Source: Minisyncoccota bacterium (GTDB lineage: Bacteria; Patescibacteriota; Minisyncoccia; Phycocordibacterales; UBA6065). From it: a DNA stretch of 64,000 nt. The number at the start of each line of letters is the position of its first letter. Position 1 is the first letter of the stretch. Both the position numbers and the translations under genes were made by a program. The stretch lies in assembly GCA_041661645.1 (NCBI GenBank), contig JBAZUA010000001.1, forward strand, positions 192,189 through 256,188. The letters are read 5' to 3'. Under the pieces are notes generated by a model. It did no database searches, was not told the DNA's origin, and saw only the letters and a list, made by a program, of their open reading frames with translations. Below are positions 1 to 64,000 of this stretch, in pieces.

Positions 1-201
1 ACCTGCGTACGTCTTCCATTCGACACCATTCTGAGACCCCTCATTTTGAGAGGCCTTACCTATGGACGACTGTTGGTTTTGCGCTACGGGTTCAGCAGAA
101 TACCTATCGCTATAAATGTAGATCCCCTCGCCCACGACCAAGATTGCCAGAATGCCTATTATCAGGAACGGGACAGTGAGACCCCTTGTGAATTGTTTCA
201 T
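1..201 (-). CDS. N-terminal part of a membrane-anchored or secreted hypothetical protein; partial, continues beyond the window start
   Basis: ATG at 201 on the minus strand (MKQFTRGLTVPFLIIGILAILVVGEG...) gives a hydrophobic N-terminal anchor. The reading frame stays open to position 1. A TATAAT box sits 8 nt upstream of the ATG. Confidence 0.35.
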   Translation of the reverse strand, partial: MKQFTRGLTVPFLIIGILAILVVGEGIYIYSDRYSAEPVAQNQQSSIGKASQNEGSQNGVEWKTYAG

Positions 202-235
202 GTTTCTAAATTATATGACGGGACAATAACTCACC

Positions 236-727
236 CTAAAGAGTAATCCCGAGGAGTTTAAGGACAAAGGCCGCGAACGGATCGGCGGTAGGGCCATATA
301 CAATCACCCCGCCGAGAAGGCCCGTCAGAGATATCGAGACGAGGGCCACAAGTGCCATGACTTTCGGGAACCATCCCTCGGCGAGGATCTTTTTGAGAAG
401 GACGATGATTGCCTTGTGATATTTCACCGACAGATAGCTCGAGACCTCCCCCGCCAAGAGCGCGACATAGAGCCATGTGGATATTGCCGCGAATGTCGAA
501 TGCGCCTCCACGAGCTGACTATTAGCTCGCATGAGCTCTTCTGCTGTTTCACCCGTGGTCAGCGCGACAAAGGCCCCCAACACACCAAGGAAAAGCAGAA
601 TGCGCTCCGCCTGCTTCCATGCCACGCCCGGAAACCACTTTTGAAGCGGCAAGACCCTGATGATCGAGTATATGAAAAGCAGCGCTATTGGAAAATGAAC
701 GAAAATCGGATGAAGATTATATGTCAT
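236..727 (-). CDS. Integral membrane protein (DUF2231-like, four predicted TM helices)
   Basis: 163 aa ORF with hydrophobic segments (HPIFVHFPIALLF..., LFLGVLGAFVALTTGE...). It resembles the DUF2231 membrane protein family. No enzymatic motifs. Confidence 0.5.
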   Translation of the reverse strand: MTYNLHPIFVHFPIALLFIYSIIRVLPLQKWFPGVAWKQAERILLFLGVLGAFVALTTGETAEELMRANSQLVEAHSTFAAISTWLYVALLAGEVSSYLSVKYHKAIIVLLKKILAEGWFPKVMALVALVSISLTGLLGGVIVYGPTADPFAAFVLKLLGITL

Positions 728-750
728 CCGATAAGTATAGCAGATGGGAG

Positions 751-1611
751 TTAGCCTTTGTTTCCCGCAGGTCTCACCATCTCGACATAGGGCAGTTTGT
801 CTTTAAAGAACCGCGTTGGTTTATCTGTCTTGACGAACCCGTACTTAGAATAGAAACCGAATGCCTCTTTGTTAAACGAGAAAACATCCAGGTAACTGGG
901 CTTGGTTTCGTCTGACCAGGTCAGGAACTCTTTCATGAGACTTCCTCCAATCCCCTTTCCTTTGGCCTCATCAAGAATGTAAATACCCTCAAGAATGTTG
1001 GACGTGCCACTTTTGGAGCAATGTAGAAAGCCCACGATCTTGCCGTCATCATTTTTCACGACTCGGTACAGGGTTTTGTCGGGATTTTCCAAAGCTTCGA
1101 TGATGGTATTTTTTCTATATTCGGTATCGGTGGCAAGATAGCCCACCATGTCATCAACCGCTTTTTCCGTTAGGCCAGATTCGGGACCGACATAAGATTC
1201 CTTCCACGACCGTACGTGCATGGGGCCTATAGCAAGCTCGTCGCCCACTCGGGGAAACTCTATTGTGAATGTCTGCATCTTAGATTTGGTCACTTCGAGC
1301 TTCATTTTCAAGACATCGACAATTTCTATAAATTCTGTTCGCTTCACATCCCATCCAAAGTGTCCCCTGTCAGTATATTCATGATACTCAGTCCCCAAAG
1401 ATCTGTGAACATGTCTGGGTTCATCTATTGGGATATAAGGATCGTCCGTCGACGCGAACTGGACTATCCATTTCTGATTATCGCGGATCTTGTCCCATTG
1501 CCAGGGCTTATCGTAATAATGACTCTGCTTCTCGGCATCATAGCCAAGATCGGTATAGCAGGCGCCGATTAGAATTGACCCCAAAATCTTATGGCTTTCC
1601 GCATAGCGCAT
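751..1611 (-). CDS. GNAT family N-acetyltransferase fused in frame to the C-terminal part of an RBBP9/YdeN-type alpha/beta serine hydrolase
   Basis: The N-terminal half (GHSSGALAAM...DRGHFGWD) matches the YdeN/RBBP9 hydrolase fold. The C-terminal half (ILDEAKGKGIGGSLMKEFL...FGFYSKYGF) has the GNAT acetyl-CoA binding motif Q/RxxGxG/A. The hydrolase N-terminus lies upstream but is separated by an in-frame TAG (see pseudogene feature). Confidence 0.6.
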   Translation of the reverse strand: MRYAESHKILGSILIGACYTDLGYDAEKQSHYYDKPWQWDKIRDNQKWIVQFASTDDPYIPIDEPRHVHRSLGTEYHEYTDRGHFGWDVKRTEFIEIVDVLKMKLEVTKSKMQTFTIEFPRVGDELAIGPMHVRSWKESYVGPESGLTEKAVDDMVGYLATDTEYRKNTIIEALENPDKTLYRVVKNDDGKIVGFLHCSKSGTSNILEGIYILDEAKGKGIGGSLMKEFLTWSDETKPSYLDVFSFNKEAFGFYSKYGFVKTDKPTRFFKDKLPYVEMVRPAGNKG

Positions 1612-1689
1612 GGCGGCAAGGGCCCCGGAAGAATGACCTATGAGAACAGTCTCCTCGTCAGCGCCAAGCGACTCAATAAAAGGCAGCTA

Positions 1690-1833
1690 GAACTCCATGC
1701 GTGCCAACGCAGGGTCTGGATATTGTCTATTGATTACCTTAATCCCAAGCTTGGATAATTCACGCTCAAGATATGGATAATAAATATCGTTTGGCGTCGC
1801 ACCTCCGTTACCTGGTATGAGTATGACTTTCAT
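1690..1833 (-). pseudogene. 5' fragment of the YdeN/RBBP9-like hydrolase gene, separated from the 751..1611 ORF by an in-frame TAG at 1687-1689
   Basis: ATG at 1833 gives MKVILIPGNGGATPNDIYYPYLERELSKLGIKVINRQYPDPALARMEF, then TAG. The same frame continues LPFIESLGADEETVLIGHSSGA.... This is the contiguous N-terminus of the hydrolase fold. Confidence 0.45.
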
Positions 1834-1882
1834 TTTAAAAACCTTCTTGGTTACTGAATCTTAGTATTTCCACCCCAACACA

Positions 1883-2305
1883 TCAATAATCAAAAGGCGA
1901 GAATCCCGCGTCCACGAAGTTCTGGAGCATGTAGAAGAGCGGCTTGGGCAGTCTGTCCCATGCGCACCATCGCCACTCGTAACATTTATCCGGCTCGGCG
2001 ACCGTCGGGTGGCCCGAGTCGTAGTCTGCGACGACGAACAGGGTCACATAGTGCTTTTCGTAGGGCAGGTTTTTGTCATTCGTGATGGGGCCCATGCGAA
2101 GCCTTTTGATCGTGACCGATGCCTCCTCGAGGGTCTCGCGGTGGGCGCAGTCGAACACGTCTTCCCTGAACTCTAGATGCCCGCCGGGAAGGGACCACAT
2201 GCCGTCGCCATGCTCGCCCTTTCTCTTGCCGATCAGGATCTGCTTGTATTTGACGACGAAGACGGCGACTCCGACTCCGGGACGAAAGGATTTGGGTAAT
2301 TCCAT
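1883..2305 (-). CDS. NUDIX hydrolase
   Basis: NUDIX box GGHLEFREDVFDCAHRETLEEASV (Gx5Ex7REUxEExGU). The start was chosen at the internal ATG (MELPKSF...). The ORF extends to 2374 with an alternative upstream start. Confidence 0.7.
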   Translation of the reverse strand: MELPKSFRPGVGVAVFVVKYKQILIGKRKGEHGDGMWSLPGGHLEFREDVFDCAHRETLEEASVTIKRLRMGPITNDKNLPYEKHYVTLFVVADYDSGHPTVAEPDKCYEWRWCAWDRLPKPLFYMLQNFVDAGFSPFDY

Positions 2306-2377
2306 GGGGGAAGTATAACAAATCTCTCTGTCGGCAGCCTGGAATGATGCCGGAACCCGTTTAGAGGCCCACAAACG

Positions 2378-3013
2378 TCAATCTTGGACAATGAGGCCAA
2401 AAATCGAAGAGAGATAGAGTGCCTGTTCGATGCTGACGGTCAGGCCCTGGATCGAATCCTTGTGTAGGGAAATGTTCTCAATATTCGAACCCTTCAGGCT
2501 TACCCCTGTCAGCTTGGCCTGCGAGAACTGCGAATCTTTCAAATTGCAGTTCTGGAACAAGACATCTTTCAACTCCGCTCCTTGGAAGTCGGATTCTCCC
2601 AAGTCACAGTTTATAAATGCGACACTTTTCATTTTGGCGAACCTCAGAGACAGGCCGTTGCCCTTGGACTCCCTTATAACCACGTCCCTCATATTCGCCC
2701 GGGTAAGATAAAGGCCCTGCAAGCGGGTATTCTCAATTTCCACTCTTTCGAGAAAGATATTGTCGGCTTTCACGCCCGTGAAGTTGCTCTTCTTGATTAT
2801 CGAGTCGGTAATCCTCATCTCTGAAATCGTGGAAGACTGCAGCGAAAGCTTGTCTGCGGCGACTTCGTTGAAATCTAATTCATCAAGCTTCTTGCCTTCC
2901 AAGGACGCCTCACTGAGCGACGCGGATTCGACGCGGATTGCTAGTGATTCGCTATCGATAGTAGCCTCGGTATCTGTGACCGATTTATTCAATACCGGCT
3001 TGCGAATTTCCAT
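2378..3013 (-). CDS. Pentapeptide-repeat protein
   Basis: Tandem A(D/N)LxX-type pentapeptide repeats run through most of the ORF (SLRFAKMKSVAFINCDLGESDFQGAELKDVLFQNCNLKDSQFSQAKLTGVSLKGSNIENISL). The ATG is at 3013 and a TTG at 3022 is also possible. Confidence 0.6.
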   Translation of the reverse strand: MEIRKPVLNKSVTDTEATIDSESLAIRVESASLSEASLEGKKLDELDFNEVAADKLSLQSSTISEMRITDSIIKKSNFTGVKADNIFLERVEIENTRLQGLYLTRANMRDVVIRESKGNGLSLRFAKMKSVAFINCDLGESDFQGAELKDVLFQNCNLKDSQFSQAKLTGVSLKGSNIENISLHKDSIQGLTVSIEQALYLSSIFGLIVQD

Positions 3014-3022
3014 ATTGGTCAA

Positions 3023-3640
3023 TTAATGATTGTATTGCTCAGATTTAAAGACATGGGCTTTGTCCGCGGAAGAATCTTCCGACATGATAAGCAGGTCGCT
3101 GTTTCCAAAATGGAATTGAGTAAGCACCCTCCCCCAGTCTAGATGATAGTATTCAGCGTAAATCATCTTCCCTATATCGCCGTGGGAGACCAGCAAGATA
3201 TTTCCGGATTTATGTTTCGAAAAGATTTTGTCTAACAACACTCGCCCTCGTTTCATGAGATCCGGAAAAGTCTCGGCCCCTTCAGGATCTAGGAAGTAGG
3301 TAATTATCTCGGCTTTGATGATATTTGGCGCGCACAACTTCTCAATATCAGATATATTTTTTCCTGTCATCACGCCAAAATCTCTTTCGATCAAAAGTGG
3401 TTCTACTGTCGGTGTGGGTGAGCTTGTTGATTCTGAGATGATTCTTGCGGTCTCAAAAGCCCTGATAAGGGGGGAACTATAAACTGTGTCGAACACTATT
3501 TCTGCAGCCTTTATTTTGTTTGCCACTTCCTGAGCCTGTTCAAGACCTTTTTGAGTCAGCGCCTCGTCGCGATGGCCGTTAAGGATTCCTTCTACATTAT
3601 CCTTATTTTGTCCGTGCCGTACAAGATAAATTTTGAGCAT
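3023..3640 (-). CDS. Histidine phosphatase family protein (phosphoglycerate mutase-like)
   Basis: N-terminal RHG catalytic motif (YLVRHGQNKDN) and a later SHG motif (LLVSHGDIGK). Confidence 0.7.
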   Translation of the reverse strand: MLKIYLVRHGQNKDNVEGILNGHRDEALTQKGLEQAQEVANKIKAAEIVFDTVYSSPLIRAFETARIISESTSSPTPTVEPLLIERDFGVMTGKNISDIEKLCAPNIIKAEIITYFLDPEGAETFPDLMKRGRVLLDKIFSKHKSGNILLVSHGDIGKMIYAEYYHLDWGRVLTQFHFGNSDLLIMSEDSSADKAHVFKSEQYNH

Positions 3641-3782
3641 AATAGCAATTTAGGATATGGGTATATCATACCATTCCACCGAATGACTTGAGGCCACCTC
3701 AACTTGGTTGCCGTATAGTACGACGCCGGAACCTTCATTGGGCGGTCAGACAATCACGCAAATTGACATTTTCCTATATATA

Positions 3783-4292
3783 ATGCAATGTATTAAGATT
3801 CGTCGACGTTCGACGGATTCAAACAACAAACAGAAAGGAATTGGTTTGAAAAGACTTTATCTACCGCAAGTTCTTTGGCACAAATGGTTCGTCTTGCTGG
3901 CCGGTCTTAGGGTCAAGGGAATCCCCTTTTGGAGACTCGTGGTTCACGACTGGACCAAGTTTCTCCCGGTCGAATACGGGGTATACCGTCGGAAGTGTAC
4001 CGGGGGCAGATATTTTAAAGATGAGTGGGAGAAAGCGAAGTGGCACCACTATCTCTCCAACCCCCACCACTATCAGTATTGGATCAAGGATGGGGTTCCG
4101 GATCCGATGCCGGACGTGTTCGTCAGGGAGATGGTGGCCGATTGGATGGCCGCCGGTCGGAGCTATGAAGGGAGCTGGGAAATTCAGGGCTGGCTGGCTG
4201 AAAATTACAAGAAATTCAACCTACACCCGTCGACGCTGGAAAGACTCAAGGTCATCCTGTCGTCTCAGGGACTCGCCTGGCCAGAAGGCTGA
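3783..4292 (+). CDS. Hypothetical protein (Trp/His-rich; conserved segment WHHYLSNPHHYQYW)
   Basis: ORF with an AT-rich upstream region. I recognise no domain. It lies in a low-GC island. The start was chosen at ATG 3783. Confidence 0.4.
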   Translation: MQCIKIRRRSTDSNNKQKGIGLKRLYLPQVLWHKWFVLLAGLRVKGIPFWRLVVHDWTKFLPVEYGVYRRKCTGGRYFKDEWEKAKWHHYLSNPHHYQYWIKDGVPDPMPDVFVREMVADWMAAGRSYEGSWEIQGWLAENYKKFNLHPSTLERLKVILSSQGLAWPEG

Positions 4293-4321
4293 ATCCTCCG
4301 AATCATAAAAGAAACCTCAAG

Positions 4322-4356
4322 GCCTGTGACATAGCAATATGTTGCAGGCTTTTTTT
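4322..4356 (+). terminator. Intrinsic terminator after the 3783..4292 gene
   Basis: Hairpin gcctg-tgacatagcaatatgttg-caggc followed by ttttttt. Confidence 0.5.
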
Positions 4357-4457
4357 GTTGGTTGGCCTCCTCAGGGTAGAACCGCGCTCGTCTAAACCGC
4401 TTTATGGTGGTTTAGACGTTCTTTATCGTATTAAAACAACCCATCTTGAGCGATGTG

Positions 4458-4994
4458 TTATCTATCCACAGGAAACTCATCCTTGATCTCTGTGGCTATC
4501 TTCATTTCTAAGGCCTCAGTAGCACTGAGTACTTTTCCTTCAACTAGAATATTTCTTGTATCACCTTCTGGCTTTTGAAGTTCCGAGGCTATTATTTCAA
4601 AATATCTTTTGTCTAGCTCTTGTAACAGAGAGGTTGTTTCTTTGTGAACAGAAATCACCTGGGCTTGCTGGGGTCCACTATATGTTGGTTCATGTAATCT
4701 CACTCTACAATCTTTTACTAATGTGCGTTTAGTTCCACTTAAGAAAAGCACAAGTGCCGCAGAATCCACTTGCCCGAACCCTACTGTATTAAGCCTGATT
4801 TTTGATGATTTGATGAAATCATAGAAGCGTATAGCAGAATCAATATCACCACCCGTCGACGATATATAAAGAGTTACTTGGACATTAGGATTTGCGTGAA
4901 ATTGTTTGAATATCTCTATAATGGCAGTTCCGATGGTGCTTTCATTCACAGCGCAAGGTAACATGTACCAATATTTCATGTCTTTTGGAGGCAT
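4458..4994 (-). CDS. ClpP/crotonase-fold serine peptidase-like protein
   Basis: YISSTGGDIDSAIRFYDFIK resembles the ClpP-family segment INSPGG-V-AGLAIYDT. The gene is low-GC relative to the core genome. Confidence 0.45.
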   Translation of the reverse strand: MPPKDMKYWYMLPCAVNESTIGTAIIEIFKQFHANPNVQVTLYISSTGGDIDSAIRFYDFIKSSKIRLNTVGFGQVDSAALVLFLSGTKRTLVKDCRVRLHEPTYSGPQQAQVISVHKETTSLLQELDKRYFEIIASELQKPEGDTRNILVEGKVLSATEALEMKIATEIKDEFPVDR

Positions 4995-5201
4995 AGTTTT
5001 TTGTTGTAGATTAATAATTTAAGGAAGATAAACACACGCTTCTCATAAGCAGAATTATAACAAAAATTAATCAAAAGGTTGATTTTTGTCTGACCCATCA
5101 TTTTGAGAATTCTTGAGTGATATAAACTAAACTCAACTTGGTTGGCCGACCCGAGTTGGAACCATTAGCGGTCAAGACCTGCAATGTCGGTTTGTTACAT
5201 T

Positions 5202-5639
5202 TTATTGTACCAAATCGACGGGACTTGAGCGTTTGGCTCTTAAGTAGTTTTCCATCAGTTCAATGTCTTTATGATCCTTTGGACGATTGTATTCCGTCTT
5301 AAATTTAATCAAATCATCAAGACAAATAAAAGGTATACCGCTAAAGTATTCCGCCTTGCTCAACAATTCTTGGAGAGTTGGATTAAAATTTCTACAATTA
5401 ACATCTGTATATAGTTCGATGTCCCCTTGTTTGAGATATATTTCTCCAGGCTTGTCTGGATATGTGTAATGCATGGTTTTCCATCCTTTATTCTTGCACC
5501 CTTCGAATATTTCTGGGGAGACAACAATATCAATATCATGAATTTCTTTGAGTCCATGCATCGCCATGATTCCACTACCCACCACAACGTACTGGTCCTT
5601 GGTTAGTTTTAGATTTTTGACTTGATTAATTATATCCAT
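5202..5639 (-). CDS. Lnu/LinA-like minimal nucleotidyltransferase (Pol-beta superfamily)
   Basis: GSGIMAMHGLKEIHDIDIVV provides the GS...DxD NTase motif, with an HxDIDI core as in LinA. The C-terminal IPFICLDDLIKFK resembles LinA IPCISKEAQLLFH. It is low-GC. The ORF-track N-terminal extension overlaps the tRNA and was trimmed to MDIINQ. Confidence 0.45.
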   Translation of the reverse strand: MDIINQVKNLKLTKDQYVVVGSGIMAMHGLKEIHDIDIVVSPEIFEGCKNKGWKTMHYTYPDKPGEIYLKQGDIELYTDVNCRNFNPTLQELLSKAEYFSGIPFICLDDLIKFKTEYNRPKDHKDIELMENYLRAKRSSPVDLVQ

Positions 5640-5671
5640 ATATTTTAACGCTTCTCGAGCGATGCTCTTGT

Positions 5672-5746
5672 TGGTTGCCAGGCAGGGATTCGAACCCCGA
5701 TTACACGCCTTCAAAGGGCGGCGTCCGACCATTAGACGACCCGGCA
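5672..5746 (-). tRNA. tRNA-Gln (anticodon UUG), CCA encoded
   Basis: Manually folded cloverleaf. Acceptor TGCCGGG/CCTGGCA, anticodon loop CTTTGAA, T-loop TTCGAAT. A 3' CCA is present. Confidence 0.75.
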
Positions 5747-5769
5747 ATATAGACCGACACCCGCTAAAC

Positions 5770-6801
5770 CTACTTCCCCTCCCCCGCCACGTCAAGAACG
5801 ACGAGCTCGAGGGGAAGCTCCTTTATCGGCGACACGCCCACTTGGTCGAAAGCGCCGAGCAGGGCGCGAAGAAGCTTTGAGTCGACGACTGCATTCTTGT
5901 TTCCAACGACGGCTTTGGCAAAAGATCGATCCTCCTCGCTCGCCTGGCTGCGGGCATCGGACTCCACGTCCATCTTCTCGAGGAGGGCGAGACGGGCAAG
6001 AGACACGACGAGCTCAAGGAAGAGCTTGGGGTCGAATGACCTGCGCTTCACCTCGGCGAGGGCGGCGAAGGCCTTGGGAGCGTCGTGCGAGGCTAAGGCC
6101 AGCACGAAGGCGCGCACGAATTCTGATTTTGGCGCGCCGGTCGCCTCCTCGACATGGGCGCGGGTGATCTTCTTCCCCTCCAGGCCGGCAATGCCGCGTT
6201 CCAATGCGCCATGCGCGTCGCGGAATGATCCCTCGCTCACCAGGGCAAGAAGCTCAGCGGCGGCAGGCTCGATCGAGAAACCTTCCTTCTGTGCCACGTC
6301 CACTATCAAATCCTTCAAGGTATCAAGGGTCGGCCTGCGGAACTCGAACACCTGACAGCGAGAGACGATGGTGTCGGGCAGCTTGTGCGACTCGGTGGTG
6401 GCAAGTATGAAGACGACATGCTTCGGCGGCTCTTCCAAAGTCTTCAAAAGTGCGTTGAAAGCCTCTTTCGTGAGCATGTGAACCTCATCGATGATATAGA
6501 CCTTGTACTTGGACTCGAACGGCAAGGTGGAGACCGCATCGCGAAGGGCACGCACGTCGTCGATGCCGCGATTAGATGCCGCGTCTATCTCGTAGGTGTC
6601 ATTGGCACTCGTGCCGATGGCTCGGGCGAAAATTCGAGCGATGGATGTCTTGCCTATGCCACGGGATCCAGCGAACAGATATGCGTGGGCGATGTTGCCG
6701 CTTTCCGCCACGGCCGAGAGGGCCTTGACCACGCTGCCCTGGCCGATGATCTCGGCAAAGGTCTGGGGTCGATATTTCCGGTACAGCACCTGATGTGTCA
6801 T
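5770..6801 (-). CDS. dnaX: DNA polymerase III subunit gamma/tau (short form)
   Basis: YRPQTFAEIIGQ..., Walker A GSRGIGKTS, and LDTL...IIDEVHML clamp-loader motifs. Confidence 0.85.
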   Translation of the reverse strand: MTHQVLYRKYRPQTFAEIIGQGSVVKALSAVAESGNIAHAYLFAGSRGIGKTSIARIFARAIGTSANDTYEIDAASNRGIDDVRALRDAVSTLPFESKYKVYIIDEVHMLTKEAFNALLKTLEEPPKHVVFILATTESHKLPDTIVSRCQVFEFRRPTLDTLKDLIVDVAQKEGFSIEPAAAELLALVSEGSFRDAHGALERGIAGLEGKKITRAHVEEATGAPKSEFVRAFVLALASHDAPKAFAALAEVKRRSFDPKLFLELVVSLARLALLEKMDVESDARSQASEEDRSFAKAVVGNKNAVVDSKLLRALLGAFDQVGVSPIKELPLELVVLDVAGEGK

Positions 6802-6827
6802 GGAATGAGTATACCAGAAGCCGTGAT

Positions 6828-6853
6828 AAACGCCTCAATCGATTGAGGCGTTT
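6828..6853. repeat. Palindromic hairpin element AAACGCCTCAATCGATTGAGGCGTTT (copy 1 of 3)
   Basis: Perfect 13+13 palindrome. Related copies lie at 14648-14687 and 47648-47675. Confidence 0.6.
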
Positions 6854-6951
6854 CGGGCAAGAAAAAAGGCGACATGCGGAATGCACGTCGCCCGGGCCTG
6901 ATTGAGTCGCCAGCAAGTTATCCACGAGGGTACCGACGACAGACCCCAAAG

Positions 6952-7347
6952 TCAGTGGACGCCCTGCGAGCGAGGTCTCTTCCTGAGGGCCTCCGAAAGC
7001 GTGAGGCCGGGACCGAATTTCCTGCGCCTGGCACGGGCCATGGCAATGGGATCACTCAGCCTGACCGCAACCTTCTTCTGCTTGACCCGATACTGGAGAA
7101 TGTCGCCCTCGCCAACCTTGCGATAGAGGGTGTAGCTCAGCTGCCTCGATATCCTGCTATTCAGGATGTAGTCGATGACCTCCTGGCTATCGACCCGAAA
7201 GACATTCCTCTGCGCTGGCTCACCCGACGAGGGAATGACCGTCTTGCCCTCGCAGGCCTCCACCTTGTCGCCAAGACTGACAAAGGCGTCGTTCGTGAAA
7301 GCGTCGCCCGGCTCGAAATACCACGTGGTATTTGCTTGTTTCGTCAT
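6952..7347 (-). CDS. Hypothetical protein with a basic C-terminus
   Basis: Strong SD AGAGGAGGAAC lies 6 nt upstream of ATG 7347. Intrinsic terminators lie on both sides. No recognisable domain. Confidence 0.45.
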   Translation of the reverse strand: MTKQANTTWYFEPGDAFTNDAFVSLGDKVEACEGKTVIPSSGEPAQRNVFRVDSQEVIDYILNSRISRQLSYTLYRKVGEGDILQYRVKQKKVAVRLSDPIAMARARRRKFGPGLTLSEALRKRPRSQGVH

Positions 7348-7446
7348 ATGGTTGTTCCTCCTCTGTTGATGTGCTTGTTTCTTACCCATTACCCTACTCC
7401 TCTTTGGGGATTTGTAAACGGAGCGAGGTGCATAAAATGAAAACCC

Positions 7447-7480
7447 GCCATTTGAAGTGGCGGGTGGGCTTGAAGCCCTT
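7447..7480. terminator. Bidirectional intrinsic terminator
   Basis: cccgccatttgaagtggcggg hairpin, plus gggcttgaagccc hairpin and T-run on the plus strand. On the minus strand the first hairpin is followed by TTTTCATTTT. Confidence 0.55.
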
Positions 7481-7720
7481 TTGTTATTTTGGCGCCGTCG
7501 GATTAGAATCCGCGGTCGCCGGGGCCGGCGGTGTTGTTGGCGCGGATGGACATCCGGTCGTCGGTGATGACGCAATCCTTCTTGAGGAACGGAGGGCTGT
7601 GCGTTGCTTTCATAGGACGAGCAGGGACGGCTTCATGACCAAGACGTTAAGCGCCAGGGCGCATATCAATCAGCCGTTTTACTCTGCAAATACGATACCC
7701 AATATAATAAATATTGTCAA

Positions 7721-8734
7721 CTACCTCTCCCCTCCCAGAAAACCCTCGACCGTCTTCTCCAGATCTGCCGCGCTCTCGGCCTCCATGAGCTTCACGCGAA
7801 GCTCTTTCGCATGGTCGAAGCCATGCACGTACGCCTTGAAGTGCTTCTTCATGATGGCAAAGCTCTTTATGTCCCCAAGGAGCTTCTCGTAGAGCTTTGA
7901 ATGGTCGACGAGAACACGAAGCTTCTCCTCGAGCGTCGGAACGACGGGCTTGCCGTCCTTTGAATGAAGCTCCGAGAACAGCCACGGGTTGCCGAATATG
8001 GCGCGGCCGAGCATGACGCCATCGGCACCGGATGCCGCGGCCTTGGCCCGCGCGTCCTCCAGGTTCAAGGCATCGCCGTTGCCGATGATGAGGGTCGGGA
8101 CGCCCATCCTGTCGCGGATGCCAACGACCTCTTTGACATGCTCCCAGCGGGCGGGCACGAGGGACATCTCCTTGCGGGTGCGACAGTGCAGGGTGAGCAC
8201 GGCAACGCCCTCGGCCAGTATCTCGGGAATCCAGGTGGCTATCTCGTTCTTGTTGTATCCGATGCGGGTCTTGACCGAGACGGGGATTATCCTTCCTTTT
8301 GCGCCCATCTTTTCCGCGGCAAGTGCTACGCCCTCCTTTGCTGCGCGGATGACCTCCCTCGCGAGCCTCGGGTTCTTCATCATAGCCGCGCCCGCCCCCT
8401 GCTTCTCGATCGAGCGATCGGGACAGCCCATGTTGATGTCGATGCCGTCAAAACCAAGCTCGGCGGCGAGCCTCGAGGCCTCGCGCATCTTGTCGGGATG
8501 CGAGGAGAAGAGCTGTGCCACTATCGGTCGCTCCCCCTCGGTGTATTCGAGGTCGCGCTGAAGGACCTTTCGCCCCGGAGAGCAGAGGCCGTCGGCCGAG
8601 ACGAACTCGGTCCACAGCACGTGTGGCTTGCCGTGCTCGGTTATGACGCGTCGAAAGGCCGCGTCAGTGACGTCGGCCATGGGCGCGAGCACGAAGAACG
8701 GCCGCGGAAGCTTTTTCCAGAATCCCATTTCCAT
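7721..8734 (-). CDS. dus: tRNA-dihydrouridine synthase
   Basis: FVLAPMADVTD..., GFDGIDINMGCP... and the TIM-barrel flavoprotein Dus signature. Confidence 0.85.
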   Translation of the reverse strand: MEMGFWKKLPRPFFVLAPMADVTDAAFRRVITEHGKPHVLWTEFVSADGLCSPGRKVLQRDLEYTEGERPIVAQLFSSHPDKMREASRLAAELGFDGIDINMGCPDRSIEKQGAGAAMMKNPRLAREVIRAAKEGVALAAEKMGAKGRIIPVSVKTRIGYNKNEIATWIPEILAEGVAVLTLHCRTRKEMSLVPARWEHVKEVVGIRDRMGVPTLIIGNGDALNLEDARAKAAASGADGVMLGRAIFGNPWLFSELHSKDGKPVVPTLEEKLRVLVDHSKLYEKLLGDIKSFAIMKKHFKAYVHGFDHAKELRVKLMEAESAADLEKTVEGFLGGER

Positions 8735-8834
8735 GGGAAGAACAGTATCACGGAGCCAGACGCCTATCCTATTGACTTTTTTAAATAAATATGTAGATTT
8801 TGGATTGAACCCACCTGCTCTTCGCTACATAATT

Positions 8835-8948
8835 ATGAAAAATGCATATATCGGAATAATCACACTCGTCTGCGCGGTAGTGCTTACACTGGCCGCTATC
8901 CAAGTGCAACACCGGAATCAGAAAAGGCTTGAATCGGGAGACTTCTGA
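8835..8948 (+). CDS. Small hydrophobic protein (37 aa)
   Basis: ORF MKNAYIGIITLVCAVVLTLAAIQVQHRNQKRLESGDF. A strong plus-strand terminator at 9199-9230 supports plus-strand transcription through this region. Confidence 0.2.
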   Translation: MKNAYIGIITLVCAVVLTLAAIQVQHRNQKRLESGDF

Positions 8949-9198
8949 AATCTCGTCTCGAACGCCGGTAACGGCGTGTCCTACTTCTCGGTCAACCCAT
9001 CGGACTCCACCGGCCCACAGTTCAAAAGACTCAGCTCGTTCCTGACAGCGATACGGTCTTTCTCTAGTGCGACCGGCGCCCAAATCCTGTCAGTCACGCC
9101 AGTTGGCGAATGCGTGATGATAAAAGGAGAACCCGCATACATCGGAGTCGTGGTCACCCACACTCCCCCGCTCATGTAACATTCCCGCCCTGAAACCA

Positions 9199-9230
9199 AA
9201 GACGCGCCCCATCCGGTGCGTCTTTTTTTA
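9199..9230 (+). terminator. Intrinsic terminator (gacgcgcc-ccatcc-ggtgcgtc plus T7)
   Basis: Hairpin followed by tttttttta. Reverse orientation gives a weaker terminator for the convergent 9228..10046 gene. Confidence 0.5.
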
Positions 9231-10046
9231 TTTCTTCAATTTATAGAAAACCTTGTTACCCGCGTCGAGCCTCATGTAGTCGAGCTTCGAGAGGAAATCT
9301 GCCTGGGTCTTGGCGATGGTGGCATCGCCCAAAATGGACGAGATGTTCGCGAGGACGCTCGACAGGTCGTCGCCCGTGTCGATGATGAGGGTTCCGCCGC
9401 CGCCCAGGATGACGGTCATGTATCCCGCCTCACCCATGACGGCCTCGCGGGGATCGACGCCCAGGGTGACGAGCTCGTGCAGGAAGAACTGTATGCCCTT
9501 GAACTCTGCAGGCGTGCCGAAGAGGCTCTTCCCGAGGGGGTCGGAAGTCGTTGAGTCCCTGTAGGCGATCATGGTCGAGTCGTCGGACGGCGAGAAGACG
9601 AAGCCGTTCTCGTCGACCGCGAAGCACTGGGAGGAGTCGCCCTCCTTGCCCGAGCAGAATCGCGCCACTTCCTGTCGCTCCTCGACGGATATGGAAAGCG
9701 CCGTCAGACCGTCCCTGCCCACGTCGACGGACTTGATGATCGGCTCGCCCAAGAGCGCGGAACTGATGGCGTTGTGGGGATAAAGGAAGTCCGCACGCCT
9801 CGAGAACACGTACATATAATTGCCATCGAGGAGGGTGTTTGCGATGCCCGTTATATACGTCTCGGAAAGGCGTTTGTTTCCCGCCACGCTCACCTCACCT
9901 ATAGTCACGAAACCCGCATGGGAGAGAAAGGCGAATCCCGTCACGACGAGGGCCACGGCAAAGAAAATCGAGAGCGATACGAGAAGAAGCCTCTTCCTCT
10001 TCTTGGCTATTATCTTCCTCTGATGGACCCTGACATTGCCGCGCAT
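9228..10046 (-). CDS. FtsQ/DivIB-like cell division protein (single N-terminal TM, POTRA-like region)
   Basis: Basic N-terminus, one TM helix, then an extracytoplasmic domain with beta-rich segments. FtsQ-like length and architecture. Weak sequence signal. Confidence 0.45.
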   Translation of the reverse strand: MRGNVRVHQRKIIAKKRKRLLLVSLSIFFAVALVVTGFAFLSHAGFVTIGEVSVAGNKRLSETYITGIANTLLDGNYMYVFSRRADFLYPHNAISSALLGEPIIKSVDVGRDGLTALSISVEERQEVARFCSGKEGDSSQCFAVDENGFVFSPSDDSTMIAYRDSTTSDPLGKSLFGTPAEFKGIQFFLHELVTLGVDPREAVMGEAGYMTVILGGGGTLIIDTGDDLSSVLANISSILGDATIAKTQADFLSKLDYMRLDAGNKVFYKLKK

Positions 10047-10054
10047 GGGCTCTA

Positions 10055-11317
10055 TTATTTGGTTATGAGATCGCTTCCGAAGTATGGCTTGAGGGCCTCA
10101 GGAACGCGGACGGACCCGTCGGCCTGCTGATTGTTCTCGATGAGGGAGACGAGGATGCGGGGCGTCGGTATGGCGGTGCAGTTCAAAGAGTGCGCATACT
10201 TCATCTTGCCCTCGGCATCGCGATAGCGGGTGTTGAAACGCCTACACTGGAAGTCATGGAAATACGATGCGGACGATATCTCGCGATACTTGCCCTCCTT
10301 GGGAACCCAGAGCTCGATGTCGTACTTCTTGACCTGACCGAGGCCGAGGTCGCCGCCGCAGTTGATGACGGTGTGATACGGAATGCCGAGGGACTCGATG
10401 AACTCCTCGGTGTTGCGATTGAGCTCGTCATGGAGCCTAACTGACGTCTCGTGCGATGCCTCGCAGAGGATGACCTGCTCGAGCTTGTAGAACTCGTGCA
10501 CGCGAATGAGTCCCTTCACGTCCTTTGAATGGCTGCCCGCCTCGCGACGGAAACATGGGGAGAAGCCGAGGTACTTCTTTGGAAGATCCTTGGCGTCGAG
10601 CACCTCCTCGGCATGCATTGCCATGAGGGGAACCTCGGCGGTTCCGGCGAGAACGTCGCCGTCCTGGGTCATGTAGAAGTCCTCGACGTCACCGGGAAGG
10701 TGCGCGGTGCCATAGAGGTTCTGCTTGCGCACGATGACGGGAGGGATGACCGGGGTGAATCCCCTCTTCGAGAAGAAGTCCATGGCATACATCCAGATGG
10801 CGAACGAGAGTCGCGCCCCAGCGCCCGTCAGATAGTATCCGCGGAAGCCATGGGCCTTGGCGCCGCGCTCGAAGTCGACCATGTTGAGGGCCGTCATGAT
10901 CTCGACGTGGTCCTTCGGCTCGAAGGCAAAGGCGGGCTTGTCGCCCCACACCTTCACCTCCCTGTTGTCCGCGTCGGTCGCGCCGTCGGGAACGGACATG
11001 TCGGGGATGTTTGGCACCTGGAGCATGAGGCCCTGCCACTCCTTCATTATCTCCTTGATCGACTCTTCCTCCGCCTGAAGCTCTACCTTGAGCTTCTTCA
11101 TGGACTCGAGCAAGGTCGCCTTCATCGCGGCATCAACCGATGGGAGCTTGGCCGAGACGGCGTTCTGCTCGGCGCGCTTGGCCTCGATGGAGGTGAGAAG
11201 GGTCTTCCTCTTCTCGTCGAGGTCAACGAGTCGGTCTATGTCGATGACGACGTGCTTCTTCTGCGCGCCGGCCTTGACGAGGTCTTTGTTGTCCCTGATG
11301 AATTTGATGTCGAGCAT
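10055..11317 (-). CDS. serS: Seryl-tRNA synthetase
   Basis: N-terminal coiled-coil (MLDIKFIRDN...). Class II motifs FRREAGSHSKDVKGLIRVHEF and GSASYFHDFQCRR. Confidence 0.9.
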   Translation of the reverse strand: MLDIKFIRDNKDLVKAGAQKKHVVIDIDRLVDLDEKRKTLLTSIEAKRAEQNAVSAKLPSVDAAMKATLLESMKKLKVELQAEEESIKEIMKEWQGLMLQVPNIPDMSVPDGATDADNREVKVWGDKPAFAFEPKDHVEIMTALNMVDFERGAKAHGFRGYYLTGAGARLSFAIWMYAMDFFSKRGFTPVIPPVIVRKQNLYGTAHLPGDVEDFYMTQDGDVLAGTAEVPLMAMHAEEVLDAKDLPKKYLGFSPCFRREAGSHSKDVKGLIRVHEFYKLEQVILCEASHETSVRLHDELNRNTEEFIESLGIPYHTVINCGGDLGLGQVKKYDIELWVPKEGKYREISSASYFHDFQCRRFNTRYRDAEGKMKYAHSLNCTAIPTPRILVSLIENNQQADGSVRVPEALKPYFGSDLITK

Positions 11318-11396
11318 GGTGTTATGGGGTATTTGAGGAATATTTCAGGAAACCTTGAGGCTCCCTAAAGCTTCCTGATGATACACTAATTTTCCC

Positions 11397-12287
11397 ATGG
11401 ATTCCATACACGACAACGATTCAGGAACGCGCGAGATAGGCCCGGGAGATTTTCCCGGACTGCTCTCGTCTATGCCAAATCCGCCAGCCTTCCTGAGGAT
11501 TCGGGGCCCTCTGCCTCCCTCGACCGCGACGCACACCTACATAACGGTCATCGGATCGCGCAAATATACGGACTATGGCAAAGAGGCCTGCGAGACGCTG
11601 GTAAAGAGCCTGGCGGGATTGCCGGTGGTGATCGTCTCGGGCCTCGCCCTCGGCATGGATTCGATAGCACACAGGGCAGCCCTTAAATACGGAATGGGGA
11701 CCATCGCCATTCCCGGCTCGGGACTCGACGAGGAGTTCCTCTATCCGGCAAGCCATGTCAATCTGGCCCGCGAGATAGTGGCCGCGGGCGGGGCGCTCAT
11801 CTCTCCGTTTCCCGATGATACGCCCGCGGCCATCTGGACCTTCCCAAAACGGAACGCCATCATGGCAGGAATATCAAAGGCGACGCTCGTCATCGAGGCC
11901 GAGATAAAGTCAGGGACGCTCATCACCTCAAAGCTCGCCACCGACTATAACCGTGACGTATTCGCCGTACCCGGCTCCATATTCTCGAAGCAAAGCGAGG
12001 GGCCGCACATGCTCATACGCCTCGGCGCGACGCCCATCAGGAACGGGGACGACCTGCGCGACGCGCTCGGCTTCCCTCCCGAACGCGCATCAACGCCGAT
12101 ACACGAACGCACCGATCTCTCACCCGAAGAACTGCGCCTCGCCACGATCATCGCCGTCGAACCCGTGTCGCGCGAAGAGCTCTTCTCCCGCTTTGGCGGC
12201 GACATAAGCGACTTCAACGCCCTGATTTCCCTTCTCGAAATAAAAGAAGTGGCGGTAGAAAAAGAAGGGCGGATTATGCCCCTCTAA
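11397..12287 (+). CDS. dprA: DNA-processing protein DprA (Smf)
   Basis: Rossmann-like DprA core VIVSGLALGMDSIAHRAALKYGMGTIAIPGSGLD...VPGSIFS. Confidence 0.85.
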   Translation: MDSIHDNDSGTREIGPGDFPGLLSSMPNPPAFLRIRGPLPPSTATHTYITVIGSRKYTDYGKEACETLVKSLAGLPVVIVSGLALGMDSIAHRAALKYGMGTIAIPGSGLDEEFLYPASHVNLAREIVAAGGALISPFPDDTPAAIWTFPKRNAIMAGISKATLVIEAEIKSGTLITSKLATDYNRDVFAVPGSIFSKQSEGPHMLIRLGATPIRNGDDLRDALGFPPERASTPIHERTDLSPEELRLATIIAVEPVSREELFSRFGGDISDFNALISLLEIKEVAVEKEGRIMPL

Positions 12288-12317
12288 TTTGCCAAACTTT
12301 TTCCTTTCATGTAATAC

Positions 12318-14645
12318 TTGCCACAATATATGTCCAAACTACTCATAGTCGAGTCCCCGGCAAAGGCCAAAACCATCGGAAAATACCTCGGTGACGGCTA
12401 TACCGTAGTCGCATCCATCGGGCACGTCCGCGACCTCCCGAAGTCCAACAAGAAGGCCATCGACATCGACCACGGCTTCAAACCGCACTACGAGGTGTCC
12501 CCCGGAAAGGACTCCGTCCTGTCCGACATATCGCGCCTCGCCAAGAAGTCCGACGAAATACTGCTCGCGACCGACCCCGACCGCGAGGGAGAGGCAATCG
12601 CTTGGCACATCGCCGAGGCGGTGAACTTCGGGAAGAAGCCCGTCCGCCGCGTCGTGTTCCACGAGATCACCAAGGACGCCATCATCGAGGCGCTCACCCA
12701 CCCCCGCGACATAGACCAGAACCTGCGCCAGGCGCAGGAGGCGCGACGCGTGCTCGACAGGCTCGTGGGATACGACCTCTCGGGCGTCATCTGGAAGAAG
12801 GTTCGCTACGGCCTCTCGGCGGGCCGCGTCCAGTCCCCCGCCCTCCGCATCATCATGGAGCGCGAGCGGGAGATTCGTGCCTTCAAACCCGAGACCTATT
12901 GGACCATCTCCGCGGAAACCAAAACTGAGAAGACTTCGGCGAAACCGAGCGAGACGCTCGCCCTCAACTGCTCCATCGAGCCTCGCGAGAAGGCCGAGGT
13001 GGATCGCATACTCAAGACGGGCAAGGCCGAAGAGTGGGAGGTCGTATCGGTTGACGAGACCGAGGCCAAACGCAGCCCGAAGGCCCCCTTCACCACCTCG
13101 ACCCTTCAGCAGGCGGCCTCGACCCGCCTCGGCTATTCCCCATCGCGCACCATGTCCGTCGCCCAGAGACTCTACGAGGCGGGACTCATCAGCTACATGC
13201 GAACCGACTCGACCAACCTCTCGCAGCAGGCCATCGGGCAAATCGCCTCATATATAGAGAAGGAATACGGCAAGGCATCGGTCAACCTCCGCACCTTTAC
13301 CGCAAAATCAAAGAACGCCCAGGAAGCCCACGAGGCAGTCAGGCCAACGACCATATCCAAAAAGAGCGCGGGAGCGAATCCCGAGCAGGTCGCCCTTTAC
13401 GGGCTCATCTGGGCCCGCACCGTCGCGTCGCAGATGGTCGACGCCCGCATACTCCGCACCAAGATAGTGGCGAACACCGTCACCAAGAGCATTCCCGACT
13501 TCCATGCCAACGGCACCAGGCTCGTATCGACGGGCTGGCTCGCCGTGGACCCCGGCGCCCGAGGCGAGGACGTCGAGCTCCCAAAGGTCACCGCCGGAGA
13601 GAAGCTCGAACTCGTATCCCTCGACTCCCTCGAGAAGCAGACCGAGCCGCCTGGCCGATATTCCGAGGCGGGACTCATCAAGGAACTCGAGAAGCGCGGC
13701 ATCGGACGGCCCTCCACCTACGCCTCGATCCTTCGCACCCTCGAGGAGCGCGAGTACGTCACCAAGGAGAACAAGGCCCTCAAGCCGACCGACACGGGCG
13801 ACGTGGTGTCGTCATTCCTCGAGGAGCATTTCGGCCCGTACATAAGCGACACCTTCACCGCCGAGATGGAGGACAAGCTCGACAAGATCGCCGAGGGGCT
13901 GATGGGCTACGAGAAGACCCTCTCCGATTTCTACAAGCCGTTTTCGAAGGACGTGAAGATAAAGGACGCGCTCGACAAGGCCACAACCCTTGGCGATGCC
14001 GATGCAAAGTTCAAATGCCCCACCTGCGGATCATCCATGATTGTGAAGCTCGGGCGGGCCGGCAAGTTCCTATCGTGCTCCCGCTACCCTGACTGCGCCG
14101 GCGCGCTCATGCTCGACGGCACCGAGGTCCCGAAGGACCGCATTGTCGGCACGCATCCGGACACAGGTCTCGACATCACCGTAAAGTCCGGACGCTTCGG
14201 CCCGTACGTGCAGATGGGAGAAACGATCAAGGCCCCTAAAAAGCCCCGCAAGAAGAAGCCTACTAAAAAAGAGCTGGCTAAACTCGCAGCCGACCTTGCA
14301 GCGGGCATTGCCCCAGCCGCCGCCTCGACCAGCGCGGAACCAGAGATCGTCGGTCAGAAGGCAAAGATGGCATCCATTCCAAAGGAGATCGACCCGACCT
14401 CAATCACCCTCGCCCAGGCCGTTCACCTGCTCACCCTTCCCCGACGCCTCGGCACCCATCCCGTGACGGAAAAAGTAATCACCGCGAACATCGGACGCTT
14501 CGGACCCTACATAGTCCATGACGGAGACTTCCGCTCGGTCAAGAAGCCTGACGATGTGTATACCATCAGCCTCGGGCGCGCGCTCGACATGCTCAAGGAG
14601 GAAAAGAAGAAGCGTGGATGGAGGGCGAAGAAGAAAGCGGAATAA
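12318..14645 (+). CDS. topA: DNA topoisomerase I
   Basis: TOPRIM domain LLIVESPAKAKTIGKYL. Active-site region and C-terminal zinc ribbons (CPTCGSSM...CSRYPDC). The true start is probably the internal ATG near 12328. Confidence 0.9.
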   Translation: MPQYMSKLLIVESPAKAKTIGKYLGDGYTVVASIGHVRDLPKSNKKAIDIDHGFKPHYEVSPGKDSVLSDISRLAKKSDEILLATDPDREGEAIAWHIAEAVNFGKKPVRRVVFHEITKDAIIEALTHPRDIDQNLRQAQEARRVLDRLVGYDLSGVIWKKVRYGLSAGRVQSPALRIIMEREREIRAFKPETYWTISAETKTEKTSAKPSETLALNCSIEPREKAEVDRILKTGKAEEWEVVSVDETEAKRSPKAPFTTSTLQQAASTRLGYSPSRTMSVAQRLYEAGLISYMRTDSTNLSQQAIGQIASYIEKEYGKASVNLRTFTAKSKNAQEAHEAVRPTTISKKSAGANPEQVALYGLIWARTVASQMVDARILRTKIVANTVTKSIPDFHANGTRLVSTGWLAVDPGARGEDVELPKVTAGEKLELVSLDSLEKQTEPPGRYSEAGLIKELEKRGIGRPSTYASILRTLEEREYVTKENKALKPTDTGDVVSSFLEEHFGPYISDTFTAEMEDKLDKIAEGLMGYEKTLSDFYKPFSKDVKIKDALDKATTLGDADAKFKCPTCGSSMIVKLGRAGKFLSCSRYPDCAGALMLDGTEVPKDRIVGTHPDTGLDITVKSGRFGPYVQMGETIKAPKKPRKKKPTKKELAKLAADLAAGIAPAAASTSAEPEIVGQKAKMASIPKEIDPTSITLAQAVHLLTLPRRLGTHPVTEKVITANIGRFGPYIVHDGDFRSVKKPDDVYTISLGRALDMLKEEKKKRGWRAKKKAE

Positions 14646-14647
14646 GG

Positions 14648-14687
14648 CCACGAAAAACACCTCAATCGATTGAGGTGTTTTTCGTGG
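14648..14687. terminator. Perfect 20+20 palindrome CCACGAAAAACACCTCAATC|GATTGAGGTGTTTTTCGTGG (copy 2 of the repeated hairpin element); bidirectional terminator after topA
   Basis: Seen directly. Shares its core with the 6828 and 47648 copies. Confidence 0.6.
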
Positions 14688-14724
14688 ACAGATACGGACA
14701 GACATTCAGACGAAATCATACTTA

Positions 14725-14753
14725 TTGACAATAACCATATTTAGGTGTATAAG
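14725..14753 (+). promoter_or_regulatory. Sigma70-type promoter TTGACA-17-TATAAG placed 9 nt before ATG 14763
   Basis: The consensus -35 and -10 with 17-nt spacer end 9 nt before the start codon. There is no room for an SD, so the mRNA is likely leaderless. Confidence 0.55.
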
Positions 14754-14762
14754 CTATGACGA

Positions 14763-15068
14763 ATGCCCTCCTACAAAAAGCCATCTGATTCTAAAATAGT
14801 AGTCCGAGCCCTCCCGAAACCGTTTGCAGACGCGAACGGTTTCCAGGAATGGCTCCGCCAGCAGAAAGCGAACATCGCGCCGCGAAACCGCATTCCGGGA
14901 GCATGGCTCGACCAGCTCCCGAAGCTCGGACACGGCATCATCGTCCGCTGGGCGGACCACAAGCCGCTGCCGGTCCGTCTGGCGGGAGAACGAGTGTGGT
15001 TCAAGCCGTTCAAAAGCGGCCTTCCCCAGGGTCAGATGATAGCGCTTGAAATACCTCGTGCCGCCTGA
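14763..15068 (+). CDS. Small hypothetical protein, paralog 1 of a tandem triplet
   Basis: 101 aa. Shares an ...E.WL..Q... / GxGIIxRxI pattern with the next two ORFs. It has its own promoter and terminator. Confidence 0.5.
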   Translation: MPSYKKPSDSKIVVRALPKPFADANGFQEWLRQQKANIAPRNRIPGAWLDQLPKLGHGIIVRWADHKPLPVRLAGERVWFKPFKSGLPQGQMIALEIPRAA

Positions 15069-15092
15069 TCGGCCCTGGTCAGTGCCAGCATA

Positions 15093-15127
15093 AAGGGCGC
15101 GTTCCAAGGAACGCGCCCTTTCTTCTT
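15093..15127 (+). terminator. Intrinsic terminator (gggcgcgttcc-aagg-aacgcgccc plus tttcttctt)
   Basis: Seen directly. Confidence 0.55.
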
Positions 15128-15156
15128 GACTACGAGCGAGCTTGATGCAATATAGA
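15126..15156 (+). promoter_or_regulatory. Sigma70-type promoter TTGACT-19-TATAGA placed 8 nt before ATG 15165
   Basis: Same TTGACTA...gcaaTAT...ACACAAA architecture as the promoter before paralog 3. Confidence 0.45.
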
Positions 15157-15164
15157 CACAAACC

Positions 15165-15524
15165 ATGAACTTTGTATCCATAAAGACGACACCCATCAAC
15201 CTGCGCGACGTCGGGCGACTCGAGACATGGCTTCGAATGCAGAATCTGGAGGTGGCCCTCGATCAGGACATGCCCGAGGACTGGAAAGGCATCCTCGAGA
15301 TGAAGCACGGCTGCATAGTCAGGCGCATCATCTATGGGGAGCCGACAAAGCGCCAGAAATCAGTCGGATTTGAGCTGGTCCCGGGAGACATCATCCTCGG
15401 AACGATATCTCGGGAGGGCTATGTGCCCCTGATTTCCAATCACGAAATCCTCATACCCGAGGGACAGCTCGTGCTCGTCAAAAAGAGACGTCGAATCCCG
15501 AAGATTAACAAAGCCACCCCATAA
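15165..15524 (+). CDS. Small hypothetical protein, paralog 2 of a tandem triplet
   Basis: 119 aa. Recognisable similarity to paralogs 1 and 3 (LETWLRMQ..., GCIVRRIIYGEP). Confidence 0.5.
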   Translation: MNFVSIKTTPINLRDVGRLETWLRMQNLEVALDQDMPEDWKGILEMKHGCIVRRIIYGEPTKRQKSVGFELVPGDIILGTISREGYVPLISNHEILIPEGQLVLVKKRRRIPKINKATP

Positions 15525-15537
15525 GGGCGGCTTTTTC

Positions 15538-15568
15538 TTGACTAAGAAACTTTTTCGGGCAATATGTG
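15538..15568 (+). promoter_or_regulatory. Sigma70-type promoter TTGACT-19-TATGTG placed 6 nt before ATG 15575
   Basis: The leader is almost identical to the one before paralog 2 (gcaaTATrkrACACAAAy). Confidence 0.45.
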
Positions 15569-15574
15569 ACACAA

Positions 15575-15922
15575 ATGATCATCACACGAACCTTGTCCAT
15601 CATCGTCAAAACGCCGCAGGAACTCGAGAAGTGGCTCGACGAGCAATCCTTCGAGGGCAAACCCCTCAGACTCGCCACCAATCATGATGTCCCCGCAGAC
15701 CAGTATCACGAACTGATATCGAAAGGCAGGGGCATAATCGCCAATTTCATACCGATGAGCCACGGCGGCGGGCCGCGAAATCCGTCCCTGCCGCTCGGCT
15801 TCGAGCCTGTTGCGGGGAAAGCAAGGTTGAGCCTCATCAGCATCGGGACGGCCGTTCCCCTGCTGTTCGAGGTCTGGGGACCGCTCACCGAGGAGCAGGC
15901 GGTTGTCCTCATCGGCACATAG
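15575..15922 (+). CDS. Small hypothetical protein, paralog 3 of a tandem triplet
   Basis: The ORF track starts at GTG 15566, which overlaps the -10 box, so ATG 15575 was chosen. The protein is MIITRTLSIIVKTPQELEKWLDEQ...GRGIIANFIPM. A terminator follows at 15949-15980. Confidence 0.5.
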   Translation: MIITRTLSIIVKTPQELEKWLDEQSFEGKPLRLATNHDVPADQYHELISKGRGIIANFIPMSHGGGPRNPSLPLGFEPVAGKARLSLISIGTAVPLLFEVWGPLTEEQAVVLIGT

Positions 15923-16000
15923 CCCAATCCGGCACTTAGGAAAAAGCAAAGCCGCCCCACATCTGGGACGGCTTTTTTATATGCAACGGGCCTAACGGCT

Positions 16001-17026
16001 CTAGAGGGAAAAATTGTTTATCGAATACAGCCCCTCCTCGTTCTCACCCTCCTTTTTCTCCTCGACGGAACGATCGTCCGCGGGAGCAAGAGGCTCTTCA
16101 ACCGCTGGTTCGCCGGCCGCGACGACGTCAGACGCAACGACCGCGGCGGCAAGTGACGATACCTCGGGCTTCGCCACGGACGCGCCTCCCCTGTTCGTCT
16201 CCATGATGTTCATGATGGCCTTCAGGTCCTCGGGCGAGAAGAAGTCGATGGTGATCTTGCCCCCCTTCAATTTCTGCTCGATGGACACGCGCGTGCCGAA
16301 AGTCTCGGAGAGCTTCTGCTCGATCTCGATGATCTCGGGATCGAATGTCCTCTCCTTCTTGCGGGCCTTCTCGACGGCGATCTTGCGCGCGATCATCTCG
16401 GCCTCGCGGACGGTGAGGCGCTTGAAGATGATCTCCTTGAAGAGGGTTGACTGCTCCTCGGGACGATCGACGAGCATCATGAGCGGTCGGGCGTGGCCCT
16501 CGGATATCTTGCCCTGGGAGAGGGCCTCGAGTATGTCGGCGGGAAGCATCAGAATGCGAATCGAGTTCGAGACGTACTCGCGGGACTTGCCTATCTTTGC
16601 GGCGACTTGGACGTGCTTGAGACCAAACTCGGTGACGAGCTGCTGGAACGAGCGGGCGCGCTCGACGGGATTCAAATCCTCGCGTTGTAAGTTCTCGATG
16701 ATGGCAAGCTCGAGCTTGACCCGGGCGTCGTCGGTGTTGGCGCGGATGATGGCGGGAACCTGCTGGAGGCCGAGGAGCTTGGAGGCGCGGAGGCGTCGCT
16801 CACCGGAGATGAGCTCATACTCGACGGCAAGGCCGCCGTCCTCCTTCTGCTTTTCCGTGCGCGTCACGACGAGCGGCTGGAGCAATCCATACATGCGAAT
16901 CGATTCGGCGAGGGACGCGAGGGCGGCCTGATCAAACTCCCTGCGTGGCTGATAGGGGTTCGGGCTTATCTTGCTCGTCTCTATCCAGAATATGGAGTCG
17001 CCGGAGAACTGTGAGGGTTGTGACAT
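16001..17026 (-). CDS. parB: Chromosome partitioning protein ParB/Spo0J
   Basis: ParB box GERRLRA, HTH region, and an N-terminal ParB/Srx fold (PNPYQPRREFD). Confidence 0.85.
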   Translation of the reverse strand: MSQPSQFSGDSIFWIETSKISPNPYQPRREFDQAALASLAESIRMYGLLQPLVVTRTEKQKEDGGLAVEYELISGERRLRASKLLGLQQVPAIIRANTDDARVKLELAIIENLQREDLNPVERARSFQQLVTEFGLKHVQVAAKIGKSREYVSNSIRILMLPADILEALSQGKISEGHARPLMMLVDRPEEQSTLFKEIIFKRLTVREAEMIARKIAVEKARKKERTFDPEIIEIEQKLSETFGTRVSIEQKLKGGKITIDFFSPEDLKAIMNIMETNRGGASVAKPEVSSLAAAVVASDVVAAGEPAVEEPLAPADDRSVEEKKEGENEEGLYSINNFSL

Positions 17027-17140
17027 GTGTTGGTGGGTTATGCGCTGATTTTATCACACTCCCCGCCCCGCAAAAAATACCGCGCCCCTTAATTGAGAAA
17101 AAGGCAATTCTGGTGTAAGTTGGTGGGGCGCGGAACTCAT

Positions 17141-17224
17141 TGCCGGAGTGGCGGAACTGGTCAGACGCGCACGACTCAAAATCGTGTATCGAAAGGTGTG
17201 TGGGTTCGACTCCCACCTCCGGCA
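17141..17224 (+). tRNA. tRNA-Leu (anticodon CAA), long variable arm, no encoded CCA
   Basis: Acceptor GCCGGAG/CTCCGGC. Anticodon stem-loop CACGA-CTCAAAA-TCGTG. Variable arm TATCGAAAGGTGTGT. T-arm GTGGG-TTCGACT-CCCAC. Confidence 0.75.
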
Positions 17225-17225
17225 C

Positions 17226-17260
17226 AAAAAAGGCCCGTCTTCAGACGGGCCGATAAAAAA
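17226..17260 (-). terminator. Intrinsic terminator for the 17267..17506 gene
   Basis: ggcccgtc-ttca-gacgggcc hairpin followed by a T-run on the minus strand. Confidence 0.5.
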
Positions 17261-17266
17261 GAAACT

Positions 17267-17506
17267 TCACTGAACTCCCGGAGGACCATCGCCCCACTCC
17301 TTGAGCGCCTCAGCGTGAGCCGCCTCGAGCATCCTAATCAAATCAGGCATTCCGTTGACGCGCTTGAGGTCGATGCTTTCTTTAAGTCGCGCCCCGATGG
17401 CACGGACCTCCTCAACCCTTCCAACGCTTTTCTTTGACACCAGGACGAAAAAGGACGCCTTCCTGTGAGCAGGATCGGTTCTCTTGAACTCAACTTGAGA
17501 TAGCAT
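17267..17506 (-). CDS. Small hypothetical protein (79 aa)
   Basis: SD AGGAG lies 9 nt upstream of ATG 17506. A terminator lies downstream. Confidence 0.45.
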   Translation of the reverse strand: MLSQVEFKRTDPAHRKASFFVLVSKKSVGRVEEVRAIGARLKESIDLKRVNGMPDLIRMLEAAHAEALKEWGDGPPGVQ

Positions 17507-17574
17507 ACTAAGGTTCTCCTAAATAGCGGGTTATGGTTGCAAATCCCTTTCAGTCCTGATATTACTGGGTTCTC

Positions 17575-18504
17575 ATGAAAAGGCAAACGCCGAAAACCCT
17601 CCCCAAGATAATCGTCGTCCTCGGCCCCACCGCAACGGGCAAGAGCGACCTTGCCGTCCATCTCGCACTAAAATTCAACGGCGAGATCATTTCCGCCGAC
17701 TCGAGGCAGGTATACAGGGGCATGGACATCGGCTCAGGCAAGATAACCGAGACAGAGACGAAAGGTGTCCCCCATCACCTGCTCGACGTCGCCGACCCGC
17801 GCAAGAGGGTCTATAACGCGGACGAGTTTCGTAAGGATGGCGCCGCGGCTATCACCGACATACTGTCACGCGGGAGGCTCCCCATCATCGCGGGCGGCAC
17901 GGGCTTCTACATCGACGCGCTTGTCTCGGGCGAGGTGTTTCCCGAGGTCGCTCCCGACCAAAAGCTCCGTGACAGGCTCGCAAAGAAATCGGCGACGGCT
18001 CTCATGAAGGAAATCTCAAGGCTGGACCCTCGCCGTGCCAGGGCCCTCGATCCCCTGAACAAGGTCCGAATCATACGCGCCATCGAGATCGCCCGCACAC
18101 TGGGTTCCGTGCCCAAGGTTAAGTCACGAAAGCTCTACGAAACCCTCTACATCGGCCTCAACCTGCCGACGGAACGACTTCGCGAGAGGATACACCTTCG
18201 CCTGATGAAGAGAATGGAGGGAGGCAAGATGGTCCGCGAGATATCGCGCTTGCGCACGAGCGGCATGACCTGGAAGCGCCTCTTCGCGCTCGGCCTCGAA
18301 TACCGATACCTGTCACTCTATCTCCGAAAGAGGCTTTCAAAGGAAGAGATGCTCCTGGAACTCGAGAAAGAGATAGCCCAGTACGCCCGAAGGCAGATGC
18401 AATGGTTCAAGAGGAACGAGAACGTCACATGGCTCTCGCCGGGAGAGAACGCGAAAGCAGCCCAGAAGGCGAGAAAGTTCCTCTCGACCGACAAATCTTT
18501 ATAA
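17575..18504 (+). CDS. miaA: tRNA dimethylallyltransferase
   Basis: P-loop GPTATGKS. The motif segments DSRQVYRGMDIGSGK, LLDV, and ...IIAGGTGFY.... Confidence 0.9.
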   Translation: MKRQTPKTLPKIIVVLGPTATGKSDLAVHLALKFNGEIISADSRQVYRGMDIGSGKITETETKGVPHHLLDVADPRKRVYNADEFRKDGAAAITDILSRGRLPIIAGGTGFYIDALVSGEVFPEVAPDQKLRDRLAKKSATALMKEISRLDPRRARALDPLNKVRIIRAIEIARTLGSVPKVKSRKLYETLYIGLNLPTERLRERIHLRLMKRMEGGKMVREISRLRTSGMTWKRLFALGLEYRYLSLYLRKRLSKEEMLLELEKEIAQYARRQMQWFKRNENVTWLSPGENAKAAQKARKFLSTDKSL

Positions 18505-18565
18505 AGAATTTATCCATTCTTTCCCATTCGTGTGAGAAACTAGTGCAATCTCGACGAAACAGAAG

Positions 18566-19537
18566 ATGGAAGATTTCCGACCACACAAAAAGCCTCGGCC
18601 GTGTTCCTCGGCGCTCCAGGGACATTGGTGCGAACACGCAATCAAGCTCGTCCTTGTGGGTTCAATCATCATGCTCGCCTCGACCGACAGGCTCGTGTGC
18701 TGGAAACTAGCCACCGTGACGGCACTGGGCCTCTGGCTCCTGAGCAAGCATCTCGCTCGCAAAAACAAGGGACGGCAGGAAAAGGCGAAACTCGAGCAGA
18801 TGACCCAGCTTTCCAGGTTCGCGGAGCTCGGACGCATGTCCACGGGTTTGTTCCATGACCTCATCAGCCCGCTTTCCGCAATCAGCCTGACTCTTCAAGA
18901 AATAGAAACGAGCACGCACCCAGACATCGACGGCGTCAGGGAAAGGCTCGAAAGGTCTGTCATGGCAAGCAGGCGCATGGACCGTTTCATAACGTCAATA
19001 CGACAGAGGATACGATCGGACGAATTCAGGGAGGTGTTCCCGGCCAATACCATGATCGACAATACGGTTGGTCTCTTTCAGTACAAGGCCTCTAGGGAGG
19101 GTGTTGAATTGCGCGTCACCGCCAAACAGGACCTGAGCATATTCGGGAACGCCACGAAATTCTGCCAAGTGACGTCAAACCTCATATCGAACGCCATCGA
19201 TGCCTATGCAGGCGTCGAGAAAGACGAGAAAAGGGAAAGATATGTGTCGGTATCGCTCTCGCGGCGCAAAGGTAAAGCCATCATGGTCGTCGAAGACCAA
19301 GGGTCTGGCATAGAGCCAAGCGTGATGCCTCGGATATTTGAGCCATTCTTCACGACCAAGTCCCGAGAGACGGGGACAGGACTGGGACTCTGGATCACCA
19401 AGGAGATAGTCGAGGGCGAGTTCGGCGGGTCCATACGGGTAAAGAGCAGACCTGGATCGGGGACACGATTCGAGGTGATCATACGGAGGGAGAAGCCTGG
19501 AACTCAGACGGACTCCTCGACGAGCACCGTCTTGTGA
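18566..19537 (+). CDS. Sensor histidine kinase (two N-terminal TM helices, HisKA plus HATPase_c)
   Basis: H-box FHDLISPLSAI. N-box NLISNAIDA. G-boxes DQGSGIE and GTGLGLWI. Confidence 0.75.
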   Translation: MEDFRPHKKPRPCSSALQGHWCEHAIKLVLVGSIIMLASTDRLVCWKLATVTALGLWLLSKHLARKNKGRQEKAKLEQMTQLSRFAELGRMSTGLFHDLISPLSAISLTLQEIETSTHPDIDGVRERLERSVMASRRMDRFITSIRQRIRSDEFREVFPANTMIDNTVGLFQYKASREGVELRVTAKQDLSIFGNATKFCQVTSNLISNAIDAYAGVEKDEKRERYVSVSLSRRKGKAIMVVEDQGSGIEPSVMPRIFEPFFTTKSRETGTGLGLWITKEIVEGEFGGSIRVKSRPGSGTRFEVIIRREKPGTQTDSSTSTVL

Positions 19538-19731
19538 GGAGAATGATGCCCGCTCACGATCCGTATAACCCTCTTGGACGGCCCCAGATGGGCCCTCAGC
19601 AGCTTAAGCGCCCTCGCATTCGCAAGGCCTCGCTCGGGCGCGACGGAGACGGCCACGGCATATTCGCCGGCCTTCTTCTCCCTCACCGACTCTTTCTTCG
19701 TCTCCGTCGTGACCGTTATCTTTAGATGCAT
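19504..19731 (-). CDS. DUF167/YggU family protein
   Basis: GEYAVAVSVAPERGLANARALKLLRAHLG...VRIVSGHHSPHKTV matches the YggU (UPF0235) consensus. It overlaps the kinase 3' end convergently by 34 nt. Confidence 0.55.
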   Translation of the reverse strand: MHLKITVTTETKKESVREKKAGEYAVAVSVAPERGLANARALKLLRAHLGPSKRVIRIVSGHHSPHKTVLVEESV

Positions 19732-19735
19732 TGTG

Positions 19736-19806
19736 TGCGAGATGGGAGAATCGAACCCCCGCCCTATGCTTGGGAAGCACATGTTCTACCACTAAACCAA
19801 TCTCGC
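19736..19806 (-). tRNA. tRNA-Gly (anticodon CCC)
   Basis: Acceptor GCGAGAT/ATCTCGC. Anticodon loop TTCCCAA. T-arm GGGGG-TTCGATT-CTCCC. Confidence 0.75.
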
Positions 19807-19828
19807 AATACCCCTCTACGATATCACA

Positions 19829-21004
19829 TTATTTATCGGACTTCCCTTTGCCGCCCCTGCCGGACTCGCCCCTCCTCAAATACCTCTTTCCCTTCAGCTT
19901 TTCCGGCAACAAGCTCTCGGCGGAATACTTCTCATATCCCGCGCCGTAGCCGAGGCCCTTCATCAACTTCGTTGGCGCGTTCCTGATCTTGAGAGGTATC
20001 GGAAGATTGCCTGTGACCTTCACGTCGGCAAGAGCCTCGAAATAGGCCTCGTATGCGGACCTGTCCTTTGCCGCCGACGCGAGATAGGCAACGCCGTGAG
20101 CAAGGTTGATCGCCGCCTCGGGCAGCCCGATGCTCTCCACGGCCGCGAACACCGCATTCGCCACGACGAGCGCCGTCGGTTGGGCGAGTCCGACGTCCTC
20201 TGACGCGAATATGACCATGCGGCGGGCGATGAACTTCGGGTCTTCCCCGCCCTCGATCATGCGCGCCAGATAATACAGGGCCGCGTCGGCATCGCTCGCC
20301 CTCATGCTCTTTATGAAGGCGCTTATGGTGTCGTAATGTTCGTCGCCCTTCTTGTCGAAGCGTATGAAAATTTGTTCGAACGTGCTTTTCAGAGTCTCGA
20401 GAGTCACCGTCCCATACAGACGCTTGGCGTTCTCGAGGGCCGTCAGCGCCATGCGCGCGTCGCCGTTTGCGAGATTGACAAGCCAGTCAAGCGCAGCCTT
20501 CGGCAGCTTTATCTTCGTCCTCTTCACGATCGCCTCGATGTCCTTCGTCTCGAGACTCTTCAGCACGAACACTCGCGAGCGCGAGAGGAGTGCGGGAATG
20601 ACTTCGAAACTCGGGTTCTCGGTCGTGGCGCCGATGAGGGTTAGTCGTCCGCTCTCGACAAAGGGCAAAAGAAAGTCCTGTTGGGCCTTGTTGAAGCGAT
20701 GTATCTCATCGAGGAACAGGAGCTTGGGACGCTGATCGAGCAGATCAGTCTCGGACATGATGCGCTTGATGTCCTCCTTGCCCGCAGAAACGGCAGAAAG
20801 CTCGTACAGGCGCGCATCCAGTGCCTTTGCGTATATTCGGGCCAACGTGGTCTTTCCCACGCCTGGAGGCCCCCAGAGAATGAAGGAAAGCAGGTGCCTG
20901 TCGTCGATTGCCTTGCGCAAAGGTTTTCCGACGCCCACCAAATGCTCCTGGCCGATGAACTCGGCGAGGGACTGCGGTCTGATTTTTGATGCGAGGGGTT
21001 CCAT
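19829..21004 (-). CDS. rarA: Replication-associated recombination protein A (AAA+ ATPase)
   Basis: Walker A GPPGVGKTT. Walker B LFLDEIHRF. The MgsA C-terminal domain is present. Confidence 0.85.
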   Translation of the reverse strand: MEPLASKIRPQSLAEFIGQEHLVGVGKPLRKAIDDRHLLSFILWGPPGVGKTTLARIYAKALDARLYELSAVSAGKEDIKRIMSETDLLDQRPKLLFLDEIHRFNKAQQDFLLPFVESGRLTLIGATTENPSFEVIPALLSRSRVFVLKSLETKDIEAIVKRTKIKLPKAALDWLVNLANGDARMALTALENAKRLYGTVTLETLKSTFEQIFIRFDKKGDEHYDTISAFIKSMRASDADAALYYLARMIEGGEDPKFIARRMVIFASEDVGLAQPTALVVANAVFAAVESIGLPEAAINLAHGVAYLASAAKDRSAYEAYFEALADVKVTGNLPIPLKIRNAPTKLMKGLGYGAGYEKYSAESLLPEKLKGKRYLRRGESGRGGKGKSDK

Positions 21005-21026
21005 GTTTTATGCGCGGGAGCGCGAA

Positions 21027-21515
21027 TTACTTCCCTTCCACCCTCAGGCGATCGAGGCCATGCTTGTCGAACTCCTTGTCATATTTGCTGTAATATTCGC
21101 GGACGCCTTCGGGAAGAAGACCGTCTTCTGTCTCTATCGAGTCGACATCCCCTTCCGAGACATTCTCCAGAAAGTCGCGCTGGCCCAGGCGATCGGAAAG
21201 CTCGAGCCAGAACTGATCCTCGATGTATTCATCAACGATTTCCTCCGTCCCGTCCATGATGTCATCGGCGGGCAGGAGCCTCTTGCCCGCTTCCTGCACC
21301 AAATCTTCCGCATCGGTGCCGATGGCCGACTCGAGGACGATTTTCTCGAGCGCGACAAGGCTTTTGAGGGCGACGCGACTCTCGGTGCCGTCGGCCTCCC
21401 CGGCCCTAGCCCCGTGAACGGTCTCCTGTATGAGAAGCCCTATGTCGAGAACGCCCAGGAGACCCCGGTACTGGTCGACATCGAGCAATATGTTGATGCG
21501 TGAATTGTCGGTCAT
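21027..21515 (-). CDS. Acidic hypothetical protein (162 aa, very D/E-rich)
   Basis: Long ORF with coding-like third-position GC. No domain recognised. Confidence 0.4.
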   Translation of the reverse strand: MTDNSRINILLDVDQYRGLLGVLDIGLLIQETVHGARAGEADGTESRVALKSLVALEKIVLESAIGTDAEDLVQEAGKRLLPADDIMDGTEEIVDEYIEDQFWLELSDRLGQRDFLENVSEGDVDSIETEDGLLPEGVREYYSKYDKEFDKHGLDRLRVEGK

Positions 21516-21592
21516 ATCCAGAAGTATGTCAGGTGCCCGCTCAAAAGCAAGATGCTTGGCATAAGGGGTTTTTGTGCTATGCTTTTGCGAAC

Positions 21593-21664
21593 GGGCCTAT
21601 AGTTTCAATGGTAAAACATCTCACTCCAAACGAGAGGTTCCAGGTTCGAGTCCTGGTGGGCCCG
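21593..21664 (+). tRNA. tRNA-Trp (anticodon CCA)
   Basis: Acceptor GGGCCTA/TGGGCCC. Anticodon loop CTCCAAA as in E. coli tRNA-Trp. T-arm CCAGG-TTCGAGT-CCTGG. Confidence 0.7.
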
Positions 21665-22328
21665 CAAATACGGTCAAATCTAGTTTAAAGCACTCTGCCG
21701 CAACAGCCCTTAGTTCCCGAGAAATTCTTACATCGTGATAACGAAGATTGGCGCATCCCTGATATCCCTCTTTTCTACAGAGGCCGGAATTCTTTTTCTG
21801 AAAAGTCTTTATGAATTGACTCGTCGGCACCCCGGTGACTTTCGACCACAGGGCAAGTTGGGCCGACACGTCATGATATGAATGAAGATGCATTTGAACC
21901 CTAAACTTACCCTCATCGAGAGAAAAGGAGGCACGGAGGGTGTTTACGAAAAGCCTCATGAGTCCAGGGTCAGAATTCATGAAAGACACTCCCGAATAGG
22001 GTGACTTAGTTCCCTCGCAGACATAAAGCATGGCGCAGAGAAAAAGCGAGGAGTCCCGATTAAATCGCACCTTCGAAACCATCTTCCGAGCACGTCTCAG
22101 AGCTTCGTCTTCCTTGCCAAGCCTTCTGTTTCGAAGGGTCTCCTGGGAACGCAATTGTCCAACGACGGATTTTGCCAGCAGTTTCTCCCTCGCTTCCGCC
22201 GAAAGGACCACATTTCTCACCCACGTCGAGACCGAGCTTTTAGACACGCCCAAAGCAGTCACTATCTCATTCAGAGAATAGCCCTGTTTCCTCAGCTCCA
22301 TGGCCCTCATTTTCTGCGCTGCCTTCAT
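21621..22328 (-). CDS. HTH-domain protein with a possible LAGLIDADG-like nuclease C-terminal domain; its 3' end overlaps tRNA-Trp
   Basis: N-terminal HTH (GYSLNEIVTALGVSKSSVSTWVRN). C-terminal LFLCAMLYVCEGTKS...VSFMNSDPGLMRLFVNTL resembles the LAGLIDADG motif plus beta-sheet. Lower GC than its neighbours. Start chosen at the MKAAQK ATG. The longer track ORF overlaps rpmG in another frame. Confidence 0.4.
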   Translation of the reverse strand: MKAAQKMRAMELRKQGYSLNEIVTALGVSKSSVSTWVRNVVLSAEAREKLLAKSVVGQLRSQETLRNRRLGKEDEALRRARKMVSKVRFNRDSSLFLCAMLYVCEGTKSPYSGVSFMNSDPGLMRLFVNTLRASFSLDEGKFRVQMHLHSYHDVSAQLALWSKVTGVPTSQFIKTFQKKNSGLCRKEGYQGCANLRYHDVRISRELRAVAAECFKLDLTVFAGPPGLEPGTSRLE

Positions 22329-22408
22329 GCCACAATCGTAGCAAAAGGGTGATAAAGGAATTATAAAGACCAAAGAAAAAGGCCGCCCTTCGGGCGGCCC
22401 TTTCGCGA

Positions 22409-22564
22409 CTACTTCTTCGCCTCCTTGAAGACGACGCGCTTCCTGAGAAGCTTTGAGTACTTCTTGAGCTCGATCTTGCGCTCCACCTTCTTCTTGTTCT
22501 TTCGGGTGTAGTAGACCTCGCCGGTGGCCTTGTTCTTGAGAATGATGAGTGAGTCCTGTGACAT
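22409..22564 (-). CDS. rpmG: 50S ribosomal protein L33
   Basis: MSQDSLIILKNKATGEVYYTRKNKKKVERKIELKKYSKLLRKRVVFKEAKK matches the bL33 consensus (YxTxKNKK...LELKKY...V..KE.K). Confidence 0.7.
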   Translation of the reverse strand: MSQDSLIILKNKATGEVYYTRKNKKKVERKIELKKYSKLLRKRVVFKEAKK

Positions 22565-22636
22565 AAATTGAATGAAAATGTTGTAGGAGGATAGTATCAC
22601 AGCCTCCATAAAACCGCAATACGCGCCCGTAATCGG

Positions 22637-23788
22637 CTATTTCAGGGCAATGCGCGGTATGAGGGGATTTATGCGGGTGACCACCTCGTAATTGATCGTG
22701 CCGGCCTTTTCGGCCATCTCGTCGGCGGAAATCGTCTCGGAACCCTGAGTGCCGATCAGGACCACCTCGTCGCTCTCTCTCGCGCCGGGCATGTCAGTCA
22801 CGTCAACGATGGCCATATCCATACTCACCCTGCCGATGATGTTTGCCCTTTTGCCCCCAATGAGCACCTGACCCCTGTTGGAGACGCCTCTCGACAGGCC
22901 GTGCCAATAGCCGACGGGGATAACGGCGATGCGGGAGTCTCGCGCGACCTCATATGTCAGGTCATAGCCGACCTTTGACCCGCGAGGCACAAACTTGGTC
23001 TCGGTGACGATGGTTTTCCACGAGAGGGCGGAAACGAGATGTATCGCCTTGGCGTGTCTCCGTATCTCGGGCGACGGCCAAAGACCGTAGAGAGATATAC
23101 CCGCCCTCGACATATCGCAATGAAAATCATCGGAAAAGAGTATGCCTGAACTTGCCGACGCGTGGGTGATGGGCGTGAACCCCTTCTCCCTGAGCCTCTC
23201 GACGGCCGCCTTGAACTTGCCGATCTGCATCCTCGAATATGCCTCGCTCGTGGGGGTCTCCATGGCGGCAAAGTGGGTGTACGCGCCCTCGATCACCGCA
23301 GGAAAGCCTGCCGCGGAGATAGTGCGAACGGCCTGCTGTATCTGGGGCTCGAGCAGGCCCTGCCTGTGGAGGCCCGTGTCGAACTTGATGTGGATGCGGA
23401 GTCTCTTGGAAAGCTTCGTCTTTGCCAAATTCTGAAGCGACTCGAGCGATGATATCGTCAGAGAGACGTTCTTTGCCGCCGCGACTTTATAGAATGCGGG
23501 CAAGGTGTAGCCGAGGACGAGGACGGAGGCCTTGATGCCGGCCTTACGCAGCTCGAGCGCCTCATTCAATTCGTCGACGGCGAGCCAGTTCGCCCCACCC
23601 TTGAGCGCCGCCTTTGCGGCAACAACCATTCCATGTCCGTATGCGTTCGACTTTACCACGGCCATGAGGGCGACCTCGCCCGAGAGGAGCACCTTGAGGG
23701 TGCGGGCGTTTCCCTCGATTGCCCTTGTGTCGATTTCCACCCAGGTTCGATGGGTCGGAACGGGCGTCTTCATGGCCTTCTTTTTCAT
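22637..23788 (-). CDS. alr: Alanine racemase
   Basis: PLP-lysine motif AVVKSNAYGHG. C-terminal beta domain with GRVSMDM. Confidence 0.9.
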   Translation of the reverse strand: MKKKAMKTPVPTHRTWVEIDTRAIEGNARTLKVLLSGEVALMAVVKSNAYGHGMVVAAKAALKGGANWLAVDELNEALELRKAGIKASVLVLGYTLPAFYKVAAAKNVSLTISSLESLQNLAKTKLSKRLRIHIKFDTGLHRQGLLEPQIQQAVRTISAAGFPAVIEGAYTHFAAMETPTSEAYSRMQIGKFKAAVERLREKGFTPITHASASSGILFSDDFHCDMSRAGISLYGLWPSPEIRRHAKAIHLVSALSWKTIVTETKFVPRGSKVGYDLTYEVARDSRIAVIPVGYWHGLSRGVSNRGQVLIGGKRANIIGRVSMDMAIVDVTDMPGARESDEVVLIGTQGSETISADEMAEKAGTINYEVVTRINPLIPRIALK

Positions 23789-23834
23789 AGCGAGAATAGT
23801 AGCATAAAACCGGCCGAAGCCGGTTTTGATGTTG

Positions 23835-23917
23835 TGCGCCGAGAGGGACTCGAACCCCCGATGCCCAGTGGGCCGGAGATTTACAGTCTCCTGGAATAGC
23901 CGCTATCCGATCGGCGC
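23835..23917 (-). tRNA. tRNA-Tyr (anticodon GUA), long variable arm
   Basis: Perfect acceptor stem GCGCCGA/TCGGCGC. Anticodon stem-loop GGAGA-CTGTAAA-TCTCC. T-arm GGGGG-TTCGAGT-CCCTC. Confidence 0.75.
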
Positions 23918-23983
23918 ATGTCGCTGCGTGTAGTAATGTAGCACATTTTTGCCATCGAGCAACATTCAGACACGCAGCCGTCC

Positions 23984-26707
23984 TTATATAATCTTCTCCT
24001 TCTCCGCCTCGACGCTCTCAGCCAAGGTCTGCAAGGGAATGACCTTCCTGCCCTTCTTCACGTCGAAGGTGAATTCGACGGCCGAGCCGGTCGCACCCGC
24101 CTTGACGCCAACCTGTATCGATCCGCCCTTGCCCACGGCCTGCGAGATCATGAATCCCGCGACGGGTGTGAGTATCTTCTCCTGTATGAGTCGCCTGAGC
24201 GGTCGCGCGCCGTACTGCGGGTTGTAGCCTTCCTTCGAGAGGTATTCGAGCACCGCGGGCGCGATGTCGAGCCTGATCTCCTTCTCGGCAAGCCGCTTGA
24301 CCACCTGCTCCACCTGAATGCCGACGATGTTCCTGATAGACTCGGGCGACAGCACGTCAAAGAGTATGATCGAGTCGAGTCGATTGAGGAACTCGGGCCT
24401 GAAATAGTCCTTGAGGCTCTCCATGACCTTCGCCTTCACGTCCTCGTACTTGTTCTTGGTGCCGGTGTCGGACGCAAAGCCGAGCTTCTCCATCTTGTCG
24501 ATGAACTGGGACCCGATGTTCGAGGTGAGGATGATGACAGTGTTCTTGAAGTTTACGACACGGCCCTTGGTGTCGGTCAGGCGGCCGTTGTCGAGCACCT
24601 GCAGGAGTATGTTGAAGACCTCGGGATGGGCCTTCTCGACCTCATCGAAGAGGATGACGGAATAGGGCTTGTGTCGGACCATCTCGGTGAGGGATCCTCC
24701 CTCCTCATAGCCGACATAGCCCGGAGGCGCGCCGATGAGCTTTGAGGTCGAGTGCTTGTCCATAAACTCGGACATGTCGATGCGAATGAGTGACTTCTCG
24801 TCGTTGAACATGAACTCGGCGAGGGCCTTGGTGAGCTCGGTCTTTCCGACGCCCGTCGGTCCGAGGAACAGGAACGAGCCGATAGGCCTGTTCGGGTCCG
24901 CGATGCCGGCACGGGCGCGACGAATGGTATCGGCGATCTTCTTGACCGCCTCGAGCTGTCCGACGACGCGTCGATCAAGCTCGCTTTCCATGCGCATGAG
25001 CTTGCGAGCCTCCTCCTCGAGCATCTTGGATACTGGAATGCCCGTCCATTTGGAAACGACGTCGGCAATGTCCTGCTCGGTGATCTCCTCCTTCAGGATG
25101 CGACGCGAGGTCTGCATCTTCTTGAGCTTCTTTATCTTGACGTCGAGGTCCTTCTCGAGCATCGGTATCTTGCCGTAGCGGATTTCGGCGGCCTTGGCCA
25201 AATCGGCCTTGAGCTCGGCCGCCTCGGCGTCGATACGGAGCCTCTCGAGATCCTTCTTGTGGGACTTTATACCAGTGAGGAGCTCCTTCTCGGTCTTCCA
25301 CTTGAGCTCGACCTCCTGGGTCTGCTCCTTGAGGTCGGCAATCTCCTTCTCGATGGTCTTTATGCGAAGCTTCGGGGTCTTGGGGTCCTTGCTCACCTCG
25401 GCCTCCTTCCTGAGGGACACGAGCTCGATCTCGAGGCGCATGACCTTGCGATGGGTCTCCTCGAGAAGCGGCGGTTTGGATTCAAGAGAGATCTTCAATG
25501 CCGAAGAGGCCTCGTCGATGAGGTCCACCACCTTGTCGGGCAGGAACCTGTCGCTTATGTAACGGGACGAGAGGTTCACGGCCGCGATGATGGCGTCGTC
25601 CGTTATGCGGACGCCGTGATAGAGCTCGTACTTCTCCTTGAGGCCTCGCAGTATGGCGATGGCATCCTCGACGGTAGGCTCGACGACCTGCACGGGCTGA
25701 AAGCGTCGGGTAAGCGCCGGGTCTTTCTCTATATGCTTCTGATACTCCTTGAGGGTGGTCGCGCCGATGGCACGCAGTTCCCCACGAGCCAATGCAGGCT
25801 TGAGCATGTTCGATGCGTCCATCGATCCCTCGGACGCGCCGGCGCCGACGATGGTATGAATCTCGTCTATGAAAAGTATCACCTTTCCGTCCGACCTCTC
25901 GATCTCCTTCATGATGTTCTTGAGGCGCTCCTCGAACTCGCCGCGGTACTTGGTGCCCGCGACCAGAAGGCCGAGGTCGAGCGAGACCAGTTCTTTGTCC
26001 TTGAGGGACTCGGGAACGTCGCCCTGGGCCATGCGCAGGGCGAGGCCCTCGACGATCGCGGTCTTGCCCACTCCCGCCTCTCCAATGAGCATCGGGTTGT
26101 TCTTGGTTCGGCGCGAGAGTATCTGGATGATGCGGTTTATCTCGCTGTCGCGGCCGATGACGGGGTCAAGGCGATTCTCGAGGGCGAGCTTGGTCAGGCT
26201 GCGGGTGTACTTGAGGAGGGCGCGAGGCTTCTTGGCGGGAGAGGGCTCGTTGCTCTTGCTCGTGCGGAGTTCCTCGAGCACGCGAAGCACGCCTGCCTTG
26301 TCTATCTTGAAGCGGGTGAGCAAATCGAGGGCCGGGCTCTGCATCTCGAGGAGGGCGATGAAGAGATGCTCGGTAGAGATGAACTCATCGCCGAGGGACG
26401 CCGCGACCTTAGACGAGTTCTCGAGGGCCTGGGCAAGCTCGGGCGTGAGATATATCTGGTACGACTGGGAGAGCGTCGCCCCCTGTTGGGTGCCCTCGAG
26501 GGACTCCGCGAGAGTGTCGCTGAGAAGAAGGGTGTCGACCTCGAGCTTCTCGAGAATGGCCGAAACCATGCTCTCCTCCTGAATGATGAGGGATGAGAGG
26601 AGGTGAAGGGGGTTGACGTGATTCTGCCCCCGCTCGATGGCGAGCTCGTGGGCCCGCCTGATGGCCTCCTTGGCCTTGGTGGTGAAATGATTAAGGGGTG
26701 GTGTCAT
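23984..26707 (-). CDS. clpB: ATP-dependent chaperone ClpB
   Basis: Clp N domain, two AAA+ modules (GEAGVGKTA and GPTGVGKTE Walker A motifs), and a long middle coiled-coil domain typical of ClpB. 907 aa. Confidence 0.9.
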
Positions 26708-27467
26708 ATTGTTTGATTATATTCGAAGGAATAAAGGCTTTGTCTGAAGGACTGTCATTCTGTATGCCCACGACCTCACCCAGAAGATTAGCAAGAACTG
26801 CCGAAGAATCAAAGTCCTCGCCCAAAGGACTCGTTTTGAGGGTCATACCGTCGCCGGCACCGCGAATCGACGAGACTATTCCCGTGGCGGCGACGGGATC
26901 AGCAACTCCGCCCACGGCCACCACCGCCTGGCCCAGTTTCACCGCACCTGAGTCGGCGAAGGCAACCGCCGAATAGGCTCGGGCGTCCAGGGGGTTGGCG
27001 CTCTGATCCGCCTGGAACAGGGATAGTCCGCGAGCGGCGTCTCGCGACACGAAGACGAGAGAGACGACGTTGCCGCCAGAGAGTTTGGCGACCAGAGGCG
27101 CCTCTCCGAGAACGCCGGAGGAGGTGACGATCCTTCCCGTCGGAGAGACGATGACGCCGAGGCCGACAAAGGCCCCGGGGACGCCCTGGTTTGAGACGAA
27201 TATTCTGACGATCGATCTCGACACCCTCGCAATAGCATCCGTGACAGCCTGATCGTCCTTAACAATGACAGTCTCACGGGCGGCGGAGGTGGCGATGGTG
27301 GGAGACACCTTCTCTATGGTGCGCTCGACGACTCTGCTTATAGTCTGGGTGGCAGTGGGCTGACCCTGATCAGTGAGAGAGACCGTGACGATGCTTGAGG
27401 CAATGGACGAGACAAAGCTGACGAGGAGGGCGAGCAAGACTATCTGTTGTCTGGTGAGATGCTCCAT
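26691..27467 (-). CDS. Membrane-anchored trypsin-like (HtrA/S1C-like) protein, probably non-catalytic
   Basis: N-terminal TM helix, then a chymotrypsin-fold-like region. No GNSGGPL-type serine motif is evident. Overlaps the clpB start by 17 nt. Confidence 0.45.
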   Translation of the reverse strand: MEHLTRQQIVLLALLVSFVSSIASSIVTVSLTDQGQPTATQTISRVVERTIEKVSPTIATSAARETVIVKDDQAVTDAIARVSRSIVRIFVSNQGVPGAFVGLGVIVSPTGRIVTSSGVLGEAPLVAKLSGGNVVSLVFVSRDAARGLSLFQADQSANPLDARAYSAVAFADSGAVKLGQAVVAVGGVADPVAATGIVSSIRGAGDGMTLKTSPLGEDFDSSAVLANLLGEVVGIQNDSPSDKAFIPSNIIKQYDTTP

Positions 27468-27587
27468 AAAATAATCATACTACAAATCACCTCCCCTGGC
27501 ATGCGTTTCAGGAGAACGGGCTCTTGGCTTGCTATCCGAGGCCCTCACTCTCGCACCGCCGTGCTCCGAGAGTCTCCTTCACGCATG

Positions 27588-28772
27588 CTACCGAAGCTCC
27601 TTGAGTGCGGAGATTATTTTATGTATGTCGGAGAGGGTCGCGTCGGGGGCAAGGGAGAATCTGAGGGTGTTTCTCGCCCTCCAGTCAGGACCACCAAGTG
27701 CGGAGACGACATATGACGACTCCTCACCCTTAAGGCAAGAGCTTTTTGTGGAGCAGGCGATGCCCGCATGATCGAGCTTGAGCACGGCGAATTCCGGATC
27801 GGAAAGTCCTGACAATGATAGGTTCACATTGTTCGGAAGCCTTTTTTCGAATGAGCCGTTTAACATGATGTCTGTAAAGGCCTTTCCGAGCGCCGCGACG
27901 AATACGTCTCGGATAGAGGACGCCTGCCTCACCCGCACTTCCCTGCCCTCGTGGGCAATCCTGAGGGCCTCGGTGAATCCAGCCGCGAGCTCTACGCTCT
28001 CGGTGGTCGGCCTCATGCCACGCTCCTGCCCGCCGCCGAGCATCGTCGGCCTGCATGGCGTGCCATGACGCAGGGCAAGAAGCCCAATGCCCTTTGGGCC
28101 CTGCATCTTGTGGGCGTCGAGAGTCAGGGCATCGACGCGAAGCCCCTCGAGATCGCAGGCAAGCCAGAGCGGTGCCTGTGAGGCGTCTGAATGGAATACC
28201 GGAAACAACGCGCCATCCTCACCCACCTTGGCCGCTCGAATCTTCCTGATGCCCGCGCCTATTTTCGAAATAGGCTGAATGGTTCCAATCTCATTGTTGG
28301 CAAGCATGCAGGTCACGAGAACGGTGTTCGGGCGAATGGCTGCTAGCATTTCATCCGCACTGACGATGCCCACCTCATTTGTCCCCACGTAAGTGACAGA
28401 AGCGCCCCTTCGCTCGAGATCACGCAGTGTCTCGAGTATTGACGAGTGTTCGATAGCCGTACTGACGATATGAATGTCGGTCAGCGGCATGCCTTCGGCC
28501 ACACAAGCCTCAACCACTCCACGCACGATCATGTTATTCGCCTCGGTTCCCCCGCTCGTGAAATACATCTCATCCGACTTAGCCGAGAGGATCATGGCAC
28601 ACGCGACGCGAGATGCGCTCAACGCGTTCTTCGCGACGACGCCCTCGGCATGTATCGCCGATGGGTTCGCCCAGAAGGCACGGGCCTTCGACATCGCCTT
28701 GGCGACGCGAGGATGCAGCGGCGTGGTGGCCGCCCAGTCTGCGTATATGCGTCTTTTCCTGAATCCAAACAT
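27588..28772 (-). CDS. Cysteine desulfurase (class V aminotransferase, IscS/NifS-like)
   Basis: PLP-lysine region TLDAHKMQGPKGIGLL. Catalytic Cys loop SSCLKGEES. ADWAATTP N-terminal motif. Confidence 0.85.
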   Translation of the reverse strand: MFGFRKRRIYADWAATTPLHPRVAKAMSKARAFWANPSAIHAEGVVAKNALSASRVACAMILSAKSDEMYFTSGGTEANNMIVRGVVEACVAEGMPLTDIHIVSTAIEHSSILETLRDLERRGASVTYVGTNEVGIVSADEMLAAIRPNTVLVTCMLANNEIGTIQPISKIGAGIRKIRAAKVGEDGALFPVFHSDASQAPLWLACDLEGLRVDALTLDAHKMQGPKGIGLLALRHGTPCRPTMLGGGQERGMRPTTESVELAAGFTEALRIAHEGREVRVRQASSIRDVFVAALGKAFTDIMLNGSFEKRLPNNVNLSLSGLSDPEFAVLKLDHAGIACSTKSSCLKGEESSYVVSALGGPDWRARNTLRFSLAPDATLSDIHKIISALKELR

Positions 28773-28848
28773 TGTCCACTCATACTATGCAAAACAAAGA
28801 AAAACCGCCAGCACTGAGCTGGCGGTTGAATCATGCTTACCAATGGGA

Positions 28849-29382
28849 CTAGTTGACGATACCGCCATCTCGAAGGCTTATCAAATGACGAAGGTCTCCA
28901 TCGCCGATAAACCTGGAGACATCAAGGTAGCCCTCTAGTGAGGTGGCCTCGATGGTGAAGGTCGCGCCGCCGCCCTTTCTCTTGACCACACTGCTCGCGA
29001 AGACAAAGAACATCGTCCTCTCGATGCCGCAGGCGGCACGAAGCCTCTTGAACACCTCCCTCTTATGATCGGTGTCGATCGGGGACACGTCCCTGAAAAC
29101 CGCGACCATGAATTCCCTGGATGCCCCGCAAGGCCTTTTGCCGATCTGGGTAAGATCATAGCGGGACCTCATGATCTTCCTGAGCTTGTGCTCGTCACAT
29201 TTCCACGACAGACCCTTTGGCACATCCGCCAGAATCTTTTTGAAGAGAGTCTTCTTGGCGCGGCCGTCTTCCATCTGGAGAAGCTTGAGAACCTTCTCGT
29301 AAAACCCCAATACTATATTATTCACAATGTGCAATGCGGTGCGTTTTCGCAATACGTGCCCTATTATTAGAACGATTGGCAA
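28849..29382 (-). CDS. Hypothetical protein
   Basis: 177 aa ORF upstream of the desulfurase gene, with an AT-rich 5' region. No domain recognised. Confidence 0.4.
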   Translation of the reverse strand: MPIVLIIGHVLRKRTALHIVNNIVLGFYEKVLKLLQMEDGRAKKTLFKKILADVPKGLSWKCDEHKLRKIMRSRYDLTQIGKRPCGASREFMVAVFRDVSPIDTDHKREVFKRLRAACGIERTMFFVFASSVVKRKGGGATFTIEATSLEGYLDVSRFIGDGDLRHLISLRDGGIVN

Positions 29383-29524
29383 ACGTTCGCAGGGTCAGAG
29401 AGGCCCGACCCGTACACCAACACTCTGCCATTCGACTCATGATTAGTCAAACAGCACCCCATCAAGACCAGATAAAATAAAAATAAACGTTGCCCTTAGG
29501 CCCTCTTTGAGCTAAGATGGGCAA

Positions 29525-29998
29525 ATGACCCTCCCCGTCGAAACACTCGCCCTGATCCTTATCGCCCTCGTCCTCGTAGTCGGTCTCGCCCTCCTGCGCC
29601 TCGAGCTCAAAGTACGAAGGCTGACCCGCGGCGCGGACGGCAAGAGCCTCGAGGCGGCGATCGGCGGGCTCGGACAGGCAATCGTCGACCTCAGGAAGTT
29701 CGAGGAGGAATCAAAGGGCTATTTCAAGAACCTCGAGAAGCGCGTCCGCCGAAGCAACCAGGCCATCGAGACCGTTCGCTTCAACGCCTTCAAGGGAGAC
29801 GGCCTCGGCGGCAACCAGAGCTTCGCCACCGCCATGCTCGACGAGAAGGGCGACGGCGTGGTCATCTCGAGTCTCTATTCCCGCGAGCGGGTGTCGGTGT
29901 TCGCCAAGGGTATCGTGGGATTCAAGCCGCAGATCAATCTCTCGGAGGAAGAGACCCAGGCGGTATCATCTGCCCAGGCAAAGCTCGCCGCCAAGTAG
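29525..29998 (+). CDS. DUF4446 family protein
   Basis: N-terminal TM, then RFNAFKGDGLGGNQSFATAMLDEKGDGVVISSLYSRERVSVFAK, matching the DUF4446 consensus. Confidence 0.55.
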   Translation: MTLPVETLALILIALVLVVGLALLRLELKVRRLTRGADGKSLEAAIGGLGQAIVDLRKFEEESKGYFKNLEKRVRRSNQAIETVRFNAFKGDGLGGNQSFATAMLDEKGDGVVISSLYSRERVSVFAKGIVGFKPQINLSEEETQAVSSAQAKLAAK

Positions 29999-30016
29999 CA
30001 ATTCAATGAAACGCCC

Positions 30017-31525
30017 ATGTCACTACAACTCAACAACCCCAAGCGTCCGCCAGTCGTCTCCGTCATGGGCCACATTGACCATGGCAAATCGACGCTGCTC
30101 GACTACATCCGCAAGTCCAACATCGTAGCCGGAGAGGCCGGAGGCATCACCCAGCGCATCAGCGCCTACGAGGTCGTGCGCGAGACCAAGGAGGGTCCCC
30201 AGAAGATCACGTTCATCGACACCCCCGGACACGAGGCGTTCGCGGGCATGCGCGAGCGCGGTGCCAACACCGCCGATATCGCCATTCTCGTCGTATCGGC
30301 AGAGGACGGCGTCAAGAAGCAAACCATCGAGGCCTACAAGCAGATCGTGGCTGCCAAGGTCCCCTTCATCGTGGCCATCACCAAAATCGACAAGGAGGCG
30401 GCAAACGTCGAGAAGGCAAAGATCTCCCTCGCCGAGAACGAGATATATCTCGAGGGCTACGGCGGAAACATTTCATACGTGCCGGTTTCGGCAAAGACGG
30501 GAGCGGGCATCGACGACCTGCTCGACCTCATACTCCTCACCGCGGAGGTCAGCGACCTCGAGGGCGATTACGAGACCTTGGCCACGGGCGTCGTCATAGA
30601 GGCCCATCGCGACCCCAAGAAAGGCATCTCGGCCACCCTCATCATCAAGAACGGATCATTGCGAACCGGCATGTTCGTCGCCGCAGGCACGGCCTTCTCC
30701 CCCGTCCGCATGCTCGAGGATTTCGCCGGAAAGAAAATCGACGAGGCCGCCTTCTCGAGCCCCATCCGCATCGTGGGCTGGAGCGAGGTTCCCGCCGTCG
30801 GCAGCACCTTCACCTGCTTCATGTCAAAGAAGTCCCTCGAGGCATACCTCGAGCGCCTGGCCGAGGAAAAGGCCCAGCCGGTGTTCGCCGCGCGAAAGAC
30901 GGATGATCCCAACGCCTCAAAGAAGATGCTCCCCATCATCATCAAGGCCGATGTGGCAGGATCGGTCGAGGCAATCGAGCACGAGATAAGGAAGATACAG
31001 AGCGATCGAGTCGCGGTGAAGATCGTCTACGCATCCATCGGCGACATCACCGAGTCAGACATCAAGACCGCGGGAGGCGGCACCGAGACCCTCGTCGTCG
31101 GCTTCAACGTGAAGGCGGATGGTCAGGCCAAGGCCATGATCGAGCGCCTCGGCATCTCGTACGCCACCTTCGACATCATCTACAAGCTCATGGAATGGCT
31201 CGAGGAGAAGATCAAGGCGACCACGCCCAAGGTCAAGAGCGAGGAGATCATCGGCAAGGCAAAAATCCTCAAGTTCTTCAGCGCCACCAAGGACAAGCAG
31301 ATCGTCGGCGGCAAGGTCATCGAGAACGAGATACAGCTCGGCGCCAAGGTGAAGATCGTCCGCCGCGAGACCGTCATCGGCGAGGGCGTCATCCGCGAGC
31401 TCCAGCAGGCCAAGTCAAAGACCAGCACGGTCAAGGACGGCTTCGAGTTCGGCGCCATGATCGACGCCAAGATGGAGCTTGCCGCGGGCGACGTCATCGA
31501 GGCATTTACCATCGTCGAGAAATAA
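30017..31525 (+). CDS. infB: Translation initiation factor IF-2 (short form lacking the N-terminal extension)
   Basis: G1 [10 protein letters not shown]3 DTPGHEAF. G4 TKID. IF-2 C-terminal beta-barrels. Confidence 0.9.
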
Positions 31526-31546
31526 TCGCGCGCAGCCACCACACAC

Positions 31547-31873
31547 ATGTCATCATTCAAACAAGGCAGATTCGAAGAGATACTTCGCGACCTCGCGGCC
31601 CGCTTCCTCTCGCGCGAGTCTAACCGAACGTCACTCATCACCGTCACCAAGATAGAGACCAATGACCAAGCGTCGACTGCCACGATCTTCTTCACCGTGC
31701 TCCCCGAGAGCCAGGAGGCGGCCGCCCTCGACTTCGTGAAGAGGCAACGCGGTAACTTCCGCGAGTTCGTAAAGGATAACGCCCGCCTGATGCGCATTCC
31801 CTTCTTCGACTTCGAGGTGGACCGCGGCGAGAAGAGCCGCCAGAAAATTGACGCGCTCACCAATGGGAACTAA
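31547..31873 (+). CDS. rbfA: Ribosome-binding factor A
   Basis: KH-like RbfA fold. SRESNRTSLITVTKIETNDQASTATIFFTV...FFDFEVD. Confidence 0.8.
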   Translation: MSSFKQGRFEEILRDLAARFLSRESNRTSLITVTKIETNDQASTATIFFTVLPESQEAAALDFVKRQRGNFREFVKDNARLMRIPFFDFEVDRGEKSRQKIDALTNGN

Positions 31874-31908
31874 GATAGTCAGGGGCGCGGCGGGCGCCTA
31901 GTTAGTAC

Positions 31909-31980
31909 GGCCACGTAGAAAAGTGGTAATTCGGAGATCTGCAAAATCTCTATGCGCGAGTTCGATTCTCGCCGTGGCCT
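31909..31980 (+). tRNA. tRNA-Cys (anticodon GCA)
   Basis: Acceptor GGCCACG/CGTGGCC. Anticodon stem-loop GAGAT-CTGCAAA-ATCTC. T-arm GCGAG-TTCGATT-CTCGC. Confidence 0.75.
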
Positions 31981-32004
31981 CAAGGACGTTTCTTCGATAC
32001 AAGG

Positions 32005-32088
32005 TGGGTCAGGTGGGGGTCGAACCCACATCCGCTTTCGCGGACACCATTTTAAGTGGTGCGCGTATACCAGTTCCGCCACTAACCC
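32005..32088 (-). tRNA. tRNA-Leu (anticodon UAA), long variable arm
   Basis: Acceptor GGGTTAG/CTGACCC. D-arm as in Leu tRNAs (TGGCGGAACTGGTATACGC). Anticodon loop CTTAAAA. Variable arm TCCGCGAAAGCGGAT. Confidence 0.7.
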
Positions 32089-32221
32089 GATACCGAGAAG
32101 ATTATCACCTCGCACGCCTTTAGACCAACCTCGGTGGGAGCAAGACTTATATCGCAGATAAAAACTGGAAAAAAAGACAGATATGCGTTAAGATGGCTTT
32201 CGTCCCCAGACAGCGCAATAT

Positions 32222-32294
32222 CCTCCCTTAGCTCAGTTGGTAGAGCTGCTCCCTCTTAAGGAGAAGGTCGTAGGTTCGATTCCTACAGGGAGGA
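32222..32294 (+). tRNA. tRNA-Lys (anticodon CUU)
   Basis: Acceptor CCTCCCT/AGGGAGG. D-arm GCTC-AGTTGGTA-GAGC. Anticodon loop CTCTTAA. T-arm GTAGG-TTCGATT-CCTAC. An intrinsic terminator follows at about 32305-32350. Confidence 0.7.
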
Positions 32295-32389
32295 CAAACG
32301 AACGAAAGGCCGAAATGAGAAAACTCATTCCGGCCTTTCTGATACACAGAAGAGGGTGTCAAAATATTATTTGACAAAATCTTAAAAAA

Positions 32390-32695
32390 ATGGAGTATTC
32401 GAAGAAGAACCATATGCAACTTACATCCTACAGACTCTCTGGTTACGAAGGCTATTTCGTAAAAGGAGACGGGAGCACCCATGTGTGCGACAACTCTTGT
32501 TATCAACTGGAATTCAAGGCAAAAGGTGACGCCTCTGCGATAAGGCGCTCACTGGCCAGGGTCCGAACATTCGCAAGGACCTTCGAAGGGGCCGATTGGT
32601 ATAAGTTCGAGGTCGCCCTCCATCGCAAGGACAGCAAAGACGAGAGTCCGCTGCTCAAAGCCTCGGTAATCAAGAATTTGAAGAGGAAACCCTGA
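32390..32695 (+). CDS. Small hypothetical protein (101 aa)
   Basis: ORF preceded by an AT-rich promoter-like region (TTGACA at 32372) and followed by a terminator (gccggc hairpin plus tttttatt at about 32720-32757). Confidence 0.4.
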   Translation: MEYSKKNHMQLTSYRLSGYEGYFVKGDGSTHVCDNSCYQLEFKAKGDASAIRRSLARVRTFARTFEGADWYKFEVALHRKDSKDESPLLKASVIKNLKRKP

Positions 32696-32761
32696 TCCCG
32701 TCAAAATACGACAACGCCCTCCAAGCCGGCTTTCCAAAAAGAACGCCGGCTTTTTATTGTC

Positions 32762-32790
32762 TTGACCCACCCCTCGATGTCATCTACTAT
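32762..32790 (+). promoter_or_regulatory. Sigma70-type promoter TTGACC-17-TACTAT driving tRNA-Leu(UAG)
   Basis: The -10 box ends 9 nt before the tRNA 5' end. Confidence 0.5.
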
Positions 32791-32799
32791 GTCCCTAAC

Positions 32800-32880
32800 G
32801 CGCGAGTGGTGAAATGGCAGACACACCTGCCTTAGGAGCAGGCGCCGCAAGGCATGGAGGTTCAAGTCCTCTCTCGCGCA
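32800..32880 (+). tRNA. tRNA-Leu (anticodon UAG), long variable arm
   Basis: Acceptor GCGCGAG/CTCGCGC. Anticodon stem-loop CCTGC-CTTAGGA-GCAGG. T-arm GGAGG-TTCAAGT-CCTCT. Confidence 0.7.
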
Positions 32881-32897
32881 CAGCAAGGACGACAAGA

Positions 32898-32926
32898 TTG
32901 ACTTTTTCTATTTTAAATGATATTGT
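32898..32926 (+). promoter_or_regulatory. Sigma70-type promoter TTGACT-17-TATTGT upstream of the response regulator gene
   Basis: Consensus spacing. GGAG lies just before ATG 32934. Confidence 0.45.
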
Positions 32927-32933
32927 TTTGGAG

Positions 32934-33362
32934 ATGAAAAAAGCTCCTTGTCTCAAACCCCTTGTCCTCATCGTCGAGGACACCAGGGACATTGCGATAC
33001 TGTATCGCCACATGCTCAGCGCGCTCGGCATCAACACGGTAGCCAGCGCAGAAACGATAGCGGAGGCAAAAGCCAATGTCGCCAAAATCGACTTTGACAT
33101 AATCCTCTCCGACAACAGCCTGCCTGATGGCAAGGGTCTCGATTTCCTTAACAAGATGGCGCTTCGCCACCCGGGAACCTATCGATGCCTCATAACGACA
33201 GATCTCGATCTGACGGCCGGCGACAAGCTCAGGCACAACTTCAAGGCGAAGCCCCTTAAGTTGAGCGAAATGGAGGGTATAATCGAGGCCGCAAAGAAGC
33301 ATGCCGAGGAACATGCGGCGGCGAGACAGGCCGCAAGGCGGTCCGCAAGAAAGACTCACTGA
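32934..33362 (+). CDS. Single-domain response regulator (CheY-like receiver)
   Basis: LIVEDTRD acidic pocket. Phospho-acceptor region DIILSDNSLPDGKG. Conserved Lys in FKAKPLK. A terminator follows at 33371-33413. Confidence 0.6.
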   Translation: MKKAPCLKPLVLIVEDTRDIAILYRHMLSALGINTVASAETIAEAKANVAKIDFDIILSDNSLPDGKGLDFLNKMALRHPGTYRCLITTDLDLTAGDKLRHNFKAKPLKLSEMEGIIEAAKKHAEEHAAARQAARRSARKTH

Positions 33363-33472
33363 TGGCCTTCGAAGGCCTCGGGTTCAACTTCGTTGAACCC
33401 GAGGCCTTTTTTCTTGCCCCTTCACCAGCCCAAAAACGGCCCGCCAAAGCCCTCTTTTCACAATCCCCCACA

Positions 33473-33501
33473 CTTGACTTTTGACCTATAAAGTGCTATT
33501 A
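33473..33501 (+). promoter_or_regulatory. Consensus sigma70 promoter TTGACT-17-TATTAT followed by an approximately 120-nt structured leader
   Basis: The leader contains a gggg...[gcgc-aggt-gcgc]...cccc nested helix and a GGAGAGG/CCTCCC hairpin. SD GGAG lies 8 nt before ATG 33628. Confidence 0.5.
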
Positions 33502-33627
33502 TATACAGGTAGATGCACGGGGACGCGCAGGTGCGCATAAACCCCTTTGACAGACAAAAACTTTCAAGGAGAGGCCTAATTCCTCCCGAGAAAACTTCAA
33601 CACCAACAATCAGACTGGAGTTAAACT

Positions 33628-34605
33628 ATGAGACTGCTAAAAAGTATTGAGTTATGGATAAACGCGGCGATATGGATCGTCGGGCTTGTCCTCATCGAAC
33701 TGGCCGTGGCGGCCTTTCTGGGAGCCTTCGAGTTCCCCTATCAATCGCTCGTGTCATCGGCCCTCGGGCTCATGGCGTGGGCGTTCATCGTATCATGGAG
33801 CGTGAATAGGACCCTGATATACGTGAACTTTCAGAAAGCGCGTATCGGGATGAACATGTTCAACGGCGAAACAAAAACACTGTTCGCGGGCTGGAACATG
33901 ATCTATGTCTGGGAAGAGCTCCAGGAGCAGGAATTCGACCTGGTGAAGCGCGAGCTGGTCGAGGAGCACGGGACAGAGACATACACGTCACTCGACAGCG
34001 TTGTGCTCTTCGCCAAATGGACCATGGTCATCTCGCCCGATCCGAAAAACCTCAAGGTGTTTGCCGGATTCGACTGGAAGACCATCGTTGCGCAATTCAG
34101 GGCACACACGAACCAGGTCCTGTCTGACGAGTGCGGCAGGCGACTGGCGTCGGACACAACGACGAACAAGGCTGTTCTGAGCGCGATCGTCGCAAAGGCC
34201 TTCGGGGGCGCAAAACAAAGCGACCTGGAACTCAAGTACGGGGTCACGGTAAGCGACCCCGAGCTGGCGGACATCGATCAGGACCCGGCGGTCCTGAAGG
34301 CAAAGCAGATTGGCGTCGACACCGAGGTGTTTGCGAATGCGGTCAAGAACCTCATGCAGATAGCCCGGGACAACAACGACAACAGCCTGACCCTGCAGGA
34401 GGCCAAGAACACGGTGCTGATGATCATGAAGACGCCCGGAGTCGAGTTCAAGCTCTACGACCTCAAGGTCAACGGGCTGGAGCAACTGCAGCACCTCGCC
34501 TGGGGAGGATTGCACGGAGTCGGCGGCGGAGGAAAAGGACAAAACCCGGGCGGCGGCAAAAAGCCCCGCGGCGGACAACAGCAGCAACAACAAGCCAAAC
34601 CCTGA
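33628..34605 (+). CDS. Membrane protein with two N-terminal TM helices and a Gly/Gln-rich C-terminal tail; possibly SPFH/band-7-like
   Basis: TM helices, then GWNMIYVWEE...SLDSVVLFAKWTMVISPD, which weakly resembles SPFH. Low-complexity tail GGLHGVGGGGKGQNPGGGKKPRGGQQQQQQ. Confidence 0.45.
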   Translation: MRLLKSIELWINAAIWIVGLVLIELAVAAFLGAFEFPYQSLVSSALGLMAWAFIVSWSVNRTLIYVNFQKARIGMNMFNGETKTLFAGWNMIYVWEELQEQEFDLVKRELVEEHGTETYTSLDSVVLFAKWTMVISPDPKNLKVFAGFDWKTIVAQFRAHTNQVLSDECGRRLASDTTTNKAVLSAIVAKAFGGAKQSDLELKYGVTVSDPELADIDQDPAVLKAKQIGVDTEVFANAVKNLMQIARDNNDNSLTLQEAKNTVLMIMKTPGVEFKLYDLKVNGLEQLQHLAWGGLHGVGGGGKGQNPGGGKKPRGGQQQQQQAKP

Positions 34606-34619
34606 AAGGAAACTAAATA

Positions 34620-35018
34620 GTGAAAAAACACAACATCGGAAAGTTCGTCATATGGGGCTGCGTCATCGTGGCCCTGATCATGACGCGCTGTGTCTACCAA
34701 GACACCAAGACCAAGAAGGCAATACAGGCACAGGTGACGATCGCCGACCGGCAGAGCGTCATCCCCAGCGACCATCCCGAAGGCGGGGTCTGGAGACAGG
34801 TAGAAGCCGGCACGTGGAGCACATGGGTGCCCACGCTCGGCAAGATGATCAGCATCGCACCGGGATCGGCGGAAGTCGAGTACGAGTGCCTGCTCGCGGA
34901 CGGAAAGATCGTTTCCAAGCAAGGCAAGCCCAACGGCAACCTTGATTGGACCGAACCCGTCGTCAGCGAGCGATTCAAGTCGAACGTAAACCTGCTCTAT
35001 CAGTCGAAAGATCGATAA
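34620..35018 (+). CDS. Membrane-anchored hypothetical protein (GTG start)
   Basis: SD AAAGGAAA upstream. N-terminal TM helix. A terminator-like hairpin plus T-run follows at about 35044-35082. Likely co-transcribed with 33628..34605. Confidence 0.45.
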   Translation: MKKHNIGKFVIWGCVIVALIMTRCVYQDTKTKKAIQAQVTIADRQSVIPSDHPEGGVWRQVEAGTWSTWVPTLGKMISIAPGSAEVEYECLLADGKIVSKQGKPNGNLDWTEPVVSERFKSNVNLLYQSKDR

Positions 35019-35120
35019 GAAGGAAGCGTTCACATAGCAAAGAGCCCCTGCATTCATGCACGGGCTCTTTTTTCTTGCCTATTTTTTACCGGACGACATT
35101 AGCCAATCCAACCCGCTGAA

Positions 35121-35360
35121 CTAGACCCCCAGGGTTCCGGCGATGATCCTTATGATGCCCCACACCGAGATCATGATGAAGAGGCCGATGGTGCTGTAGA
35201 GGATGTGATTCGCCCCATCGGTCCTGGCCGTGCTCTCGCTCGAGTTACGCACATAGCTATACACCCCATAGACGAAATACGCGATGGCTACCGCAAAGAT
35301 AAGCTTGATCGCGGGATCAACCACGAACTCAAAAAAATCCTGGACTATTTGTGCATCCAT
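35121..35360 (-). CDS. TrbC/VirB2-like pilin family paralog P1 (two-helix core only, no signal peptide)
   Basis: 79 aa with two hydrophobic helices separated by a short polar loop (NSSESTARTDGAN). C-terminal helix STIGLFIMISVWGIIRII matches the family motif. Confidence 0.45.
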   Translation of the reverse strand: MDAQIVQDFFEFVVDPAIKLIFAVAIAYFVYGVYSYVRNSSESTARTDGANHILYSTIGLFIMISVWGIIRIIAGTLGV

Positions 35361-35374
35361 AGGGACGAGACTTG

Positions 35375-35743
35375 CTAGATGTTAGGGATCGAAGGAAGCT
35401 GCTTCTGGACGTTGTCCGCCCTGTTCTGGGTATCGAGACCGAAGGTGCTGACGAGGATGTTGACGAGTCCCCAGACCGAGATCATGACGAAGAGGCCGAT
35501 GATTCCGTAAATGATCTTGTCCTTTGCCGCCGCCTTTGCCTCCTCGCTTCCCGACATCACGTACTTTGCGATGCCGTAGATGAAGTACACGACCGCAGCC
35601 GCGATGATGAGGGGAAGAACGGTGTTAAGTATCTTGCTGATGAAACCGAATATGCTGAACACATCCGTTATCTTGGTGGTGCCCTGGGCCGCCGCCATGA
35701 ACGGAAGGGCGAACGATGCTGCGATAATGCCGATTTTTTTCAT
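35375..35743 (-). CDS. TrbC/VirB2-like pilin family paralog P2
   Basis: Signal peptide MKKIGIIAASFALPFMAAAQG. Helix 1 LPLIIAAAVVYFIYGIAKYV. Loop MSGSEEAKAAAKDK. Helix 2 IIYGIIGLFVMISVWGLVNIL. Confidence 0.55.
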   Translation of the reverse strand: MKKIGIIAASFALPFMAAAQGTTKITDVFSIFGFISKILNTVLPLIIAAAVVYFIYGIAKYVMSGSEEAKAAAKDKIIYGIIGLFVMISVWGLVNILVSTFGLDTQNRADNVQKQLPSIPNI

Positions 35744-35850
35744 ACGTTTTTCTAAATTCCTTATAATCTGCTAATGCCGTTATGCCCCTTGATTATACCA
35801 ATAAAACCAGATATGGCATAGGGCATGGGGATAAGATTCCGTACCTGCCC

Positions 35851-36246
35851 CTAGTCTGGTATGAGGGTTGGTATGTCGACCGAGTCAGCATCCTGACTGA
35901 GTCTGAAGGTGTTGTCGAGGATGTTCACGAAACCCCAAATAGACATCATGACGAAGAGGCCTATGACGCCGTAATAGATGGTCTTCTTCCCCTCCTCCCT
36001 CTTCTCCTCGCTCGAGAGCATCTTGAAGGCGCCGATAACCACATAGACGACGGAGAGGGCGACAACGAGATATACGAAGTAGTCAAAGAATCCGATGATG
36101 CAGTTCACAAGATTCTCGGCCCCAAACTCGAGCTGCCCGCAGGCGCTTACGGAACCCGTGTTGGCATTGGCGGCCAGCACGGCAAATGGAGTGGCCATCA
36201 CCGCCAGCAGAGAAAGGACGACCGCGCCCATGAATGCTTTTTTCAT
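35851..36246 (-). CDS. TrbC/VirB2-like pilin family paralog P3 (Cys pair)
   Basis: Signal peptide. C-x12-C (SACGQLEFGAENLVNC). Helix-loop-helix with [38 protein letters not shown]. Nearly identical core to P6. Confidence 0.55.
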   Translation of the reverse strand: MKKAFMGAVVLSLLAVMATPFAVLAANANTGSVSACGQLEFGAENLVNCIIGFFDYFVYLVVALSVVYVVIGAFKMLSSEEKREEGKKTIYYGVIGLFVMMSIWGFVNILDNTFRLSQDADSVDIPTLIPD

Positions 36247-36248
36247 CG

Positions 36249-36728
36249 CTATATTGATGTGGTTACGAACTTGTTAATGACGGTCCTGACGACCTCGGTT
36301 ATGACATTCGCCCCGATGAGGAGAATCGCGCCGACGATCGTGTACTTGAACGTCTTCTTGGCATCCTCCAAAGCATCGGGCTTCCCCTGCGCTATGACAA
36401 ACTTGAATCCCGATATGATGAGGAAGAGTGCGATGACCGCATAGCTCAGGCTGTAGACGAAGTTGATGACGAGGTAGAAAAAGTCGGGAATGGTCTTCAC
36501 CTTGTCGCCGAGGGGATTCTCGAGCTTGACTGATGCCGAGGTGTCCTTCAGCGGAACCTTGGCCGGTGTCACTGGTGTCCCGCTGGTCTGGAGGGGCGTG
36601 CCCGTGGTCTGCAGGGGTGCCGAAGTCGTCTGAACGGGCGTTCCTGTGGTTTGGGTGTCAGCAGCCAGGGCGAGAACCGGCACGGCGACCGAGACAAGAA
36701 GGGCGAAGGCGATGATGTGATGCTTCAT
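36249..36728 (-). CDS. TrbC/VirB2-like pilin family paralog P4 with a Thr/Pro-rich repeat linker
   Basis: Signal peptide. Repeats TTGTPVQTTSAPLQTTGTPLQTSGTPVTP. Then helix-loop (KPDALEDAKK)-helix. Confidence 0.5.
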   Translation of the reverse strand: MKHHIIAFALLVSVAVPVLALAADTQTTGTPVQTTSAPLQTTGTPLQTSGTPVTPAKVPLKDTSASVKLENPLGDKVKTIPDFFYLVINFVYSLSYAVIALFLIISGFKFVIAQGKPDALEDAKKTFKYTIVGAILLIGANVITEVVRTVINKFVTTSI

Positions 36729-36733
36729 GTGAA

Positions 36734-37237
36734 TTATTTCTTAAAATAGCTATTCCAGATGCCCTGCTGATCGGTCTTTATCTGGCCGGCCAGAAGGTTG
36801 TCGAGCACCGTGTACACCAATATGAATGATATGAGAATCCATATCAGGCCGATGGCGACGTACCTGAACATGTGCTTCGCCTTCTCGAGCTTGGCTGGAT
36901 TGCCGTTCGACATGAGGTATAGAAACGCCGTGTACATGATGATGGCGAGCACGACGGGAATCGAGAGGTAGAGCAGGAACTTGATGATCCTGTTGGCCAT
37001 CTCGATGAGGGCGTTGAAGTCGCAGTCCCTGCCCGAGATCACATTGCCATCAGCATCCTTCTGGGCCACGCCCGTGCACGGTACAATCTGGAAATCAGCC
37101 TGTTTCGGATCGGCCGAGCCGCCCACCGCAGTCGCTGTCTCGGCAAAAGCGACGATCGGCACGGTGGTCGAGAGGGCCGATCCCGCCAGGACGAGGATAA
37201 AGAGGGACGCGAGGAAGGCTTTGTTTACATGTTTCAT
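36734..37237 (-). CDS. TrbC/VirB2-like pilin family paralog P5 (Cys pair)
   Basis: Signal peptide. CTGVAQKDADGNVISGRDC. Helix-loop (NGNPAKLEKAKH)-helix. Stop overlaps the start of the upstream gene (ATGA). Confidence 0.5.
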   Translation of the reverse strand: MKHVNKAFLASLFILVLAGSALSTTVPIVAFAETATAVGGSADPKQADFQIVPCTGVAQKDADGNVISGRDCDFNALIEMANRIIKFLLYLSIPVVLAIIMYTAFLYLMSNGNPAKLEKAKHMFRYVAIGLIWILISFILVYTVLDNLLAGQIKTDQQGIWNSYFKK

Positions 37238-38520
37238 ATATTGGTTCTAAGAAGATTGTCTATTTCCGTGCTGGCGTCGCGGACGGCGTTGCTGGTTCGA
37301 GACCTGCCCGAAGTGACGCTCTCTATGAGCTTGGTAAAGGCGGCCGACGTGCCGCTCTCACTTGGATCAAGCCAGGCATGCGATATGAGGGCACTGTCAT
37401 AGAAGACTGACTTGTAGGCATTGCCCTGTGGCACGGCGATGAGGCTTCGGCGCACGGGCGGATAGCCGCTCGCGCCGACCCATTCGGTCTGAAGGGAATC
37501 TCCGGTGAGGGTCACCGCGGCGGTATAGGCGGCAAGGAGGTTCGGCGAGGACTTGAGCAGGGTCACGGCCTGCATGTTGCCAAAGGTCACCTTCCTGCCG
37601 GGAATCTGCGGTACGGGAGCGACGTCAAAGTTGAGGTTCGGGTTGGCCGCCCGGATGTCGGCGAGCTCGCTTGCAAAGCCGAAATAGACGGCGAGCCGAC
37701 CTGACAGGAACATTGCCCTATCGGAAGGAAGGGACCTATTCCAGGAATACGCCGGCTTAACCGGATTCGAGAACTCGGTGAAGAAATTGACCGCCTGCTC
37801 GCCAGGGACCAGACCATTGCCCTGATCAGAAAACACGCTGCGCAGAGATGCGTACTGGTCGCGGGAGACAATGGCGGTGCCTGCCTGAAGGGAGAGGAGG
37901 GAGATCATGTCCTTGGCATGCGTCACGTTGCTCGTGGCTCCGAAGGCGATAAGGGCCTGGCTTATGTTGCCTGACGCGTCCTTCTGGATTATCTTCGGCG
38001 CGAGCGAATAGAAGTCAGTCCACGACGATGGGGGCATGGGCACGTTGGCATTCGAAAATATGTTCCTGTTCCAGTACATGACGATTGGGTCAATGGAAAA
38101 CGGCAGGCCTATGATGCCGTCCGGCACGAGGTAAAGCTCCCCCTCCTCTATAAATGAGTCCTTGAAGGCCCTCTCCGAATAGGAGGTAAAGGGTATAGTG
38201 TAGAACTTGTCCTGCTGGCTCACGATGAGGTTCTGGGGCAAGAGAATCATGTCGGGACCCTTGCCGCGGGCGAGGGCCGCCACGAGATCAGCCTCAAAGG
38301 TGTCAGGGCTCTTTGCCACATAGCTTATGTTCATGGTGTCACGGTTCGCAAGGGCCGCCTTGGATAGAAAATTCGTGAATGTCTCGTTATCGATAGTCCC
38401 CCACATGGTCACCTGGACGGCACTATTCGAATTGCTGCTTTTCTGAACGGAAAAGAGAACCGCTGCGATAAGGGCCGCCATAACGAGAACTCCGGTCAGG
38501 ATGAGTTGGAAGCGAGTCAT
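37234..38520 (-). CDS. Extracellular solute-binding protein (SBP family 1-like), membrane anchored; no cognate permease or ATPase in the window
   Basis: N-terminal TM/signal. VQVTMWGTIDNE...GPDMILLPQNL... is typical of sugar-type SBPs. Translationally coupled with the flanking genes (4-nt and 1-nt overlaps). Confidence 0.55.
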   Translation of the reverse strand: MTRFQLILTGVLVMAALIAAVLFSVQKSSNSNSAVQVTMWGTIDNETFTNFLSKAALANRDTMNISYVAKSPDTFEADLVAALARGKGPDMILLPQNLIVSQQDKFYTIPFTSYSERAFKDSFIEEGELYLVPDGIIGLPFSIDPIVMYWNRNIFSNANVPMPPSSWTDFYSLAPKIIQKDASGNISQALIAFGATSNVTHAKDMISLLSLQAGTAIVSRDQYASLRSVFSDQGNGLVPGEQAVNFFTEFSNPVKPAYSWNRSLPSDRAMFLSGRLAVYFGFASELADIRAANPNLNFDVAPVPQIPGRKVTFGNMQAVTLLKSSPNLLAAYTAAVTLTGDSLQTEWVGASGYPPVRRSLIAVPQGNAYKSVFYDSALISHAWLDPSESGTSAAFTKLIESVTSGRSRTSNAVRDASTEIDNLLRTNI

Positions 38521-39047
38521 TATTGTTTTCGGGAAATTATACCATAATGCTGGGCGCCGGCGCTTATCTCCCTCTCAAAGACCAGGCCTGCCTCGGTCAA
38601 AAGCTTGATGGCGGCATCCTTGTACACGACATGCTCGGGATGCGGCCCCATATGGGAAAACGACGCGGACCAATCGATGAGCAGCACGCGACCCTTGTGC
38701 TTGAGGATGCGCTTTGCTTCCGAGAGAAAGGATTTCTTGTCCTCAATCATGAAAAGCACGTTCGAGACGATCACGACATCACAGGAACCCTCGCGGATCT
38801 TGGTGCCGCCGAGTCGTTCGAGGTCTCCCACGATGACGTCTATGTTGCGAACATGGAATCTCTGGGCCTCTTTCTTGAGCCGCTCGAGCATGTCCCTCTG
38901 GACGTCGACGGCATATACCTTGCCCATGGGGGCGACGGCCTTGGCTGCCTCAAGGGAATAGAATCCCGATCCTGAGCCGAGGTCGGCGACGATCATGCCG
39001 TCGGAGATGCCGAGCTGCTGTATATTGTGGCCAGGGTCGCTGAACAT
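38520..39047 (-). CDS. Class I SAM-dependent methyltransferase
   Basis: Motif I VADLGSGSGFYS. Motif II DVVIVSNVLFMIED. Motif III KGRVLLIDW. Confidence 0.7.
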   Translation of the reverse strand: MFSDPGHNIQQLGISDGMIVADLGSGSGFYSLEAAKAVAPMGKVYAVDVQRDMLERLKKEAQRFHVRNIDVIVGDLERLGGTKIREGSCDVVIVSNVLFMIEDKKSFLSEAKRILKHKGRVLLIDWSASFSHMGPHPEHVVYKDAAIKLLTEAGLVFEREISAGAQHYGIISRKQ

Positions 39048-39114
39048 GCGTCTAGTATAGCAAATAAAAAGAGCCCAGGTTGTGCCTGGGCTCCTTGATA
39101 CCTAACAGCGGTCA

Positions 39115-39954
39115 TTATTGCTTCATGACCGCGACCACGATGGGCTGATCCTTGCAGTAGAACTGCACCCACTGAACCCGGTCGCTCGTGAACGGCAAGA
39201 CGATCTTGCCATCACGTATAACCGCGGCCAGGTCGGTCGTCTGACCGCCCCAATCGCTCCAGGAACCACGGTCTTGACTGAACTTGACCTTGATCCGAAG
39301 ACCTGGTGTCGCCGAGACCGCGACGCCAGCCATGAGCTGCTCTGTCGAGACCTCACAGGATTTCTTGCCAGCCGCGAACGGATGGCTGACAAACTTGCTC
39401 AGGTCAACAGCGTCTGTCTGAGGACTCGCGTCCCAGGTGCTCACCATGACCAAGGCAGGTTGGGCTGGCATGCGGGTTGGAGCGATCATCACGGATTTAG
39501 ACAGGGCGTCGAAATCCTTGCGAAGCTTTGCAACCTCGGCCTTGAGGGCATCGCCCTCTGCCTTCGCCTTGTCTAACTCGACCTTAAGGGCCGCGTTCTC
39601 CTTGTCCTTGTCGATGATTGCCTTCGCCAGGTTGGCGACGACCTCATTCTGAACCGACAGCGTCTCCTTCTGGGCTGCCTTTGCAGGCTCCACCTTGGAG
39701 ACGGCCGACGACGGCTTGTCCGGAACGATCACGATCGGAAGCGGCGCCGAAACGGGCTTGGCCTCCGACTTGGCCGCCGCCACCTTGGCACGAGCGGCCT
39801 GAACCTCCTTCACAATGGGACTCACCGCAGAAGAGACATACATGACCAGGACAGTGAGGATGACACCGAGGCTCACCCAGACGATCCGCGACTTCACCTT
39901 CGCCCGCGCCATAAGGCGTTGGGCTTCATTTTCCTTACCTTCGTTGTTTTCCAT
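39115..39954 (-). CDS. Membrane-anchored coiled-coil protein (Ala/Lys-rich)
   Basis: One TM helix, then a long A/K/E-rich predicted coiled-coil (KVELDKAKAEGDALKAEVAKLRKDFD), and a C-terminal globular region. Confidence 0.45.
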   Translation of the reverse strand: MENNEGKENEAQRLMARAKVKSRIVWVSLGVILTVLVMYVSSAVSPIVKEVQAARAKVAAAKSEAKPVSAPLPIVIVPDKPSSAVSKVEPAKAAQKETLSVQNEVVANLAKAIIDKDKENAALKVELDKAKAEGDALKAEVAKLRKDFDALSKSVMIAPTRMPAQPALVMVSTWDASPQTDAVDLSKFVSHPFAAGKKSCEVSTEQLMAGVAVSATPGLRIKVKFSQDRGSWSDWGGQTTDLAAVIRDGKIVLPFTSDRVQWVQFYCKDQPIVVAVMKQ

Positions 39955-40081
39955 AGGATAAATCCCCTTTCAATGAACAGTCGGGCACAGTTTTAGCGCC
40001 CGTAGTTGTTGAGAACTGTTCTTCCTAATTGTATCACAATACTGTTGAAAGTCAATAGCGATAGACTCCCAAGAAACGGCC

Positions 40082-40711
40082 CTAGAACGTCCTCTCGAGG
40101 GGTGTCGGGGTCATCGGTGCGTCGCCTGAAAGCTGGAAGGTGCCCTCAAGGATATTGACGAATCCCCATATGGACATCATGACGAAGAGGCCGACGATGC
40201 CGTAGATGATGGCGTTCTTCCCCTCCTCCCTCTTCTCCTCGCTCGACAGCATCTTGAACGCCCCAAGGATCGTGTAGATCACGGTGAGGGACACGATGAG
40301 ATATATGAAATAATTAATGTACACGATGATGCAGTCGACGACGCCCACAAACCCGCCGTCGGTGAGGCTGTCGCAGGCTGTACTACCGCCCCTACCGCCG
40401 CCCGAGCCGAGTGAGAAAGTCGAGTTGTCCATCTTCGAGTTCGAGAAATCGTTGGTGGGTATGATTGCCTGCCCGACAGGCTCCGGGGCGGTGCTGGTGA
40501 AAACAGTCCCGCCCTCCGCCGTACCAGCCGTATCCACAGGAATGAACTGCGCGGATGTGGCCGCTGGCACCGAAAGAATGACGAGAAGCGATGAGACGAG
40601 GGCGAAGCGTGATATTGAAGTCATAGTGGTTTCATTATAGCAAAGAAAAAGCGGGACATCTGCCCCGCTTTCCCACATATGTGAATTTATCCGAAACTTA
40701 GAGACAAACAA
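40082..40711 (-). CDS. TrbC/VirB2-like pilin family paralog P6 (Cys pair, Gly-rich linker)
   Basis: Signal peptide. [64 protein letters not shown]. The start overlaps the gyrA 3' end by 14 nt. Confidence 0.55.
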
Positions 40712-43166
40712 CGCTCGCGAGCGAATCCCCCTCCCTCAGCTTCATGACGCGCACGCCCTGGGTCTGTCGCCCGAGGGTCGGTATCTCGTCGAGCTCGACG
40801 CGGACGACCTGGGACTTCTTGGACATGGCCACGAGCTCGCTGTCCTCCTCGGTGATAACCTTGGCCGAGATGACGACGCCCGTCTTGTCGGTAACCTTCA
40901 TGGTGAGTATTCCCGATCCGCCGCGATTCTGGGTCTTGTACTCAGATGCCTCGGTGGTCTTGCCGTAACCGTTCTTTGATATGACCATGACACGGGCGTT
41001 CTTTGCGTCCTTTCTGACGGGATCGGCGTTGATGACGCTGTCTCCCTTGCCCAAGTCAATGCCGCGTACGCCCATGGCCGACCTGCCCATCTCGCGCACG
41101 TCGCTTTCCTTGAATCTAATCGACTGCCCGTCAGCGGTGAAGACGAAGGTGTCGTCGCCCTTTGACACGAAGGTGACGGACACCAGCGAGTCGCCCTTGT
41201 CGAGAGTGATGGCGATGAGGCCGCTGCGACGCACGTCATGGAAGCCCTCGGCCTTGACCTTCTTTGCGGTGCCGAGCTTGGTGACCATCATGAGGGATAG
41301 TTCGGCAGACTGCTTTGACTCCTTCGGCATCGGAAGAATGGAGGTGACCTTCTCGTCATCGGCGAGCGAGAGGAAGTTGACGAGGGCCTTACCCTTGGTG
41401 GCGCGCTTGCCTTCCGGAAGCTCGTACATCTTTATCTGATACGCCTTTCCCTTGTCCGTGAAGAACAGGATGTCGGCATGGGTGTTGGTGGTGACGAGCT
41501 TGGTGACGAAGTCCTCCTCCTTGGTGTCGAGGTCTACCACGCCAACGCCGCCGCGGCGCTGCTTCTTGTATTCGTCCGGCGCGGTTCGCTTGACGTATCC
41601 GCCCTGGGTAAGCACGAGGACGCTCTCCACGTCAGGTATGAGATCTTCCTCGTTGATGACCTTCGCGCCGTGCTTGATGACCTTGGTGCGTCGCTCGTTG
41701 CCGTACTTGGCCTTGATCTCGATGAGCTCGGACTTTATGACGCCAAGGATCTTCTTTGGGCTGGCGAGAAGGGCCTTGAGCTCCTCGATGAGTGCCTGAA
41801 CGGCCTTGAGCTCATCCTCGATCTTCTTGCGCTCGAGTCCGGCGAGCTTCTGCAGTCGCATGTCGAGGATGGCCTGGGCCTGGAGTGCCGAGAACTTGAA
41901 CTTCTTCATGAGGCCGTCCTTGGCTTCTTCTACGTCCTTTGACGCCCTGATGAGCTTGATGATCTCGTCTATGTGATCGAGGGCCTTCTTGAGGCCGAGC
42001 AGGATGTGCTCGCGGGCCTCGGCGATGCGCAGGTCGTATATCGTGCGGCGCTTGACCACCTCGACGCGATGCTCGATGAAATGCTCGAGGATGGATTTGA
42101 GGGAGAGGGTCTCCGGTCGGCCCTTGACGAGGGCGACGACGTTCATGTGGAAGGTGTCCTCGAGCTGGGTGTGCTTGTACAAAAAGTTGAGTATCTTCTG
42201 GGGATGTGCTCCTGACTTGAGATCGATCACCACGCGAATGTCCTTGGCGGACTCGTCGCGAAGGCCCTTGATGCCCTCGATGCGCTTCTCGCGGACATGG
42301 TCGGCGATGGCCATGATGAGGTCTGCCTTCACGACGCGATACGGGATGGAAGAGATGATGATCTGGAAAATCCCGGCCTTGTTCTCGACGATCTCGGCAT
42401 CGCCACGGGTGAGGATGCCTCCCTTTCCGGTTGCGTAGGCATGCTGAATGTCCTTCTCGCTGTAAATGGTGCCTCCCGTCGGGAAGTCGGGACCCTTCAC
42501 GTATTTCAAGAGATCCTCGGTCGTCGCATCTCCGTCATCCATGAGGTGCACGGTCGCGTCGAGAACCTCGCCCAGGTTATGAGGAGGGATGTTCGTTGCC
42601 ATTCCAACGGCGATGCCGAGAGTACCGTTCAACAGAAGGTTCGGCACGGCAGTCGGGAGAACCGATGGCTCCTTGCGGGTGTTGTCGTAGTTCGGTCGGA
42701 AGTCCACAGTCTCCTTCTCGAGGTCGCGCAGGAGTTCGCCCGCGATGCGAGACATCTTTGCCTCGGTATACCTATATGCGGCGGCTCCGTCTCCGTCAAT
42801 CGATCCGAAGTTTCCCTGTCCGATGACGAGCGGATAGCGCATCGAGAAATCCTGGGCCATCTTGACCATGGCCTCGTACACGGACGCGTCGCCGTGGGGG
42901 TGATACTTACCGAGCACGTCTCCGACGATGGTCGCCGACTTCTTGGTCTTTGCGGACGCGGTGAGGCCGATGTCATGCATGGCATAGAGGATGCGTCGAT
43001 GCACAGGCTTGAGTCCATCACGCACGTCGGGCAGCGCTCGGGCGGTGATGACGGACATGGCATAGTCGAGATACGACTCGCGCATTTCAGTGACGATGTT
43101 TCGCGCCACGACGCCCTTTACTTCGAATGGCAGTTTTGGCTCGGGTGGGGTGTTTTTAGGGCTCAT
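40698..43166 (-). CDS. gyrA: DNA gyrase subunit A
   Basis: [21 protein letters not shown]. Active-site Tyr region ([10 protein letters not shown]...). C-terminal beta-pinwheel repeats. Confidence 0.9.
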
Positions 43167-43216
43167 GCGTTGTTTTTAGTGCGTAAAGTATAGCATTTCT
43201 GGCATTTGGCCAGTAC

Positions 43217-43245
43217 TTGACTATATATGTATTATAGTGTATTAT
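43217..43245 (+). promoter_or_regulatory. Sigma70 promoter TTGACT-17-TATTAT placed 8 nt before ATG 43254
   Basis: Seen directly. No SD is possible, so the mRNA is likely leaderless. Confidence 0.5.
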
Positions 43246-43253
43246 ATAAAAGT

Positions 43254-43544
43254 ATGAAAAAACTGCTCTTCGTTAGTCTTATCCTCCTCGCATGCCTCGC
43301 TTCGGCCGGCACCGCTCACGCAGACACGACTATAGGCCTGGTGAACGGCACAGGCAAATCCACCTTGCAGATCAAAGCGTTCGCTTCAGACAGCTATCCA
43401 GATGAAGCCGTCAATAAGGCGAACACCTGGCTGGACGGTCTCAACAAGACCACCATTATTGTTTCAGTGACACCCACGGCGGTGGGAACTTCGTCCCACA
43501 AGCAACATGTTATCACGATCGTCTATTACAGATCAGAGCCGTAG
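43254..43544 (+). CDS. Small secreted protein (signal peptide, 96 aa)
   Basis: MKKLLFVSLILLACLASAGTAHA signal peptide. AT-rich. A terminator follows at about 43566-43607. Confidence 0.5.
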   Translation: MKKLLFVSLILLACLASAGTAHADTTIGLVNGTGKSTLQIKAFASDSYPDEAVNKANTWLDGLNKTTIIVSVTPTAVGTSSHKQHVITIVYYRSEP

Positions 43545-43610
43545 TCGGAGAAAAAATAAGGCCCCCAAGACCTACACAAGCCCCGCTTCACCGCGCGGGC
43601 TTTTTTGTAC

Positions 43611-44006
43611 TTAATTTATATCAGCGGGATAAGGACCATCGACGGGAGCGGCCACATCATCAGATGGCACGGTATCAATAGGGGCGACATAATCCGTCGT
43701 CGTGGCCTGTGAAGTCGTGGAAACCTTGACACCGTCATCCTTCGGAAAGAACTGATCCCAGGAACCCCCTATCTTCGAGCCAATGTCCTTCAGATTATTG
43801 TTCTGGGGCGTATTGATTTCGAAGGAGAGGCCCCCGTTCTCGAGCCTGAAGACGAGCGCAACTACCCAAAAGAGGGCGATAACGAGAGTGGCTGTAGCGG
43901 ATGCGCCGAATATGAAGCGAAGCTTCTCCGCGTCTGACTTATTCCTCAGCTTTTCTATGTGTTTGAACATTGCCTCTGTCGCGGGACGATTGCCCGCATG
44001 TCTCAT
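43611..44006 (-). CDS. Hypothetical membrane protein (one TM)
   Basis: 131 aa ORF with TM segment FIFGASATATLVIALFWVVALVF. The stop overlaps the start of the upstream gene. Confidence 0.4.
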   Translation of the reverse strand: MRHAGNRPATEAMFKHIEKLRNKSDAEKLRFIFGASATATLVIALFWVVALVFRLENGGLSFEINTPQNNNLKDIGSKIGGSWDQFFPKDDGVKVSTTSQATTTDYVAPIDTVPSDDVAAPVDGPYPADIN

Positions 44007-44635
44007 TACGCCTGCGCCTCGAGAACGACCACGTCCGCGTCCTTGCCATCGAGATCCTTCCTCTTGAGGGTCAATTTGTCCTGCGGCTTCTGGGCCTCCT
44101 CGCCCGCCTCCTTGAGAAAGGCCTTTATTGCCGCGGGGTCATCGCCAACAGGGATGATCAGCCTTGGCTCGAGCTTGACCGCGAGCTTGTAGGCGTCGCT
44201 TGGCGAGAGAGTGTCCCCCGCCGTTCCGACAGGGACGAAGAGCACGTCGATCTGCTCGATCTCCTCGTTCGCCTCGCCCGGGATGTCCTTGGTCGAGAGA
44301 GCCCCGAGGAAGCAGAGGTTCATGTTCTCGAGCTGCACCGTGTATATGGTGTTGATGAGGGGCTTGCCGCCGTGATTGGTCTCGGAGGAGAAGCCCTTGA
44401 TGAAGACATCCTTTATCTCGTATTCGCCAGGGCCGGTCACAGCGAAGGCCTCCTTTCCGCCGAATGACACCTGATCGACACCGTTAAGGTCGGCGTGATT
44501 GGCCGAGACGAGGGCAATGTCCGCGCCGAAGCGGCTCGACTTGAGCTTCGAGTCCTTTGATATCGGATTGACGGCAAGGGTGATGTCGCCAAACTGAACC
44601 TTGAAAAAATGACCGCCTTGATATGTGATTACCAT
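44006..44635 (-). CDS. MBL-fold metallo-hydrolase
   Basis: Conserved segments ITYQGGHFFKV, ALVSANHADLNG and VLFVPVGTAGDTLS match the metallo-beta-lactamase fold. The start was chosen at the internal ATG (MVITYQ). Confidence 0.55.
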   Translation of the reverse strand: MVITYQGGHFFKVQFGDITLAVNPISKDSKLKSSRFGADIALVSANHADLNGVDQVSFGGKEAFAVTGPGEYEIKDVFIKGFSSETNHGGKPLINTIYTVQLENMNLCFLGALSTKDIPGEANEEIEQIDVLFVPVGTAGDTLSPSDAYKLAVKLEPRLIIPVGDDPAAIKAFLKEAGEEAQKPQDKLTLKRKDLDGKDADVVVLEAQA

Positions 44636-44689
44636 GCGGGAAGTATAGAGCATTTCCGATTTTGTATCCAGATTGACAAGGGTTTTCCG

Positions 44690-45060
44690 AGTAGTAGCAT
44701 ACGGACCAAGGCCTAAGCTCCTTGGAAACAAAGAAAACTCGAATTCCTGGGCGTGAGCGCCCTCGAACAGGCCAAACCCGTCGTGCGGGCACGACGGGGG
44801 TTGCAGGACCTCAGCACAGGCCCATCTAGCGAACGGGTCCAGGGGCACCTAAGTAGCCTTTGTCCCAGCGCGAACGGGACAGGGGCGAATCCGGCAGACA
44901 ACCCCGCCACAAGTGTCCAACCGCACGCGTCGCAACGCGTGTACGAAGTGGCGACGGCGCTGCCAAGCCTAAATCCGACGAGCTTTTGCTGCATAGCCGC
45001 ACTCCTGCAGGGTGTGGCTATTTTGTTTGAGACATCCTCGTCACTTGCCAAACGAGCACG
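44690..45060. ncRNA. Candidate structured non-coding RNA (unassigned)
   Basis: An approximately 370-nt GC-rich non-coding stretch between divergent genes. It is packed with perfect hairpins: CCAAGG-ccuaagcu-CCUUGG, CCCGUCGU-gcgggc-ACGACGGG, ACGCG-ucgcaa-CGCGU, GUCCC-agcgcgaac-GGGAC. The ORFs in it are implausible. Confidence 0.3.
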
Positions 45061-45130
45061 CCTACTGCCTATGTCTATTTTTTATTTTCTCTTTATAGGT
45101 TTTCACTCCATCCCATAGCAAAATAAGCTC

Positions 45131-45547
45131 ATGCAGAGGAAGAACTCACCATCAAAACCATACGGCCAGCTCGCCACGAAAAGCGACGTGAGGGAAATTG
45201 TCACGGAAGTCATCGACAACTTTGCCATCATGATGAAACGCAGCTTCGACGACATCAACGATAGAATGGTGACAAAGGAAGAGTTCAACGAATTCAAGGC
45301 TGAAATGCATGAGTTCAAGGATGAGATGCATGAGTTCAAAACGAATATGCTTGAATTCAAAGACGGCACAGAACCAGCCCTATACAGCCTTCAAACGGAT
45401 ATGCTCGACGTCAAATCAAGACTAACAAAGGTAGAGACCGGACTGACGAACGTCGAAAACGGCGTCACATCCCTCACGGCGGCCGTGCGCAGCAACTGGC
45501 GTGATCACGAAGGTCGCATTACCAGACTCGAGGAGCGAGTCACCTGA
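45131..45547 (+). CDS. Coiled-coil repeat protein, paralog A
   Basis: N-terminal ATKSDVREIVTEV. Central EFKAEMHEFKDEMHEFKTNMLEFK repeats. C-terminal VRSNWRDHEGRITRLEERVT. Paralogous to 52296..52775. Confidence 0.5.
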   Translation: MQRKNSPSKPYGQLATKSDVREIVTEVIDNFAIMMKRSFDDINDRMVTKEEFNEFKAEMHEFKDEMHEFKTNMLEFKDGTEPALYSLQTDMLDVKSRLTKVETGLTNVENGVTSLTAAVRSNWRDHEGRITRLEERVT

Positions 45548-45667
45548 TTGAATGGGTCTATCGTGTAAAACCCTTTGCGGACATGGGTGATTTCCATATT
45601 TTGCACCCAGATTGACAGACCCCCTCATAAGAGTAGTCTTGTGAACAGGAAACCCAATGCTCATCAA

Positions 45668-46306
45668 ATGAATACCGTAACAGAATCAAACGAACTACAG
45701 GAAGTCAAATTCCTTAAACTGCAAATGACCAGACAGGCCGAACGGGCCAACAGCATGGTGGGGGAAATAAAAGACCTCTACCAAAAGCTGAGAACCGAGG
45801 AATGCCTAGAGGTCGAGATTACGGAAAAATACAACAAATCCGTGACGGCCCTCGTCATCGACGAAGCCGAACGCAGGGGCGTATCATTCTGCAGCCTCTG
45901 CGAAGAAGAAAGGCCGGCCTCGTCCATGGTCTGCGTGCTCTTCACGGGATCAAAGATCATAAGGATGGGAGACCACGGGACAGAGACAGAATATCTGAGG
46001 GACTTCTCCACGCCTCATCTGCTCTGCCCGACCTGCCTCGACACACACACCAAGAAAAGCGGCTGGATAGGACCATTCAACTCCATCGCCCAGGGTTCCG
46101 AGACGTTTTATCTCTGGCATACGGACAAGCGTTCGGACGGGCTTTACGCCCACGTCCTCGGATACAACAAGCTCGTGCCCGTAAAACCACCACAGGCGAT
46201 CCCGCCCGACAAGATAAACGAAAAGGCCTCGCAGTGGGGCCTTCCGACAACCATCGGGTTTCCCCACAGGAGACTTAATGAGCCCACGGAACGTGGCTGG
46301 GACTGA
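45668..46306 (+). CDS. Hypothetical protein with two CxxC pairs (possible zinc ribbon)
   Basis: CSLCEEE...CPTCLD. Start chosen at MNTVTESNEL. AT-richer than the core. A terminator follows at 46328-46365. Confidence 0.4.
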   Translation: MNTVTESNELQEVKFLKLQMTRQAERANSMVGEIKDLYQKLRTEECLEVEITEKYNKSVTALVIDEAERRGVSFCSLCEEERPASSMVCVLFTGSKIIRMGDHGTETEYLRDFSTPHLLCPTCLDTHTKKSGWIGPFNSIAQGSETFYLWHTDKRSDGLYAHVLGYNKLVPVKPPQAIPPDKINEKASQWGLPTTIGFPHRRLNEPTERGWD

Positions 46307-46327
46307 GCCCATCCCTCGGACAAGCAC

Positions 46328-46365
46328 ATGCGGGCCGGCGACCAAAGGTCGCCGGCCCTTTTACT
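46328..46365 (+). terminator. Intrinsic terminator (ggccggcgacc-aaa-ggtcgccggcc plus cttttacttt)
   Basis: Seen directly. Confidence 0.55.
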
Positions 46366-46521
46366 TTCACAAAAAGGACTTTACCGCGAGGCCCTTTCAT
46401 GCTAACCTCTTCCCTACCTGACTTTTCGTCAGTTTTTATTTTTCACCGGCTTCGGTAACCCTTTCTCAGGACCACTTGCAACGAGCATCGAGAGGAAGCA
46501 CCGAAACGGACCTTTAATATC

Positions 46522-47613
46522 ATGGCAGAAGAAATCAAGAAGGCGGAGCCGACCACGCTCATGGGCAAATTGCTCAATGACACGGCCACCCCACCAAATG
46601 TCGGCGACCTCATCGAGGGAACCGTCATCGCTATCGACAAGAAGGGCGTCTTCATAGACCTCCCCCCATTCGGTACCGGCATCATCTACGGACGCGAGTA
46701 CATCGTCGCCCGAGACGTCATCAAGAAGATCAACGTCGGCGACAAGGTCGCTGCGAAGATCGTCGATGCGTCAAACAAAGACGGCTATATCGAGCTTTCC
46801 CTCAAGGAGGCCCGACAGGCCCTCATCTGGACCGAGGCCGAGCTCGCCATCGTCGAGAAGAAGATCCTCGAGCTCCCTATCAAGGAGGCAAACAAGGGCG
46901 GACTCATCATCGAGTGGCAGGGCATCCAGGGATTCCTTCCCGCCTCCCAGCTCAAGCCCGAGCATTACCCACGCGTTCAGGACGGTGACAAGGATCGCAT
47001 CCTCGAGGAGCTCAAGAAGCTCGTCGGCACCAAGCTCGCCGTATCGATCATCGGCGCATTCCCCAAGGAAGGCAAGCTCATCTTCTCCGAGAAGAACTCT
47101 GAGCAGAAGGACAAGACCGAGCAGGTCGCCAAGTTCAAGGTCGGCGACGACGTTGAGGGAAAGGTCACCGGCATGGTTGACTTCGGAGTCTTCGTCAAGA
47201 TCGACGAGGGTCTCGAGGGTCTCGTTCACATCTCAGAGATTGACTGGGCACTCGTCGAGGATCCAAAGACCCGCTTCAAGGTAGGCGACAAGGTCAAGGT
47301 CCGCGTCATCGAGATCAAGGACGGCAAGGTCTCCCTCTCCATCAAGGCCCTCAAGCCAAACCCATGGGTAGAGGCGGGCAAGAAGTACAAGAAGGAGCAG
47401 ATCGTGAAGGGCGTCGTCATCAAGTTCAATCGACACGGCGCGCTCGCCTCGATCGAGGAAGGCATCGCGGGCCTCGTCCACGTTTCCGAATTCGGAACCG
47501 AGGAGAAGCTCCGACAGAACCTCGAGCTCGGCAAGACCTACAGCTTCAAGATCACCCTCTTCGATGCTGGCAGCCAGAAGATGACCCTTGCCTTCGCGGG
47601 AGAGAAGAAGTAA
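46522..47613 (+). CDS. rpsA: 30S ribosomal protein S1 (four S1 domains)
   Basis: Repeated S1/OB motifs (GDLIEGTVIAIDKKGVFIDL, GDDVEGKVTGMVDFGVFVKI, GDKVKVRVIEIKDGKVSLSI). Confidence 0.85.
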   Translation: MAEEIKKAEPTTLMGKLLNDTATPPNVGDLIEGTVIAIDKKGVFIDLPPFGTGIIYGREYIVARDVIKKINVGDKVAAKIVDASNKDGYIELSLKEARQALIWTEAELAIVEKKILELPIKEANKGGLIIEWQGIQGFLPASQLKPEHYPRVQDGDKDRILEELKKLVGTKLAVSIIGAFPKEGKLIFSEKNSEQKDKTEQVAKFKVGDDVEGKVTGMVDFGVFVKIDEGLEGLVHISEIDWALVEDPKTRFKVGDKVKVRVIEIKDGKVSLSIKALKPNPWVEAGKKYKKEQIVKGVVIKFNRHGALASIEEGIAGLVHVSEFGTEEKLRQNLELGKTYSFKITLFDAGSQKMTLAFAGEKK

Positions 47614-47647
47614 TCAGGACTCAATAGAACGGCTCACGTAAGCCACA

Positions 47648-47680
47648 TAAAACACCTCAACCCATTGAGGTGTTTTACTT
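47648..47680 (+). terminator. Terminator hairpin AAAACACCTCAA-CCCA-TTGAGGTGTTTT plus acttt (copy 3 of the repeated element)
   Basis: Seen directly, after rpsA. Confidence 0.55.
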
Positions 47681-47699
47681 TGGCCCGGACAGGTTGACT

Positions 47700-48177
47700 A
47701 GAGACCTAGAAAAGGTACCATTTTGAATGGACGCAGATGCTCGAAATCCCGACACATCGCCAAGTGATCATGCCCGAAGGATGATTGCGAAGGAGCAAGA
47801 GGCGACTAAGGTTGCACGGTTTGGTTGACCACACCAGGGTCCCCACCCGGCCGATGTCCCTCTAAGATGGAGGGGCAGAATGTCTTGATCTGAGGGGCTC
47901 GTTGTGACCTCACATGAAATAGGTACACGGCCAGCTTGGTATCAAGCGATTCGGAGGATCCGTCCGGCGAAGAGCACGAGGAAAAGCACTCAGAGGGTGG
48001 GAACAGCGTCGATTGACATCCGCTGTTCCCACCCTAGCCCTTTCCACCCAACATCATTTTGCTATACTTATGGCCTGCGACAAGCCTGAGGACAGACACT
48101 CAACCAAACTCGCAGCAGGCAGGCGACGCCTTCGGTCGCCTGCCCACCACTTTAGTTCTTTCTGACTCTCAAGAGAA
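47700..48177. ncRNA. Candidate structured non-coding region (unassigned), ending at a bidirectional terminator
   Basis: About 480 nt with no convincing ORF. Strong hairpins: GGGAACAGCG-ucgauugacauc-CGCUGUUCCC, and GGCAGGCGAC-gccuucg-GUCGCCUGCC with a UUCG loop. A CCCUC-uaagaug-GAGGG hairpin is also present. Confidence 0.25.
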
Positions 48178-48212
48178 AAGCGCCCCATCGAATGGGGCGC
48201 TTTTGATGTCAG
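48178..48212. terminator. Bidirectional intrinsic terminator (gcgcccc-atcgaat-ggggcgc flanked by A- and T-runs)
   Basis: Seen directly. Confidence 0.55.
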
Positions 48213-48225
48213 GAAGCTGAGACAG

Positions 48226-48459
48226 TCACCTCCCGCCAAAGCCTTCGGAGAACAGCGCGCTGATATCGATCAGGACAAGGGTGCACAGAACGCCGAAGGC
48301 GATGATCAGAAAGAAGAGGACAATGAGACATCTGCCGAGAACGTGTCGCCAGAGCTTTTCCTTGTCGCACAGGTGCCTTCCCCAGCCGATAAACCAGGTG
48401 ATGACGGCCGCCACGATAAGGGAGACCAGGACCGGATAGATGATTTCTATGATTCTCAC
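48226..48459 (-). CDS. Small membrane protein (two TM, 77 aa)
   Basis: Hydrophobic ORF ending just before the terminator. Confidence 0.35.
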   Translation of the reverse strand: MRIIEIIYPVLVSLIVAAVITWFIGWGRHLCDKEKLWRHVLGRCLIVLFFLIIAFGVLCTLVLIDISALFSEGFGGR

Positions 48460-48551
48460 GAGTAAGCTTTCGTTGATAGGTTAAGAACGCCACCGTAAAG
48501 CCTACGCCTCCCGCGGATGAAGTCAATCGCCCTTGTCGCCAGAGGGACGAC

Positions 48552-49205
48552 CTACTTGTTGAACTCCGCGTTGTACTCGCTCATCGCTCGCTCGGGAGAG
48601 TCTGAAACCGCGAGCTCGAGGCAATCAACCACCTTCTTTATGACCTTCTTAAGATCGTCCGCCTCCTTCGGCTTAAAGTCTGCGACGATGAAGTTCTCGA
48701 CTATGGAATCGTGATCGAGCTTCTTTGGCTGGCCATTCGCCTTTGGCGGGACGATACCAATCCTGATGCGGAAGAAGGCCTGGGTGCCCACCGCCTTGAT
48801 GACGGACTGAACGCCCTTGTGCCCGCCCGCGCTCTTGTCCCAGGACATCTTGGCCTTACCCAGGGGTATGTCGAGGTCGTCATGAACGACGATGAGTTCC
48901 GGAAAGGCCTTTATGGACTTGCCTGTCGAATCCTTCATCTTCTTTGGGCCCTTCACCAGCTTTGCCGCCGAGAGGCCTGACTTATTCATGAAGGTCTCGG
49001 GAAGCACGAGGGTCGCCTTCCCCTTCTCCACCTTGCCAATCGATATGAGCGACTGGGACTTCTTGTCAGCCTTGAAGTCGTCAAACTTCATCTTCTGGGC
49101 GAATTTCATCACAGCCTCGCGTCCCGCATTGTGCCGCGTACCCTCGTATTCCGCCCCCGGGTTTCCTAGTCCAATGATTATCATAATGATGACAGTATAA
49201 GACAT
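48552..49205 (-). CDS. pth: Peptidyl-tRNA hydrolase
   Basis: IIGLGNPGAEYEGTRHNAGREAV matches the N-terminal motif xGLGNPGxxYxxTRHNxG. Start ATG 49205 or 49184. Confidence 0.8.
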   Translation of the reverse strand: MSYTVIIMIIIGLGNPGAEYEGTRHNAGREAVMKFAQKMKFDDFKADKKSQSLISIGKVEKGKATLVLPETFMNKSGLSAAKLVKGPKKMKDSTGKSIKAFPELIVVHDDLDIPLGKAKMSWDKSAGGHKGVQSVIKAVGTQAFFRIRIGIVPPKANGQPKKLDHDSIVENFIVADFKPKEADDLKKVIKKVVDCLELAVSDSPERAMSEYNAEFNK

Positions 49206-49341
49206 TCGATGTTCTGGCACAAAGGCTCCCGACGGAGACTCTCGGAGCACGACGGTGCGAGGGTGAGAGTGAGGGCTTTAGCTTCCAAGCGAAAAGCCCG
49301 GCCTCCAGAGGGAGCCTTTGTGCCAGAACATACGAATGCCC
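49200..49341. repeat. Imperfect inverted repeat (arms 49201-49230 and 49310-49341, 28 bp with one bulge) flanking a 76-nt spacer
   Basis: The reverse complement of arm 1 is gggagcctttgtgccagaacatcgaatgtc. Arm 2 is gggagcctttgtgccagaacatacgaatgcc. The spacer folds on its own (GGGCUUU...AAAGCCC). Arm 1 contains the pth start codon. Confidence 0.6.
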
Positions 49342-49397
49342 ATTGTGTCAACACTATGATTCGGGCTACACTTCACACACCAATAATCAAGCACCAA

Positions 49398-50003
49398 ATG
49401 GACACATCAAACGATGCGGGCAAAGAAAAGAAGGAGACCCTCTTAAAGGAGGTCCTCAAATACGCCCTCTTCGCCCTGATCATCGTCCTACCCGTGCGCA
49501 CGTGGATAGCCCAGCCATTCGTCGTGAACGGCGGATCCATGGACGATACCTTCAAGGACGGGCAATACCTCATCGTCGACGAGATATCCTACCGCTTCAA
49601 GTCCCCCGAACGAGGCGACGTGCTTATCTTCAGGTACCCCGAGGACACCTCAAAATACTTCATAAAGAGACTTATCGGCCTCCCCGGAGAAACGGTCATC
49701 GTCAAGAACGACTCGGTAACCATAGAAAACGCCGAGTACCCTGCGGGCATCGCGTTAAACGAGCCCTACACGGGATCAAGAACGCTCGGCAACACGAGCG
49801 TGACACTCGGCACGGACGAATACTTCGTCATGGGAGACAACAGGATAGTCAGCCTCGACTCGCGGGCCTGGGGAGCGCTGCCGAAAAGCGACATCATCGG
49901 GCGGCCTGTGCTCAGGCTTCTCCCCTTCGGCAAGATGGGGACGTTTCCGGGGGCAGTGGCGAGTTCGAGCATGATAGGAGGGACAACAGCACCAGCACAG
50001 TAA
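49398..50003 (+). CDS. lepB: Signal peptidase I
   Basis: Catalytic Ser box GGSMDDTF. KRLIGLPGETV. GDNRIVSLDSRAWG (Lys box region). Confidence 0.8.
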   Translation: MDTSNDAGKEKKETLLKEVLKYALFALIIVLPVRTWIAQPFVVNGGSMDDTFKDGQYLIVDEISYRFKSPERGDVLIFRYPEDTSKYFIKRLIGLPGETVIVKNDSVTIENAEYPAGIALNEPYTGSRTLGNTSVTLGTDEYFVMGDNRIVSLDSRAWGALPKSDIIGRPVLRLLPFGKMGTFPGAVASSSMIGGTTAPAQ

Positions 50004-50019
50004 TCAACCATAGAAACAC

Positions 50020-51273
50020 ATGACTGACGCACACATCAAAAAGAATGGGTCGCAAAAGGCAAAAAAACTCGAGCATCCAGCATACGTCTCGTACGAACAC
50101 CTTGACTCCGCAAGCGAGGTTGGCCTCTTCTATGGCTTTACCCCGCTCGCACTGCCCCACATGACAAACCATGATAGCACCGAGGCGAAGGCCATATCCG
50201 AAGGCGATGTCATCATCGACCATGACAATCACGAGGAGGGCGCCACCATCAGGCTCGAGGAGAAGATCGCCCTGCTTCACCTCTATGAGCGGGAGAAGAT
50301 GGCAAGCCTCTCGCAGCCAATCATGCTCTCCTACAAGAAACCGTTCGTGGGCGACAGGCGCAAGGCGAACCCAAAGGAATCGCATCACGGCCTCGAAATC
50401 ATCGGTTCCTCGAAATCCATCGCCGAGGCGATACTGCTCCAGGCATCGCTCGCCATTCTCTCCGACGCCGGCGAGACTGATCTGCACGTCGAGATAAACT
50501 CGATCGGCGACAAGGAATCCCTCAGCCGCTTCACCCGAGAGCTCACCGCATACTATCGCAAGCACATGAGCGAGCTCTCCGCCGACTGCAAGCAGCATTT
50601 CAAGAAGAACGTCTTCAGCATGCTCGCCTGCGACGACGACACCTGCAAGAAGCTATCCATCGAGTGCCCGAAGTCGATCAACTTCCTCTCCGAAAAGTCA
50701 CGCGTGCACTTCAAGGAGGTGCTCGAGTACCTCGAGGCCCTCGACGTCCCCTACATCATAAACAATGGCTTGGTGGCCAACCGAGACTATTGCGGCGAGA
50801 CCATATTCGAGATACGCGGGTCCGACCCCAAGGGCCATCCCAAGGCCATAGGCATTCGCTATGACACCCTGGCCAAGCGCCTCGGGCACAAGAAGGAAAT
50901 TCCGGCCGTGGGAGTGACCATCGCCGTGAGCAAGAAGGCCATCAAGAGCGACGCTGTCAAGACAAGCACCGTCCGGGATATTCTGAATCCACAGATCGTC
51001 TTCATGCAGCTCGGCTTCGAGGCAAAGCTCAAGAGCCTCCGCCTCATCGAGGCGCTCCGCCAGGCGAGGATCCCCGTCATGCAATCGCTCGCCAAGGACA
51101 AGATGGCCGGACAGGTTGGCATGGCCGAAAAGACCCAGGCTCCCATCGTCGTCATCATGGGCAAGAAGGAGGCCATGGAGGACAGCGTCATCGTCCGCGA
51201 GACGTCGACCAGGTCACAAGACACGGTCAGGCTCGGGGACGTGGTGGCAAGGCTGAGGAAATACAAAGTGTAG
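50020..51273 (+). CDS. Histidyl-tRNA synthetase-like protein (HisS/HisZ family) with a degenerate motif 2
   Basis: HisRS motif 3 GIRYDTLAKRLG. Class II anticodon-binding domain (PIVVIMGKKEAMEDSVIVRETST). The motif 2 region reads YKKPFVGDRRKANPKESHHGLEIIG instead of FRYERPQ.GRYREF.Q.G.E.IG. Confidence 0.6.
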   Translation: MTDAHIKKNGSQKAKKLEHPAYVSYEHLDSASEVGLFYGFTPLALPHMTNHDSTEAKAISEGDVIIDHDNHEEGATIRLEEKIALLHLYEREKMASLSQPIMLSYKKPFVGDRRKANPKESHHGLEIIGSSKSIAEAILLQASLAILSDAGETDLHVEINSIGDKESLSRFTRELTAYYRKHMSELSADCKQHFKKNVFSMLACDDDTCKKLSIECPKSINFLSEKSRVHFKEVLEYLEALDVPYIINNGLVANRDYCGETIFEIRGSDPKGHPKAIGIRYDTLAKRLGHKKEIPAVGVTIAVSKKAIKSDAVKTSTVRDILNPQIVFMQLGFEAKLKSLRLIEALRQARIPVMQSLAKDKMAGQVGMAEKTQAPIVVIMGKKEAMEDSVIVRETSTRSQDTVRLGDVVARLRKYKV

Positions 51274-51290
51274 GCAGAGGATACGAACAA

Positions 51291-51326
51291 AAAACCGCCC
51301 CGGGGCGGTTTTTTGTTCTATGACAG
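51291..51326. terminator. Bidirectional intrinsic terminator (ccgcccc-gggg-cgg flanked by A6 and T6)
   Basis: Seen directly. Confidence 0.55.
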
Positions 51327-51337
51327 GGACCGCTTCC

Positions 51338-51463
51338 CTACCTCCTCATGAGCGCGTTCGCCAGGGCATTAAGGAGCGTGATGAACGTGCTGAAGAAACC
51401 GGACACGAGGGCAATCCTGACCGGCCTATCCTGGTGCCACCTCTTGTGATGATGCGTGCTCAT
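51338..51463 (-). CDS. Possible 41-aa small protein
   Basis: ATG at 51463 preceded by TATATACAT. MSTHHHKRWHQDRPVRIALVSGFFSTFITLLNALANALMRR. Ends at the bidirectional terminator. Confidence 0.25.
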   Translation of the reverse strand: MSTHHHKRWHQDRPVRIALVSGFFSTFITLLNALANALMRR

Positions 51464-51578
51464 ATGTATATATCAAAAATGATACCCTCTATTGTACCCT
51501 CGAACGGCCAGACAATCAAAGGCCCCAAAAACAAAAAATGGCCGACGCTTACGCGACGGCCATTTGAAATCTACGAGG

Positions 51579-52178
51579 CTACGATGAACGGGCCAGAACA
51601 AGCCAGGTCATCCCCGCGAGCAGGGCGGCAGTGACCCCAAGAGTCCACCAGGCGCCCTTGTCCCGCAGATAGTCCCGATCGGACGAATCCACGGCGACAA
51701 GTCCCCACTTGATGAGGAGACCCATCACCATATGGGTTCCAAACACCATGTGAAGCATCAGCGCGGCCGACACTGGCACAATGAACGATGCCAAGATGCC
51801 GTGAGGCAGACGGAAATACAGGAGCCCGATCGCGGCAAGCGACGGAATCATGTATCCCAGATGGATCCACCCCGCGAGCGTCTGATGCCCGCCTGACGTA
51901 TGGGAGCTCGGGGTCGGATCCTTTGCCCACATCCAGGCCATGCCGCAGCTGACGATAGCCGAGACAGTCAGGGCGACCGACCACTCGTTCACGGACCATG
52001 CGCCCCCGAACCTCTGGGCGACAAGCCCAAGCAAGGGAGAGACGATGAGAAAGTCACCCCACATGCCGCCATGCTTGAGGAAATTCCTCGCGAAACCCCT
52101 CCGTGCCGCCGCCCAGTATTGCGACAGAACGATGGACATGCTGACCAGACAGACGATAATTCCGATGTAACGGTTCAC
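51579..52178 (-). CDS. Integral membrane protein (about 6 TM), hypothetical
   Basis: Multiple hydrophobic helices. His/Trp-rich loops. Confidence 0.45.
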   Translation of the reverse strand: MNRYIGIIVCLVSMSIVLSQYWAAARRGFARNFLKHGGMWGDFLIVSPLLGLVAQRFGGAWSVNEWSVALTVSAIVSCGMAWMWAKDPTPSSHTSGGHQTLAGWIHLGYMIPSLAAIGLLYFRLPHGILASFIVPVSAALMLHMVFGTHMVMGLLIKWGLVAVDSSDRDYLRDKGAWWTLGVTAALLAGMTWLVLARSS

Positions 52179-52295
52179 GATGGAACCTCCTTTTGTTGAG
52201 TTGGGTGAATCAAAGAGCTGATTCTATTCTATAGATTATACTCTTATTTTTAGCAAAAGTCAACCGTCTCGTCCCTCCCTCTTTATTTTTACTTT

Positions 52296-52775
52296 ATGAG
52301 CTTTTCGAGGCACCCGTTTTATACTGTCCGCATGTCGAGAGACAATCTCATCCCCAACGACCAGTTTGCGACGAAAAACGATGTTGAGATCATCGTAACG
52401 AAAGTCGTTGCCGCGGCACTGGATGAGGCCGTCCCACGGATAATCCAAACGGTATGCCGAATCGTCGACGAAAAGATAGACTCAAAGATAGACGCTTTCG
52501 CCATCATGGTCGGACGCGGGTTCGCCGACACGCAGGCCCAGATAAACGATATCCGGCAAGGCGTGACTGATGTTAAAAGCAGTTTGGGCAAAGTCGAATC
52601 GAGACTCAGCAAGGTGGAATCAAAGCTCGACGGCGTAGAATCAAGGTTGGGTGAAGTTGAATCAAGACTCGGTTATGTAGAAAACGAGGTGGGCTCACTC
52701 AAAGCCATTGTCAGGAGCAACTGGCAGAATCACGAAATCCGCATCGTCAAACTCGAGGAAAGGCTGGTATCTTGA
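52296..52775 (+). CDS. Coiled-coil repeat protein, paralog B
   Basis: ATKNDVEIIVTKV N-terminal motif. KVESRLSKVESKLDGVESRLGEVESRLGYVENEV 11-residue repeats. C-terminal VRSNWQNHEIRIVKLEERLVS. The start could be ATG 52332, which has a TATACT box 6 nt upstream. Confidence 0.5.
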   Translation: MSFSRHPFYTVRMSRDNLIPNDQFATKNDVEIIVTKVVAAALDEAVPRIIQTVCRIVDEKIDSKIDAFAIMVGRGFADTQAQINDIRQGVTDVKSSLGKVESRLSKVESKLDGVESRLGEVESRLGYVENEVGSLKAIVRSNWQNHEIRIVKLEERLVS

Positions 52776-52808
52776 GTTTTTTAGGCCCCTATGATACTCT
52801 GTCCGTCT

Positions 52809-53057
52809 ATGGCAACAAATGTAGAAGTAACCAAAAACGGCAGCGAGAACCCCCTTAGCCTCTTGAGGCGCTTCACCAAGCGCGTTCAGGGATCAGGCAT
52901 CCTTCCCCGCGTTCGCGGAGACAGGTACCACACCCGAACCCTTTCCTCGTACAAAAGGAAGATGAAGACCCTCGCAGGCATCACGAGACGAGAGGACCTC
53001 GCGGAGCAGATCAAGCTCGGAAAGATCGCCCCTCAGGAGCCTCGACGCGGACGATAA
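52809..53057 (+). CDS. rpsU: 30S ribosomal protein S21
   Basis: VEVTKNGSENPLSLLRRFTKRVQGSGILPRVR...YKRKMKTL fits the bS21 pattern (V.V..NE...ALRRFK....G.L.E.R....Y.KP...RKR). Confidence 0.55.
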   Translation: MATNVEVTKNGSENPLSLLRRFTKRVQGSGILPRVRGDRYHTRTLSSYKRKMKTLAGITRREDLAEQIKLGKIAPQEPRRGR

Positions 53058-53061
53058 CCCT

Positions 53062-53445
53062 ATGACGAGGGAATTCTCTCTCTCGAACAAGACAAAAGGC
53101 AAGCTTCCCCGCTTGCCTTTTGCTCGTATGAAGGACGCGGTGCTCGGGGCCGACTATGACCTCTCGCTCGTCTTCGTCGGCGATGCCGCCGCGAGAAGGC
53201 TCAACATGGAACACCGTGGCGCCGATTACGTCCCAAACGTGCTCGCCTTCGAGCTCGACGACAAGAGCGGCGAGATCTTCATCAACCCCATCGAGGCCAA
53301 GAGGCAGGCACCCGACTTTGGCAGAACCCATTTCAATTTCATCGCATTTCTATACGTCCACGCACTGTGCCATTTGAAAGGAATGGAACACGGTAGTAGA
53401 ATGGAGAGAACAGAGGCTGATTTCCGAAAGAAATTCGGAATCTAG
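53062..53445 (+). CDS. ybeY: rRNA maturation RNase YbeY
   Basis: Zinc-binding motif HALCHLKGMEHG (HxxxHxxGxxH). Confidence 0.8.
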   Translation: MTREFSLSNKTKGKLPRLPFARMKDAVLGADYDLSLVFVGDAAARRLNMEHRGADYVPNVLAFELDDKSGEIFINPIEAKRQAPDFGRTHFNFIAFLYVHALCHLKGMEHGSRMERTEADFRKKFGI

Positions 53446-53472
53446 CGCCTCGGTTTCCTCACACTACTTTTC

Positions 53473-54627
53473 ATGCGCACAAAAATAGCAGCCGGCATAG
53501 ACATCGGCACCCATGAGGTCAAGATAATCCTGACAGAGACTCGTCCCGAGGGTGAGCGAGCCACGCCAAAGATCGTCGGCGCCGCATCGGCCGAGTCAAA
53601 GGGAATCCGCCACGGATATATCGTCAATCCGGGAGAGGCGGCCGAGAGCGTCATTCAGGCGGTTGCCGCCGTGGAGAAGGCCTCGGGCATAAAGGTGAAG
53701 AAAGCCGTCATATCCATAAGCGGCATCAGCCTCTCGAGCATGGTGGGGACGGGGTCCGTGTCCATATCCCGCGGCGACTCGGAAGTGACCGAGATGGACA
53801 TCGACAAGGCCTCGGCGGTTGCGGAAAAGAACATCCCAGCCTCCGCCCTCCTGAACAGGCGCATCGTCCACACCGTCCCCCTCTCATACAAGATAGACGG
53901 CAAGCCTGTCTTCGGAAGGCCGCGCGGCATGAAGGGAAACAAGCTCGAGGTTCGAGCGCTCTTCGTCACCTGCCTCTCGCAGCATCTCGACGACCTCGTC
54001 GAGACCATAACCGAGGCGGGCATAGAGGTCATAGACATCGTCGCCTCCCCCGTCGCCGCCGCCCTCGTCGCCCTTTCGAAGAATCAGAAGGTAGCGGGCT
54101 GTGTCCTCGCCAATATCGGCGCCGAAACCCTTTCCATAGTGGTATATGAAAACAACCTGCCCATCTCACTCGAGGTGTTCCCCCTCGGCTCGACCGACAT
54201 CACGAACGATATCGCCCTCGGACTGAAGATACCGATAGAAGAAGCCGAATCGCTCAAGCGTGGCGGCACCCCCGCCCACGTTCAGTTCTCGAAAAAGAAA
54301 TTGGACGAGATAGTCAGTGCGCGACTCTATGACATGTTCGACCTCATCGAGGCCCACCTGAAAAAAATAGACAAGAATGGGCTTTTGCCCGCCGGCATCA
54401 TACTGATCGGCGGCGGAGCGGGAATTCCGCTCATAGACGAGCTCGCCAAGGACTCTCTCAGGATTCCTGCGCGCATCATCAGCCACAAGGAGGCGCCCTA
54501 TTCCGTGGCTTACGGCCTTTCGATGCTCGCCTTGAACGGCGACGAGACGGGAGCGACTGGGACGGCCCCAAAAAATAGCCCTATTGTCGAAAACAGCCTC
54601 AAGTGGCTCAAACAGTTTCTACCATAA
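53473..54627 (+). CDS. ftsA: Cell division protein FtsA
   Basis: Actin-fold phosphate 1 GIDIGTHEVKI and phosphate 2 LANIGAETLSIVV. C-terminal membrane-targeting helix. Confidence 0.85.
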   Translation: MRTKIAAGIDIGTHEVKIILTETRPEGERATPKIVGAASAESKGIRHGYIVNPGEAAESVIQAVAAVEKASGIKVKKAVISISGISLSSMVGTGSVSISRGDSEVTEMDIDKASAVAEKNIPASALLNRRIVHTVPLSYKIDGKPVFGRPRGMKGNKLEVRALFVTCLSQHLDDLVETITEAGIEVIDIVASPVAAALVALSKNQKVAGCVLANIGAETLSIVVYENNLPISLEVFPLGSTDITNDIALGLKIPIEEAESLKRGGTPAHVQFSKKKLDEIVSARLYDMFDLIEAHLKKIDKNGLLPAGIILIGGGAGIPLIDELAKDSLRIPARIISHKEAPYSVAYGLSMLALNGDETGATGTAPKNSPIVENSLKWLKQFLP

Positions 54628-54701
54628 AAACGTGTTGTCATTTCAGGGGCTTTTGGTATTATGTACCCACTTTAACAAGCAGGCCTTATCCGTAAACCAC
54701 C

Positions 54702-55898
54702 ATGCCACACATCATTCCTGAAGTAGAGACATTCGCCCGAATAAAGGTTGTAGGCGCAGGCGGTTCCGGAAAGAACACGCTTAACCACATGATCAACTCC
54801 AAGGTAAAGGGAGTCGACTTCATCGCGGTCAACACCGACGCGCAGGACCTCCATCACTCTCTCGCAAAGAAGAAGATACACGTCGGCAAGAATCTCACCA
54901 AGGGACTCGGCACCGGAATGAACCCTGATCTCGGACGACGAGCCGTCGAGGAGACAAAGGAAGAGCTTCAGGAGGCTCTCAAGGGCGCGGACATGGTGTT
55001 CGTCGCCGGAGGAATGGGCGGAGGCACCGGATCGGGCGCCGCGCCAGTCATCGCCAAGACCGCCAAGGAACTCGGCGCCCTCACCGTCGCCGTCGTCACC
55101 AAGCCCTTCTTCTTCGAGGGCATACAGCGCATGCGACTCGCCGACCAGGCACTCGAAAGCCTTCGCAAGGAGGTTGATGCGATCATCGTCATCCCTAACG
55201 ACAGGCTCCTCGCCAACATCGACCGCAACACCACCGCAAAGGCGGCCTTCGCCATGTGCGACGAGGTGCTCAAACAGGCCGTAGAGGGAATCTCAGACCT
55301 CATCACGACCCCCGGCATCATAAACATCGACTTCGCCGACATCAGGTCAATCATGGAAAACACCGGCACCGCCCTCATGGGCATCGGAACAGGATCTGGC
55401 GAGAAGCGATCGGAGGACGCCGCCAAGATGGCGATTAGCTCCCCTCTCCTCGACGTATCAATCGCCGGCGCCAAGGGCGTACTCTTCTCCATCGCAGGAG
55501 GCGACGACCTCACCATGTTCGAGATACAGGATGCAGCCAAGGTCATCACCGAGTCCATCGACCCTAACGCAAAGGTCATATTCGGAACTGTCCGCGACGA
55601 GAAGCTCAAGAAGGGCGAGGTTAAGGTGACCGTCATCGCCTCCGGCTTCGGCGACGCCCCGGCCGTGGCACCCGTCGTGCGCAGCAAGTCCCTCTTCTCG
55701 TCTTCCGTTCCCCTCGAGCACAAGGACGAGCCGAAGGGAAAGATCCACAATACCGTCACACCTCCGCCAGCTCCAGCCAAGGAAGAGAGGGCCGAACCAA
55801 AGACGGTCATCGAGGACAAAAAGGCGGCCATTCCTACCATCGAGTCAGAGGATGACGATTGGGGTGCGGTGCCGGCGTTTCTCAGACGAAAAAAATAG
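54702..55898 (+). CDS. ftsZ: Cell division protein FtsZ
   Basis: Tubulin signature GGGTGSGAAP. NTDAQDL. T7 loop. A bidirectional terminator follows at 55905-55940. Confidence 0.9.
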   Translation: MPHIIPEVETFARIKVVGAGGSGKNTLNHMINSKVKGVDFIAVNTDAQDLHHSLAKKKIHVGKNLTKGLGTGMNPDLGRRAVEETKEELQEALKGADMVFVAGGMGGGTGSGAAPVIAKTAKELGALTVAVVTKPFFFEGIQRMRLADQALESLRKEVDAIIVIPNDRLLANIDRNTTAKAAFAMCDEVLKQAVEGISDLITTPGIINIDFADIRSIMENTGTALMGIGTGSGEKRSEDAAKMAISSPLLDVSIAGAKGVLFSIAGGDDLTMFEIQDAAKVITESIDPNAKVIFGTVRDEKLKKGEVKVTVIASGFGDAPAVAPVVRSKSLFSSSVPLEHKDEPKGKIHNTVTPPPAPAKEERAEPKTVIEDKKAAIPTIESEDDDWGAVPAFLRRKK

Positions 55899-56000
55899 TT
55901 TGCATAAAAAAGGTGCCGTAAGGCACCTTTTGTTTTGGAAAGAAAAAGCCCCCGCGCGATGACTCGTGTCGGGGGCTTCGTATCATCAAAAGGACTGAAA

Positions 56001-56627
56001 TCACTGCTTTCGGGCAGCCGCCAGGCCGATATCGTCACTCACATAATTACCACGCCAGGCGTTGATGCGGAAACCTTCGGCACCAAAACGTCCGACAAGG
56101 ACGCGAAATCCCTGCGAATCTAGATCGGCGCAACGAACACAGACACTCTCGAAAAGACGCTCTCCCGATTTAAGGAAGTGGCCGATCGCGGAATAAACCA
56201 CAATCCGAGCACTCGGCGTGTCCTCGTCCTTCGAGAGAACTGCCGACTGCTCTTCCCACTTCTTCGACATCGAGCCGGCGACAGGAAGCTTTCTGAACAG
56301 CCACCAGCCAACCTCGCCCCTGTCATTGACGAACGGCTCTGCATCATACCAGTCGCGTGGATAAAACAGGGTTTGATCGGGCAGATTGGCATACAACCTC
56401 TTGATATCAATGATGGACATCGGAAATACCGCAACAAGAAGGTGTGTGTCCTTGCACTCCATCAGGGTCTCTTCCGAAAACGGAACCTTGGAAAGGAATT
56501 CAAACTGCTCCTCCGTGGGAACCACAAAGAAGTGACTGACCGCCTCATCCATCCCAAAGAAGTTCTTGCCCATGATTTCACGGGCGCGAGCCTCGGTAAC
56601 TGGTCCTGATTTTGCTTTAGTAATCAT
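56001..56627 (-). CDS. Hypothetical protein (208 aa)
   Basis: Well-formed ORF between the ftsZ terminator and trxB. No domain recognised. Confidence 0.45.
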   Translation of the reverse strand: MITKAKSGPVTEARAREIMGKNFFGMDEAVSHFFVVPTEEQFEFLSKVPFSEETLMECKDTHLLVAVFPMSIIDIKRLYANLPDQTLFYPRDWYDAEPFVNDRGEVGWWLFRKLPVAGSMSKKWEEQSAVLSKDEDTPSARIVVYSAIGHFLKSGERLFESVCVRCADLDSQGFRVLVGRFGAEGFRINAWRGNYVSDDIGLAAARKQ

Positions 56628-56820
56628 ACTTGAGTTGAGTTAGCGTGAGAAAGTATGCGAAGACGACGTGTTTTCGTATCTTTTCTCCAATAACCCAACA
56701 TCTCTCAAAGAGCCAGCTTCCTCTGGTTTATACACTCCAGAACACATAAAGTCAATAATTACACAGCTCTGCAGAAATCCCCCACCCTGCTATAATTACC
56801 TGACTAACTTTTCCATCAAC

Positions 56821-57741
56821 ATGTACGACCTAGCAATCATCGGCGGCGGGCCAGCGGGAGTGGCGGCGGGGGTATACGCCTCGAGGAAGCGTATCAAGAC
56901 CATCTTCATCACCAAAGACTGGAACAGCCAATCCACGGTATCGGAAGGCATCGAGAACTGGATAGGCACAGTGAAGATTTCCGGCGCGGACTTCGCAAAG
57001 AACATGGAAGCACACCTTCGCGCATACGCATCTGACGTCGTCGACATCAAGACAGGAGTCCTGTGCCAGAAGGTCACAAAAACCGACCAAGGATTCGAGG
57101 TAGCGACCGATGGCGGCACGTACTCGGCAAAGACCGTCCTCATCGCCACCGGCAGCCACAGGCGCAAGCTCGAGGTCCCCGGTGGCGACACGTACGAGCA
57201 CAAGGGCATCACCTACTGCGCCTCGTGCGACGGGCCGATGTTCACGGACCGGGACGTGGTGGTCATCGGCGGCGGAAACGCCGCGTTCGAGAGCGCTTCC
57301 CAGCTCCTCGCCTACTGCAAGTCAGTCACCCTCCTCAACCGCAGCGACGAGTTCAAGGCCGACCCCATCACCGTCAAGAAGGTCCTCTCAAACCCAAAGG
57401 TGCGCGCGATAAAGGGCGCGATACCGACCGAGGTAAAGGGGGACAAATTCGCCAAGTCAATCTCATACAGGGACAAGGCCACCGGCGAGATCACCGAGCT
57501 CCCCACCACGGGAATATTCGTCGAGATCGGATCGATACCGACGACGGAGTTCGCGAAGGACGTCGTGACCGTCGACCCCTACGGTCGCATCGTCGTGGAC
57601 CCTCGCACCCAGGCGGCATCGACCGCCGGAGTCTGGGCCGCAGGGGACTGCACCGACGGAATCTATCACCAGAACAACATCGCGGCGGGAGACGCCGTGA
57701 AGGCGCTCGAGGACATCTACATATATCTGAACGCGAAATAA
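56821..57741 (+). CDS. trxB: Thioredoxin-disulfide reductase
   Basis: FAD motif DLAIIGGGPAG. Redox-active CASC. NADPH motif VVVIGGGNAAFE. TATAAT at 56791-56796 upstream. Confidence 0.85.
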   Translation: MYDLAIIGGGPAGVAAGVYASRKRIKTIFITKDWNSQSTVSEGIENWIGTVKISGADFAKNMEAHLRAYASDVVDIKTGVLCQKVTKTDQGFEVATDGGTYSAKTVLIATGSHRRKLEVPGGDTYEHKGITYCASCDGPMFTDRDVVVIGGGNAAFESASQLLAYCKSVTLLNRSDEFKADPITVKKVLSNPKVRAIKGAIPTEVKGDKFAKSISYRDKATGEITELPTTGIFVEIGSIPTTEFAKDVVTVDPYGRIVVDPRTQAASTAGVWAAGDCTDGIYHQNNIAAGDAVKALEDIYIYLNAK

Positions 57742-57759
57742 ACGACTTAGAGAATCAGG

Positions 57760-57978
57760 CTAACGATATAATTGGGAATGGGTGCCGGTGTCCATGAAAA
57801 TCACAGCGACATCACAATCCTCAAATATCGCCCTATAATCTCCCGTTATATTAGTACTCCTGCAATTCCTAAGCGCTCCGCCCAACGAGTGATTGTTCAG
57901 AATGGGGTATGTTTTCCGGAAGCTTCTTGAAAGCCTTCTCAAAGCGTTTCTTGTAGCGAATAACCATGAGCCATAAAA
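57760..57978 (-). pseudogene. YafQ/RelE-family toxin remnant, N-terminally truncated, in frame immediately after the antitoxin stop
   Basis: NNHSLGGALRNCRSTNITGDYRAIFEDCDVAVIFMDTGTHSQLY aligns with the C-terminal two thirds of YafQ (GSWKGYRDAHVEPDWILIYKL...FERTGTHAALF). There is no ATG. The first in-frame start is TTG at 57942, and the frame is open back to the antitoxin TAA. Confidence 0.45.
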
Positions 57979-58257
57979 TTAAAGGCCCTTGAGATAGGCT
58001 ATCGCATCTTTTGCGTTTTCAAAGACCGGTGAGAGGCCCTTCCCTTTCTTGGTTTCCCCTATATCCCGAATGAGTGACCTTCGAGTCCTTGGATTCAAAT
58101 CATCCTTTCGAGAAAGCCTGACATCGAGATCGCCTTCGACGAACGCCCTGGTGGCGAGCTTTAGAATGGACGCAAAAGGGACGCCCTCGTTACGAGCCTT
58201 CTTCATGGCCTTCTCCTTAAGCTTGCTGTCTATGTTAAAAACTACCTGTGTATTCAT
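57979..58257 (-). CDS. RelB/DinJ family antitoxin (ribbon-helix-helix)
   Basis: MNTQVVFNIDSKLKEKAMKKARNEGVPFASILKLATRAFVEGDL resembles the DinJ N-terminal RHH. AT-rich locus. Confidence 0.5.
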   Translation of the reverse strand: MNTQVVFNIDSKLKEKAMKKARNEGVPFASILKLATRAFVEGDLDVRLSRKDDLNPRTRRSLIRDIGETKKGKGLSPVFENAKDAIAYLKGL

Positions 58258-58312
58258 ATATATATCTTAGCTATATATAAGCTATATGTCAACCACCATG
58301 CGGGCACTGGGG

Positions 58313-58993
58313 TTAATCCCTCTGATCGCTGACTATCTTCCCATCATCGAGGCGCACCACGCGCTTGGCCATCTTGGCGTACTCCTCCTCGTGCGTGACC
58401 ATGATGATAGTCTGCCCCTGCTCGTATATCTCCCTGAAGAGGGCCATGACGGTGCGGGATGATTCGTTGTCGAGGTTTGCGGTCGGCTCGTCGGCAAAGA
58501 GCACGCGGGGCTTGTGTGCGAGGGCGCGGGCCACGGACACGCGCTGTTGCTCGCCTCCCGAGAGCTGGCTTGGCAGGTTTCCGACTCGATTGCCGAGGCC
58601 GACGCGAACAAGAGACTCGGTCGCCTCCCGATACGCCTCGGCCTTGGACTTGCCCTGCATCATGAGCGGCAGCGCCACGTTCTCGACGGCGGTGAGGTCG
58701 GGCAGGAGCGCATAGTCCTGGAAGACATAGCCGAGCTGATTGAGGCGAAAGACGGTCTTCTGCTCGGCGGTCATGTTGTGCGTGTCCTTGCCGAAGACGA
58801 ATATCTCGCCCGACGTCGGCTCGTCGAGGAGCGAGAGCTGGTAGAGGAAGGTCGACTTGCCAGCGCCCGATCGCCCGACAATGGCGATGAACTCCCTCTC
58901 GTCCACCGAGAAGTCGATGCCCTTCAGCACATGGGTCTGCTTGTCCCCGTCCGTGAAGGTCTTCCTGAGATTTTTTACTTCGATGAGTTTCAT
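58313..58993 (-). CDS. ABC transporter ATP-binding protein (MacB/LolD/FtsE-like)
   Basis: Walker A GRSGAGKST. Signature LSGGEQQRVSVARA. Walker B VLFADEPT. Start at MKLIEVKNL. Confidence 0.85.
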   Translation of the reverse strand: MKLIEVKNLRKTFTDGDKQTHVLKGIDFSVDEREFIAIVGRSGAGKSTFLYQLSLLDEPTSGEIFVFGKDTHNMTAEQKTVFRLNQLGYVFQDYALLPDLTAVENVALPLMMQGKSKAEAYREATESLVRVGLGNRVGNLPSQLSGGEQQRVSVARALAHKPRVLFADEPTANLDNESSRTVMALFREIYEQGQTIIMVTHEEEYAKMAKRVVRLDDGKIVSDQRD

Positions 58994-59015
58994 AAGATGT
59001 GTTTGTTTAGGCGGC

Positions 59016-60263
59016 CTAATTCCTCCCCAGGATGGAATCAAGGGTGTTCTTTCGGACGATCATGCGGGCCGGTATATATCCCGCGACCAGAGTGGTGATG
59101 ACCAAGAGCAGTATCCTGAACATGGTCTCCCCGAAAGGCGCCACCAGGATGCCGTCGGAGAACGGGAAGTCGATTGGGTTGGCGGCGATGTACGGCTGGA
59201 GGAGGCCGAAGAGGACGGCAAGGCCTATCGACGAGCCGAGGACCGCATAGAAGATGGACTGGAAGACGTATGAGGTCTCGATTGCGGTGCCGCTGATGCC
59301 GATGCCCTTCATGATGCCGATGAACTTGCGGCGGGTGATGGCATTGATGAAGATGACGATGAATATTGTGATCGATGCGACCGCGAGGCCAATCGAACTG
59401 ATCATGTTGCCGAGCAGGGCAAAGGTCGCCTTGATGTCCTGGAGGAACTTTGGCTGGGCGTCCTCGAAGGTCTGCACGCGGGCATATTCGGCGACACCCG
59501 ACCTGATGAGGCCGTCGCGCACGGCGATCGGATCGCTTCCGGGCCTGAGCTTCATGGAAATCTCGTCCACGTTGTAGTCGTCACGCCCGATGAGCCCGCG
59601 AAGCTGGCTGTCAACGAAGAACACGCGGAAGCCAAGCTCGTCCACCTTGGACTTGATGATGCCCTTTATGGTCATCTCGCGGGTGATGCCGCCCACCTTG
59701 ATACGGACCTTGTCGCCGATATTGATGTCAGAGAGCGTGGTGAAGCCAGGGGACTCGATCGGAAGGTATTTCTTGAGGAGGTTCGCGCCGATGAGAATCT
59801 GATCATAGTCATCCGACTTGAGGTACTCGCCCTCGACGATGAACTTGGACAGGTGGGTGACGCCGTCCTCGGCCGCAGGGTCGATGCCGACAAAGCTCGA
59901 TGCGGCGCTCTCGATGTCCTCGGTCTTTGCCGCCTCCTTGTAATGCGCCTGGATACTGCCGCCCTCGATATAGCGGGCCGTGTATGCGGCGGCCTCGGGC
60001 AATGCCGACACGATAGAGAGGATCTTTGGGGTCTGCTCGATGTAGTCCTTCTTGGGGAGCTTCGAGAGTATGACGTCGCTCGTGTAGTAGACACGGTTAG
60101 CATCGACGGACCCCTGAATGAGGCCAACAAGCACGCCGGACACCACCACGAGGTTGAGGAAGGTCAGCACCATGACGAAGACGATGAGGCTCGTCGTCCA
60201 GACGCTCGCCCTGCGGATCTGGCGCAGGGCCAGGAAGAATCCTATGCGTATGAATTGCGGCAT
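59016..60263 (-). CDS. ABC transporter permease, FtsX/MacB family (four TM with a large periplasmic domain)
   Basis: N-terminal TM, large extracytoplasmic domain, and C-terminal FtsX-like three-TM bundle. Confidence 0.8.
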   Translation of the reverse strand: MPQFIRIGFFLALRQIRRASVWTTSLIVFVMVLTFLNLVVVSGVLVGLIQGSVDANRVYYTSDVILSKLPKKDYIEQTPKILSIVSALPEAAAYTARYIEGGSIQAHYKEAAKTEDIESAASSFVGIDPAAEDGVTHLSKFIVEGEYLKSDDYDQILIGANLLKKYLPIESPGFTTLSDINIGDKVRIKVGGITREMTIKGIIKSKVDELGFRVFFVDSQLRGLIGRDDYNVDEISMKLRPGSDPIAVRDGLIRSGVAEYARVQTFEDAQPKFLQDIKATFALLGNMISSIGLAVASITIFIVIFINAITRRKFIGIMKGIGISGTAIETSYVFQSIFYAVLGSSIGLAVLFGLLQPYIAANPIDFPFSDGILVAPFGETMFRILLLVITTLVAGYIPARMIVRKNTLDSILGRN

Positions 60264-60269
60264 GATTGA

Positions 60270-61703
60270 TTATTTTGCGACCGTCGGATTGAGGAGCACG
60301 GAATCCCCTTCCACGAGTCCCGAAAGCACCTCGACATTGCCCTCAGAGTCAGACATACCGAGACCAATGACCTTCTGGACGCTGTCATCGGAGGTCTTGA
60401 GAAAGACGCTATTCGACCCATCCTTCGAGACTACGGAGCGAAGCGGGATGACGAGCGCGCCCGCCTTGCGGAAGGTCTCGATCGTCACATTGGCGGTCAT
60501 GCCCGACCTCACCCTCTCGTCAGCCGCATCGAAGGCGAGCTCGACCTTGTAGTTTGAGACGCCGTCACGGATGGTCTCGGCCGGATCGACGCGGAACATC
60601 TTTGCCGGAAAAAAGACTGATGAGCCATAGGCATCAAGGGTGGCGGTTGCCGCATTCCCCACCGACACTCCGGCGATGAGAATCTCGGGAACATAGGCGT
60701 CAATGCGGTAGCCCCTGCTTATGACGGAGACGAGCGCCTGATTGGGCGACACGGCCTGCCCGACCTTGGCGTCCTGAACCGAGACCACCCCCGATATCGG
60801 CGACACGATTGTGGTGCGAGACAGGTTCGCCTGAAGGCTCTGAACCATGGCAAGCGCGGCGCTCACCTTTGCCTGCTGTACGGGCACGTCTGACAGCGCC
60901 TGATTCAGGCTGTCCTCGGCCGATATGAGATTCGACAGAGAGGAGTTGACGTTCTGGCGGGCCAGGGCGACATCGGCCTTGTATTTGTCGATGCTTGCCT
61001 GGGACAATGACCCGTCTGCCCGGAATATGTTCACGGCCCGAGATACGTTGTTGAGGAAGGAGGATATAGTGGCGAGATATTTTCGAGCGGTCTCGGCGTC
61101 GGGACGATGCGCCCTCCAGGAGTCGAACGTCTCCTTGACGATGAGCCTCTGATAGTTGATGGTCGCCTCGAGATCGTCCGTGTCGTTGAAGGCGTTCACT
61201 ATCTCGGGATTGACCGTGTCGGGATTGGTGAAGAACTGGTCGGTCTTGTTGCGAATCGCGTCGTCGGCATTGCTATAGGCGCCGTCGATGGCCTGGGCGA
61301 GGGTGGCCTGGGCGGCCGCCGTCTTTGAGTCGAGCTGGGCGGATCCACCGAGTCGGACCAGCTCTGCCTGGGCCGAGGCGAGGTCAGCCTTTGCCTTGAG
61401 CACGTCGGCGTTGAGGGCGGCCGAATCGAGGGTCACGAGCACGTCGCCCGCGCTCACCGAATCCCCCACCCTCTTATAGACGCCCGCGACCGTGCCTCCG
61501 ATCTCGAATCCGAGGCTCGCGCTGTCCGTGGCCACGACCTTGCCGCTTATCTTCACCGTCTTGATGAGGTCATGCCTGGCGACGACGACTGTCTCGCCCG
61601 CCCCCTTCGAGCCTGAACTGAAGGTCGCGAACGCGAGAGCGAGGATGGCTATTCCGGTCGCTGAAAGGATAATCGTCTTGTGCTTCCTGATGAATGTGAA
61701 CAT
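60270..61703 (-). CDS. HlyD/MacA-family periplasmic adaptor (membrane fusion protein)
   Basis: N-terminal TM, biotinyl/lipoyl-like half motifs (ISGKVVATDSASLGFEIGGTV...GDVLVTLD), long coiled-coil hairpin, and beta-barrel. Confidence 0.75.
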   Translation of the reverse strand: MFTFIRKHKTIILSATGIAILALAFATFSSGSKGAGETVVVARHDLIKTVKISGKVVATDSASLGFEIGGTVAGVYKRVGDSVSAGDVLVTLDSAALNADVLKAKADLASAQAELVRLGGSAQLDSKTAAAQATLAQAIDGAYSNADDAIRNKTDQFFTNPDTVNPEIVNAFNDTDDLEATINYQRLIVKETFDSWRAHRPDAETARKYLATISSFLNNVSRAVNIFRADGSLSQASIDKYKADVALARQNVNSSLSNLISAEDSLNQALSDVPVQQAKVSAALAMVQSLQANLSRTTIVSPISGVVSVQDAKVGQAVSPNQALVSVISRGYRIDAYVPEILIAGVSVGNAATATLDAYGSSVFFPAKMFRVDPAETIRDGVSNYKVELAFDAADERVRSGMTANVTIETFRKAGALVIPLRSVVSKDGSNSVFLKTSDDSVQKVIGLGMSDSEGNVEVLSGLVEGDSVLLNPTVAK

Positions 61704-61749
61704 GCGTGTTATTATTTATATCCCCCTATCTTACTACAAAAAAGCGTTG

Positions 61750-61821
61750 TGACCCTACAGAGAATCGAACTCTGATTACAGCCTTGAAAAGGCCGTGTCC
61801 TAACCGTTAGACGATAGGGCC
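61750..61821 (-). tRNA. tRNA-Glu (anticodon UUC)
   Basis: Acceptor GGCCCTA/TAGGGTC. D-arm GTCT-AACGGTTA-GGAC. Anticodon loop TTTTCAA. T-arm CAGAG-TTCGATT-CTCTG. Confidence 0.75.
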
Positions 61822-61898
61822 ATTGCGGCCAAATATAGCAATATTTTGTAAAAATCGCAAAAATGTGAGAGTATGTGGAGCGCATCGGTTGCGGTCAC

Positions 61899-61985
61899 GG
61901 AGAGGTGGCAGAGTGGTCGAATGCACCAGTTTCGAAAACTGGCAGGCTCGAAAGGGTCTCGGGAGTTCGAATCTCCCCCTCTCCG
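61899..61985 (+). tRNA. tRNA-Ser (anticodon CGA), long variable arm
   Basis: Acceptor GGAGAGG/CCTCTCC. Anticodon stem-loop CCAGT-TTCGAAA-ACTGG. Variable arm. T-arm GGGAG-TTCGAAT-CTCCC. Confidence 0.75.
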
Positions 61986-62076
61986 CAGTCAGACTTTTTT
62001 ATCGGCAGACCCTGAGGCCTATGGATTTAGACAAAAGAAAACCGCCCGACGAGAGCCAGGAGGCTTTCGTGGACGG

Positions 62077-62565
62077 TCAAACCGTCGAAACTGCAAGAAC
62101 GAGATATTGTTCGGTCATATCTCTGTCCCAGATGAAGCTCTGAGCATCATTTTGCAAACCAATTCCAGGGACGTCGCTCTCGTCGCCGTCGTAGCCGAAG
62201 ATGGGGCCTCGACGGGCCGCGAGCGGCTGCTCCTTGCGAAACATCTCAACTTCGAAACGATTCGCGGGGCGGAGACCCATTTTTCCGAGCTTCTCTATCA
62301 TCTCTTCGGGCCGATGCATCATCTTGCCAAATTTGATGAGGTGGGCTTCGCCACCCTCGATGCCTTTCAACTCGAGACGAGTCAAGAGACCTCGTTCGAT
62401 GCCGACCACCGCATGGTGGTTGCCTTTGACATGGGCCGCAGGATCAAAGATAGCCGGAAAAATTCCTACCTCCAAGATGTCCTGAAACCTTTCGGGTGTC
62501 ATCTTATGCTGCTCGAGGAGTTGGAGGAAGTTTGCTAGCTGACCAGACGTAATCGTAGTTTTCAT
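62077..62565 (-). CDS. Hypothetical protein (162 aa)
   Basis: ORF in an AT-richer block downstream of the tRNA pair. No domain recognised. It lacks the peptide deformylase motifs I first considered. Confidence 0.4.
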   Translation of the reverse strand: MKTTITSGQLANFLQLLEQHKMTPERFQDILEVGIFPAIFDPAAHVKGNHHAVVGIERGLLTRLELKGIEGGEAHLIKFGKMMHRPEEMIEKLGKMGLRPANRFEVEMFRKEQPLAARRGPIFGYDGDESDVPGIGLQNDAQSFIWDRDMTEQYLVLAVSTV

Positions 62566-62859
62566 GACGAATCTTTTCGTTTCAGAAGCTATCCCCTATG
62601 AGAGGTAGCATGGGATTGTGCTTGGTCAACCGTTGTGGTTTACCATAGCCCTGAAACTCCTGTGAGAGGCTCGGGGCTATGGTAAACGAGTTTTAATGTA
62701 CTGATTTAACTTTATATATTATAACTCTTTTATATGTATATTGTCAAGTAATGCGTCTGTGACCCGTAGACCTTATTTAGAGCCATGAAATGGTGCTAAA
62801 ATATGCTTACAAGGTCTCATTGGGAAAGTTCGAATCCCTGAGACACCGCCAACAACAAA

Positions 62860-62892
62860 AAGGCGCCGTACGAACGGCGCCTTTTTCTTACA
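62860..62892. terminator. Bidirectional intrinsic terminator (ggcgccg-tacgaa-cggcgcc flanked by A5 and T5)
   Basis: Seen directly. Confidence 0.55.
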
Positions 62893-62908
62893 CTTTCTTC
62901 CCCACCCT

Positions 62909-63286
62909 TTATGCCGACACCACCCCACCCTTCCCCATCTTCTGATACCCCACGTACGAAACGACCAGTATCACCATCGCGATGATCGGGAAATACGCCA
63001 CACCAAAACCGTCGACGACCGCGATGCTGACAAAGGCCGCGATGAAATCGATGGCGAAGCCGGCATACGCCCATTCCTTGACCCTCTTTGGGACGAACGG
63101 GAGAATCAGCGCCAATGCGCCGAGAACCTTGAAGACGGTGAGCATGTTGCCGAAATACAGAGGATAGCCCAGGTGAGTGAAGCCGTCCTTTGACATCTGT
63201 GACTGCGAGGTGAGCGCGGGCATGACGCCCTCGAGCAGGAATATAAGCGAAGTCGCGATCCAAAACGATATTTTTGCTTTTTTCAT
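62909..63286 (-). CDS. DoxX family membrane protein
   Basis: Four-TM DoxX-like pattern (FWIATSLIFLLEGV..., GALALILPFVP...). Confidence 0.6.
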   Translation of the reverse strand: MKKAKISFWIATSLIFLLEGVMPALTSQSQMSKDGFTHLGYPLYFGNMLTVFKVLGALALILPFVPKRVKEWAYAGFAIDFIAAFVSIAVVDGFGVAYFPIIAMVILVVSYVGYQKMGKGGVVSA

Positions 63287-63348
63287 GGTGACTCTATTTT
63301 AACATTATTCATGCGGCGCGCTATACTGGAAAGACATAAACCATTCAT

Positions 63349-63678
63349 ATGATTAAAGAGCAACTCAAGGGCTTCGTGGATTTCATCAGGACGCAGGGCG
63401 TGGCCGGATTCGCCATCGGATTCATACTCGGCAAGGCGATATCGGACCTCGTCGCCTCGCTCGTGAGCGACATCATCAATCCGACCATCGGGCTCTTCCT
63501 CGGCAGATTCAACAGCCTCTCGGCCCTGAGTCTGAACGTGCACGGATCGATCATCGCCTATGGGAAGTTCATATCCCTCCTCATCAACTTCGTCATCGTG
63601 GCGGCCGTCGTCTATTTCGGCATCAAGAAGCTGAGCGAGCTCCTCGACAAGCCAAAGGGCGCGCCGGAGGCGAAATAG
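63349..63678 (+). CDS. mscL: Large-conductance mechanosensitive channel
   Basis: MIKEQLKGFVDFIRTQGVAGFAIGFILGKAISDLVASLVSDIINP matches the MscL TM1 consensus. 109 aa. Confidence 0.85.
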   Translation: MIKEQLKGFVDFIRTQGVAGFAIGFILGKAISDLVASLVSDIINPTIGLFLGRFNSLSALSLNVHGSIIAYGKFISLLINFVIVAAVVYFGIKKLSELLDKPKGAPEAK

Positions 63679-63762
63679 GCCGGATACTTTCCTTTATTTT
63701 TTGTTTAAGATTTCTTGGCGGTTCTTTGAATGCCCGTCGTGTATCATGCCCCCATGAAATCA

Positions 63763-64000
63763 CGGTGGGCGCACGTAAAGGAGGAGGTCATTTCCCTCAG
63801 ACAAGAGGGCGCCTCGATGAACGAGATCGAGGCGAGGTTTGGCGTGCCGAAATCGACACAGAATAGCTGGTTCTGGAAAATCGAATTACCCGAAGAGGCT
63901 CGCGCGATTCTCAGGCAGAAGAAAAAAGGACACCTGATCGAGGCTCGCAAAAAAGCAGTTGAATGGCACAACACGGAAAAGGCAAAGAGACTTGAGGCGG
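63763..64000 (+). CDS. HTH-domain protein, paralog of 21621..22328; partial, continues beyond the window end
   Basis: MKSRWAHVKEEVISLRQEGASMNEIEARFGVPKSTQNSWFWKIELPEEARAILRQKKKGHLIEARKK. The HTH and the following helix align with the 22328 gene N-terminus. The frame is open to position 64000. Confidence 0.4.

Follow-up and report, generated by a model that had tools for sequence, protein, structure and literature searches.

A putative dispersed hairpin element with a conserved three-way-junction tip in the lepB-pth spacer of a Paceibacterota genome

The inverted repeat and the start of pth

The spacer between the divergent genes lepB and pth of a Minisyncoccota bacterium contains a long inverted repeat, one arm of which includes an ATG codon that may be read as the start of pth. 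The question raised by this locus is whether the repeat hides the start codon of the pth mRNA, is a MITE-like or other palindromic insertion, or has some other nature. We analysed it in a stretch of 64 kb (the window, to which all unmarked coordinates refer) and in related genomes. In the window, pth lies on the minus strand (Pfam Pept_tRNA_hydro, 1e-47) and lepB on the plus strand (Peptidase_S26). The nearest proteins are annotated as Candidatus Paceibacterota or Parcubacteria, of the CPR group.

Read directly from the sequence, positions 49209-49230 (ATGTTCTGGCACAAAGGCTCCC) and 49310-49331 form a perfect inverted repeat of 22 bp. Beyond it, A49332 is unpaired and six further pairs join 49203-49208 with 49333-49338. 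Direct pairing thus confirms the arms of 22+6 bp with a single bulge that were described in the sequence-only reading. On the minus strand, arm 2 (49310-49341) forms the 5' strand and arm 1 (49201-49230) the 3' strand of a closing stem, P1. The whole imperfect palindrome extends over 49180-49360, with arms of 58 nt that are 74% complementary. A 20-nt piece of the arm occurs exactly twice in the 64-kb window, once on each strand (0.01 expected), and no other inverted repeat of the window combines a perfect stem of 14 bp or more with a spacer of more than 25 nt. The proposed check of the folding energy placed the 181-nt segment far below shuffled sequences on both strands: -98.2 kcal/mol (z = -10.7) on the plus strand and -102.3 kcal/mol (z = -12.3) on the minus strand, matched by none of 200 shuffles. 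The repeat is real and far beyond chance. The hairpin GGGCTTT...AAAGCCC noticed earlier within the spacer is real as well (49273-49299), and so is the peptide GAFVPEH shared by the two divergent ORF tracks, the latter being a trivial result of translating a reverse-complement repeat.

The start codon of pth was considered separately. Nearly all close Pth homologues have 210 amino acids and begin with MIIIGLGNPG, and the NCBI model of the identical Pth protein also has 210 amino acids. JGI gene calling picked ATG 49205-49203, which yields 217 amino acids, and the Pfam Pth domain starts at residue 9 of this longer form. Given the N-termini of the homologues and the start of the domain, the pth gene most probably begins at ATG 49184-49182, and most probably not at ATG 49205-49203. 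The position of a candidate -10 box, TATACT (49194-49199, minus strand), 9 nt upstream of the former codon, agrees with this assignment. A TAnnnT hexamer ends 5-11 nt before the pth ATG in 23 of 26 related loci, in 18 of them as TATACT, and it is kept whatever lies upstream, be it lepB, a terminator or another gene. In the window, this conserved box sits between the two candidate ATGs, with ATG 49205 upstream of it. Since the hexamer is conserved at a short distance before the ATG, the pth mRNA is likely to be leaderless or nearly so, with transcription from the box at 49199-49194 starting downstream of arm 1. Neither arm would then belong to the pth mRNA, and thus its start codon could not be sequestered. 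So the ATG noted within arm 1 does exist, in the outer 6-bp part, but it is most probably not the start of pth, and the suggestion that an mRNA initiated upstream would bury the pth start in a very long stem is not supported.

No canonical promoter was found at the pth copy of the repeat by a promoter scan; arm 1 provides only a weak TTGTGC, 17 nt from TATACT. On the opposite strand, the -10-like box of lepB is TACACT (49367-49372, plus strand; TATACT in relatives), and the lepB start codon is at 49398. In the window, some 150 bp separate the ancestral TTGACA from the -10 box of pth. In locus L019, TTGACA is 17 nt from a TACACT box, which is a candidate -10 box 26 nt before the ATG.

A conserved core at pth and at other loci

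The pth-region loci were gathered from 11 species-representative genomes, 13 metagenome contigs and further assemblies (related loci are denoted below by L and a number). On the pth strand, the spacer consists of the complement of the lepB -10 box (AAGTATAG), about 18 nt, the motif TTGACRCAATRG-N6-GCRTG, a variable segment, TATACT, 6-10 nt, and the ATG. The conserved block TTGACACAATGG (49340-49351, minus strand) is -35-like for pth and overlaps the lepB -35 region on the opposite strand.

The loci differ in the variable segment. It is absent or short in L007, L018, L019, L005, L022 and L023, and in the first four of these no hairpin occurs upstream of pth. In L015 and L031 it is a plain long hairpin with a stem of 21 bp and 14 bp, respectively. 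A long perfect stem around 54-94 nt is present in the window, L016 (same as L029), L032 and L006. In L003 (same as L028) and L011 a similar hairpin directly follows the lepB-side block, and another gene now separates this block from pth. L004 retains only the last few bases of a stem of the L032 type; by this comparison its state is a deletion. Thus the comparison of the pth-lepB spacer in related genomes, called for by the sequence-only reading, gave a mixed picture: the same architecture occurs at the same spot in some genomes and is absent in others. The long stems showed no similarity to each other in BLAST searches. Likewise, BLAST of the window element against the relatives matched only the flanks, with one exception, an 81% match of its interior to the interior of the L011 element, and this match led to the family described here.

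Folding revealed one architecture in the window, L011, L016, L003, L018 and L032: a long perfect stem that leads into a three-way junction. In the window, this core occupies 49233-49307 on the minus strand and is formed by a closing stem UGGAG/CUCCG and two hairpins. Hairpin A (49273-49299, minus strand; GGGCUUU..GCU-UGGA-AGC..AAAGCCC) has about 10 bp, and its loop in the family is UGGA, UUGGA, GUGGA, UGGU or UGCU. Hairpin B (49238-49270, minus strand; ACUCUC..GCAC-CGUC-GUGC..GAGAGU) has 4-5 bp in the family and carries the conserved loop CGUC. The length of the conserved core is 68-75 nt.

A covariance model was built from six cores and rebuilt from eight. It matches the window copy at 49233-49307 on the minus strand (copy 1) with 61.9-63.4 bits (E-value 4e-20 at 63.4 bits) and a second window copy with the core at 27510-27578 on the plus strand (copy 2) with 51-70 bits (E-value 1e-15 to 8e-21). 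Further matches are L030 (1651-1716 of that locus, minus strand, 44-66 bits), L040 (527-594, minus strand, 68 bits), L011, L032, L003/L028, L016/L029 and L018, with E-values of 1e-13 to 1e-26 overall. The six seed copies score by construction; window copy 2, L030 and L040 were outside the model that first detected them. In all, there are nine distinct copies, two in the window and the rest in seven related genomes. The model produced no further match in the 64-kb window with the filters off, nor in 217 kb of related loci with default filters. At the pth locus of L006, a hairpin with 22-bp arms and a 94-nt interior occupies the same spot and gives no match to the model; its imperfect outer palindrome runs into the promoter spacer.

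In an alignment of eight of the nine copies, which are related sequences fitted to the model structure, 86% of the cells are paired, compared to 64% after shuffling and 39-56% with the partners slid, and both sides change in 16 of the 20 pairs. Covariation in this model-based alignment supports the Y-capped hairpin, as we call it, as a conserved structured family with a closing helix, hairpin A and the CGUC-loop hairpin B.

Copies were counted in the lepB-pth spacer of four genomes (the window, L032, L003/L028 and L016/L029). In the lepB-pth region overall, five genomes have a copy, and three copies are at other sites. The element also occurs at sites unrelated to pth, and in both orientations. 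The L011 copy adjoins the lepB promoter block, and another gene lies between it and pth. In L018 the copy directly follows the pth stop codon and is accompanied by terminator-like A- and T-tracts. The L030 copy lies outside an IS200-like element with a Y1 transposase, about 30 nt from its end hairpin.

Window copy 2 (27499-27588, plus strand) has a closing stem of only 8 bp, GCATGCGT/ACGCATGC. It lies, as does the L040 copy, between aminotransferase-like and serine protease genes and is antisense to both. Its flanks, both on the minus strand, are the stop codon of the aminotransferase-like gene and the leaderless-type start of the serine protease gene. In L040, whose protease is 64% identical, the copy is at the same place and in the same orientation, with homologous flanks. 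In L039, whose protease is 83% identical, copy 2 is absent and the stop codon TAG runs straight into the -10 box of the protease gene. Compared to L039, the window has 108 additional nucleotides bounded by GTAG on both sides, and GTAG is seen only at this copy, where it contains the stop codon of the neighbour. Duplication of the target upon insertion would give this arrangement, and so would a deletion between short repeats; loss in L039 is the simpler reading, as the more distant L040 carries the element.

The cores of the two window copies are 74% identical, whereas that of copy 1 is only 55-56% identical to the same-locus copies of its closest Pth relatives (L016 and L003), and that of copy 2 is 64% identical to the L040 core. 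The higher similarity within one genome suggests homogenisation or turnover within the genome, as in repeat families. The L011 core is 76% identical to both window copies, which shows that this subtype is also old.

A starting point of transcription beyond the repeat, together with absence of the repeat elsewhere, had been named in advance as the signature of a chance palindrome. The first part agrees with the start predicted for the pth transcript; the second does not hold, as the element recurs.

The variable stem and comparison with known elements

Unlike the core, the stem below the junction is specific to each copy and varies from 7 to 30 bp, but its Watson-Crick pairing is perfect in every case. 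The stem sequences are unrelated between copies, including copies 1 and 2 of the window. In seven copies, the perfect parts of the long stems (18-30 bp each) add up to about 200 bp with no G.U pair and no mismatch, whereas the core helices contain 11 G.U pairs and 3 A.C pairs on the model strand, plus some mismatches. Both strands fold equally well, and the folding energy therefore does not assign the element to a strand.

The stem at the pth locus also provides a clue to its origin. The outer half of arm 2 (about 49341-49325) falls within the conserved promoter-region block TTGACgCAATgG-N6-GCgTGtt, which can be aligned gap-free in 17 loci, both those that have a hairpin and those that lack one. 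Since this half is conserved even in loci that lack the hairpin, arm 1 is probably the later, inverted copy of the pre-existing promoter-region sequence represented by arm 2. Template switching is known to homogenise and expand the arms of inverted repeats and can invert the spacer between them (PMC8604942, PMC13100816, PMC7202029). Such a process, acting on DNA by switching between hairpin arms during replication, could both keep the stem perfect and lengthen it. At the pth locus, it would have copied a part of the lepB-proximal promoter block (arm 2) in inverted form, creating arm 1, and inversion of the spacer could account for cores that face either way relative to their neighbours. Thus quasipalindrome correction may explain stems that are perfect on both strands, lineage-specific, and incorporate conserved neighbouring sequence. 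On the other hand, it is a mutational process rather than an element family, and it leaves the three-way-junction core unexplained.

Known RNA families and other structured elements do not account for the repeat. With Rfam 15, whose families include SRP, 6S and Y RNA, riboswitches and ribozymes, only tRNAs were found in the window at the gathering score. At E-values up to 10, the matches around copy 1 are at chance level (the best overlapping one being mir-934 with 19.8 bits against a threshold of 80), and there is none around copy 2. ARAGORN found no tRNA or tmRNA genes in 49100-49450. An intrinsic terminator was rejected at the pth copy, as neither arm is followed by a T-run on either strand; unlike this copy, those of L032 and L018 do have a T-run. 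In the integron attC site, the base of the hairpin has the consensus 5'-RYYYAAC ... GTTRRRY-3'. The pth copy contains 5'-GTTCTGG...CCAGAAC-3' on both strands, which is the reverse of the attC order, and these motifs are missing in the other copies. Readings as a hammerhead or as a purine-riboswitch-like structure failed on the order of motifs or on missing core motifs.

The element was also compared to families of mobile and repetitive DNA. Like Correia/NEMIS and other MITEs, it is a small non-coding hairpin found near promoters that may supply or displace promoter hexamers, and its hairpin is long enough for RNase III if transcribed. However, a MITE by definition has conserved terminal inverted repeats and a target-site duplication (TA in Correia elements), while here the terminal repeats vary between copies and there is no consistent duplication. 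A typical MITE was rejected since the stems of copy 1 (ATGTTCTGGCACAAAGGCTCCC) and copy 2 (GCATGCGT) are unrelated, as are those of L011, L032, L018 and L003. No target-site duplication was seen at copy 1, L016 and L003; the L018 copy has AATAAATAA on both sides, in an A-rich terminator context. Searching for further copies of the arm, proposed earlier as a test for a MITE, likewise pointed in two directions: the 20-mer has no occurrence in the window beyond the two arms, but the conserved core recurs elsewhere. Outside the window, no match to the arm 20-mer was found in the GTDB representative genomes, a collection that evidently lacks the source genome, and none to a 23-mer of the core in IMG/VR. 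Of the earlier idea of a MITE-like or palindromic insertion there remain the dispersal and the presence or absence among relatives, but not conserved terminal repeats or clear target-site duplications.

With REP sequences and REPINs, which depend on RAYT/Y1 transposases, the element shares the form of an extragenic palindrome in either orientation, the GTAG...GTAG boundaries of copy 2, and the vicinity of the L030 copy to a Y1 insertion sequence. On the other hand, REPs are conserved palindromes of 20-40 nt with a 5' GTAG, number tens to hundreds where a RAYT gene is present, and differ from the element in size and layout; no Y1 transposase was detected in the 64-kb window, where tblastn with the Y1_Tnp protein of L030 gave a best E-value of 1.9. 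A link to the IS200-like element of L030 was rejected on the same ground, and also since the L030 copy is outside the end hairpins of the insertion sequence.

ERIC sequences (IRU) of Enterobacteriaceae are imperfect intergenic palindromes of about 100-150 bp, of low to moderate copy number and with no associated transposase. They are present or absent at orthologous loci, form a long hairpin when transcribed, and have a consensus conserved along the whole palindrome. The element resembles ERIC, and Correia elements as well, in size, intergenic location and hairpin formation. However, there is no sequence similarity, the host phylum is different, and only the tip of 68-75 nt is conserved here, whereas the stem is unrelated even between copies in one genome.

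Interpretation

We suggest that the Y-capped hairpin is a non-coding element dispersed in the genomes of a clade of Paceibacterota and specific to this lineage, and that the repeat between lepB and pth forms the closing stem of one of its copies; to this explanation we assign a probability of about 0.45. The family would behave like REP, ERIC or Correia repeats, occupying intergenic regions in either orientation, persisting for a long time at some loci and being deleted at others. The element would fold when the DNA is single-stranded or transcribed through. At the pth locus it would lie in DNA upstream of both core promoters, with the shared upstream promoter block on one side and the pth -10 box on the other, and would not be part of the leaderless pth mRNA. 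If it acts locally at all, it would be by altering the geometry of the promoter, as the ancestral TTGACA has been moved away from the pth -10 box. Several observations go against a repeat: the 64 kb contain only two copies, these have no linked transposase, the stems are not conserved terminal repeats, and the target-site duplications are ambiguous.

The main alternative, for which we see an appreciable though minor chance, is that the copies encode a small RNA, stable and structured, which would be transcribed on the model strand (minus at pth). In a part of this proposal that is no less tentative, the perfect stem would join the 5' and 3' ends of the RNA, and the junction with its conserved loops would be the functional, protein-binding part. 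Indeed, the helices covary, the loops are conserved, and G.U pairs outnumber A.C pairs on the model strand, although these counts are small, phylogenetically non-independent and taken from an alignment fitted to the model. In L032, a candidate promoter TGGACA-N18-TGTAAT ends 8 nt before the stem and UUUUUU follows directly after it; the same type of promoter, T(T/G)GACA-N18-TGTAAT, is shared by L011 and L006, and a U-tract after the stem is found in L018, as in L032. Copy 2 is preceded on the model strand by a promoter-like TTGTCT-17-AATAAT at about 20 nt. However, no recognisable promoter was found upstream of the pth copy of the window or of the L016 and L003 copies, where the stem begins 4 nt downstream of TTGACACAAT, no U-tract follows the pth-locus copy, and the L016 and L003 copies have no recognisable terminator. 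Moreover, the palindrome overruns the plausible ends of a transcript into promoter-spacer sequence, and stems of about 200 bp in total without a G.U pair are unusual under selection at the RNA level. The equal folding energy of the two strands does not favour an RNA either. Finally, same-locus copies have been kept where the flanking proteins are only 64-80% identical, but L039, L004, L007 and other lineages no longer have the element.

That copies have been retained at the same locus over deep divergence, with loops that are conserved and helices that covary, is more in keeping with a functional RNA than with junk. A bolder reading, which we hold only tentatively, is that the family is either a new class of small structured RNAs of a Paceibacterota (CPR) clade or a new self-propagating repeat. 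If it is an RNA class, its members would be equipped with a promoter and terminator of their own in some genomes, a perfect duplex of 20-30 bp would join the ends, and the junction with its UGGA and CGUC loops could act as a protein-binding or loop-loop module. If it is a new repeat, the stem would be built from the flanking DNA by template switching, and the element would carry no fixed terminal repeats.

An improbable alternative is a cruciform acting in cis, which the long palindrome would extrude in negatively supercoiled DNA between divergent or closely packed promoters, and which would tune or insulate the leaderless promoters of pth, lepB and the protease gene. Both window copies end about 10-20 bp upstream of the -10 box of a leaderless-type gene, which places the base of the stem at the -35 position. 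The two strands of the element form equally perfect stems and fold equally well, and hairpin-only versions occur at the same spot in L015 and L031. On the other hand, the copies of L011, L018 and L030 are away from any leaderless-type promoter, and a cruciform needs neither the conserved loops nor the G.U pairs of the core. A variant in which the cruciform restores the spacing between the -35 and -10 boxes was rejected, as the spacers left without the hairpin do not agree (about 10 nt in both the window and L015, but about 27 nt in L016). A role of the dispersed hairpin element in promoter architecture is possible but not required.

Translational control, in which both arms would be transcribed from an upstream start of the pth mRNA and ATG 49205 would be concealed in the stem, is very improbable: this ATG does lie in the outer 6-bp stem and was chosen by one gene-calling pipeline, and in L004, L006 and L032 promoters are far enough upstream to transcribe through the hairpin, but ATG 49184 is the start in the homologues and in the NCBI model, the conserved -10 box separates the two ATGs, the Pfam domain begins only at residue 9 of the long form, and the element is also present, in both orientations, at loci unrelated to pth.

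The Y-capped hairpin family, supported by covariation and without a match among the Rfam 15 models, is previously undescribed. In a limited full-text search, no account was found of such elements, MITEs, non-coding RNAs, leaderless transcription or maps of transcription starts in CPR bacteria. CPR bacteria (Patescibacteria) have small, poorly understood genomes, of whose non-coding elements and promoters hardly anything is known. The comparative evidence presented here suggests that in this lineage a TATACT box directs leaderless transcription of pth and of one or more further genes, and it corrects the pth start codon picked by one annotation pipeline. The element also provides a natural example of a palindrome whose stem appears to stay perfect and to grow from neighbouring DNA while a structured tip is retained. 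A conserved tip on a locally made stem is the opposite of the usual layout of MITEs, with their conserved ends and variable middle. If the element is transcribed into RNA, it would represent a new RNA class in an uncultivated phylum.

A further Y-capped hairpin in the window

The structured element, the Y-capped hairpin with a conserved three-way-junction core, occurs a second time at positions 27499-27588 between the serine protease gene (26691-27467) and an aminotransferase-like gene (27588-28772). Both neighbours lie on the minus strand, and the element is antisense to both of them. Its closing stem is 8 bp long, and the extra 108 nt at this site are flanked by GTAG on either side. When the protease locus was compared in two relatives, an orthologous copy was observed in L040 and no counterpart in L039.

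Other long hairpins in the window and in relatives

In the related locus L006, the spot between lepB and pth that holds the first copy in the window contains a hairpin (2811-2948) with a 22-bp perfect stem around a 94-nt multi-hairpin interior. It is preceded by TTGACA-N18-TGTAAT. The covariance model built from the core copies fails to recognise the 94-nt interior. This hairpin could belong to the structured-element family as a diverged member, or it could be unrelated and merely occupy the same position.

L019 carries two oppositely oriented copies (3656-3775 and 4315-4438) of another long-hairpin repeat, about 120 nt in length, one of them directly 3' of the pth stop codon. The copies have perfect stems of 16-22 bp and A/T-tract flanks, and the differences between them are compensated. 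They seem to represent a terminator-like repeat family of their own in that genome.

The window also contains a palindrome of 40 bp without mismatches at 14648-14687, CCACGAAAAACACCTCAATCGATTGAGGTGTTTTTCGTGG, and L015 (4683-4714) and L016 (4724-4755) have hairpins resembling it. The palindrome probably acts as a conserved terminator for both directions, and its perfect stem is unusually long.

Surroundings of pth and base composition

The region between the S1 gene and pth (47614-48551) contains few ORFs, and the only one conserved in L015 and L016 encodes a 77-aa membrane protein (48226-48459, minus strand). Rfam gave no significant match in this region. Relatives differ here: L029 has a 159-aa ORF, and L030 has an IS200-like element (1040-1620), a 142-aa Y1_Tnp gene between matching GGAAACCCCG..CGGGGAGGA hairpins, inserted approximately 300 nt downstream of pth, with a Y-capped hairpin some 30 nt away.

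Within the pth coding region, the archaeal C/D-box sRNA model sR7 has a weak match at 49064-49116 (minus strand; 22.5 bits against a gathering score of 37, E 0.007), which is almost certainly due to chance. The G+C content of positions 1-6000 is 0.44-0.48, compared to 0.55-0.61 elsewhere in the window, and this segment may have a foreign origin or have been acquired recently.

Candidate leaderless starts

Both pth and the serine protease gene have a -10-like box ending 6-10 nt before the start codon: TATACT for pth (box and start codon, 49182-49199) and TATGAT for the protease gene (27465-27479). The JGI call for pth (217 aa) starts at an upstream ATG, beyond the -10-like box. The pth box is kept in 23 of 26 related pth loci, and this conservation suggests that leaderless transcription is widespread in the lineage.

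Follow-up and report, generated by a model that had tools for sequence, protein, structure and literature searches.

An intact antitoxin gene beside a YafQ/RelE-family toxin pseudogene in a Patescibacteria genome

Layout of the cassette and its chromosomal neighbours

The locus described here lies in a 64-kb stretch of a metagenome-assembled genome, called the window throughout, and all coordinates are those of the window. The locus is read on the minus strand, where a sigma-70-like promoter is followed by an antitoxin ORF, a short gap and a broken toxin gene (Table 1). The first-pass annotation of this DNA was silent on the minus strand of the feature. Its description of an intact 92-aa antitoxin was borne out by the ORF, which runs from an ATG to a TAA. 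Two small adjacent genes in the same orientation, with the antitoxin first and 11 nt between them, make up the layout of a type II toxin-antitoxin (TA) operon, and the same order, with the toxin a few nt downstream of the antitoxin, is found in E. coli DinJ-YafQ and in H. pylori HP0895-HP0894. Only one of the two partners is intact at the window locus, as the toxin gene carries a frameshifting deletion of 50 nt. The locus had been called AT-rich and this was confirmed, the cassette (57760..58295) having a GC content of 44.8%, while that of the window as a whole is 55.4% and the adjoining flanks reach about 60%. The GC3 of the antitoxin gene was 0.56 as compared to 0.76-0.80 in the neighbouring genes.

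Table 1. Features of the TA locus and its neighbours, in window coordinates.
Feature	Position	Strand	Description
Thioredoxin-reductase-like flavoprotein (trxB)	56668..57741	+	Pfam Pyr_redox_2, E=1.1e-40; syntenic in L005
Disrupted YafQ/RelE-family toxin	57967..57760	-	ATG to TAG, 208 nt
Toxin C-terminal remnant	57760..57906	-	48 codons and TAG (PILNNHS...GTHSQLYR), corresponding to beta2-beta4 and alpha3
Deletion junction	57904..57910	-	near 57909/57908, uncertain by a few nt
Toxin N-terminal remnant	57908..57967	-	ATG and 19 codons (MVIRYKKRFEKAFKKLPENI), corresponding to beta1 and alpha1
Gap between antitoxin and toxin	57978..57968	-	11 nt
Intact antitoxin, 92 aa	57979..58257	-	ATG start, TAA stop
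Putative operator	58255..58288	.	AT-rich inverted repeats over the promoter spacer, -10 and start codon
Cassette promoter	58264..58292	-	-35 TTGACA (58292..58287), 17-nt spacer, -10 TAAGAT (58269..58264)
ABC-transporter ATPase	58313..59041	-	Pfam ABC_tran, E=2.9e-32; syntenic in L005

The gene directly upstream of the cassette encodes an ABC-transporter ATPase and is the last gene of a HlyD/FtsX/ABC (MacAB-like) operon. On the other side a thioredoxin-reductase-like gene is convergent with the cassette, and its stop codon lies 18 nt from the stop codon of the toxin. An Rfam scan of the window detected tRNAs only, none of them at the TA locus.

A syntenic ortholog of the locus, L005 (JGI 3300045993), was found by looking up first the exact sequence of the antitoxin and then its closest homolog (P0002, 74% identical). 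The gene order in L005 is a HlyD-like adaptor, an FtsX permease, an ABC ATPase, an M23 peptidase and the antitoxin, followed by an 85-aa toxin, the convergent thioredoxin-reductase-like gene and, further on, ftsZ. A search of 5.8 billion proteins for closer relatives or for an intact allele returned the identical antitoxin, and the next best match was 74% identical. DNA identity between the window and L005 was 80-84% in the flanks, about 78% across the TA cassette and about 74% in coding DNA. As the cassette occupies the same site in L005 and has diverged to a degree similar to that of its flanks, it was already present there in the common ancestor. The housekeeping neighbours, together with this shared site and flank-like divergence, argue that the cassette is an old chromosomal resident rather than a recent plasmid remnant. 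The mobile-element ancestry raised in the first-pass annotation has indirect support at most. The cassette is AT-rich and has a conserved promoter of its own, but it is flanked by housekeeping genes (the MacAB-like operon and trxB) and occupies the same site in its relative.

The 50-nt deletion in the toxin gene

Alignment of the window with L005 demonstrated a single gap of 50 columns and no other disruptive difference, in agreement with the lengths of the two toxin genes (258 nt for the intact 85-aa ORF of L005 minus 208 nt in the window). The deletion corresponds to ortholog codons 21-36 plus 2 nt, resulting in the loss of 16 residues and a frame shift of +1. The ATG at 57967 opens a 32-aa ORF (MVIRYKKRFEKAFKKLPENIPHSEQSLVGRSA) that continues out of frame to a TAG at 57871..57869, and 14 of the 19 residues following the start codon in the N-terminal remnant are identical to the L005 toxin. 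The C-terminal remnant is 58% identical to the L005 toxin and happens to share the frame of the antitoxin, so that, as the first reading had it, this frame stays open for 72 codons after the antitoxin TAA, to the TAG at 57762..57760. Neither an ATG nor a GTG start is present in the C-terminal remnant, and the sole in-frame start is the TTG at 57942 that had been reported previously, which opens a 60-aa ORF. In the ortholog the toxin and antitoxin are in different frames (11-nt gap), so the shared frame of antitoxin and remnant is a by-product of the deletion. A fusion of the antitoxin to the remnant by stop-codon readthrough was considered and set aside, the stop codon being TAA and the product still being without beta1 to alpha2.

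Profile searches located the toxin in two pieces. The family toxin HMM had matches in two frames of the window, covering its positions 1-21 in one and 35-84 in the other, and in a six-frame translation of the window the C-terminal piece was detected by this family-specific HMM at E=5e-21 and is thus not a chance match. The last 45 residues had been aligned in the first-pass annotation with the C-terminal portion of YafQ, and the curated profiles agreed, matching YafQ_toxin at positions 43-87 of 88 (E=1.6e-5, 25.6 bits; cut-off 30) and RelE_StbE, TIGR02385 (E=1.8e-5, 25.1 bits; cut-off 27.9). A conceptual join of both remnants reached 29.7 bits with YafQ_toxin and 26.9 bits with RelE_StbE. Both scores are below the cut-off, and the window toxin therefore falls short of the curated thresholds for a YafQ/RelE-StbE toxin (PF15738, PF05016; TIGR02385).

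The nature of the ancestral toxin was assessed from the ortholog. A search with the L005 toxin returned 244 proteins at E≤0.001, and among the best 120 of these 244 nearly all were 83-86 aa long and carried the highly conserved pattern ...LNNHSVD...CRSINVTGDYRAIF...IGTHSELY. The L005 toxin has precomputed Pfam matches to ParE_toxin and YafQ_toxin, and precomputed matches to PF15738 and/or PF05016 are also seen in most family members of the listing, so the ancestral gene matches these Pfam families and the window sequence is a fragment of such a gene. When the L005 toxin was modelled with AlphaFold2 from a 42-sequence alignment (pLDDT 95.7), the model displayed the full fold, with beta1 at residues 2-5, alpha1 at 7-15, alpha2 at 18-33, beta2 at 53-56, beta3 at 61-67, beta4 at 71-79 and alpha3 at 80-84. 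The best PDB matches of this model were E. coli YafQ (4MMJ, TM 0.82), H. pylori HP0894, V. cholerae YafQ and M. jannaschii RelE. Comparison of the toxin profile to PDB sequences agreed, with HP0894 at E about 1e-5 and YafQ (4ML0) at E=1.7e-3.

Family residues were paired with YafQ using hhalign and a sequence that we take to be that of E. coli YafQ. Family H43, N56, D60, H80 and Y84 corresponded to YafQ H50, H63, D67, H87 and F91, and all five of these catalytic-type residues are present in the window remnant. The roles proposed for these residues in YafQ are those of general base, general acid, pKa modulator and stacking residue (PMC4652777). The L005 toxin thus resembles YafQ in its beta-alpha-alpha-beta-beta-beta fold and in having H, D, H and Y at the positions of H50, D67, H87 and F91, but sequence identity to YafQ is about 22-24% and a nearly invariant Asn replaces H63. 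By homology, the ancestral toxin would have been an mRNA endonuclease of the YafQ/RelE type that acts in a ribosome-dependent manner. Ribosome-dependent cleavage is putative for this family, and unlike in DinJ-YafQ the toxin at the window locus is a pseudogene.

Of the 16 residues that make up alpha2, 13 are lost with the deletion, among them R27 and F31, which are invariant, and F24, which is nearly so. The window toxin does not have the complete RelE fold (beta1-alpha1-alpha2-beta2-beta3-beta4, with or without alpha3). As the N-terminal half is reduced to a 32-aa peptide ending at a nonsense codon and the C-terminal half lacks an ATG or GTG start, the toxin gene is, on the alignment with its ortholog, a pseudogene created by an out-of-frame internal deletion of 50 nt.

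The antitoxin and its promoter

The antitoxin of the window retains all invariant columns of its family and scored 148 bits with the family HMM, as compared to 118-157 bits for antitoxins that are accompanied by an intact toxin. In an AF2 monomer model (pLDDT 78), helices were predicted at residues 11-24 and 28-41 in the N-terminal part and at 56-70 and 82-91 in the C-terminal part, and the predicted structure may correspond to a ribbon-helix-helix (RHH)-like N-terminal domain followed by two C-terminal helices, as in DinJ. Searches with the window antitoxin produced no match in Pfam or NCBIfam at E≤1, and a comparison of the antitoxin profile to PDB sequences returned no antitoxin, only spurious matches to designed helical repeat proteins (dTor). 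Pfam RelB (PF04221) was matched weakly by 8 of 30 antitoxin relatives, with a best E-value of 0.013. Several relatives are named 'antitoxin component of RelBE/YafQ-DinJ' in IMG/JGI, and the NCBI annotation of the window antitoxin in the source MAG is hypothetical. The antitoxin family therefore differs from that of DinJ-YafQ in going unrecognised by Pfam RelB (PF04221) or any NCBIfam model, and the 'relB/dinJ-type' label of the first-pass annotation finds little backing in the sequence, as the window antitoxin does not match RelB/DinJ (PF04221; COG3077). Taking these observations together, we accept that the antitoxin probably works like an RHH antitoxin of the DinJ/RelB type, while its membership in PF04221 is putative.

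Upstream of the antitoxin a consensus scan identified a promoter that agrees with the sigma-70-like consensus at 10 of 12 positions. The end of the -10 element is 6 nt from the antitoxin ATG, and this spacing predicts a leaderless antitoxin mRNA. The promoter was strongly conserved. A 33-nt segment that starts with the -35 element (58292..58260) was identical between the window and L005 despite saturated synonymous sites, and 39 of 53 family loci had an exact TTGACATATA no more than 100 nt upstream of the antitoxin. These 39 account for all but three of the 42 occurrences of TTGACATATA in 340 kb of locus sequence. Two spacing classes were apparent, one with TTGACATATA at 35-41 nt, which includes the window and places the -10 element about 6 nt before the ATG, and one at 55-65 nt with a short leader.

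The promoter overlaps a set of AT-rich inverted repeats. These consist of 11-nt arms at 58257-58267 and 58269-58279, a CATATA/TATATG pair at 58255-58260 and 58283-58288, and a TAGCTA palindrome at 58268-58273. The region was conserved across the antitoxin family, and the sequence is TA-rich so that some of the repeats may be due to chance. The repeats are the likely operator, which the antitoxin would bind by analogy with known RHH antitoxins. Judged from the conserved columns and promoter elements, both the antitoxin ORF and its promoter are undamaged.

Toxin loss across the family and competing readings

We used the antitoxin alignment to scan GTDB representatives, one genome per species, and obtained 63 loci, nearly all from Patescibacteria MAGs. 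A full-length antitoxin was present in 54 of the 63 loci. The toxin was intact in 43 of these 54, and 11 of the 54 had an independent toxin lesion (20%, a figure biased by the selection of loci on a full-length antitoxin). The 43 intact toxins were 84-87 aa long and started from -10 to +66 nt relative to the antitoxin stop, mostly between +1 and +14. Inspection of the 11 broken loci revealed unrelated lesions, with frameshifts in two (L014 and L024), nonsense codons in another two (L017 and L026) and deletions or truncations in five, while the toxin was gone from the remaining two (L018 and L047). Among the five, L032 and L035 had a C-terminal deletion or truncation, L040 had lost an internal segment in frame and was left with a mini-ORF of 34 aa, L050 had an N-terminal deletion that extended to the antitoxin stop codon, and L056 retained just 9 codons. 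[quoted passage not shown]

Loss of the toxin ahead of the antitoxin has been described in other bacteria. In Photorhabdus, the toxin was the only pseudogenised gene in 185 copies of TA modules and the antitoxin the only one in 8, and in a further 186 both had become pseudogenes (Belot et al. 2026, PMC13617665). In Klebsiella orphan antitoxins are abundant, and anti-addiction is among the roles they have been suggested to play (Horesh et al. 2020, PMC7192599). The window locus is like these eroded modules in that the toxin was lost first, the antitoxin ORF is intact, the chromosomal neighbourhood is conserved and independent lesions are recurrent. It is unlike them in its host phylum (Patescibacteria/CPR) and TA family, and the rate of 11 in 54 is not directly comparable with the Photorhabdus and Klebsiella surveys as our sample was found through the antitoxin.

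The remnants still resemble a toxin gene under constraint. With an HMM of the matching columns the C-terminal remnant scored 81.9 bits, the fifth lowest score among the 45 intact toxins (67.5-107.1, median 98.3). The N-terminal remnant scored 41.7 bits with the family N-terminal HMM, above all 45 intact toxins. Substitutions were present at three nearly invariant columns (V45L, I55T and I77T). Pairwise dN/dS compared to L005 was 0.12 for the remnant and 0.08 for the antitoxin. Dating of the lesion, or of a relaxation of constraint, by pairwise dN/dS was rejected since dS was saturated at 1.7-3.1 and the ratios show only that divergence took place mostly under constraint. As both remnants still resemble a constrained toxin gene, the sequences suggest that the toxin was under constraint for most of the time since the split from L005 and that the deletion is comparatively recent relative to that split.

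We are confident that the locus is an eroded chromosomal type II TA cassette and that it belongs to a YafQ/RelE-like family with a wide distribution in Patescibacteria (CPR). Judging from the relatives, the ancestral state would have been a single promoter followed by an RHH antitoxin and, a few nt later, a toxin of 84-87 aa. By analogy with characterised antitoxins, the antitoxin would act as a dimer whose N-terminal domain contacts the palindromic operator of the antitoxin's own promoter, and the C-terminal helices would wrap around and neutralise the toxin. A single deletion then disabled the toxin gene by removing part of its coding sequence and shifting the frame, leaving a module presumably no longer able to arrest growth, to stabilise DNA through post-segregational killing or to abort infection. 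The cell probably continues to produce the antitoxin, likely from a leaderless mRNA, and the antitoxin probably still represses its own promoter. Erosion of the cassette also accommodates the first-pass view of a truncated toxin beside a persisting antitoxin, as the toxin is inactivated and the antitoxin intact, but the lesion is an internal 50-nt deletion and not an N-terminal truncation.

Of the other readings, the one that fares best extends this explanation rather than replacing it and holds that the orphan antitoxin has been selected for a new job, either anti-addiction or cross-immunity against homologous toxins, whether brought in by mobile elements or encoded at another place in the genome, or a role as a transcription factor. 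The undamaged antitoxin and promoter are consistent with this, and since the cassette family is widespread in Patescibacteria, homologous toxins are plausibly met. Others have raised this possibility for orphan antitoxins as a class (PMC7192599). Antitoxin HMM scores were comparable beside broken and intact toxins (median 134 and 136 bits, respectively; Mann-Whitney p=0.91), but this comparison is biased as the sample was chosen for full-length antitoxins. The same observations would also be expected if the toxin had merely been lost recently, and the decay of both genes at L063 speaks against retention. Within the 64-kb window, neither the toxin family nor the antitoxin family had a second member. 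We therefore consider selection for a new job unlikely, though it deserves more weight than the readings that follow.

It is far less probable that a shortened toxin is still made and active as part of a working TA pair, either as the 60-aa product from the TTG at 57942 or as a fusion of about 68 aa produced by a +1 ribosomal slip on CCC-C. Read from the sequence, the CCCC run at 57907..57904 is the only obvious site for such a slip from the frame of the N-terminal remnant to that of the C-terminal one, and it lies exactly at the deletion junction. The remnant also keeps the family H43, D60, H80 and Y84 and has an HMM score inside the range of intact toxins. However, both products would be without alpha2 and its R27, F31 and F24. 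The TTG product would in addition be without beta1 and alpha1, covering family-HMM positions 35-84 of 85, and it is therefore not the complete short RelE-like fold that would have made this an intact small toxin; all 43 intact family toxins are 84-87 aa long. Translation from the TTG is also disfavoured as no Shine-Dalgarno sequence precedes it, and the remnant has changed at the nearly invariant columns given above. The many kinds of lesion in the family, nonsense codons and complete loss included, point to loss of function and not to conserved recoding. Some residual function of a remnant product is nevertheless conceivable, given that all catalytic-type residues are kept and dN/dS is low.

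We give slightly less credence still to the deletion being a sequencing or assembly artefact in a genome with an intact toxin. The window comes from a metagenome-assembled genome and all of the evidence is from short-read assemblies. However, four contigs from other samples (Logan SRR18595301, Logan SRR6484324, JGI 3300014208 and ENA ERZ27249449) were 100% identical to the window over 2.2-3.0 kb, the junction included. The five assemblies, which were produced in separate runs and with different pipelines (NCBI MAG, JGI, ENA and two Logan), represent one clonal population without within-lineage variation. As the four other assemblies are identical across the lesion, an assembler-specific error is unlikely, and a clean loss of 50 nt in non-repetitive sequence is atypical of assembler or homopolymer error.

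Finally, a 5' truncation that took the toxin's start codon and its N-terminal residues (about 25 by the first-pass annotation) might be read from the lack of an ATG in the antitoxin frame and from the YafQ match being confined to the C-terminal 45-50 residues, but it has next to no probability, as the DNA alignment with L005 rules it out: the start codon and the 19 codons that follow it survive at 57967..57908 in a +1-shifted frame, where the ortholog has its own start, and the HMM alignment likewise places the missing segment inside the gene.

Toxin-first erosion of chromosomal TA modules is common and already well documented, and as one more example the eroded cassette of the window matters little alone. 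A fitting annotation would be 'antitoxin plus toxin pseudogene (internal deletion)'. A bolder reading, to which we give somewhat less weight than to a new job for the orphan antitoxin in general, is that the antitoxin-only state in Patescibacteria is selectively retained and that the antitoxin, expressed from its own leaderless promoter, provides immunity against YafQ-like toxins of mobile elements or phages. If true, selective retention would explain why about one fifth of the species representatives have an independent toxin lesion beside an undecayed antitoxin. CPR bacteria commonly carry this antitoxin family, yet Pfam and NCBIfam models miss it and it is under-annotated. With 43 intact and 11 independently broken toxins and a very conserved promoter/operator, it makes up a compact set in which selection on orphan antitoxins can be tested.

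Promoter of the cassette family

The toxin-antitoxin cassette is preceded by a strikingly conserved promoter that begins with TTGACATATA and is found 5' of the antitoxin start in the window and in the family loci L008-L065. An exact copy of TTGACATATA was present in 39 of 53 family loci, and nearly all exact occurrences in 340 kb (39/42) were those upstream of the antitoxin. The distance from promoter to antitoxin ATG fell into two spacing classes, 35-41 nt versus 55-65 nt. Judged from this spacing, the 35-41 nt class, which includes the window promoter, is predicted to produce a leaderless mRNA; the 55-65 nt class carries a short leader with no obvious Shine-Dalgarno sequence.

Many of the cassette-bearing TPA_asm MAGs (L008, L012, L016, L017, L019 and others) carry the record title 'uncultured Gammaproteobacteria bacterium'. 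The cassette was otherwise restricted to Patescibacteria, and these titles probably represent mislabelled or default taxonomy and not true host range.

Chromosomal surroundings of the cassette

We compared the window with L005, the syntenic ortholog locus that encodes an intact toxin. In L005 a gene for a 300-aa M23 peptidase lies between the ABC ATPase and the cassette, and this gene is absent from the window (L005:2068-2976 compared with window 58293-58312). Homology between the two restarts exactly at the -35 element TTGACA of the cassette (L005:2966, equivalent to window 58292).

On the other side of the cassette, the slot between trxB and ftsZ holds a 208-aa ORF in the window and an unrelated 154-aa ORF in L005. 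Neither ORF had a match in a Pfam search and no DNA similarity was detected across the slot between window and L005. This slot is apparently a short variable region beside the cassette. The start of the thioredoxin-reductase-like gene itself (plus strand) differed among gene callers in different assemblies with identical DNA, being placed either at GTG 56668 (357 aa) or at ATG 56821 (306 aa). We favour the shorter call because the Pfam match starts at its residue 2. Ten tRNA genes lie in the window, among them a cluster and a divergent pair, and no other Rfam families were detected in its 64 kb.

Features of the window and of related loci
Feature	Coordinates	Strand	Remark
Cassette promoter	window 58255-58292		
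208-aa ORF	window 56001-56627	-	between trxB and ftsZ
Five tRNA genes	window 31909-32880 (31.9-32.9 kb)		cluster
tRNA pair	window 61750-61985 (61.75-61.99 kb)		divergent; just past HlyD-like gene
PemK/MazF-like ORF	L047:3327-3755		CAYHIR010000001.1
Toxin mini-ORF	L040:3280-3384		34 aa
Toxin mini-ORF	L050:3264-3365		adjoins antitoxin stop codon
Hairpin-forming repeats	L018:3277-3440		JBAYHV010000004.1

Fate of the toxin slot in relatives

Downstream of the full-length family antitoxin of L047 the YafQ-like toxin was absent; 50 nt 3' of the antitoxin lies instead an ORF of 142 aa that resembles PemK/MazF toxins (Pfam PemK_toxin, E=7e-10) and may represent a swap of toxin partner, or else an unrelated neighbour. 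At the expected toxin position of L018 we found two repeats that can form hairpins (GTCATTCCCGCGAAAGCGGGAATGAC and TTCCCGTTTCCACGGGAA-like); they look like REP or MITE-like elements that have taken the place of the toxin gene. In L040 and L050 the toxin was reduced to a mini-ORF of its final ~30 residues (…GDYRAIF…IGTHS.LY), which in L040 is an in-frame continuation of the toxin's first 5 codons. These two mini-ORFs show that the C-terminal strand region has repeatedly been kept after deletions of the N-terminal half.
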